Shown piece by piece: positions 1-64,000 of a stretch of 64,000 bases of DNA (positions are counted from its first letter, which is position 1; every line of letters starts with the position of its first letter). Source of the stretch: Candidatus Aldehydirespiratoraceae bacterium (GTDB taxonomy: Bacteria; Actinomycetota; Acidimicrobiia; Acidimicrobiales; Aldehydirespiratoraceae). Made by a program: the position numbers and the translations under genes. The notes below the pieces were generated by a model, which was not told the DNA's origin, searched no databases, and saw only the letters and a list, made by a program, of their open reading frames with translations. Location: the NCBI GenBank assembly GCA_965198365.1, contig OZ240617.1, positions 83,752 through 147,751 of the forward strand, read 5' to 3'.

Positions 1-517
1 GGAGCCGACCCGATCGCCGAACTATCGTGAGAGTTCGCGGGAGCATCCGATGTGGCCCGAGTTGCGCGCTATACCTAACGCTGTGCCGTTTTGTCATATC
101 TATCTAGTGCCTTATTGGCAGTTCGGTGTACTACATGCTTGAGTCCAACCCAGGACCAGGCCTTGGTCTGCTGCTCGCCTACTGGTTCGCCGGTAAGGGC
201 TTGGCCAAGCTCTCCGCACCCGGCTCGATCATCATCCACTTCTTCGGTGGTATCCATGAGGTGTACTTCCCGTACGTGTCATCATCAGTTACGCACGCGA
301 CCGCAAGGCGCAACTCGGGATCGCCTGATCTCCTCCGAGTGGCCGTATTTGACACTCTCACGCTACTGAGAGGAAAAAGTCGCTACTCTCAGTAGACGCG
401 CGGGATTCATAGTGCTACGGTCGGCCACACCTGAGCAAGGCTGTTGTGAAGGTGCTGATTCAGGTACCGAAGCCGCGGCCCGCACAGGTCTCATATTCAT
501 TTCCAATTGGGGGAGAC

Positions 518-1918
518 ATGGCCACTGATCTTGAGATGTTCGTAGGGGCCGATGGCCGCGAAGAGCAGGTAAGGGAGGTGGAAGCCCGCATCGAAGCCGA
601 CGACATCCAGTACTTGTACTGCCAGTTCCTTTCCGTCACAGGACGGATCATGGGCAAAGGCATACCGGCCAAGCATTTCGGCATGATCGCCCGCAAAGGC
701 TTCCAACTCGTCTACGGCTCCACCGCGAATTTGTTCACCGACCGTCACGGTGAATACATCGGTTACGGGCCTGAGGCCCGCGAGTTGGTCGGCTTAGCCG
801 AACCTGAGACTTTCATGCCTTTGCCGTGGGACAGTCGCACGGCACGGGTTTGGTGCACGCTGTTTCGTGGGCGTGAGGAAGAAGTCGACGGCGGAGCTTT
901 CCTCACCTCGGACTGCAGAGGCAACCTCAAGCGCATCCACGCCGAGTTCGAAGCCAAGCACGGACTGCATCTTCGTGCGGGCTGCGAGCCGGAGATGATG
1001 TGGCTGCGAGCCGACGAACACGGCAAACCCACCGTTGAGGGTTTGACCAAGCCCAACTGCTACCACATCGATCAGTTCGCGGAGTTGCAACCGCTGATCC
1101 ACAAAGTGATCGAGTACTGCGAGGCGATGGGTCTCGACATGATCCAGGGCGACCACGAAGACGCCCCCGGGCAGTTGGAACTCAACTTCAACTTCGACCG
1201 GGCCGAACTCACCTCCGACCGGCTGAGCACTTACCGTCAGGTGTGTAAGCAGGTTGGCCGGGAGTTGGGTGCGTTTCCGTGCTTCATGCCCAAGCCCTTC
1301 ATGGGCGTGTCGGCCAATGGCTGCCACCACAACATTTCGTTGTGGGACGCAGACGGCAACAACAAGTTCATGCCCGAAGGAGACAACCCACAGTTGCCCG
1401 GTCCCATCGGCATGAAGGCCATCGGGGGGATCCTCGAACATGTCCGTGCACTCACCTGCTTGACATCACCTACCGTCAACTCCTACCGCAGGTTGTGGGA
1501 CACCGGCTTCTGGGCACCTGTGTTCGCCGACTGGGGATTCCAGAACCGCACCACCGCGCTGCGCGTCAGCGCGCCGGGACGCTTCGAGTACCGCTCGGTG
1601 GACAGTGCGGTGAATCCGGCTCTGTCGTTCGCCGGTCTGCTCAAGGCGATGGACGACGGCTTGGACCGCAGCCTCGACCCGGGTCAACCCGAGGAGCGCA
1701 ACATCTACGACGCCCTGAAGGAAGGCAAACAGGTCCAGAAGATCCCGCTCACCTTGGGCGAGGCGCTTGAGGCGTTCGACAGCGACGAGGTAGTCAAGTC
1801 GGCGCTCCCCGGCGAGATGTACAGGGTGTTCATGCACTACAAGACCGACGAATGGGAGCGGTTCCTGCACACCGTCTCAGACTGGGACGTCGAAGAATAT
1901 CTCGACGTCCTGCCCTGA
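518..1918 (+). CDS. gmaS: Gamma-glutamylmethylamide synthetase (glutamine synthetase superfamily)
   Basis: GS-family motifs (GCEPEM, DHEDAPGQLELNF, FMPKPF, NGCHHNISLW, NRT..LRV, EYRSVD). First gene before the mgsABC-type trio. Start moved to ATG 518 behind a GGGGAG RBS. Confidence 0.8.
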   Translation: MATDLEMFVGADGREEQVREVEARIEADDIQYLYCQFLSVTGRIMGKGIPAKHFGMIARKGFQLVYGSTANLFTDRHGEYIGYGPEARELVGLAEPETFMPLPWDSRTARVWCTLFRGREEEVDGGAFLTSDCRGNLKRIHAEFEAKHGLHLRAGCEPEMMWLRADEHGKPTVEGLTKPNCYHIDQFAELQPLIHKVIEYCEAMGLDMIQGDHEDAPGQLELNFNFDRAELTSDRLSTYRQVCKQVGRELGAFPCFMPKPFMGVSANGCHHNISLWDADGNNKFMPEGDNPQLPGPIGMKAIGGILEHVRALTCLTSPTVNSYRRLWDTGFWAPVFADWGFQNRTTALRVSAPGRFEYRSVDSAVNPALSFAGLLKAMDDGLDRSLDPGQPEERNIYDALKEGKQVQKIPLTLGEALEAFDSDEVVKSALPGEMYRVFMHYKTDEWERFLHTVSDWDVEEYLDVLP

Positions 1919-2002
1919 TCGGCGCTGCTTCGCCGGGCTTCGGCGGGCTTCGCCTATCCAACAACAATTCACATACATCAGAACAACTAGGGAGGTAGCA
2001 CC

Positions 2003-2932
2003 ATGTGCGGCATCGCAGGAGTGATCCACCGCGACGGCACGGCCGACATTGGCGCCGAATTGACGGCCATGTTGCAAGCAATGAAGCACCGAGGGCCGGA
2101 TTCCACCGGCTACGCGGTCTATGGACCAGCCGACGATCTTGTGGTTATCCGTTTCGTGCTCGCTGAACCGAACCGCAGTACCGGTTTCGGGATGGAGGAA
2201 CGTCTGGCGCGCAACCGGTTGGAGGTCGAGTCGCGGCTCGCCAAGATCGGTGCTGAAGTGGCCACGGTCACCAGCGACACCGGTTACGCCTTTCGGGCCA
2301 CGGTCCGTTACAGCGGCGAACTCAAACCGCTGGCCGACTACCTCGAGGACGTCCCGGGTTGTGAGGTGCTGTCGCTGGGCAACTCGCTGGAGATCATCAA
2401 GGACATGGGCGATGCGGCCACAGTGAGCGACCAATACGGTTTGGGCTCGTTTCAGGGGACTCACGGCGTTGGACATGTGCGCATGGCCACCGAATCTGAG
2501 GTTGACCTGGCCAGCGCCCACCCTTATTGGGCCTACCCGTTCGCCGATGTGGCTGTGGTCCACAACGGGCAACTCACCAACTATCACCAATGGCGCCGCC
2601 GCCTCGAGCAGGCAGGCCATCGTTTCCAAAGCGAGTGCGACTCTGAGATCATCGCGGTGTACTTGGCTGAGAAAATGTCGGGCGGGTTGTCGCTGGAGAC
2701 ATCCATGAAGGACAGTCTCGACGACCTCGACGGTGTGTTCACCTACGTGTGTGTCACCGGCAACGAGCTGGGGATCGCCAAAGATGAGATGGCGGCCAAA
2801 CCACTGGTGCTGTTCGAGTCTGACGATCTGGTGGCCGTGGCCACCGAGGAAGTGTCGATCCGTACTCTGGTCAAGCGCGAGGTTGAAACCCGCGATCCGT
2901 ACGAGCGGGAGGTGTTGGTGTGGCAAGTGTAG
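2003..2932 (+). CDS. mgsA: N-methylglutamate synthase subunit A (class II glutamine amidotransferase)
   Basis: N-terminal MCGIAG, HRGPDSTG, GHVRMATES, HNGQL and CDSE motifs; GGAGG RBS; operon context. Confidence 0.8.
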   Translation: MCGIAGVIHRDGTADIGAELTAMLQAMKHRGPDSTGYAVYGPADDLVVIRFVLAEPNRSTGFGMEERLARNRLEVESRLAKIGAEVATVTSDTGYAFRATVRYSGELKPLADYLEDVPGCEVLSLGNSLEIIKDMGDAATVSDQYGLGSFQGTHGVGHVRMATESEVDLASAHPYWAYPFADVAVVHNGQLTNYHQWRRRLEQAGHRFQSECDSEIIAVYLAEKMSGGLSLETSMKDSLDDLDGVFTYVCVTGNELGIAKDEMAAKPLVLFESDDLVAVATEEVSIRTLVKREVETRDPYEREVLVWQV

Positions 2933-3711
2933 GTTCGCGCAGCGGGGTCTCTTATGACGCTCGAGGCTTGGTCGAACCCCAGGCCGAGATGCCCGACAAC
3001 ATTGAGGTCGACGGCGGCAGGGCGCGCTTCGACGCCACCGACCTCACCATCCGCCAGATCAACATGGCCTTGCGGAAACTGATCTACAACGACGGCATAG
3101 TCGATGTGACAGTGCTCAACCCGTCCTCCAAGCATTCGCTGGCGGTTGGGATCTTGAAACGCTGTCGGATCCATTTCGAAGGCAGCCCCGGTTGGTTCGC
3201 CTGTGGCCTGATCGACGGGCCCGAGGTGACAATCAACGGACGAGTGGGCTGGTCGCTCTGCGAAAACATGATGTCGGGCGTGGTCGTGGTCGAGCGCGGC
3301 GCAGGCTCGCTCACCGGAGCCGCGATCCGCGGCGGTGACCTGATCGTGAAAGGCGATGTGGGCGCTCGCACTGGCATCGACCAGAAGGGCGGCACGATCA
3401 TCGTGATGGGCGATGTGGGGATCAACACCGGGTTCATGATGCAGCGGGGCCGTCAGATCATTTGCGGCAACGCCGGCCAGAACCTGGGCGACTCGATGTA
3501 TGACGGCGAGATTTACGTGGCAGGCAAGGTGAGTTCCTTGGGAGTCGACTGCGTAGCTGGCGAATGGACCGACGACGACACCGAGTTGATCGAACGCAAG
3601 TTCCGTATCCACGGGCTGGGAGAACCGCCGCCGTTCGAGAAGTTCGTTTGCGGCAAGCAACTACACAACTACGACGCACTTGAGCCCTCCGAGCGCAAGC
3701 TCGTGATGTGA
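2920..3711 (+). CDS. mgsB: N-methylglutamate synthase subunit B (GXGXG beta-helix, GltB C-terminal-like)
   Basis: Repeated GxxG/GxGxG motifs (ENMMSG, GAAIRGG, GIDQKGG, GFMMQRG, GDSMYDG); overlaps mgsA. Confidence 0.8.
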   Translation: MASVGSRSGVSYDARGLVEPQAEMPDNIEVDGGRARFDATDLTIRQINMALRKLIYNDGIVDVTVLNPSSKHSLAVGILKRCRIHFEGSPGWFACGLIDGPEVTINGRVGWSLCENMMSGVVVVERGAGSLTGAAIRGGDLIVKGDVGARTGIDQKGGTIIVMGDVGINTGFMMQRGRQIICGNAGQNLGDSMYDGEIYVAGKVSSLGVDCVAGEWTDDDTELIERKFRIHGLGEPPPFEKFVCGKQLHNYDALEPSERKLVM

Positions 3712-3747
3712 GCCCAGACAGCATCGAGAGAACATAAGGAGACGACG

Positions 3748-5142
3748 ATGAGCGAAGTGAACAAAAGCACAGATGTGTTGGGGCAGAGCCGGATCTTCAC
3801 CCGTGAGGTAATCAACGACATCCATGTGAAGGCCGAACTGGGCCGTTACCGAATGCGAGGCTTTTCGATCTTCAAGAAGATCCCGCATTGGGACGAGTTG
3901 GTGTTTCTGCCGGGAACCCTCACCCGATTCGTGATCGAGGGTTACCGCGAGAAGTGCGAAACAAAGACTGTGCTCGGGGCTCGTTTCGCGGCCAAGCCTC
4001 TGGAGCTCGACATTCCCGTGTACATCACCGGTATGAGCTTCGGTGCTTTGTCGTTGGAGGCCAAAATGGCTTTGGCGAAGGGCGCTTCGATGGCCGGCAC
4101 CGCTACTTGCTCAGGCGAGGGCGGCATGATCCCACCCGAACGGGACCTGTCGACCAAGTGGTATTACCAGATCATTCAGAGCCGCTACGGTTTCAACCCT
4201 CATCACCTGATGTTGGCTGACGCGGTGGAGTTCTTTATCGGCCAGGGCTGCAAGGTCGGCCTCGGCGGCCACTTGATGGGCCAGAAGGTCACCGAACAGG
4301 TGGCTGAGATGCGGTCTCTGCCAGCGGGTATCGATCAACGCTCACCGGCACGGCATCCCGACTGGCTCGGTCCCGATGATCTTTCGTTGAAGATCCAGGA
4401 AGTGCGTGAAGCGACCGACTATCAGATCCCGATCCAGTTGAAGCTGGGGTCGGCCCGTGTCTATGACGATGTACGCATGGCCGCCAAGTGTGGTCCTGAT
4501 GTGATCTATCTCGACGGTGCCGAAGGCGGGACTGGCGCCGGGCCGCATCTGGCTACCGAGGAGACCGGTATTCCGCTGATGGCGGCTATCCCCGAAGCTC
4601 GTCGGGCGCTTGAAGATGTGGGCCTCGCCGACGACATCGACCTGGTCGTCGCGGGTGGTATCCGCAACGGTGGCGATGTGGCGAAATGCCTAGCGCTCGG
4701 TGCCGACGCCATCGCTATCGGCACCGCCGCGCTGATGGCTCTCAACTGCAACAAGGAGATTCCCGGCGTTACCGACTATGAGGGCACGATTGGGGTGCCC
4801 GCCGGCGAGTGCTACCACTGCCACACTGGTCGTTGCCCGGTGGGTGTCGCCACCCAGGATGTGGAACTGCGTAAACGCCTCGATGTCGATGAGGCGGCGC
4901 TGCGGGTCTACAACTTCTTGCTCACGCTCACTATGGAAGTGCAGATGCTTGCTCGAGCGTGCGGCAAGACCGACATTCATTCGTTGGAACCGGAAGACCT
5001 CGCCGCTCTCACCTATGAGGCTGCGGCCATGGCCAAGGTGCCGTTGGCCGGCACCACTTACATTCCCGGTGTCACCGAGGAGAACACTCTGACCGAGATC
5101 CGGGAGCTGTTCGACAAACACGTGATCGATGGAGGCAACTGA
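3748..5142 (+). CDS. mgsC: N-methylglutamate synthase subunit C (FMN-binding glutamate synthase family)
   Basis: GMSFGALS, SGEGGM, GQGCKVGLGG, LDGAEGGTGA, GGIRNG and the Fe-S motif CxHCHTGRCPVGVATQ. Confidence 0.85.
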   Translation: MSEVNKSTDVLGQSRIFTREVINDIHVKAELGRYRMRGFSIFKKIPHWDELVFLPGTLTRFVIEGYREKCETKTVLGARFAAKPLELDIPVYITGMSFGALSLEAKMALAKGASMAGTATCSGEGGMIPPERDLSTKWYYQIIQSRYGFNPHHLMLADAVEFFIGQGCKVGLGGHLMGQKVTEQVAEMRSLPAGIDQRSPARHPDWLGPDDLSLKIQEVREATDYQIPIQLKLGSARVYDDVRMAAKCGPDVIYLDGAEGGTGAGPHLATEETGIPLMAAIPEARRALEDVGLADDIDLVVAGGIRNGGDVAKCLALGADAIAIGTAALMALNCNKEIPGVTDYEGTIGVPAGECYHCHTGRCPVGVATQDVELRKRLDVDEAALRVYNFLLTLTMEVQMLARACGKTDIHSLEPEDLAALTYEAAAMAKVPLAGTTYIPGVTEENTLTEIRELFDKHVIDGGN

Positions 5143-5143
5143 G

Positions 5144-5599
5144 ATGGCCGGATCGGCAAGCACGGGCGAGAGCCCATCGGAAATCCGCACTGTGGCGATC
5201 GACGCTGAAGTGTTGGCCGGTAAGCGTTTCCCTTATCAAGAGGACATTACGCTGGTGGCCGACATTGATTTGCTGGCTGCAACGCCCGGGCCCGATATCA
5301 ACTGGCTTGAGGACATCACTTTGTTGGAGGAAGACGGTATGCCGGCAGTGTTTGACCGCTATTCCAACTCGTTTCTGAAGATCTATTTCGATATTCCTGA
5401 GGGTTCCGAGGATGACATCGCCCGCAAGGTGCTGATCAGGCATCTCGTGGACGGGAATTCCTATGGCATCACCTTGAAGGACATCCACTGCAAGTTCCCG
5501 CAGGTGGAACTGGGGCCGTGGGTGGAAGAGTCGCGCATTGTGGGCGAAAACTGGAAACCGACAGAGCTTGAGGGTTGGAGTGCGCCACAGGCGCATTAG
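5144..5599 (+). CDS. Acidic protein of unknown function (151 aa) in the mgs operon
   Basis: GGAGG RBS inside the mgsC 3' end, ATG 1 nt after the mgsC stop; no recognised domain. Confidence 0.75.
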   Translation: MAGSASTGESPSEIRTVAIDAEVLAGKRFPYQEDITLVADIDLLAATPGPDINWLEDITLLEEDGMPAVFDRYSNSFLKIYFDIPEGSEDDIARKVLIRHLVDGNSYGITLKDIHCKFPQVELGPWVEESRIVGENWKPTELEGWSAPQAH

Positions 5600-5636
5600 G
5601 GCCCTAGGTCAAGCCAAGAACTAACAAGGAGCCGCA

Positions 5637-6968
5637 GTGAGTCTTCCCCGCAGTTCTCGCTATGTGATCATTGGTGCTGGTATTCACGGGTTGTCCACGG
5701 CTTGGAACTTGGCCCGTGATCTGCGTTCGTCGGGGCGCGGTTCAGGTGCCGATGTGGTCGTGATCGACAAGGCCGGTGTTGGCGCCGGTGCTTCCGGGAT
5801 TGCCTGTGGGGTGATCCGCAACAACTATTTTCAGCCGGCCATGCGTGAGCTGATGGCGCATTCGGTGGATGTGTGGGAGAGCGACCCGGAAGCGTTCTCG
5901 TACCATCCGGTGGGGTATTTGCAGATCAGCCATGAGGCGATGCATGAAGATGTTGCCTCGATCCATGCTCAACAGCAGGCCATTGGTTACGCCTCGACTT
6001 TCGTGGAGGGGGCTCTAGATTCTCGCCGTCACATGTTGGGAATATTCGACGATTGGCAGGCGCAGGGCATCACCAGCGTTCTGCACGAACATCGCGGTGG
6101 TTACGCCAACAACATGGCGTCGCTCAAGGGCCTGTTGGGCAAGGCGGAGGCTGAGGGTGTGTCGGTGGTTGGAGGCGTGTCGGTGATGGGTTTTGAGCGT
6201 GACGCTGCTGGGGCTGTGACTGACGTTGTCACCGATCGGGGCAGTGTCAGCTGTGATCATGTGGTGGTGGCGGTGGGGCCCTGGGTACAGAAGATTTGGG
6301 CCATGCTCGACTTGCCAACTGTCACTGATGTGCTCGGCCGCGACGGTCAGGTGCATCGACGTCCGACTTGGACCTACATGTGTTTGCAGGAGGGCACCCT
6401 GGAGGTCGACCCGGGCTATCTCATCGACAATGCCGGCAACATGCCGCCGGTGGTGCATATCGACACCGACGCGCCGCTGTATGACGCCGATGGCCTGGTC
6501 ACTGAGGGGCCTTGGGGGGTGTACTACAAGCCCGATTTCAATTTCGGTGGTGTACAGGGCGGTTATATGCCCTACGTGGTGGACAAGCCTTCAGATCAGG
6601 TGGCGGTCGATCCGTACGGCCCGGATTCACCGGATTTTATTGTCGGTGAGGATTTCTACCGCACTTGGTCTGCGGCGCTGGCTCATTGTCAGAAGCGTTT
6701 CGAGGGCAAGGGTCATCTGATGAGCCGTGAGCCCTCCGGTGGTATCGGCAGTTTCTCTCCCGACAATTTCCCGGTGTTCGACATGTTCTGCGACAATGTG
6801 TACTTCATCGCCGACTCGAACCACGGCTACAAGATGATCGGTGTCGGCGCGCTCGTGGCCAGAGAGCTGCTGGGTGAGTCTCAGGGGTTGCTGGCTCCGT
6901 TCTGTTGGTCGCGGTATGCCACAGGGGATCTGCACCCGGTGAGTAATTCGCCGTATCCGTGGAGCTGA
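5637..6968 (+). CDS. FAD-dependent oxidoreductase, sarcosine oxidase beta / DAO family; candidate N-methylglutamate dehydrogenase
   Basis: GAGIHG dinucleotide-binding motif, GASGIACG, SPDNFPV, SNHGYK; directly downstream of mgsABC. Confidence 0.75.
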   Translation: MSLPRSSRYVIIGAGIHGLSTAWNLARDLRSSGRGSGADVVVIDKAGVGAGASGIACGVIRNNYFQPAMRELMAHSVDVWESDPEAFSYHPVGYLQISHEAMHEDVASIHAQQQAIGYASTFVEGALDSRRHMLGIFDDWQAQGITSVLHEHRGGYANNMASLKGLLGKAEAEGVSVVGGVSVMGFERDAAGAVTDVVTDRGSVSCDHVVVAVGPWVQKIWAMLDLPTVTDVLGRDGQVHRRPTWTYMCLQEGTLEVDPGYLIDNAGNMPPVVHIDTDAPLYDADGLVTEGPWGVYYKPDFNFGGVQGGYMPYVVDKPSDQVAVDPYGPDSPDFIVGEDFYRTWSAALAHCQKRFEGKGHLMSREPSGGIGSFSPDNFPVFDMFCDNVYFIADSNHGYKMIGVGALVARELLGESQGLLAPFCWSRYATGDLHPVSNSPYPWS

Positions 6969-6980
6969 GGTGACTTGCAG

Positions 6981-7412
6981 ATGAACGTGACTGGTGGTTG
7001 TGCGTGTGGCGCGGTGCGGTTCACGTTGAACGGGCCGCTGCGGCCTGTGATCAACTGTCACTGTTCGCGCTGTCGGCGTTGGACGGGCCATTTCATGGCC
7101 GGCACGAACACGCACCGGGATGATCTGTCGTTCAATCGAGGTGTCGACTCGGTGAAGTGGTGGACTCCCGACGAGGAGCCGGCCGTGGCCTATGGGTTCT
7201 GCGCTCATTGCGGGGGCAGTCTGTTCTGGCGCTCGAGTTCCAAGCCTGGGAGATACTCGATCGCAGCCGGGGCTCTCGACCCGCCCACTGGTCTTGACAC
7301 GGTGCATGCCCTGTTCACGGCCGAGGCCAGCGACTACCACCGCCTCGACCCCGATCTCCCCCACCATCCCCACGATTCAGACGGCGGCGTCCAAATCGAA
7401 GGCTGGACATAA
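6981..7412 (+). CDS. GFA/CENP-V family Zn-binding protein
   Basis: GGCACG, CHCSRC and FCAHCG cysteine pattern; GAGGTG RBS. Confidence 0.85.
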   Translation: MNVTGGCACGAVRFTLNGPLRPVINCHCSRCRRWTGHFMAGTNTHRDDLSFNRGVDSVKWWTPDEEPAVAYGFCAHCGGSLFWRSSSKPGRYSIAAGALDPPTGLDTVHALFTAEASDYHRLDPDLPHHPHDSDGGVQIEGWT

Positions 7413-7429
7413 CCGTTCAGCGGCAAAAC

Positions 7430-7473
7430 GACAGAACCCCGGGAACCGCTGAAAGCGACCCCTCGGGGTTGTC
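7430..7473 (+). ncRNA. Structured hairpin upstream of the Abi gene (candidate abiF-type RNA)
   Basis: GAC-AG-AACCCC...CGCT-GAA-AGCG...GGGGTT-GTC nested stems; no U-tract; 60 nt before the Abi/HEPN start. Confidence 0.4.
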
Positions 7474-7533
7474 AACACCAACCTTACCTGACCCATGTGA
7501 CAAAAGTCGACAAATTTCCGCTAGGAACATGTC

Positions 7534-8241
7534 GTGCTAATGCCCGATGAGCTTGAGCAACTGATCTCGCCAGCCCGTTTCCGCACCTTCGTTGAGTTCT
7601 CGTCGGGTGATCGGAAGGTTGCTGCCAAGCTGTACGAATGGACCGGTCATCTCGCCGGAGCGCTCTTTACGGACTTCCGTCACCTTGAGATCGTATTCCG
7701 CAACAAAGTTGACCAAGCGCTGATGGAATATGCCCGAACACACGATCCGGATGTCATGTCGTGGCTCGACGATTCCTGGCTCCCGGACCACACCAACGGC
7801 TGGGACGATGAGGCAAACAAGGCAATCGGAAAGGCCCGCGAGATGGCCCGCGGTCGTAACCCGTCCCATGATGCCGTAATTGCGCAGTTGATGTTCGGCT
7901 TCTGGAGATACGCGACGAAAGGCCGCTACGAGGAAGCTTTCTGGTTGCCAGCCTTAGATGGGGTGTTCACCAATATCCCTGGGGCGAACGCTGTCGAACG
8001 ACGAGTGACGTTAGAAACTGCGATGATCAATTTGAACAAGCTGCGGAATCGAATCGCTCACCATGAACCAATCTGCAAACCGTGGAAGAGGCGTACTCAG
8101 GGAGGTGTAGAACTCGTTCTCTCGGTTGACGATGTCTACAGGGATCTCGAGGATGTCCTTCGCTGGTGCGATCCATCTTCAAGCGTTCACTTCCTCAAAC
8201 AATCTCGTGTACCAGAACTCTTAGCAACACGACCGAGCTAG
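7534..8241 (+). CDS. Abi-like (Abi_2/AbiD-F) HEPN-domain protein
   Basis: LYEW...LEIVFRN, AQLMFGFW and the HEPN motif RNRIAHHEP. Confidence 0.8.
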   Translation: MLMPDELEQLISPARFRTFVEFSSGDRKVAAKLYEWTGHLAGALFTDFRHLEIVFRNKVDQALMEYARTHDPDVMSWLDDSWLPDHTNGWDDEANKAIGKAREMARGRNPSHDAVIAQLMFGFWRYATKGRYEEAFWLPALDGVFTNIPGANAVERRVTLETAMINLNKLRNRIAHHEPICKPWKRRTQGGVELVLSVDDVYRDLEDVLRWCDPSSSVHFLKQSRVPELLATRPS

Positions 8242-8339
8242 CGAGGTCTGGAGCGGGCCTGACCCCAGAATCTATTTTCTAAGACCTGTGGGATGGAACC
8301 ACCGAGGCACCGGCGCTGAATCTCTTGCAGGCGGTGGGG

Positions 8340-9527
8340 TCAGGCGCGGGCGCTGGGGCCGTAGGCGCAGAACATGTGGTCGTTCTCGGCGAAACGGGTG
8401 GGGCGCAACCGGTGAGGGTCGAAGGGCGGTTCGTGGCCGAGGACTATGGCCGCCACGATCTCGCCGATGGCCGGCGACAGTTTCAAGCCGTGACCTGAGA
8501 ATCCCAGGGCCAGACACAGGCCGGCGATCTCGTGGGTCCAGCCGATGAGGGGGTGGTAGTCGGGGGTGACATCGTAGGCGCCGCTGATGTGGCTGAGGGG
8601 GGTGGCGCCTCTCATGGCGGGCATGCGGGCAGCCAACGCTTGGTCGATTCGTTCCAGGTGGGCGCGCTGGTCGGCTTCGTCGCCCATCAACAGCGGGTCA
8701 TCCACGAGCGGCATTTCCGAGGGGTAGGCAGCGGCAAGGAAGCGGCGGCCCATGTCGGGGCGCAAGACGATGTTGGAGTTGCCGTCGGTGACACAGGAGT
8801 GCATCTGGGGTTGGCCGGGCTGGGTTTGCAGCATGGTCATTTCCAGCCGACGTCGTTGCACGGGCACGTGAACACCGATCGGGTCAAGCAGGTCAGTCGC
8901 CCAAGCTCCGGTTGCTGTCACTACGACGGGTGCGTCTATTTCGCCTGCGTTGGTGGACACTCCACTAAGTCGGCCACCGCTGGTTCGCAACGCTGTCACT
9001 TTGACTCCGCTGATGACCTCAGCGCCATGACCCTGAGCCGCGGTGAGCCAGCTCAGCACCATTTTCGTGACGTCGATGTAGCCGCCGTCTGGTTCGTGTG
9101 CTCCCCCTGCGAGGTCGTCGGTGATCAGCAACGGTTCAAGGGCGGCGATCTCCGCGGCGTTTACGAAGCGGGTGTCCACGCCGCAGGCTCGCCCCAGGTC
9201 GATGTTGCGGTGCAGGGCATCGAGTTGGTCTTCGATGACCAACAGCAGGTATCCGAGCTGCACATATCCGGGATCGCCGACTCCTACTTCAACACTCCAG
9301 TTTTGAATCACGTTGAACCCGTGCCGGGCCATCTGGACCAGCAGTTCGTTGGAGTAGTGCTGACGGATCTGTCCGAAGGTTCTTCCGGAGATCCCGCCCA
9401 CCGGTGGGCGTTCGTCAACGACTACTACCCGGGCATCGGATTGGGCAGCGAGTTGATAGGCGATGCTGGCACCCATGATGCCCGCGCCGACGACAACGAT
9501 GTCTGCTGTCGCCGGGGGTAGTTTCAT
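8340..9527 (-). CDS. FAD-dependent oxidoreductase (DAO/sarcosine oxidase-like)
   Basis: GAGIMG, GISGRTFGQIRQHY, YDVTPDYHP, GFSGHGLK. Start trimmed to MKLPP, 19 nt after the tmm stop. Confidence 0.8.
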   Translation of the reverse strand: MKLPPATADIVVVGAGIMGASIAYQLAAQSDARVVVVDERPPVGGISGRTFGQIRQHYSNELLVQMARHGFNVIQNWSVEVGVGDPGYVQLGYLLLVIEDQLDALHRNIDLGRACGVDTRFVNAAEIAALEPLLITDDLAGGAHEPDGGYIDVTKMVLSWLTAAQGHGAEVISGVKVTALRTSGGRLSGVSTNAGEIDAPVVVTATGAWATDLLDPIGVHVPVQRRRLEMTMLQTQPGQPQMHSCVTDGNSNIVLRPDMGRRFLAAAYPSEMPLVDDPLLMGDEADQRAHLERIDQALAARMPAMRGATPLSHISGAYDVTPDYHPLIGWTHEIAGLCLALGFSGHGLKLSPAIGEIVAAIVLGHEPPFDPHRLRPTRFAENDHMFCAYGPSARA

Positions 9528-9546
9528 GGGTCTAGCGGTGAACCCG

Positions 9547-10893
9547 TCAGGAGTCGGTGGCCAGGAACGACTCAAGCGAGTCGTCCAGGGCTTCGACCCA
9601 GTCGGTGTGGTGTGTCGGCGCAACCGTGCCGGTCATCGGTGAGGCGTGACCGTTGTCGCGGTAGCCGATGATCGACTGTTTCTTGTGCCCCTTCCAGTCC
9701 TTGAACATTTTGGAGACCAGCGGGGTGTTGAAGTCCGGGTAGTCGCTCTGGTCAAGCAGGTCTTGGGTGTATGCGCCCTGGTAGTCGATGAGTCCGTAGT
9801 CGTCTTCGATGAGATCCTCGATCGCTTGTTCCTCAGCGATTGAGCGGGCTTGCTCCTCGGCCGAGGGCAACTCGATGCGTCCGAGGATGACATCGCGGGC
9901 GTACCAGGCTTGCACGTCGAACATGTTGAACGTGTACCACTGGTCCTGCATACCTAGATACATCACCCCGTTGTCGGGCTGGAAGACCACGCCGCGGTAC
10001 AGCATTGAAGAGGCCAGGCGGTTGGTGGTGGCGAGGCGCAGGTCGTCGTCCATGTACGGGAAGTGATGCAGGTAGCCGGTGCAGGAGACGATGGCGTCGA
10101 TTTCCGTTGACGTGCCGTCAACGAAATGCACGGTGCGCCCATCGACGTGGCTGAGGATCGGTTTTTCGGTGATGCCGTCGGGCCAGTCGAATCCCATCGG
10201 GCCGCTGCGTGACGAGCAAACCACCGAGCGCGCCCCGTATTTCCAGCATTGAGAAGCGATGTCCTCAGCTGAGTAGCTCGATCCGATAATCATCACGTTC
10301 TGGTCGGTGAACTGGACGGCGTCACGGAAGTCGTGCGCGTGCATCAGGGTGCCGCCGAAGGTGTCGTAGCCGGGGTATTGCGGCATGTTGGGCGTGGAGA
10401 AGTGCCCGCTGGCCACTACCACGTAGTCGAACTCTTCGGTGCTGGCCGTGTCGGTTTCGTGGCTGTGTACCCGTAGGACGAAACGGCCGGTTTCAGGTGA
10501 GCGGCTGACGCTGCGTACTGCCTGGTTGAAGCGGATGTATTTGCGGATGCCGCTGCGGTTGGCGCGGCCCACGATGTAGTCGTAGAGCACTTCTCGCGGC
10601 GGGAAGGAGCCGATGGGCCTGCCGAAGTGTTCTTCGAAGGTGTAGTCGGCGAATTCCAGGCATTCTTTGGGGCCGTTGGACCACAGGTAGCGGTACATGC
10701 TCCCGTGGCACGGCTCACCGTGTTCGTCTAGGCCGGTGCGCCAGGTGTAGTTCCAGAGCCCACCCCAGTCGCTTTGTTTTTCGTAGCAGACCAGTTCCGG
10801 CATTTCCGCGCCGTCGGCTGCTTTGGCGCTTGCAAATGCGTGTAACTGCGCTAGTCCGCATGGTCCAGCACCGATAATAGCTACCCGTGTCAT
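9547..10893 (-). CDS. tmm: Trimethylamine monooxygenase (bacterial FMO)
   Basis: MTRVAIIGAGPCG, EKQSDWGGLWNYTWRTG, HGSMYRYLWSNGPKE, FMO motif with HAHDFR, GSSYSAEDI; closely matches known Tmm sequences as I recall them. Confidence 0.88.
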   Translation of the reverse strand: MTRVAIIGAGPCGLAQLHAFASAKAADGAEMPELVCYEKQSDWGGLWNYTWRTGLDEHGEPCHGSMYRYLWSNGPKECLEFADYTFEEHFGRPIGSFPPREVLYDYIVGRANRSGIRKYIRFNQAVRSVSRSPETGRFVLRVHSHETDTASTEEFDYVVVASGHFSTPNMPQYPGYDTFGGTLMHAHDFRDAVQFTDQNVMIIGSSYSAEDIASQCWKYGARSVVCSSRSGPMGFDWPDGITEKPILSHVDGRTVHFVDGTSTEIDAIVSCTGYLHHFPYMDDDLRLATTNRLASSMLYRGVVFQPDNGVMYLGMQDQWYTFNMFDVQAWYARDVILGRIELPSAEEQARSIAEEQAIEDLIEDDYGLIDYQGAYTQDLLDQSDYPDFNTPLVSKMFKDWKGHKKQSIIGYRDNGHASPMTGTVAPTHHTDWVEALDDSLESFLATDS

Positions 10894-11077
10894 AGTCCAA
10901 ATCTCCCCTGTGGTTGGATCTACCTCTAACGAGAGTAAAAACTTAGCGCACTCGGAGGTCTCCTGCATAGGAAGACCAAAACAGTCTAAAAACAGGCTCT
11001 AAGCAAGCAATGGGGATTCCATCCTATTTACCCAAGTGGTGGGGTGCTCAGGGTAAATGCTGTAAATAGGCGGTTGG

Positions 11078-12103
11078 GTGGGCGGCTGGCCCGCGGGGGT
11101 GATACTTTTTCTTCGCGTCGTCCGTGTCGTGGTTCCAGCAGATTGCGAGTTCACCTTGAGTGTCCAAACGCCACCGCCGCTTCGGGTCCGCGGCGTGAGT
11201 GTGCAGTACGGCGATGTCTATGGCGTCCGCGATGTCGATGTAGATCTTGGAACCGGTGAGATCCTCGGGATCATCGGTCCCAACGGTGCCGGCAAGACGT
11301 CGCTGATCGAGTGCATCGAAGGGCTGCGAAAACGGTCAGCAGGCGAGATCAGTGTGCTTGGGCTCGACCCGGCCAGGTCCCGTACCAAGCTGGCCGCTCG
11401 TATCGGTGTGCAACTCCAGGACACGTCGTACCCGTCGCGAGCCAGGGTGCACGAGTTGTGCATGCTTTTTTCGAGCTTCTACGACTCCCCAACTCCCTTC
11501 GACGAGCTGTTGAGAGAGTTCGGGCTCAGTGACCAACGCAGGGCATACGTAGACAACCTGTCGGGCGGCCAACGCCAGAAGCTGTCCATCGTGTTGGCCT
11601 TGATCGGTAGGCCCGAGGTGCTGTTTCTCGACGAGCTGACCACGGGCCTCGATCCTGCGGCTCGCCGTTCCACATGGGACCTGCTACGAGCGCTGAACGA
11701 GGCCGGTACGTCAATCGTGCTGAGTTCCCACTACATGGACGAGATAGAAGTGCTTTGCGATCGTGTCATGTTGCTGCTCGACGGCACCGTTCGTGAGAGC
11801 GGGACCGTCACGCATTTCATCGATCAGTGCTCCGAATACCACCACTACACCCTGGACGAGGACGTCGCCGAGAGCCTCGATCCTGACATTCTTGTGGCGC
11901 TCGAGGCCATAGTGTCAGGTGAGCGGCAGGGTCGGCGGATCGTGCTGCGGGGATCGTATCCGGCCGGTAGCGAGGCGCTAGCCGACGCCCTGCGGGCCCA
12001 CGGGCGCGACCCTAGCCGTGTCCGCCACCGACCTCCGAATATGGATGACGCTTTCATCCACCTCACCGGCCGGTCGCCTGAGGAGGCCGGAGATGCTCGC
12101 TGA
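11078..12103 (+). CDS. ABC transporter ATP-binding protein (ABC-2 exporter); true start probably downstream
   Basis: Walker A GPNGAGKT, signature LSGGQ, Walker B LFLDE, SSHYM. Confidence 0.9.
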   Translation: MGGWPAGVILFLRVVRVVVPADCEFTLSVQTPPPLRVRGVSVQYGDVYGVRDVDVDLGTGEILGIIGPNGAGKTSLIECIEGLRKRSAGEISVLGLDPARSRTKLAARIGVQLQDTSYPSRARVHELCMLFSSFYDSPTPFDELLREFGLSDQRRAYVDNLSGGQRQKLSIVLALIGRPEVLFLDELTTGLDPAARRSTWDLLRALNEAGTSIVLSSHYMDEIEVLCDRVMLLLDGTVRESGTVTHFIDQCSEYHHYTLDEDVAESLDPDILVALEAIVSGERQGRRIVLRGSYPAGSEALADALRAHGRDPSRVRHRPPNMDDAFIHLTGRSPEEAGDAR

Positions 12104-12830
12104 GGCGGTCCGGTTCGAGTGGAGGAGAGTCTTGCGCTTCTTTCCCACCGTCTTCTTCTCGTTGGCATTCCCGGTGATGCTGCTGGCGCTCTTCGGTTCG
12201 ATCTTCGGCAACGACCCGAGCGACTTCTTCGACGGGTTGGGCACCGTTGATGTCAGCGTGCCCGCCTATATGGCACTGGTCATTGCGGTTACTGGGTTGA
12301 CGAGCTTCCCGTTGACCATGGCCGAGTACCGCGACAAAGGAGTGCTCCGCCGCCTTCTGGTGACCCCGGCCAGCCCGCTGACGCTGCTACTGGCCCAGTT
12401 GGTGGTGAACGTAATGCTCACCCTGATGGGTTTGGCTCTGCTGGTGTTGGAGGGAGCCCTTTTCTTCGATCTTCACATGGCGGACAACTGGGCTGCATTT
12501 GTTCCGGTAGTCCTTCTTGTGCTGGTCTCGACCTTCTCGATCGGATTCTTGATTGCATCGTGGGCACCGAATGAGCGCACCGCCACCATGGTCGCCATGC
12601 TGGTGTACTTCCCTCTGATCTTCCTGTCTGGGGCTACCTTGCCCATGGAACTGATGCCCGAGGTCCTCCAGAATGCAACCAAGGTGCTGCCATTGACATG
12701 GGGCGTCGACCTCCTGCAAGGCGCTTGGATCGAGGGCGCCGCCCCGAACTGGACGCTCGGAATCGCCATCCTGGCGGGAACCACCGTCGTGTGCTCGTCA
12801 CTGTCGGTCCGATTCTTCCGGTGGGACTGA
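12093..12830 (+). CDS. ABC-2 type permease
   Basis: Six hydrophobic segments, EYRDKGVLRRL, FLSGATLP; overlaps the ATPase stop. Confidence 0.88.
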   Translation: MLAEAVRFEWRRVLRFFPTVFFSLAFPVMLLALFGSIFGNDPSDFFDGLGTVDVSVPAYMALVIAVTGLTSFPLTMAEYRDKGVLRRLLVTPASPLTLLLAQLVVNVMLTLMGLALLVLEGALFFDLHMADNWAAFVPVVLLVLVSTFSIGFLIASWAPNERTATMVAMLVYFPLIFLSGATLPMELMPEVLQNATKVLPLTWGVDLLQGAWIEGAAPNWTLGIAILAGTTVVCSSLSVRFFRWD

Positions 12831-12837
12831 ACGCCGC

Positions 12838-12867
12838 CTTGGGAAAATAGGTATGTAATTCCCCAAG
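12838..12867. terminator. Probable hairpin terminator between convergent genes
   Basis: CTTGGGAA...TTCCCCAAG imperfect inverted repeat between the permease and sga stops. Confidence 0.4.
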
Positions 12868-12873
12868 CAATCT

Positions 12874-13968
12874 CTAGGTAAGCAGCTCGTCGAGGGCTGC
12901 GAGTAGCAGCGTGACGTTGCGGGGACGGGCCGTGTGACCCATGCAACCGATGCGCCAGCAGGTTCCGGCGAACGTTCCAAGACCCCCGCCGATTTCGATT
13001 CCGTAGCGGCTGAGGAGTTCTTTGCGGATATCGGCCTCGCTCACCGAATCCGGGAGCCGGGACTCGGGTACCCGCACGGAAGTGAGCTGGGGAAGGCGGT
13101 TGGAGGCTGGCGCTACCAGCTCGAAACCCCGGGCTTCGAGCCCGGCTTGCAGCAGGTCGCCGCATTTTTGGTGCCGGGCGTGCGACGCCTCAAGACCCTC
13201 TTCGAGAACCGCGCCGAGACCGGCATGGAGGGCGTAGATCATTGAGATGGGGGCGGTGTGGTGGTAGGCCCGGGCACCGCTACCTGTGACGTAGTTGGCG
13301 ATCATCTGTAGGTCGAAGTACCACGAGCGGGGCCGTTCGAGCATCCGTTCCAAAGCTCGGGTCGCGACGCTGAGCGGCGACAGGCCGGGCGGTACGCCGA
13401 GACATTTCTGGGTGCCGCTGTAGGCGATGTCTACTCCCCAATCGTCGAGGCGCACATCGATTCCAGCGAGCGATGTGACACAGTCCGCTAGCAGCAGCGC
13501 GTCACCTTTCGCAGCGCCCAACTCGGCGAGGTCATTGCGCACGCCTGTGGAGGTTTCTGCGTGGACGACCGCTATCAGCGTCGGGTTCGGGTGCGCGTCA
13601 AGGAGACGTTGCGGGTCGATGGGCGTGCCCCATTCGGCTTCGACGGGGACCACCGTGGCACCGCAGCGGGCGGCTACGTCACACATGCGTTGACCAAAAA
13701 CTCCGTTTACTCCCACCACCACGGTGTCGCCTTCGGAGACTACGTTCACGAACGCCGCTTCCATGCCTGCCGAACCGGTTCCTGATACGGGAAAGGTGAG
13801 GGCGTTGTCGGTGCGAAAGACTGTACGCAGGCGGTCACAAGTTTCGTCGAGCAGTGCAATGAAATCGCCGTCGAGATGGCCAAGTAGTGGACGCGTGAAG
13901 GCTTCGGTCACTTCGGGGTAGGGGTTGCAGGGACCCGGACCCATGAGAACTCGATCAGAAAAAGGCAT
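12874..13968 (-). CDS. sga: Serine/alanine-glyoxylate aminotransferase (class V PLP)
   Basis: LMGPGP, SGTGSAGMEA, VHAETSTG, DCVTSL, SGTQKCL (PLP lysine), HHT; divergent from mcl-mtkAB. Confidence 0.7.
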   Translation of the reverse strand: MPFSDRVLMGPGPCNPYPEVTEAFTRPLLGHLDGDFIALLDETCDRLRTVFRTDNALTFPVSGTGSAGMEAAFVNVVSEGDTVVVGVNGVFGQRMCDVAARCGATVVPVEAEWGTPIDPQRLLDAHPNPTLIAVVHAETSTGVRNDLAELGAAKGDALLLADCVTSLAGIDVRLDDWGVDIAYSGTQKCLGVPPGLSPLSVATRALERMLERPRSWYFDLQMIANYVTGSGARAYHHTAPISMIYALHAGLGAVLEEGLEASHARHQKCGDLLQAGLEARGFELVAPASNRLPQLTSVRVPESRLPDSVSEADIRKELLSRYGIEIGGGLGTFAGTCWRIGCMGHTARPRNVTLLLAALDELLT

Positions 13969-14101
13969 AAACCACCCTTAATATTAGTGGAACCATCCTT
14001 GAGAGTAGTGATAGTGTCGATAAATCTCGCCGAATTCCGCAGATATTTGCTTTTTGGCTACCAGAAACCGTCGCTCAAACCATCTACCGAATGGACTTAC
14101 G

Positions 14102-15040
14102 ATGAGCCATCATCAAATTGCCGAGGTGACCAGACGGCTGCATCGCAGCGAGTTGGCGGTGCCTGGCTCAAGCCCCGCTTTCTTCGAGAAAGCGGCAGCG
14201 AGCCGAGCCGACTACGTGTTCTTGGACCTTGAGGACGCAGTTGCACCCGATGACAAAGAAATGGCCCGCAGCAACGTGATCCAGGCGCTGGCTGACATCG
14301 ACTGGCGAGGATCCAACAAGACCATCTCGGTTCGGATCAACGGGCTCGACACCCACTACATGTACCGCGACGTGATCGACGTGGTCGAGCAGGCGGGCGC
14401 ACACGTCGACACGATTCTGATCCCCAAGGCGGGGGTGCCGGGCGACATCTACATGGTGGACGCTCTCGTCACCCAGATTGAACAGGGCATGGGCCTTACC
14501 CACCGGATCGGTTTGGAGGCGCTGGTTGAGACCGCTTTGGGCATGGCAAACGTTGAGGCTCTGGCCGCGGCAAGCCCGCGGCTTGAGGCGCTCCATTTTG
14601 GAGTGGCCGACTACGCGGCCTCGTGCCGGGCCCGGACGATCACAATCGGCGGCCTCAACCCTGATTATCCGGGTGACCAGTGGCACTCGGCGCTGTCACG
14701 GATGCTGGTGGCCTGCCGTGCCAATGGGCTGCGTGCCATCGACGGCCCGTTCGGTGATTTCGGCGATCCCGACGGCTTCACCGCCGGGGCCCGTAGGGCC
14801 GCGGCGCTCGGGTATGAAGGCAAATGGGCGATCCATCCTTCGCAGGTTGATCTGGCCAACGAGGTGTTCACGCCGCCGGCATCCGAGGTGGATCAGGCCC
14901 GGCGGGTGCTTGAGGCTCTGGAGGAGGCCGCCGCTGCGGGCCGCGGCGCAGCCCAGATCGACGGGCGAATGATTGATGCTGCGTCAGCGCGGATGGCTAG
15001 CAACGTGGTCGAGACCGCCGACGCCATAGAAGCCGGCTGA
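14102..15040 (+). CDS. mcl: Malyl-CoA lyase
   Basis: RLHRSELAVPGS, FLDLEDAVAPDDK, VRINGLDTHYMYRDV, GYEGKWAIHPSQ; upstream of malate thiokinase genes. Confidence 0.85.
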   Translation: MSHHQIAEVTRRLHRSELAVPGSSPAFFEKAAASRADYVFLDLEDAVAPDDKEMARSNVIQALADIDWRGSNKTISVRINGLDTHYMYRDVIDVVEQAGAHVDTILIPKAGVPGDIYMVDALVTQIEQGMGLTHRIGLEALVETALGMANVEALAAASPRLEALHFGVADYAASCRARTITIGGLNPDYPGDQWHSALSRMLVACRANGLRAIDGPFGDFGDPDGFTAGARRAAALGYEGKWAIHPSQVDLANEVFTPPASEVDQARRVLEALEEAAAAGRGAAQIDGRMIDAASARMASNVVETADAIEAG

Positions 15041-15109
15041 GGGAGCCGACGGGAGCCGAACAAAGATCGAAAGCAAAACCGCATTCGAGGAGTTTGAGGA
15101 GGGGACTTC

Positions 15110-16282
15110 ATGGAGATTCATGAGTATCAGGCCAAGGCCATACTCGCTGACTACGGCGTGGCTATACCCGATGGGGGGTTGGCATACAGCCCGGAGCAGG
15201 CTGCTTATCGTGCTTCGGAAATCGGCGGCGAACAGTGGGTGGTGAAAGCCCAGATCCACGCGGGGGCTCGGGGGAAGGCCGGCGGCATCAAGCTTTGTAG
15301 CCATGAGCGAGAAGTATGGGAGTCGGCCGACGAGTTGTTGGGCAAGCGCCTGGTGACACAACAGACCGGTGAACTTGGCAAGGGCGTTTACCGGCTCTAC
15401 GTGGAGGCAGCGGTGGCCAGCGAGAGCGAGATATACCTCGGTTTCGTACTCGACCGTTCTGCTGAGCGGGTGATGATTGTGGCTTCGGCGGCAGGCGGCA
15501 CCGACATTGAGGAGATCGTCGCCTCCGATCCCGACTCAATTGTGCGGATCAACGTCGAGCCGGCCGTCGGGCTGCAAGCGTTCGAGGCACGCGAGATCGC
15601 TTTCGCGGTTGGCCTCGACGCGAGCCTCGTGCCGCAGGCGGTCCAGTTGATGACAGCGTCCTATCGGGCCATCCTCGACCTCGACGCCACCATGTTGGAG
15701 ATCAACCCTTTGGCGGTTACCGCAGACGGGCGGCTATTGGCGCTCGACGCCAAGATGATCTTCGACGACAATGCCCTGTTCCGTCACCAGGATGTGTCGG
15801 AGTTGCGGGACAAGTCTCAGGAGGATCCGCGAGAGCGAACCGCCGTCGACCGGGGTCTCAGCTATGTGGGACTTGAGGGCGACATCGGCTGCATCATCAA
15901 CGGCGCGGGGCTGGCCATGGCCACGATGGACATGATCAAACATGCCGGCGGTGAGCCCGCCAACTTCCTCGACATCGGTGGGGGCGCCTCGCCCGAACGG
16001 GTGCTCAAAGCGTTTCGACTGGTGCTCTCCGACGACAACGTCAAGGCAGTGCTAGTGAACATCTTCGCTGGTATCAATCGCTGCGACTGGGTTGCTGAGG
16101 GTGTGGTGCAAGCCCTGCGTCAGCTTGAGGTACCGGTACCGGTAGTGGTGCGATTGTCTGGCACCAACGTCGAAGCGGGACGGCAAATCCTCAAAGAGGC
16201 CGATGTGCCGGTTATCACCGCGAAGTCACTGGCCGAGGCAGGTACGAAAGCCGTGGCGTCCGTCGCAGGGAGGGCAGCCTGA
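15110..16282 (+). CDS. mtkA: Malate-CoA ligase (malate thiokinase) beta subunit
   Basis: [31 protein letters not shown], and [16 protein letters not shown] (Mtk-type rather than SucC GGI.RCD); follows mcl. Confidence 0.8.
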
Positions 16283-17166
16283 TGAGCATCCTCCTCGACG
16301 CAACCACGCCCGTGATCGTGCAAGGCATCACCGGGCGCATCGCCACGTTCCATACCGCCGATATGGCCGAGTACGGCACCAATGTCGTGGGTGGCGTCAC
16401 CCCAGGCAAAGGCGGCACCAAACACTGTGGAATGGATGTGTTCGACACCATGAAGCAGGCAGTGTCCGCCACTGAGGCCACAGCCAGCATCGTTTTTGTG
16501 CCTCCTCCGTTCGCGGCCGACGCCATCATGGAAGCGGCCGACGCCGGGATCGAGAACTGTGTGTGTATAACCGAAGGCATCCCAGTGCAGGACATGATCA
16601 AGGTGAAGCGCTATTTGCGCCGCTACCTGCACGCCAAACGGATGTGCTTGATAGGCCCCAATTGTGCGGGCGTGATCAGTCCGGGCAAAGCGATGATGGG
16701 CATCATGCCTTCGCACATTTACGAGCGGGGTCCGGTTGGCATCGTCAGCAGGTCGGGAACGCTCGGCTACGAGGCGGCGTCGCAGCTCAAGGCGGTGGGT
16801 ATCGGGGTGAGCACCAGTGTCGGCATCGGTGGCGATCCCATCAACGGGAGTTCGTTTCTCGACCACTTGAAGCGCTTCGAGAACGACAACGAGACCGAAG
16901 CGGTAGTGATGATCGGCGAGATCGGAGGGCTGCAGGAGGCGCAGGCCGCGGTCTACGCCCGTGAGCACATGCACAAGCCGGTGGTGGGTTACATTGCCGG
17001 TCTCACCGCGCCCAAGGGGCGCACCATGGGCCATGCGGGTGCGATTGTTTCCACCGTTGGGGAATCGGCCGCTGAGAAGGTTGAGATCATGCGCGACTGT
17101 GGTGTAACGATCGTGAAGCTGCCGTCCGATTTCGGCACCGTCGTGCCCAAGGTCCTGCGTCGCTGA
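16282..17166 (+). CDS. mtkB: Malate-CoA ligase alpha subunit
   Basis: VQGITG, GGVTPGKGG, GPNCAG, SRSGTLGYE, MGHAGA (phospho-His); coupled to mtkA. Confidence 0.8.
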   Translation: MSILLDATTPVIVQGITGRIATFHTADMAEYGTNVVGGVTPGKGGTKHCGMDVFDTMKQAVSATEATASIVFVPPPFAADAIMEAADAGIENCVCITEGIPVQDMIKVKRYLRRYLHAKRMCLIGPNCAGVISPGKAMMGIMPSHIYERGPVGIVSRSGTLGYEAASQLKAVGIGVSTSVGIGGDPINGSSFLDHLKRFENDNETEAVVMIGEIGGLQEAQAAVYAREHMHKPVVGYIAGLTAPKGRTMGHAGAIVSTVGESAAEKVEIMRDCGVTIVKLPSDFGTVVPKVLRR

Positions 17167-17167
17167 G

Positions 17168-19528
17168 TTAGGGCGCGGGAACGTCGCGGACTCGGGATTT
17201 GGTGGGGTCGTAGAAGGGGAATTGAACGACGGTTGCGGGGATGCGTTTTTGGTGACCGTCGATCTTGCCGACTTCGACTTGCGTGCCGATCTCTGCAAAT
17301 TCGACGGCCATGCGACACAACGCCACGTTCTTGCGCAGAGTCGGAGAGATAGTGCCGCTGGTTATCGAGCCCACCTGCGCTCGGCCCACGTAGACACCGT
17401 CGTCGAGCGCTGCGGGTTCTCCTCCTTGAAGTTCCAGACCAACTAAACGGCGCTGTGGGTTGTCTCTACGTTTCAGCAGCGCTTCTCGTCCGATGAAGTC
17501 GTCTTCTTTGGTCTTGAGCGGGACGGTGAAGCCGATGCCTGCTTCGTACGGGTCAGTCTGGTCGCAGAACTCATAGCCGGCGAAGATCAGGCCCGCCTCG
17601 ATGCGCAGGATGTCGAGCGCTTCGAGACCCATCGGCACGAGGCCGTGCTCGGCGCCGGCAGCAAAGACCGCGTCCCAGAGGGCTGGGGCGTTTGACGGGT
17701 GACAGAAGATCTCAAAGCCGAGCTCTCCGGTGTAGCCGGTGCGCGAGACGAGCAGGGATATGCCGTTGTGGTCGCCGATGCGGGCGATGGCGAAGCGGAA
17801 CCATCCGAGTTCGCTGACGTTGGGCTGGTCAGGGCGTGTCCAGATGATCTTTTCGAGGATCTTGCGGCTGTTGGGGCCTTGGACTTGCAGGTTGTGGAGC
17901 TGGTCGGTGGAGTCCTTGACCCAGGCCCGCAGGCCGCGTTCTTGTGCTTGTTGGCGTATCCAGAGGCCGCTGATGTCGCTGCCGCCGATCCAACGGAAGT
18001 TCTCACGGCTCAGGCGGAAGACCGTGCCGTCGTCGATCATGCCGCCGGTTTCGTAGCACATGGCTGTGTAGACGACCTGGCCGTCGGAGAGCTTGCGGAT
18101 GTTGCGGGTGACGCAGGTCTGCATCAGCAGTTCGGCGTCGGGGCCTGCGACTTCGTATTTACGCAAGGGCGAGAGGTCGATGGCGGCGGCTGCTTGTCGG
18201 CAGGCCCAGTACTCTTCGGTGGCGCCGTGATCGCGGTAGGAGTTGGCGAGCCAGTAGCCGTTGTATTCGCTGAAGTTGCGGGTGACCGCAGCGGTGCGAG
18301 GGTGAAAGCCTGTGTCTTTGGTGAGTTCGGCTTCTGAGTCGGCGGTCATGCGGAATGCGGTCGCTTTCTTGAACATGTTGTTCGCGGGGTAGACGCGAAC
18401 TTGAATATCGGTTGGGTACCAGCCGTTGGCTGCGTCGATGTCACATGGGCAGGCCGTCGACACGCATACGAGATCTTCCAATGCTCGCAGCAGCACGTAG
18501 TCGCCAGGTCGTGACCAGGGTTCATCGAAGTAGATCTGGTTGTTGTCGTCGACGTGGGTGTTGTAGAAGAAGTTGATGGCTTCCCAGCCTCGCCGGGCCG
18601 CCACACCGTAGGGGGACCAGACGGTGTTGATGTTGTCGGTGCAGTTGATGTGGCCGGGGAATCCCATCTCTTCGTAGTAGCGGGAGTTGCAGGCGGTGTT
18701 GAAGGTGTCGTGTCGCCCGACGGTGTCTTGCAAAACTTCAACGAGGGGTTGCATATCGGCGTTGTAGAACTTGGAATACAGCCCGGGACCGGGGCAGGTG
18801 GAACCCATCAGGGTTCGGGTGATGGTGCCGTCGAGGCAGTTGGCTTTGCCTTGTTCAAGGTCGCTGACAGCGAAACATTGAAAGTCTGAGCATTGGCGGC
18901 CTTCTACGTCGACCACTTGGAAGTAGTCGCCTTTGCGGACTTCGTAGGCTTTCCCGGTTGAGGCTTGGACAGTGAAGTCGTTTGTTGGGTCCGCTAGTGG
19001 GGCGGGCAGATAGATTTCACCGGGTTCGGGCAGCGAGGCGCGGTAGATGTAGACAATGAGGTCGGTTGGCGGGTTCTGGTCTTGGGGGTTCATCGGCCCG
19101 CCGGGGGCGGCTACGACCACCGCTATTGATTGCACCGCCGTGAAACTGGCTTTGCTGTCCGCTGGTGAATCAGCTCCGAACACCAGAGCGGGTCGGGCTT
19201 GGCTGAGATCAATGCCTCGTCGTTCGAGTCCAGCTCGGACCCGTCGAGCGTCGGTGAGTGGGGCGGACAGAATCGTACGGGTTCCGTTGCCTGAGTTGGT
19301 GTCGGCTGCGCTAGCCCCTAGTAGACCCGGGTCGCTCACCCCGTCAGCATCGAAGGCACTCAGCTCGCATTGCTGGCGACCTTCGGGGTCGATGATTTCG
19401 ATTCGGTCTCCGGCGTTGAGCGCTAACGCGGTGGCTCCGCCACCGGTTACTCGATATCGCTCGGTGCCCGGGTCGAGTAGCCACAAGCCGGGCTCAAGCA
19501 CTCGTGGCAATACAGAACTAATGCTCAT
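17168..19528 (-). CDS. tdm: Trimethylamine N-oxide demethylase (DUF1989 domain plus GcvT-like domain)
   Basis: 786 aa with GRQCSDFQ, RHDTFNTACN, GHINCTDN, ACPCDIDAANGW (metal-binding Cys/His pattern of Tdm), then the aminomethyltransferase part DLSPLRK, RTGYTGELG, RIEAG. Confidence 0.85.
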   Translation of the reverse strand: MSISSVLPRVLEPGLWLLDPGTERYRVTGGGATALALNAGDRIEIIDPEGRQQCELSAFDADGVSDPGLLGASAADTNSGNGTRTILSAPLTDARRVRAGLERRGIDLSQARPALVFGADSPADSKASFTAVQSIAVVVAAPGGPMNPQDQNPPTDLIVYIYRASLPEPGEIYLPAPLADPTNDFTVQASTGKAYEVRKGDYFQVVDVEGRQCSDFQCFAVSDLEQGKANCLDGTITRTLMGSTCPGPGLYSKFYNADMQPLVEVLQDTVGRHDTFNTACNSRYYEEMGFPGHINCTDNINTVWSPYGVAARRGWEAINFFYNTHVDDNNQIYFDEPWSRPGDYVLLRALEDLVCVSTACPCDIDAANGWYPTDIQVRVYPANNMFKKATAFRMTADSEAELTKDTGFHPRTAAVTRNFSEYNGYWLANSYRDHGATEEYWACRQAAAAIDLSPLRKYEVAGPDAELLMQTCVTRNIRKLSDGQVVYTAMCYETGGMIDDGTVFRLSRENFRWIGGSDISGLWIRQQAQERGLRAWVKDSTDQLHNLQVQGPNSRKILEKIIWTRPDQPNVSELGWFRFAIARIGDHNGISLLVSRTGYTGELGFEIFCHPSNAPALWDAVFAAGAEHGLVPMGLEALDILRIEAGLIFAGYEFCDQTDPYEAGIGFTVPLKTKEDDFIGREALLKRRDNPQRRLVGLELQGGEPAALDDGVYVGRAQVGSITSGTISPTLRKNVALCRMAVEFAEIGTQVEVGKIDGHQKRIPATVVQFPFYDPTKSRVRDVPAP

Positions 19529-19889
19529 CTGAGGAGGGGGTGGAGGCGGATACGACAGAGAACAGGTCCCATAACATCAGGATTGCCGCAGCGAGCGCAG
19601 CGAGAGCCACAATCACTGGACCGATGCCGACGTCAGGGGGGCCGGTGTCGGAGAGGTTGAGGATGGCTCGCCCGCCGACCGCTGCGGCGAAGCCGGCACC
19701 GGTCCATGCCGGCCGGAACTTGACTTGAATCAAGACCAGGGTGATGAGCAGGGCAAGGAAGACGACTTTGCCGTCGTCAACGGCAAAGCCTGTTGATGTC
19801 TTAGCGCCGCCGGTCTCCCAGGGAAGGAGTAGGGAGACAACGGCGATCACTAAGCAGAGCCGGGCCAAATGTAGACGGGTGAGCCTCAC
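19518..19889 (-). CDS. Small integral membrane protein (about 4 TM), coupled to tdm
   Basis: Hydrophobic ORF (LLLPW, GIGP motifs) overlapping the tdm start; start trimmed to GTG 19889. Confidence 0.65.
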   Translation of the reverse strand: MRLTRLHLARLCLVIAVVSLLLPWETGGAKTSTGFAVDDGKVVFLALLITLVLIQVKFRPAWTGAGFAAAVGGRAILNLSDTGPPDVGIGPVIVALAALAAAILMLWDLFSVVSASTPSSDEH

Positions 19890-19916
19890 GATTGGCTTAG
19901 CTTGGGGTGAGGGGTT

Positions 19917-19951
19917 GTAGGGGGTACATAAACGTGAACTGTACCCCCTAC
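19917..19951. promoter_or_regulatory. Perfect 12-bp inverted repeat (terminator or operator)
   Basis: GTAGGGGGTACA-11 nt-TGTACCCCCTAC between the amt mini-operon and the tdm operon. Confidence 0.5.
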
Positions 19952-19980
19952 CCCTTCTGGTGTCAGGCGCCTTTCTGGTG

Positions 19981-20112
19981 TCAGGCGCCGCCGACCAATT
20001 GGATACAGATGACGACGAAGACGATGCAAGCAATCGAGAAGATGACGACCGCCCTCTCTACGCCTTTGTCATGGCCTTGCATCTCGTCAAATTCAATTTG
20101 TTTTCCGGCCAT
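19981..20112 (-). CDS. 43-aa single-pass membrane microprotein (not in ORF track)
   Basis: Hand translation MAGKQIEFDEMQGHDKGVERAVVIFSIACIVFVVICIQLVGGA; GGAGG RBS in the upstream gene end, ATG 2 nt after its stop. Confidence 0.7.
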   Translation of the reverse strand: MAGKQIEFDEMQGHDKGVERAVVIFSIACIVFVVICIQLVGGA

Positions 20113-20114
20113 GT

Positions 20115-20345
20115 TCAGCCCTCCATATTCGAGTTGTACTTGCCAGCAAGGCGCTCTGCAGATTCGTTGAGCAGTGCGTTTTCACGCCTGGTCACTGTGA
20201 CTGCCGCAGACACCGAGATGACGATGGCGATGAGCGTGATGAGTACCGTGGCGAAATTTCCGCCTGGTCCCCATGTGAAGTAGCCCGTGGTTCCGTCAGC
20301 GGCTTCTAGAGCCGCATCCCAACTGTCGTAGGGAAAAGTATTCAT
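20115..20345 (-). CDS. 76-aa single-pass membrane protein
   Basis: AAGGAG RBS; one TM segment (FATVLITLIAIVISVSAAVTV). Confidence 0.75.
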   Translation of the reverse strand: MNTFPYDSWDAALEAADGTTGYFTWGPGGNFATVLITLIAIVISVSAAVTVTRRENALLNESAERLAGKYNSNMEG

Positions 20346-20375
20346 GTAGTTCTCCTTAGGTAAGTGAACGTTGAT

Positions 20376-20510
20376 TCAGTTCGTGTTGTCGTTGGTTCGG
20401 CCATCTGACTTCTGTTGTCTTCGCTTGCGAATCCCCCAGTACCCGGCGGTGGCAACCACCAGGTACATGAGTGCGATTGCTACGATGAACTGGAGCCATG
20501 TACCGGACAC
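20376..20510 (-). CDS. 44-aa single-pass membrane microprotein (not in ORF track)
   Basis: Hand translation MSGTWLQFIVAIALMYLVVATAGYWGIRKRRQQKSDGRTNDNTN; TM followed by a basic patch; GTG 5 nt after the amt stop. Confidence 0.6.
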   Translation of the reverse strand: MSGTWLQFIVAIALMYLVVATAGYWGIRKRRQQKSDGRTNDNTN

Positions 20511-20515
20511 TCTCG

Positions 20516-21901
20516 TTATTTGAGGTCGGCGTAGGCCGCTCGTAGCACGGCTTCGGCTGACTCTTCGGAACCGTCGGCGTTGATGATCGGTTCAGTGGCA
20601 CGGCCGAACTCCGGATAGAAGTCCGTCTCGAACTCGGCCATGTCGAGGCCCTCGATCTCTACTTCGGGTGGGACCCTCAGCAAGTTCAGCTTCTTGAGGA
20701 TTCCAGAACCGATGTAGCCGGTGAGGAATGCCAACGGGAAGAGGGTTGCGACACCCACGAGCTGACCAAGGAACGAGGTTTCCACCAGCGCTGCACCGGT
20801 CGGATAACCCCCGGCGACAATACCGACAAGTAGTACGCCCCACATGCCCATGACGCCGTGGACTGATATTGCGCCAACAGCGTCGTCGATGCGGGCTTTC
20901 TGCTCGATCCAGTTGCCTGCGGCATACGCAAGCCCGGCGGAGAAGAACGCCAGAATCAGGACCAGCGACGGGTTGTAGATATCGGCGCCGGCCGAAACTG
21001 CCACGACCCCGGCGAGTCCACCAGACAGTGTCCAGAACGGATCACCCTTGGCGAAGATGTACCCGCCGGCGAAGCCGCCTGCGAAGCCCATCGTGATCGT
21101 GAAGGTGATTGCTGACAGTGTCGCTGGGTTGAAGTAGATGTTTGCCCAACCCGGCGTGGTGTCGGCGGTGATCGCTAGACAAGCCGCGTAGAACGCGTAG
21201 AACGCCGTGAAGATGATCATCAGGCCCATCAACGTCAGATGGAGGTTGTGCGGCTTGAACGCTCGCGTGCCTCCGTTCCTGTCGTATCGGCCGAGTCTGG
21301 GACCCAAGTTGAAGATTATGCCTAAGGCGAAGATTCCGGCGATGCCGTGGACCACGCCTGATGCGGCGAAGTCGTGGTAGCCGAAGTGGATGGTCATCCA
21401 ACCTCCGTAGCTCCAGCCCCAGGCTGCCGCGACCACCCAGACCAGACCACCCATAAGAGCGGTCAGCCACAGGTAGGCCGAGATGCGGATGCGTTCGAGC
21501 ACCGCGCCCGACATGATCGAACCTGTCGTCCAAGAGAACAACACGAATGCGGCCCAGAAGACCCCACTAATGTTGTCGCCAAGGTTGGGTCCCATCGAGC
21601 CGTCCCATGGAACGCCGTAGCCGTCACCGCAGAAATACGCTCCTTCTCCCCCGGTGCCGTTCGGCGATGTGGTTGGCAAGAATCCTTCTTCCATACAGAA
21701 GTAGACCCACCACCCGAGGTAGTAGAACGTCGGTGTGACCACCGCGATTGTCATGATGTTCTTCATTGCCGTGGACATGATGTTCTTGCGGCGGCTTACG
21801 CCGGCTTCGTAGGTCATGAAACCCACGTGCAGCAACCACATGATCGCGACGGTGAAGAAGTAATAGGCCTCTGTGAACACTACTGACGTGTCCATAGGCA
21901 C
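20516..21901 (-). CDS. amt: Amt/Mep/Rh family ammonium or methylammonium channel
   Basis: GFMTYEAG..RRKN, GAVLERIR, HDFAASGVVHG, RIDDAVGAISVHG (twin-His). Confidence 0.88.
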   Translation of the reverse strand: MPMDTSVVFTEAYYFFTVAIMWLLHVGFMTYEAGVSRRKNIMSTAMKNIMTIAVVTPTFYYLGWWVYFCMEEGFLPTTSPNGTGGEGAYFCGDGYGVPWDGSMGPNLGDNISGVFWAAFVLFSWTTGSIMSGAVLERIRISAYLWLTALMGGLVWVVAAAWGWSYGGWMTIHFGYHDFAASGVVHGIAGIFALGIIFNLGPRLGRYDRNGGTRAFKPHNLHLTLMGLMIIFTAFYAFYAACLAITADTTPGWANIYFNPATLSAITFTITMGFAGGFAGGYIFAKGDPFWTLSGGLAGVVAVSAGADIYNPSLVLILAFFSAGLAYAAGNWIEQKARIDDAVGAISVHGVMGMWGVLLVGIVAGGYPTGAALVETSFLGQLVGVATLFPLAFLTGYIGSGILKKLNLLRVPPEVEIEGLDMAEFETDFYPEFGRATEPIINADGSEESAEAVLRAAYADLK

Positions 21902-22034
21902 ACCCCCAATTCTTCGTGCTAATTCCGACCTTATGGCCGGATATCGGTGACGTTAGCACAGAGGTAGCAAAGTGTCGAATGTCACCTGTGCTCTTTATGG
22001 CACTTTTAGCTGTTCAGCTAAGGTCTTCAGCTGT

Positions 22035-22412
22035 CTAGCTGCTGTCGGATTCGGTGATCTCCACCTCGATGACGGCACCGGTACCAGCGTCGATCCTCAC
22101 CGTTGCGTGGCCGAGGAAATCGGTGCGGGACCCATCGGGATCGGCAACGGTGAACACCACTATCCACACAGCCCGCGTCGGTATGCCTTGGCGCAACACT
22201 CTCGCTTCGGTTTTCTCGGGCTCGAAATAGTCATCCTCGGCCTCAAAGGCGGCTGTGGCGATCGATAGGGCTTCCTCTCGACTCAGATCGACTCCCGAGC
22301 AGCCACGGGTCACGAACACGACAACCAACAGCCCGGCAACGATGAATATCGCCTTGCGGGGAGTCATCCAGTTTTTGAGTTTGGCAATCCAGTTACTCAT
22401 CGGGCTGGTCAC
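22035..22412 (-). CDS. Membrane-anchored or exported hypothetical protein (PepSY-like)
   Basis: N-terminal hydrophobic helix, SREEALSIA, W.V and VRIDAGTG pattern. Confidence 0.55.
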   Translation of the reverse strand: MTSPMSNWIAKLKNWMTPRKAIFIVAGLLVVVFVTRGCSGVDLSREEALSIATAAFEAEDDYFEPEKTEARVLRQGIPTRAVWIVVFTVADPDGSRTDFLGHATVRIDAGTGAVIEVEITESDSS

Positions 22413-22621
22413 TTCGAGTCACTACGCGGCGCAGACACAAGACGCAAGACTATATACCCGACCACATGCGTGATTGCCACGAAGCTCACCCACCACAGAG
22501 TGATCTTGAGTCGGTAGCCCCGCTCTCGGCATTCCCAAAGTGTCAACAACACCGCCACGCCCAGAAACAACCACAGCACCAAGCTGTCGCGAGCGTCACC
22601 CACCAAGATCATCAGCCCCAT
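22409..22621 (-). CDS. Small two-TM hypothetical protein
   Basis: Two hydrophobic segments; 4-bp overlap with the next gene. Confidence 0.55.
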   Translation of the reverse strand: MGLMILVGDARDSLVLWLFLGVAVLLTLWECRERGYRLKITLWWVSFVAITHVVGYIVLRLVSAPRSDSK

Positions 22622-22712
22622 GGCTTGAGCCTAAACCACATGTGGGCGGGTAACCAGACCAACAAAAGTCTTCGGTGGTTGGTCGGGGGCTAACCGCCTG
22701 TGCGTATGCTGC

Positions 22713-23861
22713 TTGATGCCTGAGATCATGTTGGGGCCACGGGTTCGAAAATCGCCCTACTATGAGGCGACGGTGGCTGCCGGGGTCAGCGCTTTCACGA
22801 TCTACAACCACATGTATATGCCGATGTCGTACGGTGATGTGGCTGAAGAATATCGACGGCTGACTGAGCGGGTGGCGCTTTGGGACGTGGCCGCCGAACG
22901 CCAAATCGAGATTGTCGGCCCTGATGCTGCGCGCATCACCCAGTACCTTTCTGCTCGCAACCTGGCGGGTCTCAAAGGTGGTCGGGCTCGGTACGCGCCG
23001 ATCTGTGATCATGACGGCTACCTCATCAACGATCCGGTGGTGTTGTGTCTGGGCGATGATCGGTTCTGGTTTTCGATCGCGGACAGCGACCTCGGGTTTT
23101 GGGTTAGAGCCATCGCCAGGGAGCGTCGTGCCGATGTGCGGGTCTTTGAGCCGGATGTTTCGCCGCTGGCGATTCAGGGGCCGTCGGCTGAAGATCTTGC
23201 GATTGACCTGTTCGGTGCTGAAGTCGTTGGTCCGCTGGGGTTCTTTCACCATGTTGGCGTGGAACTCGACGGGATTGGTCTGGTGCTTTGTCGTTCTGGT
23301 TGGAGCAAGCAGAACGGTTTTGAACTTTTCTTGATGGACGGGTCTCGGGGTGTGGAGCTGTGGGACCGGGTGCTGGCCGCGGGCGCTCGGTTCGGGATTG
23401 GGCCAGGTGCGCCCAATGCGGCCGAGCGTATCGAAAGCGGTCTTCTGTCTTTTGGGTCCGACAACGATTCGCAGACCGATCCGTTCGAGGCGGGGCTTGG
23501 GGCGTGGGTGAACCTTGACGGTGAATACGACTTCGTCGGCAAGGCGGCTCTGCTGGAGCGGGTTGAGCGTGGCATCGAGCGCTCTTTGGTCAACGTTTCT
23601 TTCACCGACGGTTCGGGCTCGGCTGCGTCGCTGCCCCTGGAACATCCCCGTTCGGTGCGGTTGGACGGGCAGGTCGTGGGCGAGGTTCGCAACGCCATCT
23701 GGTCTCATCGACTGGGTCACGGGATCGGCATTGCTTTGGTACACCACTCAGCGACCACCCCCGGCACGCGCCTCGCTGTCGACATTGACGGCGTTGTGTG
23801 CTCTGTGGTCGTGGCCCCCGAGCCTTTCGGCACCCCCCGTCGGCCTATCTCGGCAACCTGA
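22713..23861 (+). CDS. GcvT-family THF-dependent demethylase, DmdA-like
   Basis: FTIYNHM, WDVAAERQIEI, NDPVVL, SIADSD, AIQGP, RSGWSKQ, GPGAPN..ERIES recall DMSP demethylase DmdA. Confidence 0.7.
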   Translation: MMPEIMLGPRVRKSPYYEATVAAGVSAFTIYNHMYMPMSYGDVAEEYRRLTERVALWDVAAERQIEIVGPDAARITQYLSARNLAGLKGGRARYAPICDHDGYLINDPVVLCLGDDRFWFSIADSDLGFWVRAIARERRADVRVFEPDVSPLAIQGPSAEDLAIDLFGAEVVGPLGFFHHVGVELDGIGLVLCRSGWSKQNGFELFLMDGSRGVELWDRVLAAGARFGIGPGAPNAAERIESGLLSFGSDNDSQTDPFEAGLGAWVNLDGEYDFVGKAALLERVERGIERSLVNVSFTDGSGSAASLPLEHPRSVRLDGQVVGEVRNAIWSHRLGHGIGIALVHHSATTPGTRLAVDIDGVVCSVVVAPEPFGTPRRPISAT

Positions 23862-23892
23862 CCCCCGCGGTGGTGGTAATTGCGGGGGTTTT
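23861..23892 (+). terminator. Rho-independent terminator
   Basis: ACCCCCGC...GCGGGGGT stem followed by TTT right after the stop. Confidence 0.7.
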
Positions 23893-23909
23893 AGGGTAAA
23901 AACAATGGT

Positions 23910-24692
23910 GTGTTGATCGTTGTTTCTCCGGCGAAGTCGCTGGATTACGAGTCGAAGTTGGCCACGAAGAAACGCAGTGAGCCGCGGCTGTTGGACCGTA
24001 GCTGTGAGTTGGTTGAGGTGATGGCGCAGAAGTCGCCGACAGAGCTCAGCAATTTGATGTCGATCTCGGCTTCGCTGGGGGAGCTCAATCACGAGCGCTT
24101 CCAGGATTGGGAGACTCCGTTCACTCCCGAGAATTCTCGTCCTGCGGTGCTGGCGTTCAACGGCGATGTGTACCTGGGGATGGAGCCGCAGACGTTCAGC
24201 GAACGTGATTTCACGCACGCCCAGAAGACGCTGCGGATTCTGTCGGGCCTTTATGGTGTGCTTCGTCCGCTTGATCTGATGCAGCCTTACCGGCTGGAGA
24301 TGGGCAGCAGGGTTGCTACTGCCCGCGGCAACGATCTGTACGGCTTTTGGGGTGACTCGATCACCGATGTGCTCAACGCCGATATCGAGGCGAGTCCTGG
24401 TGCGAGTGCTCTGATCAACTTGGCTTCAAACGAGTATTTTGGCGCTGTCAACACGAAGCAGCTCGAAGCTCGCCTGGTCAGTCCAGTGTTTTTGGACTCC
24501 AAGAATGGTGCCGAGCCGAAGATAGTGAGTTTCTTCGCCAAGCGAGCCCGGGGGTCGATGGCCGGTTGGATTATCCGCAATCGGGTTCGGTCACCGAGAG
24601 CTCTGACGGAGTTCGCCGAGGACGGCTACAGCTACGACCCCGACCGCTCAGACGCTGACCGCCCCGTCTTCGTCCGCTACAACCGCTCCTAG
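23910..24692 (+). CDS. yaaA: Peroxide stress protein YaaA (DUF328)
   Basis: SPAKSLD, FNGDVY, LSGLYGVLRPLDLMQPYRLEMG, NLASNEY, AKRARG. Confidence 0.93.
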   Translation: MLIVVSPAKSLDYESKLATKKRSEPRLLDRSCELVEVMAQKSPTELSNLMSISASLGELNHERFQDWETPFTPENSRPAVLAFNGDVYLGMEPQTFSERDFTHAQKTLRILSGLYGVLRPLDLMQPYRLEMGSRVATARGNDLYGFWGDSITDVLNADIEASPGASALINLASNEYFGAVNTKQLEARLVSPVFLDSKNGAEPKIVSFFAKRARGSMAGWIIRNRVRSPRALTEFAEDGYSYDPDRSDADRPVFVRYNRS

Positions 24693-24702
24693 CCCCCTTC
24701 GT

Positions 24703-24787
24703 TGATCCACTAAGTTATGTACGTTTAATATAATTATTGGAGTTTGTACTATCCATTTCAAATAGTACATAACTAATGTATATAATC
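24703..24787. repeat. 85-bp AT-rich direct repeat, copy 1 (contains the promoter of the AlbA_2 gene)
   Basis: Ungapped match to 26476-26560 (17 mismatches in 85, hand count); internal inverted repeat AGTTATGTAC/GTACATAACT; TATAAT ends 6 nt before the GTG start. Confidence 0.9.
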
Positions 24788-24792
24788 TGTGG

Positions 24793-26454
24793 GTGGATCC
24801 GGACAAAGTATCTGACCTTGCCATCGCCGGCGAAACACTCACCGTTGAGTTCAAGGCTGGTGGAATCGACCAAGACGACCTCGCTGAAGCCGTTGTCTGC
24901 TTGGCCAACGCCGACGGAGGGCGATTGCTGCTCGGGGTGACCGACAACGCTGAGATCCGCGGAATCAACCCCGACAAGAAGGACTACGCCGATCCTCAGC
25001 GGCTCGCCGCAACAATTTCGACCCGCACAGAACCTCCAATCACGGTTGCTGTCGCAACCGTCATGGTCGAGAACAAACTGGTTGCTGTCATTGAGGTGCC
25101 TGCTTCAGATTCGGTTCACGCAACAAGCAAGGGACGCTACGTTCGCCGCGCTCTGGACGTCAGGGGCAAACCACAATGCCTACCGATGCGTCCCCATGAA
25201 GTATTGGCGTCCGCGGCAGGCGAGACAGATTTCTCTCGGCGGGTGCTCGATGGATTCTCTTTCCAGGACCTTGACGGGAACGAATTGACCCGAATGCGCG
25301 AACTCGCCCGTCAAGGTGATGGCGATAGCGCGCTCAGTTCGTTGTCGGACATCGAACTCTTGCGAGCACTCAACTTGGTTGATCTTGATGATCGGTTGAC
25401 CGTCGGTGCCGTTCTGCTGTTCGGGACTGCCGAAGCCATGGGCCGGTATATGCCGACCTACGAGATCGGATTTCAAGAACTTGATGGCACTGAGATTCGA
25501 GCGAATGAAACTAGCCGCATCCCTTTGCTGCGGGCTATGGCTCAGTTGGCCGAGCGAGTGGAGGCTCGAAACACAGAAGAAGATGTCGAGGTCGGGCTGT
25601 TCCGTATTCCGTTGCCTCAATATGCGGCATCCACAATTCGAGAGTTGATCGCCAATTCTCTGGTACACCGCGACTACACGCAGATGGGACTGACACTGGT
25701 GCGGATGAACAGGGATTCGCTGACGATCTCGAACCCGGGAGGGTTCCCACCTGGGGTCAACACGCGCAACTTGATGTCCGTAATGCCTCGCCCTCGCAAT
25801 CCCGCCTTGGCCGACGCCTTCAAGCGAGCTGGTCTTGTTGACCGGATCGGACGCGGGATCAGTCGGGTGTTCGAGCATCAGTTGTCACTCGGCAGACCAC
25901 CACCCGACTACAGTGGCAGTACTACCGACTCCGTGATTGTTCGCGTTCGATCTGGACCCGCTGATTCTGATCTCGCAGGCTATATCGCCCAGTACCGCCG
26001 TTCTGGAGAGGAGTTGGATCTGCAGGATCTGCTTACATTGCACGAGATTCGAGCTGAGCGCAGAATCACCACCGCGCGAGCCGCCGAGTTGTTCCAAATC
26101 GATCCGTCTTCAGCTCGAGCCAAACTCAATGCACTGGTTGAACGCGGGTTGCTCGAGTCCCAGGGTGAGAGCAGAGCACGTACCTATCACATGTCCGCGG
26201 CCTTGTATCGGCAACTCGGCGAGCCGGCACAGTATGTTCGCACCAAGGGGTCCGATCGGATTCAACAACGGGAGATGGTGCTCACTTTTGTTGAGCAGCA
26301 CGGCTCAATCAGCCGAGGCGAAGCCGCGGAGCTGTGTCAGATAGCTCCACTCCAAGCCGGACATCTCTTGCGCCGGTTGCGCGACCGAGGCGAACTCGTG
26401 ATGTTCGGCGAACGTCGTACTGCCAGATACACAGCACCCACAAAATACTCCTGA
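24793..26454 (+). CDS. Schlafen/AlbA_2 domain + RecG-like ATP-binding (HATPase_c_4) domain + C-terminal HTH domains
   Basis: GETLTVEFK, CLANADGG.LLLGV.D, RELIANSLVHRDY, SNPGGF, PRN..LA..F...GLVDRIGRG, two winged-helix-like C-terminal segments. Confidence 0.85.
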   Translation: MDPDKVSDLAIAGETLTVEFKAGGIDQDDLAEAVVCLANADGGRLLLGVTDNAEIRGINPDKKDYADPQRLAATISTRTEPPITVAVATVMVENKLVAVIEVPASDSVHATSKGRYVRRALDVRGKPQCLPMRPHEVLASAAGETDFSRRVLDGFSFQDLDGNELTRMRELARQGDGDSALSSLSDIELLRALNLVDLDDRLTVGAVLLFGTAEAMGRYMPTYEIGFQELDGTEIRANETSRIPLLRAMAQLAERVEARNTEEDVEVGLFRIPLPQYAASTIRELIANSLVHRDYTQMGLTLVRMNRDSLTISNPGGFPPGVNTRNLMSVMPRPRNPALADAFKRAGLVDRIGRGISRVFEHQLSLGRPPPDYSGSTTDSVIVRVRSGPADSDLAGYIAQYRRSGEELDLQDLLTLHEIRAERRITTARAAELFQIDPSSARAKLNALVERGLLESQGESRARTYHMSAALYRQLGEPAQYVRTKGSDRIQQREMVLTFVEQHGSISRGEAAELCQIAPLQAGHLLRRLRDRGELVMFGERRTARYTAPTKYS

Positions 26455-26475
26455 CGCCCTGAACCACGAAGAGTC

Positions 26476-26560
26476 TGATCCACTGAGTTATGTTCGTTAT
26501 GTATAATTATTAAAGTTTGTGCTATTGGTTTCGAATAGTACATAACCGATGTACATAACG
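26476..26560. repeat. 85-bp AT-rich direct repeat, copy 2
   Basis: 21 nt after the AlbA_2 stop; two GTTATGT motifs on the left, two inverted TACATAAC motifs on the right. Confidence 0.9.
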
Positions 26561-26598
26561 GGCTATTGCCATCAGAGGGGGTGTTCTTGGGGTTCTAG

Positions 26599-28188
26599 GT
26601 GGAGCCAGGTGTCGGTGTAGGGGTTGGCGCGGGCGACTTCTTCGTTGAGGTCTGCGCCGGTTGGCGGGATGACGTAGCCGTCGTGCCAGTTGTCAGTGCG
26701 CATGCAGGCGCAGATGAACGTTCGGGTCGGGGGGCGGCGGGTATGTTGGGAGGTGTGTCGTGGGGTGTGTGTTTGGAGAGGGTGAGGAAGCACTGGCCGG
26801 GGGTTGGGGCGGCGGGGGCGACGCTGTTGTTGGGGCTTTGGCGGCTCGATGTGCCGACTCCGCACTATGACGAGCCGCTGTATGTGGCGGTTGGGCGGCG
26901 TTATCTTGACGGCGACCTGAATCACACTTTGGAGCATCCGCCGGTCGCGACTTATGCGTTCGGGGTTGCTCAGTTGTTGTTTGGGGAGGGGATTCCGTCG
27001 GCTCGGCTGGCTTCGTTGGCTGCTGGTGTGGTGACCACTTTTCTGGTCTGGTTGTTGGTGTCGCGTCTGGCGGGTCGAAACGTTGCTGGGTTCGCGGCGT
27101 TGGCGTGGGCTTGTCTGCCGCAGTCGTTGAGTGCCGGCGAGGTTGGCACGATCATTGAGCGGCCCGAGACGGTGGCGTTTCTTGAGTCGATCACAACGAT
27201 GTTCATGGTGGCGGCGGTTTGGGCTGGTGTGAGGGCCTTGTCGGATGAGCGGTGGCGTTGGGTGGTTGCTGTGGGCGTCTTTGTGGGCCTTGCCACGGCT
27301 ACCAAGTTGACGGGTTCTCTGGTCGGGCCGCCTATTGTTTTGGCGCTTTGGTTCACCCGGCGTTCGCGGCTCGGTTTGTATCAGGGGGCTGTGGCTGCGG
27401 GTACGTCGTTGGTCGCTTGGGCTGCTACTTATGCGCCGTATGGGCGTGCGGCGAATGAGGCGTGGGTTGGATTGTGGAATGCGACCACGGCTCATATGGA
27501 GGCGGGTCATAGGCAGTATGTGGCTGGTGCGGTGTATGACAATCCGCCTTGGTGGACTCCATTCTGGCATCATCTTGATGCTGACGGCTTGTTGTTGAGC
27601 GCTGTTCTGGTGGGTCTTGTGTTGTTGTCGGTGCCGCGTTGGCGTCAGCCGGAGGTGGCGTTGGTAGCGGGTACTGTGGCGGTGGTTGTGACGGCTCTTT
27701 GTTTGTCTTCGATTCAGCTTCGGCATTACCGGTTGGTGGTGTTGCCGTTCTTGTTTGTGTTGGCGGCCGTGGGCGCGCAGGTGTTGTGGGCGAGACGGGA
27801 TCGGGTGGCTCGGGTGGCTGCGGTCGTGGCTGTTGGGATTGTGGGTTTGTTCGCAGCCGATGCTGTGGTCGACCGGGTCACTTTGCAGCCGGCGGGATAT
27901 GCGGCGGTTGGGGAGGTTCTCGAGGCTGAGGGTTTCGGTGACAGGGCTGTCTACGTTTTCGGGTCGCCGCATTTGCAACGCTATTACTTGGGAGATCGTG
28001 TGGTTGGGGGTGTGTCGGGTGATCCAATTCCTGTTGGTGCGGTGGTTGTCACTGAACAGAATTGGGAGTTGCGTTTCCCGGTGCAGCGTGACGGCGTTGT
28101 GCTGTGGGGGTCTGACGGTCGACAGTTGTCGTTGTTTGAGGCGCGTGACGGTCGTCAACTTGGACCTGTGACTCTCTGGTTGCCTTAG
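26599..28188 (+). CDS. GT-C fold membrane glycosyltransferase (PMT/ArnT, GT39/83-like); start uncertain
   Basis: YDEPLY, EHPP, SARLAS, GLATATK and many TM segments. Confidence 0.75.
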   Translation: MEPGVGVGVGAGDFFVEVCAGWRDDVAVVPVVSAHAGADERSGRGAAGMLGGVSWGVCLERVRKHWPGVGAAGATLLLGLWRLDVPTPHYDEPLYVAVGRRYLDGDLNHTLEHPPVATYAFGVAQLLFGEGIPSARLASLAAGVVTTFLVWLLVSRLAGRNVAGFAALAWACLPQSLSAGEVGTIIERPETVAFLESITTMFMVAAVWAGVRALSDERWRWVVAVGVFVGLATATKLTGSLVGPPIVLALWFTRRSRLGLYQGAVAAGTSLVAWAATYAPYGRAANEAWVGLWNATTAHMEAGHRQYVAGAVYDNPPWWTPFWHHLDADGLLLSAVLVGLVLLSVPRWRQPEVALVAGTVAVVVTALCLSSIQLRHYRLVVLPFLFVLAAVGAQVLWARRDRVARVAAVVAVGIVGLFAADAVVDRVTLQPAGYAAVGEVLEAEGFGDRAVYVFGSPHLQRYYLGDRVVGGVSGDPIPVGAVVVTEQNWELRFPVQRDGVVLWGSDGRQLSLFEARDGRQLGPVTLWLP

Positions 28189-28327
28189 GTCTTGAGTTTT
28201 TGGCGTCGACCGCGGCGGGGGTGTCGCGTGGTGTCACACCGGCGTTGTAGTTTGGAGATATGAGTGCAGGTGGCTTGCGTTTAGTGGCGCGCGGTGTTGT
28301 GGGCTGTCTGTGGCAGGTCGGTGGCTC

Positions 28328-29863
28328 ATGAGTGGGCCGGATCGGCGCAGGGGTGGTACGTCTACATCGAGCTTTGGGGTGGGACGTCGTGAGGGACATG
28401 ACGCCTCGGCGTTCTATGAGCGCTTCCCGGCGCCGGAGATCAGCGACGACGACAGCATTGCCGAGCATTCGTGTCGTGATCATCTTTGGGTGGGTGATGC
28501 CCGTGATATGGACGCGTGCGGGGATGTGGCCGACAATTCCGTGGCGTTGGTGGTCACCTCACCGCCGTATTTTGCGGGCAAGGAGTACGAGGAGGCGTTG
28601 GGCGAGGGGCATGTTCCTGCCGACTATCTGGCGTATTTAGACATGTTGGAAGACGTGTTTGCGGAGTGCGTGCGCAAGTTGGAGCCGGGTGGACGGATTG
28701 CGGTGAATATCGCCAATCTGGGGCGTCGTCCGTATCGTTCGTTGTCGGCGGATGTGGTGCAGATCCTGCAGGATCGTTTGCGTTTGTTGTTGCGGGGTGA
28801 GGTGATTTGGGTGAAGGCTCGGGGCGCGGCGGGGAACTGTGCTTGGGGGAGTTTTCGGGGGCCGGCGAACCCGGTTCTGCGTGACCTCACTGAGCGGGTT
28901 GTGATTGCTTCCAAGGGGCGTTTGGATCGCGCCCGGCCGGTCGCCCAGCGTGCTGATGAGGGGTTGCCTTTCGAGGCGACCGCGCCGGTTGAGGAGTTCA
29001 TGGAGGCAACGACCGATATTTGGGAGATCCCGCCTGCTTCGGCGACGCGTGTCGGTCATCCTGCGCCGTTCCCGGTGGAGTTGCCGAAGCGTCTGATTGA
29101 GCTCTACACCTACCGGGGTGATCTGGTTCTGGATCCGTTCATGGGTGCGGGGACCACGGCTGTGGCTGCGTTGCGGACGGGGCGCCATTACGTCGGTTTC
29201 GATACCGACGCTGCCTATATCGCCACGGCCGAGGAGCGCATTGCTGCTGAGCTCGAGGATCTTGCCAAGCCGCCCGAGGCTCTTGAGTGGCCGGTGACGG
29301 TTCCTCGTTCGGTTGGCCGGAGTCGTCAGCTGAGCTTCGCTGAGGAGTTGCTCGGCGAGCCGCCACAGAACGGGAGTTCGAACACTGCCCGTGGTGCGGT
29401 TGTGCCCGATGACAACGACTTCCAGGCCCGGGCCGGTACGGAGGGCCGCAAGGCACAGGAGATGGCCTACGCGGTGCTGCTTTCTCATGGTTTCAGCGAT
29501 ATCCGTACCAAGGTTTCGGGGCCTGGTGGCGTGGAGATTAATTTCGAGGCTCTCGACCAGCGGGGGGAGCCGTGGCTCTTCGACGTCTCGGGGGCGTTCA
29601 GCGTGACTCAGCGGCCGGGGCTTCGCCGCACCGACACTCTGTGGAAGGCGCTCGGCAAGGCGTCTGTGCTGCATTCAAGCGACCCGAGCACGCGCCTGGT
29701 CCTTTTGACGACCGACCGTCCAGCCCCCAACAGCGCCGGTGATCGTGCTCTTCGTGAGGTCACCGGCCCGAACAAGCCGGTCCGAGCGGTGATCGGCATG
29801 CTTTCCCAAAAAGACCTCGACCGCCTCAAGGCTCTAGCCACCGGCGATCCCCTCACCGAATAA
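28328..29863 (+). CDS. Beta-class N4/N6 DNA methyltransferase fused to a C-terminal restriction-endonuclease-like domain
   Basis: Motif IV VVTSPPY precedes HPAPFP and motif I VLDPFMGAGTT; extra C-terminal region (EINF..LD...W.FDVSG, GLRRTDTLWKALGK). Confidence 0.8.
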   Translation: MSGPDRRRGGTSTSSFGVGRREGHDASAFYERFPAPEISDDDSIAEHSCRDHLWVGDARDMDACGDVADNSVALVVTSPPYFAGKEYEEALGEGHVPADYLAYLDMLEDVFAECVRKLEPGGRIAVNIANLGRRPYRSLSADVVQILQDRLRLLLRGEVIWVKARGAAGNCAWGSFRGPANPVLRDLTERVVIASKGRLDRARPVAQRADEGLPFEATAPVEEFMEATTDIWEIPPASATRVGHPAPFPVELPKRLIELYTYRGDLVLDPFMGAGTTAVAALRTGRHYVGFDTDAAYIATAEERIAAELEDLAKPPEALEWPVTVPRSVGRSRQLSFAEELLGEPPQNGSSNTARGAVVPDDNDFQARAGTEGRKAQEMAYAVLLSHGFSDIRTKVSGPGGVEINFEALDQRGEPWLFDVSGAFSVTQRPGLRRTDTLWKALGKASVLHSSDPSTRLVLLTTDRPAPNSAGDRALREVTGPNKPVRAVIGMLSQKDLDRLKALATGDPLTE

Positions 29864-29894
29864 GCCTGCTTGTGAGGCTCAAACGGGATGGCTG

Positions 29895-32800
29895 CTAGCT
29901 GATTGGTGCCTCGGTTCCACCACCCTTGTTGGAGCCCCAGCAACGGATGGTGCCATCGGTACGCAACCCGCAGGAATGCGTCGAACCGGCGGAGACCGCT
30001 TGGAACGAACCACGAGGCGCGTCGGTTTGCCCGAAGTCGTTCGTTCCCCAGCAATGGATGGTGCCATCGGTACGCAACCCGCACGAATGGGCCGGACCAG
30101 CGGAGACGGTTTGGAACGAACCCTCGGGCACGTCGATGACCCCTCTGGCTTGCCCGAACTGGTTGGATCCCCAGCAGATGATGGTGCCATCGGTACGCAA
30201 CCCGCACGAATACAAGTCGCCAGCGACAACGGCTTGGAATGAACCTTCAGGCGCCGTGGCTTGCCCGAACCAGTCGGATCCCCAGCAGATGATGGTGCCA
30301 TCGGTACGCAACCCGCACGAGTGTTCCAAACCGGCGGCGACTGCCGAGTACAGATCGCCTGGGGGTTGGGATTCACCGAACTTGTCGCGACCCCAGCAGA
30401 TGATGGTGCCGTCTGGGCGCAACCCACATGAGTGGGCCCCTCCCGTGGTGACGGCTTGGAACGTATCCGCCGGCGCGCTGGCCTGGCCGTAGCGGTCAGA
30501 GCCCCAGCAGGCGATGGTGCCGTCTTCTTGCAACCCGCAGGAATGTCCCATTTCCATGGAAACGTCGCCGCTTGTGGCGATGGCTTGGAACGAGCCTTCA
30601 GGCGGATCGCTCTGCCCCGATTCGTTGTTGCCCCAACAGGTGATCGTGTCGTCGGCGCGTATCGCGCAGGTGTTTCGGTAACCGGCAGCGACGGCTTGGA
30701 ACTCGACTGGCGATGCGTCGATTTCCCGGAAGAAGTTGTTGCCCCAACAGGTGATGGTGTCATCGCTACCGATCGCGCAGGTGTGGTGCCCGCCGGCGGC
30801 TATGGTTTTGAACGAACCGGTGGGAGCGCTGGTCTGTCCGTTCCAGTTGGAGCCCCAGCAGCTGATTATGCCGTTCGGGCGCAAGCCGCACGAATGGTCA
30901 CTACCAGCGGTTACGGCTTTGAAGAACCCTCTGGGGTCGTCGCTCTGCCCGTTGCTATTGGAACCCCAGCAGCTGACTACGCCGTTCGTTCGCAGTCCAC
31001 ACGAATGAGCCGCGCCGGCGTCAACAGCTTGGTACGTTCCCCCTCGAGCGGTAGTTTGCCTGTTCGAGTTGGCGCCCCAGCAGCTGAGCGTTCCATCCGC
31101 CCGTATCCCACAAGTGTGTCTTTGGCCGGCCGAGATGGATTGGAACGAAAAGGTCGGCGCTTCGCTCTGCCCGTCGATGTGTTCGCCCCAACAGATGACG
31201 ATGCCATCGGTACGCAGTCCGCACGTATGGTTCGCTCCGGCGGTGACGTCATGGAACCGGTGCGCAGGGGCATCGGTCTTGCCGTGGCTGTCGTCACCCC
31301 GACAGGTGATGCCGTTGTCGACGCGCACCCCGCACGAGTGTCGGTCGTTGACACTCACGGTTTTGAACGAGCGTGTGGGACCGAATATTTGCCCGTAGAG
31401 GCTGTTGCCCCAGCAGGTGACAGTGTCATCTGTACGTATGGCGCACGTATGGTTTGTACCGGCGGCAAGCGTCTTGAACGTACCTGCCGGTGCATCCGTT
31501 CTTCCGGTGAAATTGGAACCCCAGCAGGTGACAGCGCCGTCGGTCCGCACCCCGCACGTTTGGTTTGAACCGGCGGAGACGGCTTGGAACGTACCCCTGG
31601 GCGCTGTCCCGCGGGCGTTGCGGCCCCAACAGGTGATGGTGTCATCTGTGCGCAACCCGCACGAATGGCCCCAGCCGAAGCTGGCAGTGACGGCTTTGAA
31701 CGAACCCGTCGGCGCGTCGCTTTGGCCGTATCCGTTGTGGCCCCAGCAGGTGACGGTGCCATCGGTGCGCAACCCGCACGTATGCAATCCACCGGCGGAG
31801 ACCGCTTGGAACGATCCAGTCGGCGCGTCGCTTTGGCCGTATCCGTTGTCGCCCCAACAGGTGATTGTGCCATCGGTGCGCAGTCCGCACGTGTGGAATC
31901 CTCGGTCACCGTAGTGACCGCCACCGGCGGAAACGGCTTGGAAGCTACCGCTCGGAGCGGTGGTTTGCCCGCTCGAGTTGGCGCCCCAGCAAGTAATGGT
32001 GCCGTCCGTGCGCAGTCCGCACGTATGGTCCGAGCCACTGTTGACCGCTTGGAATCTGCCGGTTGGAGCGGTGGCTTGCCCGTACCAGTTGCCTCCCCAG
32101 CAAGTGATCGAATCGTCGGTGCGCAGCCCACACATATGACTTCCGCCGGAGGTGATGCTCTGGAACGAACCGGTCGGTGGCTCCGCTTGCCGATAGGAAT
32201 TGTCCCCCCAACAAGTAACGGCGCCGTCCGTGCGCAGTCCACAGCTATGATCGTAGCCACTAGCGACCGCTTTGAACGAGTAGATCTCGGTTGCCGGGGT
32301 ATGGTCGGCGGTGGGGTCACACGTCGGGGTTCGGGGGTCGACCGTTACCGCTGGTTCGCCTTGGTAGCGGTACAGGAAGGTGATCAGGTGTGCACGCGTC
32401 AAGGTGTTGTCGGGCGCGAATGTGGTGGGTGTGGTTCCGGTTGTGATCCCGTTGGCGGCCATCCACGAGACGGGTGCTTGTTGCCAGTCTTCGACAACGT
32501 CGGTGAACGGATGCGGGTCTGCTTCGGGTTTGCCGGCCAGACGGTGGAGCAGCGCAGCCAGTTCTGCGCGTGTGAGCGTCTGCCCCGGCGCGAACTCGAC
32601 GTCCGAGGTGCCGCTCATGATTTCGGTCTCGACCATCCAGGCGACGGCCGGGTTCTGGGATTCGACGGTCACGTCGCTGAACGAGTGCGGCGACGAGGAG
32701 GGCTGGGCTTTCATGTTCCAGATGATCTGCGCGGTCTCGCCCCGTGTGACCGCTGAGTCCGGCGAGAAGCATGCGCCGTCGAGGCCTGTGATGCCTTGGT

Positions 32801-32950
32801 CGACCGACCACTGAAGCGCATCGGTGTAGTAGGTGCCTTCAGCCACATCGCCATACCGGCTACACCGGCCGCCGGCGGCCCCGAGATCATCAGCGAGGCA
32901 GCAGCCAAGCTCAGCACCACCCCACACCAACCAAGCAATCGGGGCCTCAT
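29895..32950 (-). pseudogene. SLH + 21 RCC1-like repeat surface protein with a 1-nt frameshift after the signal peptide
   Basis: Signal-like MRPRLLGWCGVVLSLAAASLMISGPPAAGVAG starts at 32950 behind AAGGAGG but is out of frame with YGDVAEGTYY (SLH) near 32855; 21 HxCGLRxDG..xCWG repeats counted. Confidence 0.75.
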
Positions 32951-33044
32951 CTGACTGACAACCCCTCCTTGAAACCGGCGTGGGCCGACCTTAGCATCCT
33001 GCTGCTCGTCTCATCGGGCGTGTCGGCCAGCGGCGGAAGTGGGG

Positions 33045-36000
33045 TTAGGGGACGGTGGCGGTGTCGCCGGATTGGGTGCTGGTGTCGTAGGCGGATATCA
33101 CCTCGAAGGTGCAGCCGATGGCGTTGCATGCGCTGACTTTGGCGGCGTAGGTGCCCGAGTCCAGGTCGGTGACCGTGTAGCTGTGGGTGCCTATTCCGAC
33201 TGTGGTGCTGCCGCTGCTGCCGGCGGCACCGGCTTGGGAGGGGAACCATCTGATCTTGTAGCTGGTCACGCCGTCGAGCCCTTGTCCGCTGGAGTCCCAG
33301 GTGATGATCTTGGTGCTGTCGGGTTCGTTTGCCGGTGCGTCGTTGATCCGTACCGCGAAGATCGACACGTTGGTCGGCACGCCTGCGGTCTTGACGATGG
33401 GGGCATACCCCGAGGTGCCCACGAATCCGGAGCGAGTCACGGCTCGGGCCCGTACTTGGTAACTAGCTCCTTCTTCCAGGCTCTGGACCTGTGCGGTCAA
33501 CGCACCCAGCGGGAAGTCGGTGCCGGCGGTTTCGGTGTCGCCGTCGACGGTTTTCCAGACGTGTGCTGAATAGCGGGCATCTGGTACTGGTTTGTCGGGG
33601 TCGGCGAGTCGGCGGTATTGCACTTCGTAGCCGGTGATCGGGGGTCCGCCGTTTGTTCGCGTGACGGGGGACCAGGTGATCGTCAGCTCTGTGCCGTTGC
33701 CGGGCGAGCCGTCGCTGTTGACTCTTGGCGCGGTTGCGGTGACAGTGCCGGGTGCGGGCGGTACCGCTGAGGTGTACCCGCTGATTTCGTAGCTGTATTC
33801 GCCCGTTCCGACTGCGTTGACGGCGCGGATCACTACGAAGTAGGTGGTGCCGTCGTCGAGCCCGGTGATGGTGTGGCGGTGGGCCGGTGCGTCGACTCTG
33901 ATATCGGTTTCGAATTGGCCGGTGTCACCTTCTGCGTAGTTGAGCAGGTAGTGGGTGATGGGAGTGCCGCCGTCGTCTGGCGGGTTCCAGGTCACGGTCA
34001 ACAACTTGAATCCGGGTTCGATATCGATGTTGGCTTCGGAGTCGAATTCGTCGGCACCGATGCTGCCGGGTTGGGTTGCTGGGGCTGCCGAGGTCATTGC
34101 CCAGGGGCCACCTTCGGTTGGGGTCGGGTTGTTTGTGGAACCGTCGCCGTCGTGGTCGTTGGTTGCTCGGACTCGCACGTCAAAGGAGACGCCTCGTCCG
34201 GTAGCGGAGCCACTGCGGCGGTCTTTGAGTCCGGTGATGGTGACTGTTCGGCTGTTGATGTGAGCGGCTGTGAGGATGACTTCTGTCCAGTCTCCGGCGC
34301 GTACTTCGTCGTAGGCGTCTGGTGAGCTTCGGGGCACGAAGGATTCGCGGTATTCCACGACATAGCCGAGCACGGCGTTGGTGCCGTTGTTGGCGGGTGG
34401 GTCCCAGGTGACTAGCAGCGATTCGGGGTCGACTACGACTGCGTTGCCGCTGGTGTCAACTGCTGGCGGCGAGCCGGCCGCGACGTTGCGCGGGGCGGCG
34501 GGCACAGCCTTTGGTACTGCGGTTACTGCAGGTGAGGGTTGACTCCTGCCCGAGCCAGATATGGCTTTGACCGACACGGTGTAGCCGAAGCCGTTGGTGA
34601 GTCCGGTGATAGTTGTTGACGTGACTGAGCCGGTTACGTTGATTTGTTGGGGTGTTCCGCCCGACGAGTAGGTGATTTCGTAGCCGGTGACAACGCCGCC
34701 GCCTGTGTCGGCGGGTGGGGTCCAGATGACTTGCAGGGCTTCATGGGCTGACAGCACGCCGGTTGTGTCCAGGCCGGGAGGCCCTGGTACTTGTACCGGT
34801 GTGGCTGTTGCTGAGACCCAGCGCCAGGGACCGGTGGAGCTGGTCTTGGCGTTGACCGCTCGTACTCGTACGTCGCAGGGTTGGCCGTTTTCGAGGCCGG
34901 TGATGGTGATCGAGTATTTCTCGGTTGGGACGTTGGGCACGTCCACTCGGCCCGCTGGATTGCCGGGAATTCCGGTGGTGACCCAGCCGGTGCTGCCGCT
35001 GCTGGTGGCGCAGTTGCGTTCGACTCGGTAACTCTCAACGGGTTCGCCGCCGTCGTCTCGCGGGGCTCGCCATTCGGCGATCAGTTCTGTACCTGATGTT
35101 TCAGAGGGGGTGACAGCGAGTTCTGAGGGGAGGTCGGCGCCTACGGTGCTGGGGCTGATTGGTTTGCCGTTGGGCGCTGGAGTTAGTGAGCCTTGGCCGT
35201 AGGCGTTGATGGCGGTGATCCAGACGTAATACGCCGAGGGGTTGGCTGCGGTGGTGTTTCGCAGGCCGGTGATGGTGTGGCTGCGTTGAGCCGCGTCGTC
35301 GATCAAGAACTCGAGGGGTTTGACTCGGCGGTTGGCGGTCCATTGGACGAGGTAGCCGGTGATGTCGCTGCCGCCGTCGTCGGTAGGTGGTTCCCAGGTC
35401 AGGGTGAGTTCCATGTTGCCGGATTCGACGTTGAAGTTGCTGACTAGTCCTGGTGCGACGGCCGGGGTGCCGGTTGTTTCAACCGACCATGGTCCGTTGC
35501 CTCCGGCGTTTACGGCGGCGACTCTGAGCGTGTATTCGGTTCCTTTGGTGAGGCCGGGGATTTTGGTTGTTGGGACCCTGGAGCTATGTTGACGAGTTGT
35601 TGCGTAGTCTTCGTCGCCGGATTTCCATTGCACGACGTAGCCGGTGACGGTGTTGCCTCCGGTGAAGCTGGGGCCTTCCCAGGTAACGGTCAGTTCGGTG
35701 CCGTCATCGCCGCTGGGTTCGGTCGTGAGACCGCTGGGGGCTTCGGCGGTGGTGTTGGTGAGAGTGCGATACAAGCGGGCAATGAACGATGCCATTTGTT
35801 CGCGTGTCACTCCGGCTCTGGGTGAGAATGTGGTTGGTGTGGTGCCGGTGGTGACTCCGAGGCCGTAGATCTGAGCGATTGCTTTCTGCTGTTCTGGCGA
35901 GCGGCTGCCGATGTCGGTGAATTCGGTGTTGACGACTGGCGCGTCGACGCCGGTTACTGCTTTGTACAGGCGCGCTATGAACAGGGCCATGTGTGATCGA

Positions 36001-36569
36001 AGCACGGCGCTTCTGGGCGCGTACGTGGTGGCGCTGGTGCCTTTGGTGATGTCGAGTCCGTAGATGCGGCCGATGTCGTTGATGGCGAAGGAGTCTTCGG
36101 GTACATCGGTGAACGGTGTCTCGGCGATTTCTGCTGGGTTTCCGGTCACTTGGCGATAGGTGCGCGCCATGAATGCGGCCATTTCTTCGCGGGTTACTTC
36201 GTCACGTGGGCGGTAGCGGTTGTCTGATGTTTGAGTGATGCCGAGTTCTAGTAGGCAGCGGATGTCGTTGAAGGCGAAGCTGTTGGGGTCGACATCGGTG
36301 AATGGCAGCGTGCCTGTGTCGGATGGGCAGGTGACGGTGTCTTCGGTTTCGGTTTCGGTTTCGGTTTCGGTTTCGGTTTCGGTTTCGGTTTCGATTTCGG
36401 TTTCGATTTCGGTTTCGGTTTGGGCGGTGGCTGTGGTTGTAGCTAGTCCGACTGTGCTGGCGAGCATGATGAGGGCGATTGCTGCTCGCATGAGGCGAAG
36501 CAGGTTTGACCGAGTTGATCGGTGTGACTTCAGTGCCCGCGCTTTTTTGTCGGTGACTGCTGATCTCAT
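33045..36569 (-). CDS. Secreted SLH(x3)-FN3(x8) surface protein, paralog 1
   Basis: Signal peptide, FTDV/TRE SLH repeats, FN3 strands (V.W.PP.D.GG..IT.Y.V.W, Y.VRVRA.N); (TE)n linker. Confidence 0.9.
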   Translation of the reverse strand: MRSAVTDKKARALKSHRSTRSNLLRLMRAAIALIMLASTVGLATTTATAQTETEIETEIETETETETETETETETEDTVTCPSDTGTLPFTDVDPNSFAFNDIRCLLELGITQTSDNRYRPRDEVTREEMAAFMARTYRQVTGNPAEIAETPFTDVPEDSFAINDIGRIYGLDITKGTSATTYAPRSAVLRSHMALFIARLYKAVTGVDAPVVNTEFTDIGSRSPEQQKAIAQIYGLGVTTGTTPTTFSPRAGVTREQMASFIARLYRTLTNTTAEAPSGLTTEPSGDDGTELTVTWEGPSFTGGNTVTGYVVQWKSGDEDYATTRQHSSRVPTTKIPGLTKGTEYTLRVAAVNAGGNGPWSVETTGTPAVAPGLVSNFNVESGNMELTLTWEPPTDDGGSDITGYLVQWTANRRVKPLEFLIDDAAQRSHTITGLRNTTAANPSAYYVWITAINAYGQGSLTPAPNGKPISPSTVGADLPSELAVTPSETSGTELIAEWRAPRDDGGEPVESYRVERNCATSSGSTGWVTTGIPGNPAGRVDVPNVPTEKYSITITGLENGQPCDVRVRAVNAKTSSTGPWRWVSATATPVQVPGPPGLDTTGVLSAHEALQVIWTPPADTGGGVVTGYEITYSSGGTPQQINVTGSVTSTTITGLTNGFGYTVSVKAISGSGRSQPSPAVTAVPKAVPAAPRNVAAGSPPAVDTSGNAVVVDPESLLVTWDPPANNGTNAVLGYVVEYRESFVPRSSPDAYDEVRAGDWTEVILTAAHINSRTVTITGLKDRRSGSATGRGVSFDVRVRATNDHDGDGSTNNPTPTEGGPWAMTSAAPATQPGSIGADEFDSEANIDIEPGFKLLTVTWNPPDDGGTPITHYLLNYAEGDTGQFETDIRVDAPAHRHTITGLDDGTTYFVVIRAVNAVGTGEYSYEISGYTSAVPPAPGTVTATAPRVNSDGSPGNGTELTITWSPVTRTNGGPPITGYEVQYRRLADPDKPVPDARYSAHVWKTVDGDTETAGTDFPLGALTAQVQSLEEGASYQVRARAVTRSGFVGTSGYAPIVKTAGVPTNVSIFAVRINDAPANEPDSTKIITWDSSGQGLDGVTSYKIRWFPSQAGAAGSSGSTTVGIGTHSYTVTDLDSGTYAAKVSACNAIGCTFEVISAYDTSTQSGDTATVP
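36342..36419. repeat. 13 x 6-bp microsatellite (TTCGGT/TTCGAT) coding the Thr-Glu linker
   Basis: 13 units counted, matching TETEIETEIETETETETETETETETE. Confidence 0.95.
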
Positions 36570-36701
36570 CGCTGCTCCGTTCTGGCGTTGGCTTCTCGCG
36601 TTTCGCCAACTGCAGTCGAATCTACCGCCTATGCGCTCAACATTCAGAACAAAGGGTGCTTGAAAGCCCCGATTTTGGGTTGGTCCGAGGGATGCGCAGG
36701 T

Positions 36702-37181
36702 TCAGGCTGGTCCGAATTGCCAGGCCGCCAGGAAGACCGAGCCGCAGATGGAGACAGTCACCACAGTGATCGCCACAACGAAGGCCCAAACATCCCTGCT
36801 GCGTTTGTCCGACAACTCCGCGAACCGGGTGTCGACCGCCGCGAAGTGCTCCTTCACCTCGGCAAAACGGGTGTCGACCGCCGCGAACTGCTCCTTCACC
36901 TCGGCGAATCGGGTGTCGACCGCCGCGAAGTGCTTCTTGATCTCCGCGAACTGCTCGGCGAGCTGTTCGCGGAGCTGCGCGAACTGGACGTCCATCTTGG
37001 CGTTGAGTGCAACGAACCCGGCCTGTGTCTTCGTCTCGAGGTCTGCCAGGTCACGTTTCGTGGCGAACTGCTCCCATCCCCCAGGTGGTTGCTGTGCCAT
37101 AAGGAACTCCGCTTCCTGTTGACCTACCGTGTCGGCAAGACTGCTGTAGATCTCGGCTCGCTGCTGCTCTGTCAGGGCCAC
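36702..37181 (-). CDS. Coiled-coil membrane-anchored protein, family A copy 1 (DUF1640/CCDC90-like head-neck-stalk-anchor)
   Basis: Head MALTEQQRAEIY, neck ATKRDL, heptad stalk FAAVDTR repeats, C-terminal TM. Confidence 0.85.
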   Translation of the reverse strand: MALTEQQRAEIYSSLADTVGQQEAEFLMAQQPPGGWEQFATKRDLADLETKTQAGFVALNAKMDVQFAQLREQLAEQFAEIKKHFAAVDTRFAEVKEQFAAVDTRFAEVKEHFAAVDTRFAELSDKRSRDVWAFVVAITVVTVSICGSVFLAAWQFGPA

Positions 37182-37298
37182 TTGGGTCTCCCATCCAATT
37201 CGTGATGATCGAGTCAGGGGGGAAGTGGCTTACGGGCATCACAGTATCATCAAAGCCATTCAGAGACAATCGAATCAGACTCAGGGCAGTCAACGCAC
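37182..37298. repeat. Conserved leader L, copy 1
   Basis: GATCGAGTCAGGGGGGAAGTGGCTTACGGGCATCACAGTATCATCAAAGCCATTCAG core, also near 41287, 44010, 44885 and 48696. Confidence 0.9.
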
Positions 37299-37329
37299 AG
37301 TTGCAGCAGGCCGACTGTCTTGGCCGGGG

Positions 37330-40300
37330 TCAGGGGTTGGGGACGTCGATGGTGGAGGTGTCGGTGTTGGTTGACTGGGCGATGATTTCGACGCTTTGTC
37401 CGATGGGGTTGATCGCGGAGACGACCACTACGTAGGTGCCGGGGGTTAGATCAGTGATGGAGAATCCGCTTGCCGATTTGCCGGGGATGTCGGCGCTGCC
37501 AGTCTTGCCGATCACTCCGACTTGGTCTGGGAACCATCTCACTCGGTAGCCGGTGATTGTGCTTTCGGTGTCGGTTGCTTCGACGCTGGTCCACGTCACT
37601 TTGAGCGTGGAGTTGTCGTTCGGGTCGAGCGCCACTTTTGGTTCGAGGGTGACATCTCGATCATCCTCATCAATCAGGACCCCTTGGCTGTCTTTGTCTA
37701 CGACTGGCACACCTGCAAGGAGGGTTGAGTCGGAGTAACCCGCGCTGCCGTGGACATAACTTGTGAGTGCTCGGATCCGGACCTCATAGCTATAGCCTCT
37801 GACGAGCCCTCCGATCGTGCCGTTTGTGGCGTCGGCGGGGAAGTCTTGGATGCCGGCGTTGTCTGCGTCGGCGTCTGCGACTGTCCAGCCGATGTTGGAG
37901 ATACTGGTTCTAGTAAAGGCGGCTGCGGCTACGGCCGGGGCGATGACACGGTATTCCGCTCGGTATCCGGTGATCGGGCCACCGCCATTGGATGCCGTTG
38001 CTGGGACCGCGGACCATGTGAGATCCAGGGTTGTGCCGTTACCACCAGGCGTCGGGCTTACCGTGACTGATTTGGGGGCCGACGGGATACCGCGGGTGTC
38101 TGCATAATGTTCGGGCGAGTTTGCGCCTTCGCCGATGCTGTTCACAGCCCGGACCCACACGACATAGCCGGTATCTCCACAGAGTCCAAACCCGGAATCT
38201 GAGTTGGGGCACAGGCCGGTGAGTGAGAGGATGGTCTGTGATGCGTCGACTTGGATCTCGGTGTATGGCGACCAGACTGGTACGACGAGTGCATACCGCA
38301 CCAGGTAGTGAGTAATGGGGCTGCCCATGTCGTCGGGCGGGAGCCAAGCGACGTTCAGTGACTTGTAGCCGCTTTCGACATCAATCGAGGCAACTGGGTC
38401 GGGTACGGTGGCCGGTATTGCGGCGTCATAATCGTACGCTCCGAGGCCTCCAGTTGGCGGGGGTCCGGGCACTGCATTTGTGGCCGCGACGCGGATGTCG
38501 TAGGACGTGCCTGTGGTCAACCCTGTGATGGTCACAGTCCTGTTTTCGAAATCGATCTCACCGACGGTGCCCTGATCCCAATCAGCGTCATCTTCTCCCG
38601 ATTCACGAACTTCAACGACGTAACCGTTCACTTCCTCTGTGTCGTTGGGTGCGGGGGCACCCCAAGTCACGATCAGTGTTTCGCTGTGGTCGGGGTGCGG
38701 GTTTCCGCTGGGAAGGGTCAACGGCGGAACGCTTGCGACCACGTTGTGCGGTGCAGCGGGTACCGGTACGGGAGAGCCTTCGGCTACTGCGTCTAGAAGT
38801 GACTCGCTGCCAGCTACGGACTCTGCCGGGAGGTCGCTTTCGCCTTGGGCAGTGACGGCTTGGACCGTCACCTTATAGATGTAGCGATTGGACAAACCGG
38901 TGATCGTGTAGGACCTCTGGCTGCTAGAAACGGTGGCATCACCTAAAAGCGCACCGGACGACCACGACACTTTGTATCCGGTGATGGGGCTGCCGCCGTC
39001 TGCGTCGGCCGGGACTCCTGTCCATGTAACTCTCAAGGTTTCGTGGAGGTTGTTGATGGCAACGTTGGTGGGCGCGCTGGGCTTGCGGGCCGGGGTGCCT
39101 CGTGCGTAGGCCCATTGATTTTCGAGCGTTGGTTCGTCGGTTTGTTGATCGCCACTGCCGTCTGCGTCGTAGTAACTGCTGGCCCGCACCCTAAGTTGAC
39201 AGCTGTCTCCGTTGGTAAAAGGCTCGTTACCTTCGAGAGGCAGGAGTATTGTCTGCTCCAGGGTGGGTGCGGGTGGGTGCGTTACGGTGTCGCCCCAGGA
39301 ACGGTCGGATCCACATCTGCGTTCAATCGTGTAGTGGAGAAGGGTCGTTCCGCCGTCGTCTGTGGGTGCCGACCAGGTAAGGGTCAATCCTCCGTCGGTT
39401 CCGATGGCTCTGAGGTTCCGCGTTGTGCTTTGTGCTTTGGCCCTCGGCGTAAACGTTGCCGGGATGGCGCCTGAACCCGGGTTGGTGATCGTGCCGGCCC
39501 CTGCAGCGTTCACAGCTTGGATTGTCACTGAATATCGTACACCGTTCTGCAAGCCACTAAGGACGTGCGACCTGGCGCGAGGATTGTCGATGTCAAACTG
39601 TTGGCGGGCATCACGGCCTTTTGCCCAGCGGACCGCATAGCCGATGATCGGGCTTCCGCCATTATCGCTTGGGGGTGCCCAGCTGAGCTTCAGCGACTCG
39701 TTGTCGGCCACTACTCTAAACGAGCGAACCAACCCTGGAACGGTGGCTGGGACAGCCGACGCTTCGTCGGACCAGTCGCCGATGCCTGCATCGCTCACCG
39801 CGGCGACACGGAAGGTGTATCGGGTGCCTTTGGTGAGGCTGTCGAAGTTGGCTGAGGTGGCGTCGACAGACATCTGTCTGTCAGCGGAGTAGATGCCGTT
39901 GCCAGACTTCCACTGGACGACATAGTGCGTAACGGCTTCAGTGCCGCTGTCGAAGGGGGGTGCCCAGCTGACCTCGAGTGCATCTCCGTCCTCGCCGCTG
40001 ATCGCGGCTTGCACACGGACCGGAGCTTCAGGGGGGACCACCTCGGGGGGGACTACCTCGGGGGGCAGGGCATCAAGCAGCCGATACATGCGTGCGATGA
40101 ACGAAGCCGTCTGGGCTCGGCTGGCGTTGTCGCTTGGCGAGTATTCCGTGGCGGAAGTGCCGGTTGTGATCCCGAGGGCGAAGATTTGAGCGATTGCGGT
40201 TTGTTCCTCGGCGCTGCGATCGCCGATGTCGGTGAATTCGGTTGTTGGCGCCGGTGCGCTGCTTTTTGCTACGGCCTCGTAGAAGCGTGACAGGAAGACG

Positions 40301-40767
40301 GCGATGTGGGCGCGCGACACAGCGCCGTCGGGCGTATACGTTGTGGCGGCGGTGCCGGTGGTGACGCCAAGTCCGTAGATGCGAGCAATGCTGTCGGCGG
40401 CCCAGTGGTCTGTCGGTACATCGGTGAACGGCGTCTCGACCACGCCTGCGTCTGTGCCCGTGACCGCTTTGTAGGTACCTGCCATGAACGCTGCCATCTG
40501 GGCGCGCGTCACGTTTTCGTCGGGTCGGAACGAGCTACCGGTGGTCTGTGTGATCTCCAGTTCCAGCAAACAGCGGATGTCGTTGAATGCGAAGTGCGTT
40601 TCTGGAACATCGGTGTACGGCAACGTGCCCTCGCCGGAGGGACACGACTCACCGCCGGTCTGCGCGCTCGATGTGACCGTTGCCAACCCGAGACTGGCTA
40701 CGACGATGACGGCCACCGCCATGGGAGCGAGTCGAAGCCCGCTCGACCGAAACGCTCGACTACGCAC
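37330..40767 (-). CDS. Secreted SLH(x3)-FN3(x8) surface protein, paralog 2
   Basis: Same architecture as paralog 1; the paralog-type start (TTG 40807) is out of frame, so GTG 40767 is used. Confidence 0.9.
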   Translation of the reverse strand: MRSRAFRSSGLRLAPMAVAVIVVASLGLATVTSSAQTGGESCPSGEGTLPYTDVPETHFAFNDIRCLLELEITQTTGSSFRPDENVTRAQMAAFMAGTYKAVTGTDAGVVETPFTDVPTDHWAADSIARIYGLGVTTGTAATTYTPDGAVSRAHIAVFLSRFYEAVAKSSAPAPTTEFTDIGDRSAEEQTAIAQIFALGITTGTSATEYSPSDNASRAQTASFIARMYRLLDALPPEVVPPEVVPPEAPVRVQAAISGEDGDALEVSWAPPFDSGTEAVTHYVVQWKSGNGIYSADRQMSVDATSANFDSLTKGTRYTFRVAAVSDAGIGDWSDEASAVPATVPGLVRSFRVVADNESLKLSWAPPSDNGGSPIIGYAVRWAKGRDARQQFDIDNPRARSHVLSGLQNGVRYSVTIQAVNAAGAGTITNPGSGAIPATFTPRAKAQSTTRNLRAIGTDGGLTLTWSAPTDDGGTTLLHYTIERRCGSDRSWGDTVTHPPAPTLEQTILLPLEGNEPFTNGDSCQLRVRASSYYDADGSGDQQTDEPTLENQWAYARGTPARKPSAPTNVAINNLHETLRVTWTGVPADADGGSPITGYKVSWSSGALLGDATVSSSQRSYTITGLSNRYIYKVTVQAVTAQGESDLPAESVAGSESLLDAVAEGSPVPVPAAPHNVVASVPPLTLPSGNPHPDHSETLIVTWGAPAPNDTEEVNGYVVEVRESGEDDADWDQGTVGEIDFENRTVTITGLTTGTSYDIRVAATNAVPGPPPTGGLGAYDYDAAIPATVPDPVASIDVESGYKSLNVAWLPPDDMGSPITHYLVRYALVVPVWSPYTEIQVDASQTILSLTGLCPNSDSGFGLCGDTGYVVWVRAVNSIGEGANSPEHYADTRGIPSAPKSVTVSPTPGGNGTTLDLTWSAVPATASNGGGPITGYRAEYRVIAPAVAAAAFTRTSISNIGWTVADADADNAGIQDFPADATNGTIGGLVRGYSYEVRIRALTSYVHGSAGYSDSTLLAGVPVVDKDSQGVLIDEDDRDVTLEPKVALDPNDNSTLKVTWTSVEATDTESTITGYRVRWFPDQVGVIGKTGSADIPGKSASGFSITDLTPGTYVVVVSAINPIGQSVEIIAQSTNTDTSTIDVPNP

Positions 40768-40977
40768 TCTGCGCGGCGCTCCCTCTCAGTGTTGCTGCTG
40801 AACTCAATACTGCTCCATAGCGGTTCGGCTCCCAGCAACGCGCTAGGACGCAGAAAACACGATTCCAACAGTCTTACACTACAAACACAGCATAATAATC
40901 ACACCTTCCAAGTCGATGTGGTTCCGGGTTCTGCAGATTGTTGATCCGCCGCTCCTCGCTCAGCTTGGGGTGAACTG

Positions 40978-41325
40978 CTAGGCCGCTATGAAGACCGAGC
41001 CGCAGATGGCGACAGTCATCACGACAATTGCCACAACGAACGCCCAAACATCTCTGCTGCGTTTGTCCGACAGTTCCGCGAACCGCGTGTCGACCGCCGC
41101 GAACTGCTTCTTGATCTCCGCGAACTGCTCAGCGAGCTGTTCGCGGAGTTGCGCGAACTGGACGTCCATCTTGGTGTTGAGTGCGACGAAACCGGCCTGT
41201 GTCTTGACCTCGAGGTCTGCCAGGTCACGTTTCGTGGCCAACTGCTCCCATCCTCCAGGTGGTTGCTGTGCCATAAGGAATTCCGCAATGGTCGAGTCAG
41301 GGGGGAAGTGGCTTACGGGCATCAC
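40978..41325 (-). pseudogene. Family A copy 2; head deleted and fused in frame to leader sequence
   Basis: Lacks MALTEQ...GQQE; junction AATTCCGC|AATGGTCGAG at about 41286; W-to-TAG change trims the C-terminus. Confidence 0.75.
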
Positions 41326-41346
41326 AGTATCATCAAAGCCATTCAG
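41287..41346. repeat. Conserved leader L, copy 2 (partial)
   Basis: Near-identical core to the other L copies. Confidence 0.9.
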
Positions 41347-41463
41347 AAATACTAATTCTGCTTGATATTGGTTCTACCGCAGGTCTGGTGATATGGTGCG
41401 TCCACTCGCTCAGCAATGGCGACAACTTCCCGAAACAAGAAACTTGACGAAGGGAGCCTTGCC

Positions 41464-41904
41464 ATGGCGGAAGGCGAGCAGGAGCGTTTTGAGCTCCTCA
41501 ACAGTTTGATCGAAGTACACGGAGAGGATGTGGCCAGGAAACTCATGGACTCCCTACCTCCATTTTCTTGGGACCAAGTCGCAACCAAAGACGATCTCAA
41601 GGCGCTGTCCACAGCGATAACGGCGAAATTCGATCAAGTCGACGCTCAGTTCACTGCTGTGGCTGCGGAGTTTGTGAATCTGCGAGGGGAGATCTCGAAG
41701 GTCGAGGGCAACCTCTCCAAAGAGATCGCAGGACTATCGAGAGAAGTCGGCAAGCTAGACAGCAAATTCTCCACAAAGATCGGACAGCTCGACAGCAGTT
41801 TCTCCAAGAAGATCACGGAACAGACTCGAGTAATGGTGCTGACGATGGCAGGGTTCTCGGTGGCCGTGTGCTTGGCTATGGCAGGCGGCATCCTCTTCGC
41901 CTGA
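41464..41904 (+). CDS. Coiled-coil membrane-anchored protein, family B copy 1
   Basis: LPPFSWDQVATKDDL neck, heptad/hendecad stalk, C-terminal TM; GAAGGGAG RBS before ATG 41464. Confidence 0.85.
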   Translation: MAEGEQERFELLNSLIEVHGEDVARKLMDSLPPFSWDQVATKDDLKALSTAITAKFDQVDAQFTAVAAEFVNLRGEISKVEGNLSKEIAGLSREVGKLDSKFSTKIGQLDSSFSKKITEQTRVMVLTMAGFSVAVCLAMAGGILFA

Positions 41905-41993
41905 CCGCACAGCTCAGAGTTCCAGTGTCTTGGACCCGTCTAGTGTCGCTTCGGGTCGGGTGGCGGCTTTGGTCATGAACGAGCTGGGGACGG

Positions 41994-42209
41994 TTACGTT
42001 GGCGGCTCGTGGTCGGCTGTTACCGGCCAGCCATGCGGTCTCAGTATGGCTACCTGCATCACTCCTGGTTCATCTCTGTTCAAGAACTCACCGCTATCCC
42101 ACCGACGCGCGAACTCGATCCCGTCGATATCCAGGGGACGACGAGCTGCGTCATCGAAGATCTCCCACTGCTCTTCGGCGGAGATGAGTTCGAAACTCAC
42201 ACCTGCCAT
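41994..42209 (-). CDS. Small hypothetical protein (antitoxin-like, no adjacent partner)
   Basis: FDDAARR.L.IDG.EFARRWDSGE motif; AGGAG RBS. Confidence 0.55.
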   Translation of the reverse strand: MAGVSFELISAEEQWEIFDDAARRPLDIDGIEFARRWDSGEFLNRDEPGVMQVAILRPHGWPVTADHEPPT

Positions 42210-42274
42210 CGCTCAGCTCCTCCCGTTCACAGCACAACATACCAGTGCCATAGGCAAGGGGCAGATCAAAAACC

Positions 42275-42353
42275 GAATCCGACGAATGGCAGCACATTGG
42301 TGAATCTGTCGTTACGAAGGCGCGTACCAGCGTGAGCCTCTTAGAGGTGGGCC
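42275..42353. repeat. Intergenic repeat B, copy 1
   Basis: Matches 44084-44160; contains the CCTCT-T-AGAGG palindrome. Confidence 0.85.
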
Positions 42354-42454
42354 GCTACTAACTGGAGGACAAAACTTCGCTGTGCTCTATCGTGCTGGTT
42401 CCGGGTCATCAAGAGACTTGGTTGCTCTGTCGTGGAAAAAGTCGCCGAGCCGGC
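42354..42454. repeat. Intergenic repeat C, copy 1
   Basis: Matches 48033-48133 (AACTGGAGGA...GCTCTATCG...ATCAAGAGACTYGGTTGCTCT). Confidence 0.8.
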
Positions 42455-42541
42455 CCCACCGAAGCAAACGCGTCAAACGCGCCCGCTTGCGGGTTCCGCA
42501 TCACGTTGCGCATACTAGAGCCCCCCCTAGAGGTACACCAC

Positions 42542-42793
42542 ATGTCTAACGATGCGGCTTCACAAGTCGAATCGAACTACGCCATCTACCTCGATAAGTA
42601 CAAGGACGAGGCAGAGCGATACCACAAGGGCGAGGTCGCGCTGATGGTTGACTGCGAGATCATAGAGTACTTCCCGACAGCCGGCGACGCGTACGACGCA
42701 GGCTGCGAACGGTATGGTTTGGGGAACTTCTCAATCCAAGAGATCGGAGCCGCTCCGATCGGCCTCGGTGCTCAGTCTCTCGAATTGCTATAG
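42542..42793 (+). CDS. Small DUF5678-like protein, copy 1
   Basis: NY..Y......HKGEVALM.D.EII..F.....AY..G...YG.G.FSI..IG pattern shared with 45281-45529; GAGG RBS. Confidence 0.65.
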   Translation: MSNDAASQVESNYAIYLDKYKDEAERYHKGEVALMVDCEIIEYFPTAGDAYDAGCERYGLGNFSIQEIGAAPIGLGAQSLELL

Positions 42794-42825
42794 CTGCAGC
42801 GCCAGTTCTTCGCCTAAGCAGTGCC

Positions 42826-43332
42826 ATGGGGTCCGTGAGTGTAATCAGGGGAGATCTATTCGAGTCGAACGCGCAAACCTTGGTGAATACGGTCAACTGC
42901 GTTGGCGTGATGGGCAAAGGTGTCGCGCTGCAGTTCAAGAAGCGGTTCCCGGATATGTTTGCGGAGTATGCCCGTCGTTGTCGCGACGGCGAGGTCCAGC
43001 CTGGTGAGCCGTACCTTTGGGCGCCTTTGGTTCCCCCCTGGGTGTTGAACTTCCCAACAAAGGACCACTGGCGTTCAGTCGCGAAACTTCAAGACATCGT
43101 CGACGGGCTCGACTACCTCAGAGAGCATTACGAAGGTTGGGGTATCGAGTCGATGGCCGTGCCTTCGCTTGGCTGCGGGGAAGGTCAGCTTGACTGGCAT
43201 GTCGTTGGTCCTGTCCTGGTTCGCAAGCTCAGCGAATTCAACATTGATGTCGAGCTGTACGCGCCTCTCGATGCAACCGACCGAGGTATTTCCGCCTCAG
43301 GACATCGTGTGGAGAGGGTCCCTCACCTTTGA
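42826..43332 (+). CDS. Macrodomain (DarG-like ADP-ribose glycohydrolase), N-terminal domain only
   Basis: GDLF, NTVNCVGVMGKGVALQFK, NFPTKDHWR, PSLGCGEGQLDW; ends just after ELYAP; no darT neighbour. Confidence 0.85.
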   Translation: MGSVSVIRGDLFESNAQTLVNTVNCVGVMGKGVALQFKKRFPDMFAEYARRCRDGEVQPGEPYLWAPLVPPWVLNFPTKDHWRSVAKLQDIVDGLDYLREHYEGWGIESMAVPSLGCGEGQLDWHVVGPVLVRKLSEFNIDVELYAPLDATDRGISASGHRVERVPHL

Positions 43333-43372
43333 GATGCGCGAGTTCCTGGAGCAGTTCACCCCTAGTCGGAAC

Positions 43373-43609
43373 CTAGAATCCCTGTGTGGAGTTCGACGCG
43401 ACCATACGCCCGAGGTTGGGAGCCGAGGCGCGGGCTGCAGGGAAGTAACTCTGTTCGGCCAACTCATAGGCGGCAATAAGATCGGAGACACCGGCCTCGT
43501 ACTGCGCCAACCCTTCTATCGCTTGGTCAGCTGTCAGTCCAATCGAGTCGTCAGTGATTGGGGCTGTGCCCCCAACAGTAATCTCTACTCGAGTTTGACC
43601 ATCTGACAT
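43373..43609 (-). CDS. Hypothetical protein (78 aa)
   Basis: ATG start 9 nt after the family A copy 3 stop; plausible composition. Confidence 0.45.
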   Translation of the reverse strand: MSDGQTRVEITVGGTAPITDDSIGLTADQAIEGLAQYEAGVSDLIAAYELAEQSYFPAARASAPNLGRMVASNSTQGF

Positions 43610-43618
43610 GACGGTTAT

Positions 43619-43993
43619 TCAGGCTGGTACGAATTGCCAGGCCGCCAAGAAGACTGAGCCGCAGATGGAGACAGTAATCACGGCGATTGCCACAACGAAC
43701 GCCCAAACGTCTCTGCTGCGTTTGTCCGACAGATCAGCGAACCGCGTGTCGACTGCTGCGAATCGCTCAGCGAGCTGTTCGCGGAGCTGCGCGAACTGGA
43801 CGTCCATCTTGGCGTTGAGTTCGACGAATCCGGTCTGTGTCTTGAGCTCAAGGTCTGCCAGGTCACGTTTGGTGGCCAACTGTTCCCATCCTCCAGGTGG
43901 TTGCTGTGCCATAAGGAACTCCGCTTCCTGTTGACCTATCGTGTCGGCAAGACTGCTGTAGATTTCGGCTCGCTGCTGCTCTGTCAGGACCAC
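43619..43993 (-). CDS. Family A copy 3 (shortest stalk, 124 aa)
   Basis: Paralog of 36702-37181; GTG start at 43993; the upstream leader happens to be in frame. Confidence 0.85.
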   Translation of the reverse strand: MVLTEQQRAEIYSSLADTIGQQEAEFLMAQQPPGGWEQLATKRDLADLELKTQTGFVELNAKMDVQFAQLREQLAERFAAVDTRFADLSDKRSRDVWAFVVAIAVITVSICGSVFLAAWQFVPA

Positions 43994-44160
43994 TATGGTC
44001 TCCCTCCAATTCGTGATGATCGAGTCAGGGGGGAAGTGGCTTACGAGCATCACAGTATCATCAAAGCCATTCAGAGACAATCTAATCCGACGAACGGCAG
44101 CACATTGGTGAATCTGTCGTTACGATGACGCGTACCAGCTTGAGCCTCTTAGAGGTGGCC
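43994..44160. repeat. Leader L copy 3 joined to repeat B copy 2
   Basis: L core runs into AATCCGACGAACGGCAGCACATTGGTG...CCTCTTAGAGGTGG. Confidence 0.9.
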
Positions 44161-44169
44161 AAGCCGAGC

Positions 44170-44191
44170 AAAGCCCGCTCCGGCGGGCTTT
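44170..44191. terminator. Bidirectional Rho-independent terminator
   Basis: AAAGCCCGC-TCCG-GCGGGCTTT. Confidence 0.8.
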
Positions 44192-44204
44192 TGCGCGTCA
44201 TCTG

Positions 44205-44390
44205 TTAGAAGCAACCTGTCCCAGCCAAAATGTGCCATGCAAGTCGGAGTTGTTCGGTCTCGAAGCGACCCAACTCTCCCTGCTCGCGAAGTTCCGGTAT
44301 CGTCGTATCCGCCTCGTCAAGGACTTTCTGAATGAGGATGTCAAGTTCTTCTTGGCTGCCGATTTCTTCGACAACCGGTGTTAGGCCCAT
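44205..44390 (-). CDS. 61-aa hypothetical protein G, copy 1 (orphan)
   Basis: Same length and near-identical to 51347-51532; AGAAAGG RBS. Confidence 0.7.
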   Translation of the reverse strand: MGLTPVVEEIGSQEELDILIQKVLDEADTTIPELREQGELGRFETEQLRLAWHILAGTGCF

Positions 44391-44467
44391 GCTGGGTTTT
44401 GCCTTTCTGGCTTTTGCGCAAGCGCTGTCTGCGTGAACAAGGTCAACCACCCGACTCGCTGTCTTCG

Positions 44468-44869
44468 CTAGTTGAGGCTGACCACGACACTGACGATCGC
44501 GACACAAAGAACCAACAACGTCAAGAAGTTTGCATAGAAGACACTTGCACGTCTCTCAGAAGTCTTGCCCGACTGCGCAACCATCCCAGCGAGAACAACT
44601 TGGACAGCGGCAAAGCCTTCCCTCATCTCGACGCGGACTGTGCTGAGACCGACTTCCAAGTCCTGCTTGGTGGCAAACTCCTGCTTGATGGCGTCCTCAA
44701 GAGCCTTGAGGTCCTGCTTGGTGGCAAACTCCTTGAGGTCTTGTTTGGTGGCCAACTGTTCCCAGCCGCCTGGTGGATGGTTTGCCATAAGGAACTCCGC
44801 TCCCGGTTGACCTATCGTGTCGGCAAGGCTGCTGTAGATTTCGGCTCGCTGCTGCTCTGTCAGGGCCAC
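44468..44869 (-). CDS. Family A copy 4: A-type head with an unrelated triple-neck stalk and anchor
   Basis: MALTEQQRAEIY...PPGGWEQLATK, then ATKQDL x3 and a different TM. Confidence 0.85.
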   Translation of the reverse strand: MALTEQQRAEIYSSLADTIGQPGAEFLMANHPPGGWEQLATKQDLKEFATKQDLKALEDAIKQEFATKQDLEVGLSTVRVEMREGFAAVQVVLAGMVAQSGKTSERRASVFYANFLTLLVLCVAIVSVVVSLN

Positions 44870-45063
44870 TATGGTCTCCCATCCAATTCGTAATGATCGA
44901 GTCAGGGGGGAAGTGGCTTACGGGCATCACAGTATCACCAAAGCCATTCAGAGACAATCGAATCAGACTAACGGCAACCAACGCACACTTCGAGTGATAC
45001 GGTACGGGTACTCGTTCAGCAATGGCGCCAACTTCCCATCACAAGCAACTTGACACCATGGCA
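44870..45063. repeat. Leader L copy 4 plus segment M (family B upstream region), B gene absent
   Basis: Near-identical to 48681-48879 except the GAAGGGAACTTG RBS segment is missing. Confidence 0.9.
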
Positions 45064-45280
45064 GTGTCTACGACAAGGAGGAGGCCTAGCAACGACGACC
45101 GCCGCCACCCGCTGAACGCTCCGAGCGGAGTAAAAAATCGTACCCAATGCCCAGGTGCGACACCACACAGATGTAGTATTAGTGGACACACGCCAGAGGA
45201 GAGAGGGCATCAACCATGGCGGATGCGCTTACCGCTTCTTCAGCAGCGGTCGCTTCGGAGATCGATGTCGCCGCCCGAGC

Positions 45281-45529
45281 ATGAGAACCATCGACGAGCA
45301 GGTCCAAAAGAACTACGAGGCTTACATCAACGAACACCAAGCTGAAATGGAACAGACCCATCTCGGCAAAACCCTCCTCATGCACGACGAAGAGATCATT
45401 GACATGTTCGAGGACCCAGGAATGGCTTACCTCCGCGGCTACGAGGAATACGGACTTGGGCAGTTCACGCTCATCACAGTCGGCGAAAAACCTGTCCAAC
45501 TCGGCGTGATGTCGATAGCACTGGCATAA
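45281..45529 (+). CDS. Small DUF5678-like protein, copy 2
   Basis: MRTIDEQVQKNYEAY...HLGKTLLMHDEEII; preceded by a 22-codon ORF (45216-45284) overlapping by ATGA. Confidence 0.65.
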   Translation: MRTIDEQVQKNYEAYINEHQAEMEQTHLGKTLLMHDEEIIDMFEDPGMAYLRGYEEYGLGQFTLITVGEKPVQLGVMSIALA

Positions 45530-45539
45530 CCCGCCCGTC

Positions 45540-45938
45540 GTGCCCACGTTCAACGTCGAGATCGTCGACGACCGAATCATGGTTGAAGCGACGCTCTCTG
45601 TACCGCCCGACGGCCCGAAGAGCGATCCGTTCACGGCTCTGGTTGATACAGGTGCTCAGGCCACGATGATCTCGGAAAAGGTTGCCAACGCACTCGGTGC
45701 GGCCTCCGTGGGTAGGAGAAATATCGTTTCGCTCGGCGGGGAGCCCGTCGAGTCACCCGTGTACAGACTCAGGATCAGCGTTGGGAGCAGCACATCAGGG
45801 ACCTTTTCCGCGTGGAAGGAACTCTACGTACAGCTACTCCCGGCTGATCCACCGAATTTTGATGTGCTGTTAGGTATGGACATCCTCGCTTCGTTTCACA
45901 TCACCATGCACGACGGGTACTTCACCCTTAGGGACTAG
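45540..45938 (+). CDS. Retropepsin-like (clan AA) aspartyl protease
   Basis: ALVDTGA catalytic motif and VLLGMDIL. Confidence 0.85.
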   Translation: MPTFNVEIVDDRIMVEATLSVPPDGPKSDPFTALVDTGAQATMISEKVANALGAASVGRRNIVSLGGEPVESPVYRLRISVGSSTSGTFSAWKELYVQLLPADPPNFDVLLGMDILASFHITMHDGYFTLRD

Positions 45939-46132
45939 CAACCCACGAGAACCACCAACAACCGACCGCCACCAGACTTCACACCATGACTACCCAACGC
46001 ATACGGAGGACCCGGTGACCGGGCCCATCATGAACCTGAGGTCGACGCCGAACGTCCCCCAGCGGAGTATGCCAACTCCGCTCGCCGCGGCGCTGACCGG
46101 AGCGTTTGGCAGCACTAATCGGCTGACAGTGG

Positions 46133-46495
46133 TCAGTCGTCCAGCGTCCAGCGGGTCGGGTCGAGGCCCTCTTGGGTGGCGTAGGTGTGCCAGCTGAGGA
46201 AGTGGGTCTCGGGGGGTGCGGGGATGCCGGCTGCGTGGGTTACTTCGGGTAGGTATGACCAGTAGCCGGTGGTGGTTCGGTGCCGACGGGTCGAGATGAC
46301 GCCTTCTGTGGCGAGTCGACCTAGGCAACCACCGAGGAAGCTGGACGCTGAGTACCTTGTCTTCTTTCTGCTTGAGTGGCCCCAGCGTCGAACCATCTGG
46401 GCATAGGTGGTGGGATACGCGATCTTGTAGCGGTGTTCGATGATGCCGTATTCGAGCCATTGGTCGGAGTTGTCGATGCATTGGATCAACGCGTC
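46133..46495 (-). pseudogene. 5'-truncated copy of the 50338-50883 gene
   Basis: IQCI..SDQWLEYGIIEHRY onward matches; the Zn-ribbon N-terminus is missing. Confidence 0.8.
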
Positions 46496-47343
46496 GTGAA
46501 GCGGCGCATGACATCACATGGGTAAAGGAGGACTTCGCAACTCGCAGACGCGACGTTGTGCTCACTGAGGCTTGGGATCGGTTCTGCGAGGCAGTGAAGC
46601 ACAAGACACGATTCGTTATCTGGTTTCAAAATCTCGAAGACGAGGACCCGTACACCGGAGAGATTTCTCCGGCCAAAATTCTTGAGCACATCACATGGCT
46701 CTTTGAGCCACTGGATCTCGTGCGAGTCCTTCCTGCTGCCCACCGAGTCTGGCGTGCGCGCCCGCATTCGGCGCCGATCGAGCACACAGCGTCCCAGTTG
46801 GGAACAGTCCCCGAAGAACTGGCGATTCGAGCCAACCGGATGAGCCCGGCGGGTATTCCTCTGTTCTATGGGGCAGCTGATTCGGATACGGCAGTTGAGG
46901 AAGTCGCTTCCTCATCCGAGGGCACACACGTCACCTGGTGCGAGTTCGAACTCACCGAAGACCTGAGGGTGGTTGATCTCACACGGCTGCCAGCCGTTCC
47001 GAGCATGTTCGACCCAGAGCTAGGACAGTTGCGTCGCTATATTAGGTTTCTCCACATGTTCGTTAAGCAACTCATTGCTCCTGTCGGGACAGATCGCGAA
47101 GACATTGAGTACGTCCCAACCCAGATCGTCTCCGAATATCTGCTCCACGTCCTTGATGGCGGCGAGCAAGTTAGAGGTCTGATCTATCAGTCCTCTATTG
47201 CCCAAGGAGCGTGTGTGGCTTTGGATATCCGCAACGACCATTGCATAGGTCCCGAGACTCCCGCAGAGAGCAATCCCCCACATCTAAGGCTTGTGGCTGA
47301 CAGCATCAGGTCTGCTGCAAGGCCGGACCTATCGACATTGTAG
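46496..47343 (+). CDS. RES-domain protein (HEPN/RES-associated type), probably 5'-truncated
   Basis: WDRFCEAVKHKTRF, RANRMSPAGIPLFYGA, EYVPTQIVSEYL, LIYQSS; frame open upstream of GTG 46558 to the junction with the truncated neighbour. Confidence 0.75.
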
Positions 47344-47733
47344 GAGCCGGGGGAAGGTCGCCTGGCGCGTTGGTTCCGGTGGTGTTGCTGGTGATTAGTA
47401 CGGTGCCTCGGGCGGCGAGCACGGGATCTGTGGTGGAGAACCCAGCTGACGGCTTCTGTGGCGAGTCGACCGAGGGAACCACCGAGGTGGAACTGCGAAC
47501 CTGACCTCGTCCCCAGGATCCAATAATGCGGGGAAGCGTCTCAGGGTTGAGATGTGCAAGGTGGTTCGGCGAGGGTGAGTACGCGGTCACTGAGTCCGTC
47601 AAGGGCAGCAACCATAACCCTGAGAGGAAGGTCACCCCCTACTTCTCCCTCGTAGCCACCGATGTCCAATCCGAGTTCATAGAGAAATCGCGCGTAGCTC
47701 TCCACTTCTTCGGTTTTGTAAGGAAGGAAATAG

Positions 47734-47997
47734 TCAAGCTTCGATCGTGCTGGGAATTCGACTTTGCCCCGCCGCAAACCCCAGATGTTCAGCACCGACA
47801 ACGTCCCGCTGTTGGATCGTAGGCAGTTGACTCGCAACGAGAATCCGTTCTGTCGTACCGAATCGGGACTGTCCCGCGAAGTCGAATATCCCAGAAGCTC
47901 CGAACAGATAATCCCGCAAGGGTCGACGTCGTTGTGCAATCGGATGGGGCGGTTGGGAGCGCCCCTCAGCGATTTCAGTTTCGTTCGCAGTAGTCAT
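47734..47997 (-). CDS. Hypothetical protein, possibly degraded
   Basis: ATG-started 87-aa ORF; downstream frames look broken. Confidence 0.3.
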   Translation of the reverse strand: MTTANETEIAEGRSQPPHPIAQRRRPLRDYLFGASGIFDFAGQSRFGTTERILVASQLPTIQQRDVVGAEHLGFAAGQSRIPSTIEA

Positions 47998-48032
47998 TCG
48001 ACATCCATTTGCGGGTCCCGAGCGCCTAGGTT

Positions 48033-48133
48033 GCTACCCAACTGGAGGAAAGACACGGCTCTGCTCTATCGGCCTGGTTTGGGGTAATCAAGAGACTCGG
48101 TTGCTCTCTCGTAGAGAAAGTCGGCAAGCCGGC
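48033..48133. repeat. Intergenic repeat C, copy 2
   Basis: Matches 42354-42454. Confidence 0.8.
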
Positions 48134-48260
48134 GGCCGTATGCCTCGGGCGTTTCGTCTGGTCGGCTGCGGAGAATTTCCTTTGGTGGGTCGTCTTTAGG
48201 CATCCCATCTTGACTAGCGGCCATCAGTCTTGCCTCTCTTGTAGTCGCTGGTCCGAATTG

Positions 48261-48680
48261 CTAGGCGGCTATGAAGACCGAGCCGCAGATGGCGACAGTC
48301 ATCACGACAATTGCCACAACGAACGCCCAAACATCTCTGCTGCGTCTGTCCGACAGCTCCGCGAACCGCGTGTCGACCGCCGCAAACCGGGTATCTATCG
48401 CCGCAAACCGGGCGTCGACCGCCGCGAACTGCTTCTTGATCTCCGCGAACTGCTCGGCGAGCTGTTCGCGGAGTTGCGCGAACTGGACGTCCATCTTGGC
48501 GTCGAGTTCGACGAATCCGGCCTGTGTCTTGAGCTCAAGGTCTGCCAGGTCACGTTTCGTGGCGAACTGCTCCCATCCTCCAGGTGGTTGCTGTGCCATA
48601 AGGAACTCCGCTTCCTGTTGACCTATCGTGTCGGCGAGGCTGTTGTAGATCTCGGTTCGCTGCTGTTCTGTCAGAGCCAC
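48261..48680 (-). CDS. Family A copy 5 (139 aa)
   Basis: Paralog with FAAVDAR-FAAIDTR-FAAVDTR heptads; TGG-to-TAG change removes WQFGPA. Confidence 0.85.
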   Translation of the reverse strand: MALTEQQRTEIYNSLADTIGQQEAEFLMAQQPPGGWEQFATKRDLADLELKTQAGFVELDAKMDVQFAQLREQLAEQFAEIKKQFAAVDARFAAIDTRFAAVDTRFAELSDRRSRDVWAFVVAIVVMTVAICGSVFIAA

Positions 48681-48879
48681 TTTGGTCTCCCGTCCAATTC
48701 GTAATGATCGAGTCAGGGGGGAAGTGGCTTACGGGCATCACAGTATCATCAAAGCCATTCAGAGACAATCGAATCAGACTAACGGCAACCGACGCACACT
48801 TCGAGTGATACGGTACGGGTACTCGTTCAGCAATGGCGACAACTTCCCATCACAAGCAACTTGACGAAGGGAACTTGCC
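48681..48879. repeat. Leader L copy 5 plus segment M (complete divergent intergenic region)
   Basis: Lies between head-to-head family A and family B genes. Confidence 0.9.
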
Positions 48880-49266
48880 ATGGCGGCAGGCGAGGGGGAG
48901 CGTATTGAGCTCCTCAACAGTTTGATCGAAGCGCTCGGAGAGGATGTGGCCCACAAACTCATGGACTCCTTACCTCCATTTTCTTGGGACCAACTCGCAA
49001 CCAAAGACGACCTCAACGCGTTGTCGACGTCGATCACCGCGAAGTTCGACCAAGTCGACGCACAGTTCACTGCGGTGGCAGCAGAGTTCGTGAGTCTGCG
49101 CGGGGAGATATCCAAAGAGATCGCAGGACTATCGATAAAGATCGGCGAACTCAATAGCAGTTTCTCCAAGAAGATCACGGAACAGACCCGAACCATGGTG
49201 CTGATGATGGCGGGTTTCTCGTTGACCGTCTGCGCAGCAATGGCCGGCGGCATCCTGTTCGCCTGA
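48880..49266 (+). CDS. Family B copy 2 (128 aa)
   Basis: Paralog of 41464-41904, 18 aa shorter in the stalk. Confidence 0.85.
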   Translation: MAAGEGERIELLNSLIEALGEDVAHKLMDSLPPFSWDQLATKDDLNALSTSITAKFDQVDAQFTAVAAEFVSLRGEISKEIAGLSIKIGELNSSFSKKITEQTRTMVLMMAGFSLTVCAAMAGGILFA

Positions 49267-49289
49267 CCGCACAGCCCGGGTCGGGAGAG

Positions 49290-49417
49290 CGGGACGAGTC
49301 TCTCGCCCATTCGGCGGGATTGAAGTTTATGCCGCCCAGGACGGGGATGTCGTCGCCCCCGTGTTCCAGTTGGACGTGAACCCAGTCGGCCAAAGCGGAG
49401 CGAATGTTGCGGATCTC
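49290..49417 (-). pseudogene. Possible HicB-like antitoxin C-terminal fragment
   Basis: Hand translation EIRNIRSALADWVHVQLEHGGDDIPVLGGINFN resembles HicB C-termini; no start. Confidence 0.35.
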
Positions 49418-49477
49418 GCAACAGTCGTGACTTATCTCGACCGGCTAAGCGGTTCGTTCTGGTGGCCTCGTAATCCT

Positions 49478-49672
49478 ATGAGCGACTAGCCTTTCAAAGT
49501 CGGGGACGCCGTGAGAGTCAAAGGCGCCGATGCGTATGCGCCGACGATGACCATCACCGCAGTAACGGAGAACAGGCAAGGTGGCTTCACGGTCCGGGTT
49601 ACTTGGTACGTAGAGGAGGAATGGAAAGAGCACGACTTTCCCACCGAGGCGCTCGGGCAAGTCCTAAGTTAG
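49478..49672 (+). pseudogene. YodC/DUF2158-like gene with an in-frame TAG at codon 4
   Basis: Hand translation MSD*PFKVGDAVRVKG...PTMTIT...VTWY...HDFPTEAL; the track only shows the antisense shadow. Confidence 0.65.
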
Positions 49673-49682
49673 TCGCGGATGA

Positions 49683-49810
49683 GTGCAACGAACTTGGTGG
49701 ACAACCGTCTGGAGCGGTGACCGCATCGAAGTGACGCGCGGCATCAACACCGCGTCAGTTGACCTGATCTATCTTGACCCGCCGTTCAACTCCAACGCCG
49801 ACTACGCCAA
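49683..49810 (+). pseudogene. N-terminal remnant of an N6-adenine DNA methyltransferase
   Basis: WSGDRIEVTRGINTASVDLIYLDPPFNSN (motif IV DPPF), then homology stops. Confidence 0.75.
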
Positions 49811-49863
49811 CCCTGCCCGATGCTGCTTGAAAAAACTCAGAACCCGTCGCGCGAAGTCAGACG

Positions 49864-50091
49864 CAACCCAAGATCGTCTCCGAATATCTGCTATACGTCC
49901 CTGATGGGGGCGAACGAGTTAGAGGTCTGATCTATCAGTCCTCTATTGCACAGGGAGCGTGTGTGGCTTTGGATATCCGCAACGACCATTGCATAGGCCC
50001 CGAGACTCCCGCAGAGAGCGATTCCCCACATCTAAGGCTTGTGGCTGACAGCATTGGGTCTGCTGCAAGGCCGGACCTATCGACATCGTAG
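49864..50091 (+). pseudogene. Duplicated 3' fragment of the RES gene
   Basis: High nucleotide match to 47117-47343, including the stop and downstream flank. Confidence 0.9.
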
Positions 50092-50337
50092 GAGCCGGCG
50101 GGAAGGCAGCGGATGGAGTCGGTGCCGGTCGTGTTGCTGGTGATGAGTGCGGTGCCTCGGTCGAGGACGCGGTTTTGGAGCGGGGAGGAGACACCGGACG
50201 CGGGAGTGACAGGCCGTTGACCTTGACTCCCTGGCCGGTGTCCATGAGTAGTCGTGGTCCTCGCAACCGACCGAGTGGACACCTTAGGCCGACTGTAATG
50301 GTCGCTCCGCTTGGCAGCATAGATCGGCTGACAGTGG

Positions 50338-50883
50338 TCAGGTGGGCAGTTCCCAGACGTTGGGGTTGAGGGCGTTTTGGGTGGCGTAGGTGTGCCAGCT
50401 GAGGAAACATTCTTCGGGGGGTGCGGGGACGCCGGCGGCGTGGGTGACTTCGGGGAGGTATGACCAGTAGCCGGTGGTGGTTGCGTGCCGGCGGGTCGAG
50501 ATGACGCCTTCTCTGGCGAGTCGACCTAGGCAACCACCGAGGAAGCTGGACGTAGAGTATTTTGTCTTCGCTCTACTTGTGTGGCCCCAGCGCCGAACCA
50601 TTTGGGCATAGGTGCTGGGATGCGCCAACTTGTAGCGGTGTTCAATTATGCCGTATTCGAGCCATTGGTCGGAGTTGCCGATGCATTGGATCAAACCGTC
50701 GTACACACCCCAGTCTTCACCGATCCCGCTACGTGCATCTAGATTGCTTCGGCCGTTGGCCCTCACGGTCGGCATCCACGAGTATCTACAGTCTTCGCAG
50801 TGAAGTACTTGCTTGCCGTCGTCATCGAGGAACTCGATGATGGAGTCGTCGTAGGAACACGTCGGGCATGCTTGTCGGGGCAC
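50338..50883 (-). CDS. Hypothetical protein with an N-terminal Zn ribbon
   Basis: CPTC...CEDC; full-length version of 46133-46495; a third fragment lies at 47448-47487. Confidence 0.75.
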   Translation of the reverse strand: MPRQACPTCSYDDSIIEFLDDDGKQVLHCEDCRYSWMPTVRANGRSNLDARSGIGEDWGVYDGLIQCIGNSDQWLEYGIIEHRYKLAHPSTYAQMVRRWGHTSRAKTKYSTSSFLGGCLGRLAREGVISTRRHATTTGYWSYLPEVTHAAGVPAPPEECFLSWHTYATQNALNPNVWELPT

Positions 50884-50923
50884 TTAGTGCTTTCTGGCTG
50901 GGGCGAACGGGGAATAATAGTTG

Positions 50924-50949
50924 GAGCCCTAGGCTAAGACCTCGGGCTC
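50924..50949 (-). terminator. Hairpin terminator of the same family as those after FN3 paralogs 3 and 4
   Basis: GAGCCCTAGG...CCTCGGGCTC with the AATAG flank; compare 52655-52682 and 56360-56387. Confidence 0.65.
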
Positions 50950-51331
50950 AGGCGGGGGCGGTAACTTCCCAACCTGATGCTCTCAGCTCTTCGGCTGCTT
51001 CTGTCGGATTGCTACGCACGGCGGCTCTCAGTTGGAGGTTCTCCCAGCGGAGGTTCATCGTGCTGATGAGTGTTGCCAAATGTGTATCGTCGTCGTCAAG
51101 AACACACCAATGCGTATACATCAAGTAGACGTTGGCTTTGTTCCGATTTCGGGAGAGGGGTATCGGCTTAGGTTCCAGGCTGTTGCGCCCGACCTCGCGA
51201 CCCAATAGGACTTGTTCCCGGTGAAGTGTCGTTGCAGAGATAGAGATTCCGTCGGTGACTGTACTATTCAGCAGTTCCGATAGGTCTTGGGCGAACAGGC
51301 GCGCGTGATCCTGCAGGCTGGTTTTTTTCAT
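50948..51331 (-). CDS. Hypothetical protein downstream of G copy 2 (toxin-like partner, possibly chimeric or truncated)
   Basis: Starts 15 nt after the G stop; FAQDLSELLNSTV N-terminus; composition changes after STMNL. Confidence 0.5.
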   Translation of the reverse strand: MKKTSLQDHARLFAQDLSELLNSTVTDGISISATTLHREQVLLGREVGRNSLEPKPIPLSRNRNKANVYLMYTHWCVLDDDDTHLATLISTMNLRWENLQLRAAVRSNPTEAAEELRASGWEVTAPA

Positions 51332-51346
51332 CAGCTGAGTTATCTG

Positions 51347-51532
51347 TTAGAAACAACCTGTCCCAGCTAAAATGTGCCATGCGTGTCGGAGCTGTTCGGT
51401 TTCAAAGTAACCCATCTCTCCTTGCTCGCGAAGTTCCGGTATCGTCGTATTCGCCTCGTCAAGAACTTTCTGAATGAGGATGTCCAGTTCCTCTTGGCTG
51501 TTGATTTCTTCGACAACCGGTGTCATGCCCAT
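51347..51532 (-). CDS. 61-aa hypothetical protein G, copy 2
   Basis: Paralog of 44205-44390. Confidence 0.7.
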   Translation of the reverse strand: MGMTPVVEEINSQEELDILIQKVLDEANTTIPELREQGEMGYFETEQLRHAWHILAGTGCF

Positions 51533-51602
51533 GCTGGGTTTTGCCTTTCTCGCGTAACTCTACATCCGTGTAGTTTCGTGCAACTCTACCTCTGCTGCTT
51601 CT

Positions 51603-51708
51603 GATCTCGCAACAGTCGTCAACTTATCTCGACCGGCTAAGCGATTCGGTCTGGCGTCAGTTGATCGGATCTATCTTGACCCGCCGTGCAACTCCAACGC
51701 CGACTACT
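51603..51708 (+). repeat. Repeat D joined directly to a second methyltransferase remnant
   Basis: GATCTCGCAACAGTCGT...CCGGCTAAGCG matches 49412-49456; SVDRIYLDPPCNSNADY matches 49753-49806. Confidence 0.85.
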
Positions 51709-51775
51709 CCCCCATCTGAGCGGTAGCCGCTGGCCGGATAGGCGACTGTCACACCCCGATAGTACCCTGACCGGC

Positions 51776-51994
51776 ATGGCTCAATACATCCTCAACCGCA
51801 ACTCTCAGAGCAACGGCGACCACGAAGTTCACAACAAAACCGCTGGGTGCAGATTTTTGCCCCAACTTGCTAACCAGATCGACCTGGGCTTCCACTCCAA
51901 TTGTCAGGGAGCCGTAGCCACAGCCAAGCAAAAATACCCGCGGTATCGGATAAACGGGTGCTACTACTGCGCCCACGCTTGCCACACATCCTGA
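51776..51994 (+). CDS. 72-aa Cys/His-rich conserved-type hypothetical protein
   Basis: MAQYILNRNSQSNGDHEVH...C..LP...N...LG....C..AV..A......NGCYYC...CHT. Confidence 0.7.
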   Translation: MAQYILNRNSQSNGDHEVHNKTAGCRFLPQLANQIDLGFHSNCQGAVATAKQKYPRYRINGCYYCAHACHTS

Positions 51995-52146
51995 ACGGCC
52001 TGGAGCACGGTCCCTCGAGCGCCGAGCAAGGGGGCTGTGGGAGAGAACCAGCTCAGGGTGTGGCTGGGGAGACGGCGGTCCAGATCACGTTAACTGTCGT
52101 GCCGTCGCGGTCGAGTGCTGGTGTGGATGGGACAGCCGCGGCCGCG

Positions 52147-52470
52147 TCAGCGAATTAGGTAGGCGACTACTCCGTTGGCGTCTGTACTCCACAGTTCAGC
52201 GGGGACGTAGCGATCTGGGATTCCGATGGCGTCATCTTTGCTGGACAACACCATTCGGTCGAAAGTGTCGCCGTGATCATCGATCATCTGTTCGATTCTG
52301 TCGTCTGTGTTGGCGTCGCTGTCGTGATTGACAAGCCACACTCTTCCGCCTTGCCGATGGCCAGTGTGGTTGCAGGCTTTCCAAGTACCTCCATGTTCGA
52401 CACGTAGGCGACGAGCTACCAGTTCCTTGCCGTAAGGCCGGGCATCTACCCCGTTGCGGTTTCTGAGCAT
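52147..52470 (-). CDS. Hypothetical protein (107 aa)
   Basis: AAGGAG RBS upstream; no recognised motif. Confidence 0.55.
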   Translation of the reverse strand: MLRNRNGVDARPYGKELVARRLRVEHGGTWKACNHTGHRQGGRVWLVNHDSDANTDDRIEQMIDDHGDTFDRMVLSSKDDAIGIPDRYVPAELWSTDANGVVAYLIR

Positions 52471-52647
52471 TTGAATTACTCCTTCTTTCTTGTTTTTTGA
52501 ATGGTCACGCTAGAACGAACAGTGTGTTGGGGGCGAGGCCGCCCTTGCGATCGGGTCGACGATCGAACGGTGGAACCAGCTAGACCTCTGTTGCTGGATC
52601 AGGGACGCGTCGTCGGGGTCTTTCGGGGTTGGGGTCGAGGGTGGGGG

Positions 52648-52768
52648 AATAGTTAGAGCCCGAGGGTGGGGCTTCGGGCTCTGAACTAGTGCTGGGGTGC
52701 GGGTGCAGCTAGGTAGCGGGCGGCTCGCTGTGCCCGGCGGAGAGCGCAGGAGCCGGGTGGCTACATTT
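52648..52768 (-). repeat. Conserved structured 3' element plus terminator after FN3 paralog 3
   Basis: Matches 56353-56474; long hairpin GGCTC-CTG...CAG-GAGCC and an AGCCCGA stem. Confidence 0.8.
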
Positions 52769-52776
52769 TGGGGTGG

Positions 52777-55700
52777 TTATGACGGTCGGGCCACCTCGAT
52801 GGTGGTTCTGCCGGCATCGGACACAGCCAGGATCTCTTCGCTGTTTCCGATGTGGTTCACCGCAGAGACGACCACTGTGTAGAAACCGAGTGTCAGGCCA
52901 GTTATGGCATAGCTGCTGGTTGACTTGCCGGAGACGTTAACGCTGCCAGTTCGACCGGCCGCTCCTGGTGTGGTTGGGTACCACCTCACCTTGTAGCCGG
53001 TCACGTTGCTTCGAACGTCGGTTGCGGCGATGCTGTTCCATTCCACATTGATTGTCGTCCTGCTCACAGCGGTATTGATCGACATCCTTGGGTCAAGATT
53101 GTGTTCTTCGAAACCGGTTCCAACTACCGGGACGCCTTCTGATTTGACTACAGAGGAGTAGGCCGAGCTGCCGGGGTTGTTGGCCGTTGCCCGTACCCGC
53201 ACCAGATAGTGCTGACCCTCGATAAGGCCTGTGATGATAGCCACTCGCTGTCTTAGATCAGGTGTGACGACATTGGTTGTTGACCAAGGTTCCGTTGTCC
53301 AAACGCCAGTCTCACTAACGGGCCGGTATTGAACCAGGTACCCGGCGATTGCACCGCCGCCATTTGATTGGGTAACCGCCGCCCACGAAACGCGCAGGCT
53401 ATTGCCAGTGGCGTTCTCGATCGTAGTGGGGACTGAAACTGCCCTGACGGAGGTCGGGGCTGAAGGTACGCCAGCGGTAAACCCGGGAGTTTCGTCGCTT
53501 GACGGACCCTTGCCGCTTGCGTTGACGGCTTGGACCTGCACCACATAGTTGGTGTCGGGTCGCAGGCCGCTGATCCGGACACGGGTTGTTGGTGCGTTGA
53601 CTCGGATATCGGAACTGAACGGCGAGCCTAGTGTATCGATTGCATACCTCACCAAATAGTGGGTTACGGGACTACCCCCGGTTTCGTTGTCATTAGGCGG
53701 GGCCCATCTCACATTAAGTGAGGTGAAGCCGGTTTCGACATCCTCTGTAGCCACCACAACCTTGTAGGGCACTGTGGATGGGGTTCCTGAACTAGTTGCC
53801 CAGGGACCATTAGCCGTCGCAGCCGGCGCAGTCCTCGGGTTCGGAATGTTGACTGCCTGGACCCGCACTTCATAACGAGTGCCTGGGTTCAAAAGGGTAA
53901 TGTCGACTTTCCGGTTCACAGGGTCTACCGTTGCAACGCCTGAGGTGTTCCATGCACCGGCAGGGGTTGTGCCTCTGACACCTCGTATTGCAGGGACGAA
54001 GGCAGTCCGATACTGAACCACATAGTCGTGCGGAGGGGTTGTGCCGTTGGATGCTGGTGCATCCCAGGAGACCTTCAAGGTGTCGCTGGAATGTGTGACG
54101 CCCGTAAACACCGGAGGCGGAACAGCAACCACGTTTCTGGGAGCAGAATTCACGGCTTCTGGTTTCACTGTTAGTGATCGACCCGCGATCACGGATCCCG
54201 CAGCACTCTTGCCAGTAGCGTTGACTGTTCTGACTGCCACGGTGTAGTTGTAGCGATTGTCTAGACCAGTGACGGTGTATGACCTCGCGGCAACTCCAAC
54301 GGTGGCCCTACCGCCGTCATCCCAAGTAATTTCGTAGCCGGTGATGGGGCTACCCCCGTTGTTCGGTGCATCTCCGGGGAGAGGGTTGGCACCGCCGGGT
54401 GTGACCGGTGCTGCCCATGTGACGTGCAAAGCCTGATGAGCGTTGGTGACCTCTATATCTGTGGGCGCACCTGGAGCCGTCGCCGGGGTGGCCGACACGG
54501 TTGCCCATGGGCCGGTCAGCTCTTCGTCAGTACCTTGGTCGAACCGGTTGTTGGCGGGTTTCGAAAGTTCAGAATAACTGTTCGCACGGACCCGAACTTC
54601 ACACCGAACACCCGGCGTGAGGCCTGTGACGGTGTGATAGTAAACCCGAGTGGTTGATACGTGAAGCACGGGAGAATTGAACGGTGTGGTCCAAGCAACG
54701 TTCGTTCCGCATCTATATGCAACGTCGAAGTCGATAAAGTTTGCGCCACCGCTATTCACGGGCTCTGACCAACTCAGGTCAAGTTCTGTCGCGATGAACA
54801 GCTCTCGATTGAAATCGTCGCGGCCAGTTGCTGCCGTGAGGTTTGCGGGAGCACCCGCGGCGACCGGCGACGGCGAAATGGGACCCAGAGCGCCATCTTG
54901 ACCAGCCGGGGCGGTGATCGTGCCGGCACCGACAGCGTTCACTGCCTGGATCCACACCGAATAGCTCTGATTGTTGTCCAAACCCCGGATGGTGTACGAC
55001 GTAGCAGCAGCATCAACCTCAGTTTTTTGGCGCGACCCGCGACCCGCGACCCACTGGACGACATAACCAGTCACGGGACTACCACCATCTTCATCTGGTG
55101 CTTCCCAAGCCAGTTCCAACAACTCGTTACCAGCAGTCGCCGTGAAATCACTCACAGAACCTGGCACCGTCGCGGGAGTACCCGACGCCTCATCAGACCA
55201 GTCGCCTTGGCCGTCTTCGCTCACCGCGGCAACACGGAAGGTATAAGAGGTGCCCTTAGTCAGATCATCAAGAGTCGTCGAAGTGCCATCCACAGATTCC
55301 TCGTTGTCATCGGTGAAATCGTCATCGCCGGACTTCCACTGCACGACATAACCGGTGACATCGTCCCGATCAGGGGCTGTCCAAGAGATTTCCAACGCAT
55401 CGCCGTTACTGCCACTAGCTTCGGCCGCTACACCGGTTGGAGCTCCCGGAGCGGTTTCTAGAGCATCAAGCACGCGATATATACGTGCGACGAACGAAGC
55501 CATCTGGTCGCGAGTCACGTTGTTGAGCGGCGAGTATGTCGTCCGGGTTGTACCCGTCGTGACTTTCAGAGCAAAGATCTGACCGATAGCGGTCCGCTGC
55601 TCGGCACTGCGCCTACCTATGTCGGTGAAGGCAGTGGTTCCAGTCGGAGCGGCTCTACCCGCCACCACCTTATAAAGACGTGTCAAGAACAGAGCCATGT

Positions 55701-56190
55701 GCCCACGAATCACAGGCGCGTCAGGAGCATACGTCGTAGGTGTAGTGCCTGTCGTGATTTTGAGCCCAGCGATACGAGCAATGTCATCCTCGTTGGCATC
55801 CCCAGCCACATCGGTGAAGTCGTGCTCAACAACCGGTGCCGGGCTTCCCGTGAGAACTCGGTATGCCCCGGCCATGAACCGGGCCATCTCCGAACGAGTC
55901 ATATCAGCGCCGGGCCTGTAAGTGTTACCCGGAGCGGGGATGCCCAGTTCTTTAAGACATGCGATGTCGTCGGCGTGGGTGCCGCCTGCGACGACATCGG
56001 AATAGTTATCGGTGCCAGATGGGCACGAACTACCGCCGTCCTGCGCTGTCGCTGTGACCGTAGCCAAACCGAGACTGCCAGCGACGACGACAAAGGCCAC
56101 CGCCATGCGCACTAGGCGAAGGACACTCGACCGAATCTGCTGGCTTGGCACCTTCACCGGCACTCCCTTCCCCGTTACTGCTGAACTCAT
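52777..56190 (-). CDS. Secreted SLH(x3)-FN3(x8) surface protein, paralog 3
   Basis: Same architecture; N-terminus nearly identical to paralog 4. Confidence 0.9.
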   Translation of the reverse strand: MSSAVTGKGVPVKVPSQQIRSSVLRLVRMAVAFVVVAGSLGLATVTATAQDGGSSCPSGTDNYSDVVAGGTHADDIACLKELGIPAPGNTYRPGADMTRSEMARFMAGAYRVLTGSPAPVVEHDFTDVAGDANEDDIARIAGLKITTGTTPTTYAPDAPVIRGHMALFLTRLYKVVAGRAAPTGTTAFTDIGRRSAEQRTAIGQIFALKVTTGTTRTTYSPLNNVTRDQMASFVARIYRVLDALETAPGAPTGVAAEASGSNGDALEISWTAPDRDDVTGYVVQWKSGDDDFTDDNEESVDGTSTTLDDLTKGTSYTFRVAAVSEDGQGDWSDEASGTPATVPGSVSDFTATAGNELLELAWEAPDEDGGSPVTGYVVQWVAGRGSRQKTEVDAAATSYTIRGLDNNQSYSVWIQAVNAVGAGTITAPAGQDGALGPISPSPVAAGAPANLTAATGRDDFNRELFIATELDLSWSEPVNSGGANFIDFDVAYRCGTNVAWTTPFNSPVLHVSTTRVYYHTVTGLTPGVRCEVRVRANSYSELSKPANNRFDQGTDEELTGPWATVSATPATAPGAPTDIEVTNAHQALHVTWAAPVTPGGANPLPGDAPNNGGSPITGYEITWDDGGRATVGVAARSYTVTGLDNRYNYTVAVRTVNATGKSAAGSVIAGRSLTVKPEAVNSAPRNVVAVPPPVFTGVTHSSDTLKVSWDAPASNGTTPPHDYVVQYRTAFVPAIRGVRGTTPAGAWNTSGVATVDPVNRKVDITLLNPGTRYEVRVQAVNIPNPRTAPAATANGPWATSSGTPSTVPYKVVVATEDVETGFTSLNVRWAPPNDNETGGSPVTHYLVRYAIDTLGSPFSSDIRVNAPTTRVRISGLRPDTNYVVQVQAVNASGKGPSSDETPGFTAGVPSAPTSVRAVSVPTTIENATGNSLRVSWAAVTQSNGGGAIAGYLVQYRPVSETGVWTTEPWSTTNVVTPDLRQRVAIITGLIEGQHYLVRVRATANNPGSSAYSSVVKSEGVPVVGTGFEEHNLDPRMSINTAVSRTTINVEWNSIAATDVRSNVTGYKVRWYPTTPGAAGRTGSVNVSGKSTSSYAITGLTLGFYTVVVSAVNHIGNSEEILAVSDAGRTTIEVARPS

Positions 56191-56352
56191 TGCTGCTCCA
56201 TTCTCGGTTGGTTTGTCTGGCTCGTAGCAGACACCAGTTGAAATCTAGCGGTTATCCGCCGCCGGCACCGCCAGTGAGCCACAGAAAACACCAAATACGT
56301 GAAAGGGGAACTGCCCCAAGCAAGGTGCGCCAGAGCAATAATCGGGGTGAAA

Positions 56353-56474
56353 AATAGCCAAAGCCCGAGGCCAAGACCTCGGGCTTTGAACTAATGCTTA
56401 GTTGCAATTGCAGCTAAAGTAGCCGGCGGCTCACTGTGCCCGGCGGAGAGCACAGGAGCCAGCCGAACTACATC
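56353..56474 (-). repeat. Conserved structured 3' element plus terminator after FN3 paralog 4
   Basis: AAAGCCCGAGG-CCAAGA-CCTCGGGCTTT perfect stem plus the hairpin at 56419-56471. Confidence 0.8.
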
Positions 56475-56479
56475 TTGTA

Positions 56480-59400
56480 TTACCTCGGCACGGTAATGGT
56501 CGCTGAGTCAACGGTACCATCGCCATCAGAATCCGACATAGCTGGCAGTTCAGCGCTGCCTCCGACATGGTTGACCACGGAGACAACCACTGTGTAGGTA
56601 CCGGGTGTTAGGCCAGTGATGGCGTACTTACCCGTTTCCTTACCGGAGACGTTCGCACTGCCGATGCTACCGCCCGCTCCTGCTGCCGATGGATACCATC
56701 TGACCTTGTAGCCGGTGATGGTGCTTCGGACATCGGCTGGCGAGATGCTGTTCCATGCCACGTTGAGCGTGGTCTTGCTGACCGCGGTGTTGATCGAAAC
56801 CGTTGGGCTGAGGTCGTGTTGACCAGGCTGGTCTCCAACAAGTGGGACACCTTCGGATTTGACCACAGCGGCGTAGCCCGAACTACCAGCGTTATTGGCG
56901 TTTGCCCTGACCCGTACCAGATAGTGCTTTCCTTCCGCATCAGCACGGGTGAGCACGATCACAGCTTCCGTCTTCTTGTCATCTGGTATGACGACATTCA
57001 CCGCATCGGCAGCCGACCAATCTTGGCCGGCAATGTAGGCGCCGGTCGGCGTGACTTGCCGGTACTGGATCGTGTAGCCGGTGATTGCGCCGCCACCGTT
57101 GGTTTGGGTAACCGGTGACCATCTGACAAACAGAGTATTACTAGTGGTGGGATCGGCAGGAGCACGCGTCGCGATTGAAACTGCTACGACTGAGGCAGGT
57201 GCTGAAGCCACACCGCTCGTCGAGAATCCAGTCTCAGCGCTCGATGTGCCCTTGCCGATTGCGTTGACGGCTTGGACCTGCACCACATAACCGCTGTCGG
57301 TTCGCAGACCCCTGATCGTCGTACGGGTTGCTGGTGCGTTTACCCGGATATCGGAACTGAACTGCGAGCCCGCTGTAGATAGTGCATACCTCACCAAATA
57401 GTGCGTGATATCACTACCACCGTCGGCGGGCGCGTCCCATCTCAAGGTTACTGAGCTGAAGCCAGGTTCAAGATCATCCCCTTTATTGAGCACAACCGGG
57501 TCGGGCTGTGTGGCTGGGGTTCCCGAACCAGTTGCCCATGGGCCATTAGCTGTCGTAGTCGGCGCAGTCCTCGGGTTTGGAATGTTGACTGCCTGGACTC
57601 GCACGTCATATGCGGTACCCGCATCCAAACCGGTGATGTCGACCTTCCTGTTTACGACATCGATCGTATCAACATTCGTGTCTCCCCAATCACCGGCAGG
57701 GCCTGTGCCTCTGACACCTGGTACTGCGGGGACCATGGAAGTCCGATACTCAACCACGTAGCCGTTCCCAGGGTTTGTACCGTTGGATCCTGGTGCGTTC
57801 CATGAGACTTTCAAAGTGGTGCCCACATGTGGAACGCCAGTCAACACCGGAGGCGGAACAGCAACGATATTGCTGGGAGCAGAATTCACGGATTCTGGTT
57901 TCACTGTTAGTAAAGCACTGGTCGCGGCAGGTGTATCGGCGGTATCTGAGCCGGCACCACTCTTGCCAGCAGCGTTGACTGCTTTGACTGCAACTGTGTA
58001 GTTGTAGCGATTGTCTAGACCAGTGATGGTGTATGACCTCACATCAGCCCCAACGGTGGCCGAACCGCCGCCGTCCCAAGTAATTTCGTAACCCGTGATG
58101 GGGCTGCCCCCGTTGTCGGGTTCATTTCCGCCTCCGGTGGGAGCGGGGTCAATAGCTTGCACGGGTGCTGCCCATGTGACCTGCAAGGACTGGTGAGCCT
58201 TGGTGACCTCTACATCTGTTGGTTGACCAGGAGGTCCTGCTGTAGTAGCAGACACCGTTGCCCATGGACCAGACAGCTCTTTGTCGTCACCGTCGTTGAA
58301 CGCTCCGAAACGGGGATTAGGCGTTCCATCAGTGAGTAGTGGACGCTCGGCAACACGAGGAGTGTCGTCATCATTGTCGTCTGCGACAAGGTCAACCCAA
58401 CTGTTCACACGGACCCGAACTTCACACGCCTGGCCCGCCGTGCGGCCGTCGATGGTCATCTCGTAAACCCGAGTAGTTGGCGCATATGCCACGGGAGAAC
58501 CTGTCACGGAGGTTGCGGTCCAAGAAACGGTTGTTCCGCATCTGATCTGAACGTCGAAGTTGCGTAGGTTTGCGCCACCGCTGTTAGCGGGCTCCGACCA
58601 ACTCAGAGCCAACACCGCTGGATTGAGGCTCCTATCCGCGTTAACCATGGTGCCTGCCTTGAAGTTTGCAGGAGCGCCCGCTGCGACGGGTTCTGGCGAA
58701 ACCAGCCCAGCACCACCGCCGCTACCTGGGGCGGTACCGTCACCTGGTGTGGTGATCGTGCCGACACCGGCAGCGTTCACTGCCTGGATCCACACGGAAT
58801 AGCTCAGATCGTTGCGCAATTCTCTAATGGTGTACGACGTCGCATCACCATCATCAATCTCAACTTGCTGGCGTGCACCGCGACCCGCAGCCCACTGGAC
58901 CACATAACCAGTCACGGCACTACCACCATCATCAGCTGGTGCTGCCCAAGCCAATTCCAACGACTCGTTACCAGCAGTCGCCGTGAAATCACTCACAGCA
59001 CCTGGCACCGTCGCTGGACTACCCGACGCCTCATCGGACCAGTCACTCTGGCCGTCACCGCTCACCGCAGCGACACGGAATGTGTACGCAGTGCCCTGGG
59101 TGAGACCATCGGCCGTGGACGAAGTGCCGTCCACCGAACTCTGGTTGTCAGCGGAGTAGTCGTCGTCGCCCGACTTCCACTGCACGACATAGCCGGTGAC
59201 ATCGCTTGTGCCGCTTTCTTCAGGGGCTGTCCAGGAGACATCCAACGCATCTCCATCGTCACCACTGACCGCAACTTCAACACCGGTCGGAGCTCCCGGA
59301 GCTTCAGTTGGATCAGGTAGAGCATCAAGCACTCGATGCATACGTGCGACAAACGACGCCATCTGCTCGCGTGTCACATTGTTGGACGGCGAGTACGTCG

Positions 59401-60055
59401 TATCTGTAGTACCCGTCGTAACGCCCAGAGCAAAGATCTGACCAATAGCGGCCTGCTGCTCGTCACTGCGCTCACCGATGTCGGTGAACTCAGTCGTTCC
59501 AGCCGCAGCGTCCTCGCCCGTGACCGCCGTATAGAGGCGTGTCAAGAACAAGGCCATGTGGCCGCGAATCACAACGTCATCAGGCGCATACAAAGTGCCT
59601 TCCGGATTGACGCCGTTGGTGATGCCGAGTCCAGCGATACGAGCAATATCGTCCTCGTTCGGGTCGCCGGCCACATCGGTGAAAGCGTGATCAGCAACAT
59701 CTGCTGCGCTTCCCGTGGCCGCTGCGTATGCCCCAGCCATGAACCGGGCCATCTCCGAACGAGTTATATCGTCGCCAGGCCTGTAGGTGTCACCCTCTGC
59801 GGGGATGCCCAATTCTAGAAGACATGCGATGTCGTTGGCGTGTGTTGTGCCTGCGACGACATCCGAATAGTTATCGGTGCCAGATGGGCACGAACTACCG
59901 CCGTCCTGCGCGGTCGCTGTGACCGTGGCCAAACCGAGACTGCCCGCGACGACGACAAAGGCCACCGCCATACGTACTAGGCGAAGCACACTCAACCGAA
60001 TCGATCGGTTCGGCACCTTCACCGGCACTCCCTTTCCCGTTACTGCTGAACTCAT
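56480..60055 (-). CDS. Secreted SLH(x3)-FN3(x8) surface protein, paralog 4
   Basis: Same architecture; longest acidic loop in FN3 domain 3; C-terminal DSDGDG motif. Confidence 0.9.
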   Translation of the reverse strand: MSSAVTGKGVPVKVPNRSIRLSVLRLVRMAVAFVVVAGSLGLATVTATAQDGGSSCPSGTDNYSDVVAGTTHANDIACLLELGIPAEGDTYRPGDDITRSEMARFMAGAYAAATGSAADVADHAFTDVAGDPNEDDIARIAGLGITNGVNPEGTLYAPDDVVIRGHMALFLTRLYTAVTGEDAAAGTTEFTDIGERSDEQQAAIGQIFALGVTTGTTDTTYSPSNNVTREQMASFVARMHRVLDALPDPTEAPGAPTGVEVAVSGDDGDALDVSWTAPEESGTSDVTGYVVQWKSGDDDYSADNQSSVDGTSSTADGLTQGTAYTFRVAAVSGDGQSDWSDEASGSPATVPGAVSDFTATAGNESLELAWAAPADDGGSAVTGYVVQWAAGRGARQQVEIDDGDATSYTIRELRNDLSYSVWIQAVNAAGVGTITTPGDGTAPGSGGGAGLVSPEPVAAGAPANFKAGTMVNADRSLNPAVLALSWSEPANSGGANLRNFDVQIRCGTTVSWTATSVTGSPVAYAPTTRVYEMTIDGRTAGQACEVRVRVNSWVDLVADDNDDDTPRVAERPLLTDGTPNPRFGAFNDGDDKELSGPWATVSATTAGPPGQPTDVEVTKAHQSLQVTWAAPVQAIDPAPTGGGNEPDNGGSPITGYEITWDGGGSATVGADVRSYTITGLDNRYNYTVAVKAVNAAGKSGAGSDTADTPAATSALLTVKPESVNSAPSNIVAVPPPVLTGVPHVGTTLKVSWNAPGSNGTNPGNGYVVEYRTSMVPAVPGVRGTGPAGDWGDTNVDTIDVVNRKVDITGLDAGTAYDVRVQAVNIPNPRTAPTTTANGPWATGSGTPATQPDPVVLNKGDDLEPGFSSVTLRWDAPADGGSDITHYLVRYALSTAGSQFSSDIRVNAPATRTTIRGLRTDSGYVVQVQAVNAIGKGTSSAETGFSTSGVASAPASVVAVSIATRAPADPTTSNTLFVRWSPVTQTNGGGAITGYTIQYRQVTPTGAYIAGQDWSAADAVNVVIPDDKKTEAVIVLTRADAEGKHYLVRVRANANNAGSSGYAAVVKSEGVPLVGDQPGQHDLSPTVSINTAVSKTTLNVAWNSISPADVRSTITGYKVRWYPSAAGAGGSIGSANVSGKETGKYAITGLTPGTYTVVVSVVNHVGGSAELPAMSDSDGDGTVDSATITVPR

Positions 60056-60478
60056 TGCTGCTCCATTCTTGGTTGGATTGTCTGGCTCTTCGCAGACACC
60101 AGTCGAAATCTAGCGGTTAACTGCACCCGGCACCTTGCTGGGACACAGAAAACACCTATCACGATCGGCATGCAAAGGTTAGCGCAGGCCGATTTCTAAC
60201 ACAACCCAACCCCCAAGTCAACGACATAGGGGCCGGAAGAGGCGTCAGAATCGCTAGGTGTCGGTAAGAAACCGCACATGTATTCAAGGCCTTCAGCATA
60301 ACGCCACAATTGGTTACGCGCCATGCTTTCACGGGCTAACTGATCCACCTTTCTTCTTGTTGAGGATTCTGGAGTCGGGGCGGGGGCTCGGCAAGGGGCC
60401 GTTACGCTGTCCGGAAGCGGCCCCCTGGTCGCCGCGGGACACTGATTCTCAGCCCGTCGACAACACGTCCAGCAACCC

Positions 60479-61318
60479 ATGGAAAGCCTTGTGATCCGAC
60501 TCCCAGCACTCCCCTATCCCCAAGACGCCCTCGCCCCGCATATCAGCGAACGAACCATGGGATTCCACTACGGCAAACACCACGCCGGCTACGTGGCCAA
60601 CCTCAACAAACTCCTTAGCGGTGGGGCCGGCAAGGTCGGGAACACTGTGGGAGCCTCAGGTGGTGTGGCTGGTGGGGTTGGTGGTGGGGCTGTTGGTGGG
60701 GCTGTTGGTGGGGCTGTTGGTGGTGGGGCCGGGGGTGCGGGTGGCCGTGGGGCCGGCGGCGGGGCTGGCCGTGGGGCTGGCGGCGGGGGGGTGAGCCTTG
60801 AGACGCTTATTACTACCCCCGGGCCGGTTGCGGTGTTCAACAACGCCGCCCAGATCTGGAACCACACCTTCTACTGGCAATCCATGAGCCCCGACGGCGG
60901 AGGCGACCCGAGTGGAGAACTCGCCTCGGCCATCACCTCCAGCTTCGGGTCTGTCGACACGTTGCGGGACGAGCTGACCGCCGCGGCGACCCGCAACTTC
61001 GCGTCCGGCTGGACCTGGCTCGTGCGCCTTGGTTCTGGTGCTGGGGATGGTTTTGGCGGCGCTGGGGGTGCTGGGGGTGCTGGGGATGGTGGTGGCGGTG
61101 CTGGGGGTGCTGGGGGTGCTGGGGGCGGGGAGTTGGCCGTCATCAACACCAACGATGCCGACAACCCACTGGTGAGCGGGCACCAACCACTGATCACGAT
61201 CGACATCTGGGAACACGCCTACTACCTCGACTACCAGAACGCTCGGCCCGCCTACATCGCCACGTTCCTCGAGCACCTTATTAATTGGGACTTCGCAGCA
61301 GCCAACTACGCCGCCTGA
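60479..61318 (+). CDS. sodB: Fe/Mn superoxide dismutase (Fe-type signature) with two Gly/Ala-rich insertions
   Basis: HYGKHH, FNNAAQIWNHTFYW, SGWTWL, DIWEHAYYLDYQN: all metal ligands present; AAQ and DAD pattern of FeSOD. Confidence 0.85.
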   Translation: MESLVIRLPALPYPQDALAPHISERTMGFHYGKHHAGYVANLNKLLSGGAGKVGNTVGASGGVAGGVGGGAVGGAVGGAVGGGAGGAGGRGAGGGAGRGAGGGGVSLETLITTPGPVAVFNNAAQIWNHTFYWQSMSPDGGGDPSGELASAITSSFGSVDTLRDELTAAATRNFASGWTWLVRLGSGAGDGFGGAGGAGGAGDGGGGAGGAGGAGGGELAVINTNDADNPLVSGHQPLITIDIWEHAYYLDYQNARPAYIATFLEHLINWDFAAANYAA

Positions 61319-61535
61319 GCTTGCATGGGCCTGGGCCTGCGTGGGCCGACGCCTGAGCCGTCGCCGCCTGAGCCTGAGCCGGCCGAGCCTTCCTAGTCAT
61401 CCCGACGCTGCGTGAGCCGCCTGAATCGCTTGAGAACCACGCCGCCTGAGAACTACGCCGCTGCGTGGGCGAGGCGTGTGGTGTGTGGGGCGAGGCACCG
61501 GGGTGTGCGGGCGAGGCACGGCGTGGGCGAGGCGT
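61319..61535. repeat. Low-complexity intergenic repeats echoing the SOD 3' end
   Basis: Several GCCTGAG and CGCCGCCTGAG units, AACTACGCCGC and four GGGCGAGGC units. Confidence 0.7.
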
Positions 61536-61652
61536 ATCACGGAACGTGCTGTTGTAGTGTCACAGGGTATGTGATAGCTTGACGAGCATCGACAACCGGT
61601 CCTAATCGTGCCGCCTTGGCGGAGGGCGTGTTAGGTGCACGAAAGGACAATA

Positions 61653-62042
61653 ATGGAGCCATCCGTGATCGAAACGATCAGCATTTTCGGAGGAGCAGCA
61701 CTCCTACTGTTCGGCTGGTTCATCAGGAGCGTGGGCACGAAGATCGACAAACTCGACGAGAAGGTCGACAAGCTCGACAAGAAAGTCGACACGAAGATCG
61801 ACAAACTCGACAAGAAAGTCGACACGAAGATCGACAAACTCGACGCGAAAGTCGACACGAAGATCGACAAGCTCGACAAGAAGGTCGACAAGCTCGACGA
61901 GAAAGTCAACACGTTGACAGCGAGCGTCGCGGCGATAGCGGCGACCCAAGCCGAGCACGGCATCATGCTCCAGCACATGATGGGGCATGGGGAGCGCATC
62001 AGCGCACTCGAAGGTGCCGTCTTCGGAACCGCCGCTACCTAG
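61653..62042 (+). CDS. N-terminal TM + KID-repeat coiled-coil protein (Bdr-like repeats)
   Basis: TKIDKLDKKVD hendecads and KLDxKVD heptads in the order 11-7-11-11-11-7; C-terminal ERISALEG. Confidence 0.8.
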   Translation: MEPSVIETISIFGGAALLLFGWFIRSVGTKIDKLDEKVDKLDKKVDTKIDKLDKKVDTKIDKLDAKVDTKIDKLDKKVDKLDEKVNTLTASVAAIAATQAEHGIMLQHMMGHGERISALEGAVFGTAAT

Positions 62043-62227
62043 TTCATCAGGTCTTCGCGCGGCTTTAGCAATCGCCCGCTGGGTGGGCCAGACCTGGTTG
62101 GGCGAGGAATATCACAGAACATATTGTGATTGTGTCACAAGGGCTGTGTTAGTGTGATACACATCAACAATAGATCTCAGTCATCTCACCATACCGGGGA
62201 TCCGTCTGAGGTCAGGAGAGGACAACA

Positions 62228-62500
62228 ATGGAACTAGCACAAGTTGTATTGGTCAGTATCTGGACCGGATCGATTGTCTTTTTTTTCATCATGATGGTTG
62301 GCATGGTCAGGGACGATCGAAAACGGGAACGAGACCAACGGAAGAGAGACCTGAAACGCGAACACGACCAACGAGAGAAGAGGCTCACACAGGAGATCAA
62401 GACGCTTGAACGAAGCCTCGGCTCGAAGATCGACACAATCGACAGGAGTGTCGGAAGGCTTGATGAGAAGGTGCTGGAGCTCAGCTCGTCCAGGACTTGA
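62228..62500 (+). CDS. N-terminal TM + short coiled-coil protein
   Basis: GGAGAGG RBS, TM, charged coil, SKIDTIDRSV. Confidence 0.7.
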   Translation: MELAQVVLVSIWTGSIVFFFIMMVGMVRDDRKRERDQRKRDLKREHDQREKRLTQEIKTLERSLGSKIDTIDRSVGRLDEKVLELSSSRT

Positions 62501-63518
62501 CCTTCTCGATAAGGGCCAGCGGATCGCCACCAACCGGGGTGACCTGTAGACGAGTAACGCCAGCCGCGGCATACGCCTCCACACGCTCCCGGACCCGGCC
62601 CTCGTCGCCGACCATCGCCGTGGCATCAAGGAAATCCTGAGGGACCGCAGCCATCGCCTCATCCTTACGGCCTGAAAGGTACAGATCCTGAATCTCGTGT
62701 GCTTCTTGTTCATAGCCGTACTGACAGAAGAGGTTGTTGTAGAAGTTCTGATCCCTCGAACCCATACCCCCCACATACAACGCCACCATGAAACGAGCGC
62801 CGTCACGAATCTTCTGCGCCTGCGGCTCATCACAGATCGCAAGCAAGCCGCCGGCCACGACCTCCAACGGTCCCAGAGCCGGATCACGCTTGGCCGTGCC
62901 CTTCGCCAACACGTCGCTCCAAACCGAGCGCGCCTTGTCGGGGTGGAAGAACACCGGAATCCAACCGTCGGCAACCTCGGCGGTCGTCGCAACATTGCTC
63001 GGACCAAGCGACGCAATATATATAGGTATGTTCGAACGCTTCGGATGGTTGATCAACTTGAGCGGCTTACCCAGACCCGTGCCCTGGTCGGGCGGGAGCG
63101 GCAGCTGGTAGCTCGGGCCGTCGTGCACCACGACCTCACGGCGCCACACCTTGCGACAAATCTCGATCAACTCACGCTGGCGACCAACCGGGCGGTCATA
63201 GGGCACGCCATGCCAACCCTCGATCACCTGAGGACCCGACGCGCCGATACCGAGAATGAAGCGTCCATCGGAGACCGCATCGAGACCGGCCGCAGTCATC
63301 GCCGTGAGGGTCGGCGTGCGCGAATAGATAGGCAGGATGCTCGAGCCGAGCTCCATGGTCTCGGTCTTAGCCGCTAGATAACCGAGAATGCTGACCGCGT
63401 CGAAGCTGTACAGCTCCGCCACCCAGCCAACATCGATCCCGGCGGATTCCAGATCTCGGGCTTGCTCGGCCGCAGCCTTCGGATCGCCGGAGTAATTGAG
63501 TGTCATCGACAGCTTCAT
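62481..63518 (-). CDS. LLM-class F420-dependent oxidoreductase
   Basis: WVAELYSFDA, GRFILGIGASGPQVIEGWHG, IPIYIASLGP..V.TTAEVADGW; start trimmed to MKLSMTL. Confidence 0.9.
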   Translation of the reverse strand: MKLSMTLNYSGDPKAAAEQARDLESAGIDVGWVAELYSFDAVSILGYLAAKTETMELGSSILPIYSRTPTLTAMTAAGLDAVSDGRFILGIGASGPQVIEGWHGVPYDRPVGRQRELIEICRKVWRREVVVHDGPSYQLPLPPDQGTGLGKPLKLINHPKRSNIPIYIASLGPSNVATTAEVADGWIPVFFHPDKARSVWSDVLAKGTAKRDPALGPLEVVAGGLLAICDEPQAQKIRDGARFMVALYVGGMGSRDQNFYNNLFCQYGYEQEAHEIQDLYLSGRKDEAMAAVPQDFLDATAMVGDEGRVRERVEAYAAAGVTRLQVTPVGGDPLALIEKVKSWTS

Positions 63519-63534
63519 CGTCTTTGTGCTTTCA

Positions 63535-63621
63535 GTTCGGTTGTGTGGTTGGGGGGTTCGGGGGTTCGGTTGTGTGGTTGGCGGGTTCGGGGGTTCGGTT
63601 GTGTGGTTGGCGGGTTCGGGG
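63535..63621. repeat. 3 x 29-bp tandem repeat in the divergent LLM/sulfatase intergenic region
   Basis: GTTCGGTTGTGTGGTTGG(C/G)GGGTTCGGGG at 63535, 63564 and 63593. Confidence 0.9.
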
Positions 63622-63790
63622 GTTCGGGGGTTGATTTCCGGGAGGATAACTATTGTCAGTGTTGGCGACAATAGTTGACCCGCCGTAGTGTCACACCGTT
63701 AACCAATACTGGCAACCACCCCTGCCAACCAACCCTGTCCATAAACCCTGCCCACAAACACGGCCGACCGACAAGCTAGGAGAACAACTC

Positions 63791-64000
63791 GTGCAGCAAT
63801 ACGGCGAATGGCAAGGAACCATCGGCAAGACCCTCGCCGAATCCCAACCGTGGTTCCCCGAACCGCCCCACCCCGGCGAAGACGCCCCCAACGTCGTCAT
63901 CGTGTTGCTCGACGACCTCGGCTTCGCACAACTCGGCTGCTACGGATCCGACATCGACACCCCCAACATCGACGCACTCGCCGCCAACGGCCTCCGCTAC
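63791..64000 (+). CDS. Arylsulfatase, N-terminal part (runs off the window)
   Basis: Hand translation MQQYGEWQGTIG...PNVVIVLLDDLGFAQLGCYGSDIDTPNIDALAANGLRY; AGGAG RBS. Confidence 0.88.
   Translation, partial: MQQYGEWQGTIGKTLAESQPWFPEPPHPGEDAPNVVIVLLDDLGFAQLGCYGSDIDTPNIDALAANGLRY

Follow-up and report, generated by a model that had tools for sequence, protein, structure and literature searches.

Why does a superoxide dismutase (SOD), a compact metalloenzyme, carry two long glycine- and alanine-rich segments in its chain, and how did these segments come about? The question is raised by a gene in the window, i.e., the whole stretch of 64,000 nucleotides of DNA that was analyzed, where a sequence-only reading had recognized an SOD with two in-frame Gly/Ala repeat inserts of 57 and 33 codons. 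This description is borne out by the coordinates, by TRF and by Pfam. To our knowledge, long low-complexity inserts are rare in bacterial housekeeping enzymes, and a literature search yielded no paper on Gly-rich inserts, be it for Fe/Mn SODs in general or for this family. The host is a sponge-type Acidimicrobiia bacterium with a genome of 60% GC. The gene consists of three core parts that are separated by the two inserts:

60479..61318, + strand: coding sequence of the Fe-type superoxide dismutase, 279 aa (from Pfam, PDB alignment and homologs)
60479..60619, + strand: core part 1, residues 1-47, with the N-terminus and helix alpha1, including His30 (60566-60568) and the gateway Tyr38
60620..60790, + strand: insert 1, residues 48-104, 57 aa, between alpha1 and the short SLETLI helix
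60791..61030, + strand: core part 2, residues 105-184, with a short helix, alpha2, further helices and strand beta1 (GWTWLV)
61031..61129, + strand: insert 2, residues 185-217, 33 aa, in the beta1-beta2 turn
61130..61315, + strand: core part 3, residues 218-279, with beta2, beta3 and the C-terminal helices

The Pfam search of the open reading frame (ORF) identified Sod_Fe_N (PF00081; 83 bits vs. a cut-off of 27) and Sod_Fe_C (PF02777; 109 bits vs. a cut-off of 20.9), each match being broken into two stretches by one of the inserts. The top sequence matches are all FeSODs (E about 1e-58). E. coli 1isa and other FeSODs from the PDB align to residues 7-50, 99-187 and 216-279, leaving both inserts unaligned. 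In the E. coli enzyme, the metal is bound by His26, His73, Asp156 and His160. These residues align with His30, with His129 (60863-60865) in alpha2 of core part 2 and with Asp242 (61202-61204) and His246 (61214-61216) in core part 3, all of which are invariant in 46 homologs, so that the earlier claim of an intact set of metal ligands holds. Fe-type enzymes are characterized by a Gln on alpha2 (E. coli Gln69, in AAQxWNH), and where Mn-type enzymes have their Gln, they have an Ala (Ala141 in E. coli). The window enzyme has Gln125 on alpha2, within FNNAAQIWNHTFYW, and Ala227 within NTNDADNPL. Judged by these marker residues it is a member of the Fe-type subclass; its own use of metals could still be cambialistic.

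In the AF2 model, the SOD core has a pLDDT above 90, and Foldseek matches the model to 1isa, 2nyb and 3tqj with a TM score of 0.91-0.93 on the target, i.e., to the two-domain Fe/Mn SOD fold. Without the inserts, this core amounts to 189 aa. The genome, a single contig that is 95% complete, holds one Fe/Mn SOD only; a Cu/Zn SOD was not found in it and a genome scan for the NiSOD hook motif returned 0 matches. Translation may start from the GTG at 60491 rather than from the ATG at 60479, which gives a protein of 275 aa beginning with MIRLP; this start is used by most orthologs as well as in the gene call of the near-conspecific L113. An in-frame stop is located 11 codons upstream of the ORF in the window, and no signal peptide was seen on the protein. 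An export signal or Tat leader was rejected, as the extra in-frame residues at the front of some database entries stem from translation of the 5′ UTR. Intein-mediated protein splicing was rejected as well, since inspection of the Gly/Ala tract revealed no nucleophile or Asn signature. Altogether, the gene probably codes for an Fe-type SOD that is active and cytoplasmic. By analogy with published FeSOD structures, the two loops that contain the inserts would lie away from the active site and from the dimer interface.

Each insert consists for about 80% of Gly and Ala, and together they add 82 residues to the ancestral loops. Insert 1 contains 33 Gly, 11 Ala and 7 Val (58, 19 and 12%) and represents a net gain of 51 aa over insert-free relatives of the same family, in which the loop gap is 22. 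Insert 2 contains 22 Gly and 7 Ala (67 and 21%), with a net gain of 31 aa over such relatives (loop gap 29). The AF2 model gives a pLDDT below 50 at residues 55-103 and 189-214, i.e., both inserts are predicted to be disordered. Candidate junction peptides are one that contains VSLETLITTPGPVAVFNNAAQIWNHTFYWQSMSPDGGGDPSGELASAITSSFGSVDTLR (after Arg98 within GAGGGGVSLETL) and one that spans GGGELAVINTNDADNPLVSGHQPLITIDIWEHAYYLDYQNAR. At the DNA level, the following elements are found within the inserts:

60670..60723, + strand: 12-bp tandem array, TGGTGGGGCTGT, encoding GGAV repeats (TRF: 4.5 copies, 95% matches)
60723..60788, + strand: 24-bp tandem array encoding GRGAGGGA-type repeats (TRF: 2.8 copies, 88% matches)
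60785..60794, + strand: G7 run followed by GTGA (from the sequence and the ORF list)
61037..61124, + strand: 39-bp tandem array with 9-bp GCTGGGGGT sub-units, encoding AGG repeats (TRF: 2.3 copies, 93% matches)

Regarding the repeat units proposed before, the 12-bp GGAV unit was recovered as such. The 9-bp AGG unit was found too (6.9 copies in the array of insert 2), yet the 39-bp unit describes this array better. A frame slip inside insert 1 would terminate at the TGA behind the G7 run, which overlaps the GTG codon of Val105. The same TGA closes a spurious out-of-frame ORF of 57 aa, which misleads gene callers in relatives. The contrast that had been noted between G-rich inserts and a C-rich gene body is real: the inserts have 60% G, 15% C and 51% T at third codon positions, compared to 24% G, 37% C and 8.5% T at third positions in the gene body. 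Codon use in the inserts deviates from the genome average in the share of GGT (40 vs. 25%), GGG (38 vs. 18%) and GCT (72 vs. 18%).

Several origins within the genome were considered. When the two inserts were searched by blastn in the 3.75 Mb genome, only self-matches were returned, and a dispersed-repeat origin was rejected for want of a second genomic copy. A palindromic or mobile (RPE/MITE-like) insertion was rejected for the same reason and also because DNA of 60% G and 15% C cannot be palindromic. A scan for Gly/Ala runs in all genome ORFs of at least 150 aa passes, besides the SOD, only a giant surface protein with a poly-Gly linker, by which a genome-wide Gly/Ala insertion bias was rejected.

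The comparison of loop lengths among orthologs, which had been put forward as a check on the inserts, revealed that the same two sites are expanded throughout the genus and that their lengths are hypervariable. In all 16 same-genus species genomes, and likewise in about 40 clusters of related proteins, exactly both sites are expanded, in a graded series from +1/+3 up to +78/+97 residues (loop 1/loop 2); the clusters by themselves span +1 to +76 and +3 to +97. The loop gaps in the same-genus genomes are 23-100 and 34-86, vs. 22 and 29 in other genera. In a tree of the core, the insert-bearing clade has a support of 100/100 and the long-loop crown one of 100/98. Within this crown, core branches measure about 0.005-0.02 and cores are 95-99% identical, with loop gains of 22-76 and 8-97 residues; loop losses are absent, the minimum gains being +22 and +8. 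Repeat units differ among clusters (GGAV, RGAGGGG and GAGGA; AGG, GGAGD, GAGAG and GAGVG), and the variable part of the loops has no conserved motif among the relatives. Outside the arrays, the window gene has more than 99% identity to that of L113; within them, the two genes are set apart by indels of 15, 33, 3 and 51 nt, all in frame.

Some relatives appear to have a defective gene. Single-nucleotide frame breaks occur in the G5/G6 runs of loop 2 in L114 (a 4x contig) and L115 (a 14x contig), and also in P0047; these could be sequencing errors or real inactivation. The location of the breaks in 4x and 14x contigs, with an intact long-loop SOD gene on the 145x contig L116, is consistent with sequencing error. 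A "split SOD", as suggested by the truncated homologs P0030, P0034 and P0042, was rejected for P0030, since the frame of L116 is intact at the DNA level and the short entry is a gene-calling artifact. P0034 and P0042 probably result from the same artifact, judging from their identical MSLETLI start.

The explanation that we favor, and consider probable, is that the inserts are in-frame minisatellites, generated by slippage or unequal recombination, in two surface loops where an active enzyme can tolerate indels. Their units are 9, 12, 24 and 39 nt long, their copy number varies among close relatives and their flanks are unchanged, as is characteristic of minisatellites. The "tolerated slippage expansions" of the sequence-only reading are strongly supported by the near-perfect tandem arrays, by the in-frame block differences among the nearly identical crown cores and by the location in predicted-disordered loops that are variable in other SODs too. 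We infer the slippage mechanism itself, as well as the weight of neutrality versus benefit in the history of the loops. Small Gly/Ala duplications would have arisen at the base of the genus, in the alpha1-alpha2 connector and in the beta1-beta2 turn. These microsatellite seeds would subsequently grow and shrink through slipped-strand mispairing or unequal recombination, by units of 9-39 nt. Selection on the sole SOD would purge variants that break the frame as well as compositions that are bulky or sticky, and a Gly/Ala(/Val) coil would survive in the form of disordered loops that protrude from the folded core. Their length would drift largely freely, between 0 and about 100 residues per loop.

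Pure neutrality is, however, hard to square with three facts. Firstly, apart from the linker of the giant surface protein, Gly/Ala runs of this kind are confined to the SOD among the ORFs of at least 150 aa. Secondly, both of its loops were expanded in parallel. Thirdly, no member of the crown has lost the loops despite the deletion bias that is usual in bacterial genomes. These observations equally speak for an alternative that we regard as rather unlikely, namely that the loops are adaptive, SOD-specific protein features: protease-hindering slippery tracts, entropic bristles, or weak RG/Gly-rich interaction or condensation modules. Slippery tracts might act against AAA+ unfoldase-proteases or host proteolysis, like the EBNA1 Gly-Ala repeat (GAr) and poly-Gly in the case of ClpXP, and entropic bristles might block higher-order oligomerization or aggregation. 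The functional disordered loops of the sequence-only reading, with a role in condensation or tethering, would belong to this class of features. Adaptive loops would also fit the retention of expansions in every genus member and a composition that stays within Gly/Ala/Val and an occasional Arg or Asp in repeat units that are independent of each other. Insert 1, in addition, is situated at the tip of the helical hairpin, which provides the tetramer contact in tetrameric Fe/Mn SODs. Moreover, ClpXP has been shown to unfold and degrade proteins less well when it meets poly-Gly or Gly-Ala repeats (PMC9531181). On the other hand, loop lengths of 8-97 residues among cores that are 95-99% identical, with no motif kept in the variable part, argue against such roles. 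The rare, unoptimized codons suggest a young sequence with a high turnover, and neither a signal peptide nor other evidence of export accompanies the loops. That they constitute a selected SOD-specific device, be it a GAr-like shielding of the symbiont's sole SOD from AAA+ proteases or host degradation, oligomer control or a G-run expression switch, is judged improbable.

The selected feature could alternatively be the nucleic acid, in the form of G-quadruplexes (G4), on the non-template strand of the DNA or within the mRNA, that would tune sod transcription or translation, or of phase variation by slippage in G-runs. This we deem very unlikely, although the gene does hold 2 of the 211 putative G4 motifs (PQS) in the genome, both canonical:

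60725..60752, + strand (coding strand): canonical G-quadruplex motif GGGGCCGGGGGTGCGGGTGGCCGTGGGG (G3+N1-7 x4)
61103..61130, + strand: G-quadruplex motif GGGGGTGCTGGGGGTGCTGGGGGCGGGG, with 4 or more G in each of its four runs, 1 of the 13 such motifs in the genome

The G-quadruplex potential that had been suggested is thus present in the gene, and the predicted RNA folding energy is about 31 kcal/mol lower per insert when G4 are allowed; the motif is not conserved in most orthologs. In most genus members, L005 and L011 with their very long loops among them, neither loop has a PQS, which makes a conserved G4 function unlikely. Phase variation would draw on the G7 run and several G5 runs in the arrays and on the frame breaks of L114, L115 and P0047, but length changes by units in multiples of 3 do not switch the gene off, and the broken frames come from the 4x and 14x contigs, the 145x contig being intact. 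With dnaA at about 186 kb, the GC-skew minimum at about 200 kb and the SOD gene at 144 kb on the + strand, the gene is apparently oriented head-on to replication near the putative origin, which would favor R-loop/G4 instability. An Rfam search of positions 59800-62200 gave no RNA family at E<=1, which counts against a selected RNA element, and a scan for promoters and terminators found nothing above chance level.

An artifact or dead gene (assembly error, pseudogene, or an in-frame dispersed palindromic or mobile repeat) is scarcely credible and largely refuted: low-complexity G-rich DNA is error-prone and some database entries of relatives look truncated or frame-shifted, but the in-frame expansion of the same sites recurs in independent assemblies, comprising the 16 species genomes as well as some 40 clusters, the SOD core is strongly conserved, the short entries P0030, P0034 and P0042 appear to be gene-caller errors over an intact frame (checked in the DNA for P0030), and the inserts are neither palindromic nor copied elsewhere in the genome.

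One sponge-associated Acidimicrobiia genus offers a natural allelic series in which each loop ranges from 0 up to about 100 residues. This series bears on the amount of disorder that can be accommodated at defined loops in the fold of a compact metalloenzyme, on the birth and turnover of minisatellites inside coding DNA, and on the effects of Gly/Ala tracts on protease susceptibility or oligomerization in bacteria. There is a practical side as well. The G/T-rich codons mislead gene callers, P0030, P0034 and P0042 being truncated at loop 1 (verified in the DNA for P0030/L116), and the G-runs lead to apparent frameshifts in low-coverage assemblies. Therefore, SOD may be mis-scored as broken or absent in these symbionts. 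If the loops were a selected device or switch after all, this bacterial enzyme would have a functional module made up of disordered loops that are repeat-encoded and hypervariable.

Among known systems, the dimeric FeSOD of E. coli, SodB (1ISA/2NYB), shares the two Pfam domains, the four ligands, the Fe-type residues and the fold. SodB counts 192 aa, compared to 189 aa for the core of the window SOD, in which disordered Gly/Ala segments of 57 and 33 residues replace a short connector and turn. No insert-like segment occurs among the solved SOD chains matched. The plastid FeSODs FSD2 and FSD3 (PAP9/PAP4) and the Vigna FeSOD 1UNF also exceed 200 aa, but their extra segments are of high complexity and conserved, whereas those of the window SOD are of low complexity, repeat-encoded and hypervariable. 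In PAP4 and PAP9, which belong to the plastid RNA polymerase, the extra segments serve docking into a complex. P0242, P0259 and P0195, which were not identified as plastid enzymes, have about 17-22 extra residues at the beta1-beta2 position, from which it follows that this turn tolerates indels.

Low-complexity inserts of the Plasmodium type are likewise repeat-encoded, disordered and fast-evolving loop insertions that are generated by slippage in conserved enzymes (see also PMC2705789). They are, however, genome-wide and composition-driven, with Asn/Lys, whereas here a single enzyme in a genome of 60% GC is affected by Gly/Ala-rich inserts. EBNA1 GAr, mycobacterial PE_PGRS and poly-Gly tracts have similar GGA/GAG-type peptides and a G-rich, partly G4-prone coding sequence, and GAr and poly-Gly impair both ClpXP and the proteasome (PMC9531181). 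The kinship of the window tracts with GAr and poly-Gly is one of compositional resemblance alone: they are internal loops of an enzyme, while GAr, PE_PGRS and poly-Gly are linkers or whole domains, and their DNA is G/T-rich, compared to purine-rich in EBNA1 and GC-rich in PGRS. Finally, the Rickettsia palindromic elements resemble the inserts in placing extra in-frame DNA at loop positions of a conserved gene, but the window inserts are non-palindromic, non-dispersed tandem arrays of variable copy number.

Apart from two inserts, the superoxide dismutase (SOD) encoded by sod is a canonical Fe-type enzyme. The gene, its inserts and the three main repeat arrays within them, as called with Tandem Repeats Finder, are the following:

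60479-61318, + strand: Fe-type SOD open reading frame, 279 codons, no interruption
60620-60790, + strand: insert 1, codons 48-104, 57 aa (33 Gly, 11 Ala, 7 Val, 2 Arg)
60670-60723, + strand: 12-bp array, 4.5 copies, 95% matches, encoding GGAV
60723-60788, + strand: 24-bp array, 2.8 copies
61031-61129, + strand: insert 2, codons 185-217, 33 aa (22 Gly, 7 Ala, 2 Asp)
61037-61124, + strand: 39-bp array, 2.3 copies, 93% matches, with 9-bp sub-units GCTGGGGGT

The Pfam domains Sod_Fe_N and Sod_Fe_C both score well over their cut-offs, each split into two stretches, and iron SODs are the top PDB sequence matches (E about 1e-58). The PDB alignment always consists of three blocks, in which residues 7-50, 99-187 and 216-279 correspond to 3-46, 44-131 and 130-192 of SodB, the E. 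coli FeSOD. The unaligned stretches are the two inserts, and the 189 residues left without them are a normal FeSOD length. The sequence-only reading of two Gly/Ala repeat inserts in an SOD was right in every particular, as judged by reading frame, Pfam domains, PDB blocks, repeat arrays and composition. It had also held the metal ligands to be intact, and an alignment of 46 homologues shows no variation at any of the four (H30, H129, D242 and H246), nor at the gateway residue Tyr38, at Gln125 of the Fe type in FNNAAQIWNHTFYW, at Glu245 or at Ala227, a position where Mn enzymes have Gln. In an AlphaFold2 model built from this alignment, the core has a pLDDT above 90, and Foldseek matches the model to the FeSODs of E. 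coli, Coxiella and Pseudoalteromonas (target-normalised TM 0.91-0.93). Residues are numbered from the ATG at 60479, but the start codon may rather be the GTG at 60491 (MIRLP...), which fits how most orthologues begin and how the gene is called in the closest relative. The genome, a single contig of 3.75 Mb that is 94.7% complete, contains one Fe/Mn SOD locus; no Cu/Zn SOD was found in it and a motif scan did not detect the NiSOD hook motif HCDxPCGxY, which leaves the Fe-type enzyme as the only SOD found.

In the model, insert 1 is located between helix α1 (24-47) and a short helix (107-112), and insert 2 between strands β1 (178-183) and β2 (219-224). As pLDDT is below 50 at residues 55-103 and 189-214, both inserts are predicted to be disordered. 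Judging from published FeSOD structures, the N-terminal helical hairpin carries insert 1 at its tip and insert 2 occupies an outer β-turn; both positions are presumably far from the metal and from the dimer interface. In tetrameric Fe/Mn SODs, extra contacts are made at the hairpin tip. The inserts also differ in composition from the gene body, as had been noticed from the sequence: they contain 60% G and 15% C versus 24% and 37%, and third-position T amounts to 51% versus 8.5%. Among Gly codons, GGT and GGG account for 78% in the inserts versus 43% genome-wide, and for GCT among Ala codons the shares are 72% and 18%.

Such tracts are rare. The inserts are two of only 36 windows of 90 nt in the genome in which one strand reaches 55% G. 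A whole-genome scan of stop-to-stop frames of at least 150 aa, using 18-residue windows with Gly+Ala of at least 85% and Gly of at least 40%, yields nothing beyond the SOD and, in a surface protein of 2759 aa, a poly-Gly linker. The Gly/Ala inserts are therefore gene-specific and do not reflect a genome-wide bias. Elsewhere in the genome, long Gly-rich coding tracts occur only as linkers of giant surface proteins outside the window (open frames of 2759, 1902 and 967 aa; C1:247533-247832, 494694-494927 and 1757518-1758003), in which (GGY)n microsatellites encode poly-Gly, GGD or GGGS(D). Among the best 148 SOD representatives after 50% clustering, loop-2 gaps span 27-34 residues apart from a small number of structured outliers at 38-51, and loop-1 gaps, measured between broader anchors, span 24-36 with outliers of 40-57; Gly/Ala low-complexity loops are confined to the insert-bearing clade. 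A PDB sequence search and Foldseek revealed no comparable inserts in solved SOD structures. Other SOD lineages do carry about 17-22 extra structured residues at the same β1-β2 turn. In addition, P0069, a 46%-identical FeSOD of 237 aa from another Acidimicrobiia lineage (3.17 Mb contig), has independently gained about 30 residues of more complex sequence at this turn, DGASTTGDDSGADGVAVGHGSLGGFGPGGGSDAG, which suggests that insertions recur there across the class. Three proteins among the nearest SOD representatives, P0121 (398 aa), P0124 (353 aa) and P0125 (1217 aa), match the query in 5-7 stretches and far exceed the length of one SOD; they are probably tandem SOD fusions or multi-domain proteins.

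The reality of the inserts was judged from independent assemblies, i.e., 60 related genomes and protein clusters from public metagenomes. Named relatives are metagenome-assembled genomes of Candidatus Aldehydirespiratoraceae (GTDB UBA11606), a family described with a sponge-associated clade (PMC11706023). Comparison of loop lengths among orthologues, as proposed earlier, shows expansion throughout the genus: all same-genus genomes with a recoverable SOD have gaps of 23-100 and 34-86 residues at the two loops, versus a baseline of 22 and 29 in other genera of the family. Protein clusters range from 194 aa (without inserts) over 200-230 aa up to 361 aa. In a maximum-likelihood tree of the SOD core, from which the loops were left out, the insert-bearing clade is supported by 100/100 and the long-loop crown within it by 100/98. 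Basal members of the genus have short Gly/Ala-rich loops, e.g., AEGGGAGAGSAGVL and PGGGAG, the loops of intermediate members are longer by 10-30 residues, and the crown has long, near-perfect arrays. Crown core branches measure only about 0.005-0.02, whereas the inserts add 22-76 residues at loop 1 and 8-97 at loop 2. Repeat units vary by lineage, both in loop 1 (GGAV, RGAGGGG(G/D), GAGGA, AVGRGAGG) and in loop 2 (AGG, GGAGD, GAGAG, GAGVG), so the arrays appear to have been made and remade many times at the same two sites. The closest copy, L113 from metagenome ERZ25067264, is 97% identical to the window downstream of sod and 88% upstream. The two genes are separated by only a few substitutions outside the arrays, and within them by indels of 15, 33, 3 and 51 nt, every one a multiple of three. 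A second contig of this sample, L114 (96.5% identical), has yet another pair of loops.

Public gene calls for long-loop SODs are unreliable. P0030, P0034 and P0042 start at MSLETLI, lack the N-terminal domain and resemble split genes. A split gene was rejected for L116, as the frame is continuous in this contig of 145x coverage; the caller took an out-of-frame ORF over loop 1 and shortened the SOD (L116:1286-2031) to 176 aa despite the intact frame. One-base frame shifts occur in G5/G6 runs of loop 2 in P0028 (L114), P0044 (L115) and P0047, and L115 additionally duplicates a 39-nt unit including the first codons of strand β2 (ELAVINT). Sequencing error is more likely here than true inactivating or phase-variable slippage, given the low coverage of L114 (4x, L114:1501-2418) and L115 (14x, L115:1501-2243).

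The best-supported account, which we consider probable, is that slippage-driven in-frame minisatellites were born and then turned over in the SOD loops, tolerated at the surface of an active enzyme. The block indels would arise by slipped-strand mispairing or unequal recombination between units. Selection on the only SOD of the cell would explain why all units are multiples of three and why the Gly/Ala(/Val) reading frame alone is seen, and disorder at two indel-tolerant surface loops would let the enzyme survive. The positions of dnaA (about 186 kb), the cumulative GC-skew minimum (about 200 kb) and sod (144 kb, + strand) suggest a head-on orientation of sod relative to replication and a distance of about 45 kb to the origin; speculatively, G-rich non-template DNA in this orientation might add instability.

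A functional role of the loops seems unlikely, yet it is a live rival because three facts are hard to explain by neutral tolerance: the SOD alone is affected, both loops expanded in parallel and no crown member has lost them. Candidate roles are a block on higher oligomers, weak interaction modules, or 'slippery' Gly/Ala tracts that would shield the enzyme from AAA+ proteases, an effect demonstrated on ClpXP substrates (PMC9531181). The earlier idea that the inserts could form G-quadruplexes stands as a potential of sod itself, which has two canonical motifs, one of them belonging to the mere 13 genomic motifs that have four G4+ runs, and for which RNA folding with G-quadruplexes predicts a gain in stability of about 31 kcal/mol per insert. 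It does not extend to a conserved, selected function, against which argues that most orthologues lack the motif in their loops, very long ones included. An in-frame RPE/MITE-like element (a dispersed palindromic or mobile repeat) is excluded, since the insert DNA has no second copy anywhere in the genome and its G/C skew is far too strong for a palindrome.

Repeats also occur around sod, which is flanked by the following genes:

56480-60055, - strand: SLH/fibronectin-III surface protein, 1191 aa, divergent from sod
61635-62042, + strand: 135-aa ORF with a hydrophobic segment at its N-terminus and 4.3 copies of a 33-nt tandem repeat (89% matches)
62481-63671, - strand: Bac_luciferase/LLM-type oxidoreductase ORF, with repeats at 63533-63642

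The divergent pairing of the surface gene with sod is kept in L113-L116, as are syntenic genes downstream. Between the window and L113, the surface gene is 88% identical and the sod side 97%, so that the former diverges far more quickly. Tandem GCCTGAGCC-type units with a period of 15-16 overlap the sod stop codon (61313-61390), a block kept in L114, and 2.5 copies of the 20-nt unit GTGTGCGGGCGAGGCACGGC follow at 61483-61534. No terminator-like hairpin was found in this 3′ flank. The repeats of the 135-aa ORF encode KIDKLDKKVDT-type heptad or undecad units. The oxidoreductase ORF has a repetitive, Pro/Thr/Asn-rich N-terminal extension (PEINPRTPEPANHTTEPPNPPTTQPNPRTPQPHNRTE), the DNA of which, read on the opposite strand, ranks among the 36 G-richest segments genome-wide; its true start may be the internal MKLSMTLNY, the repeat then being an upstream non-coding array.

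Altogether, the two hypervariable, repeat-encoded loops, predicted to be disordered, are a genuine and well-replicated feature, specific to SOD and to one genus of Aldehydirespiratoraceae. What makes them interesting is the natural series of lengths and a specificity for one gene that neutral tolerance does not readily explain. Compared to known systems, the looped Fe-SOD is a known kind of enzyme with novel loops rather than a new system.
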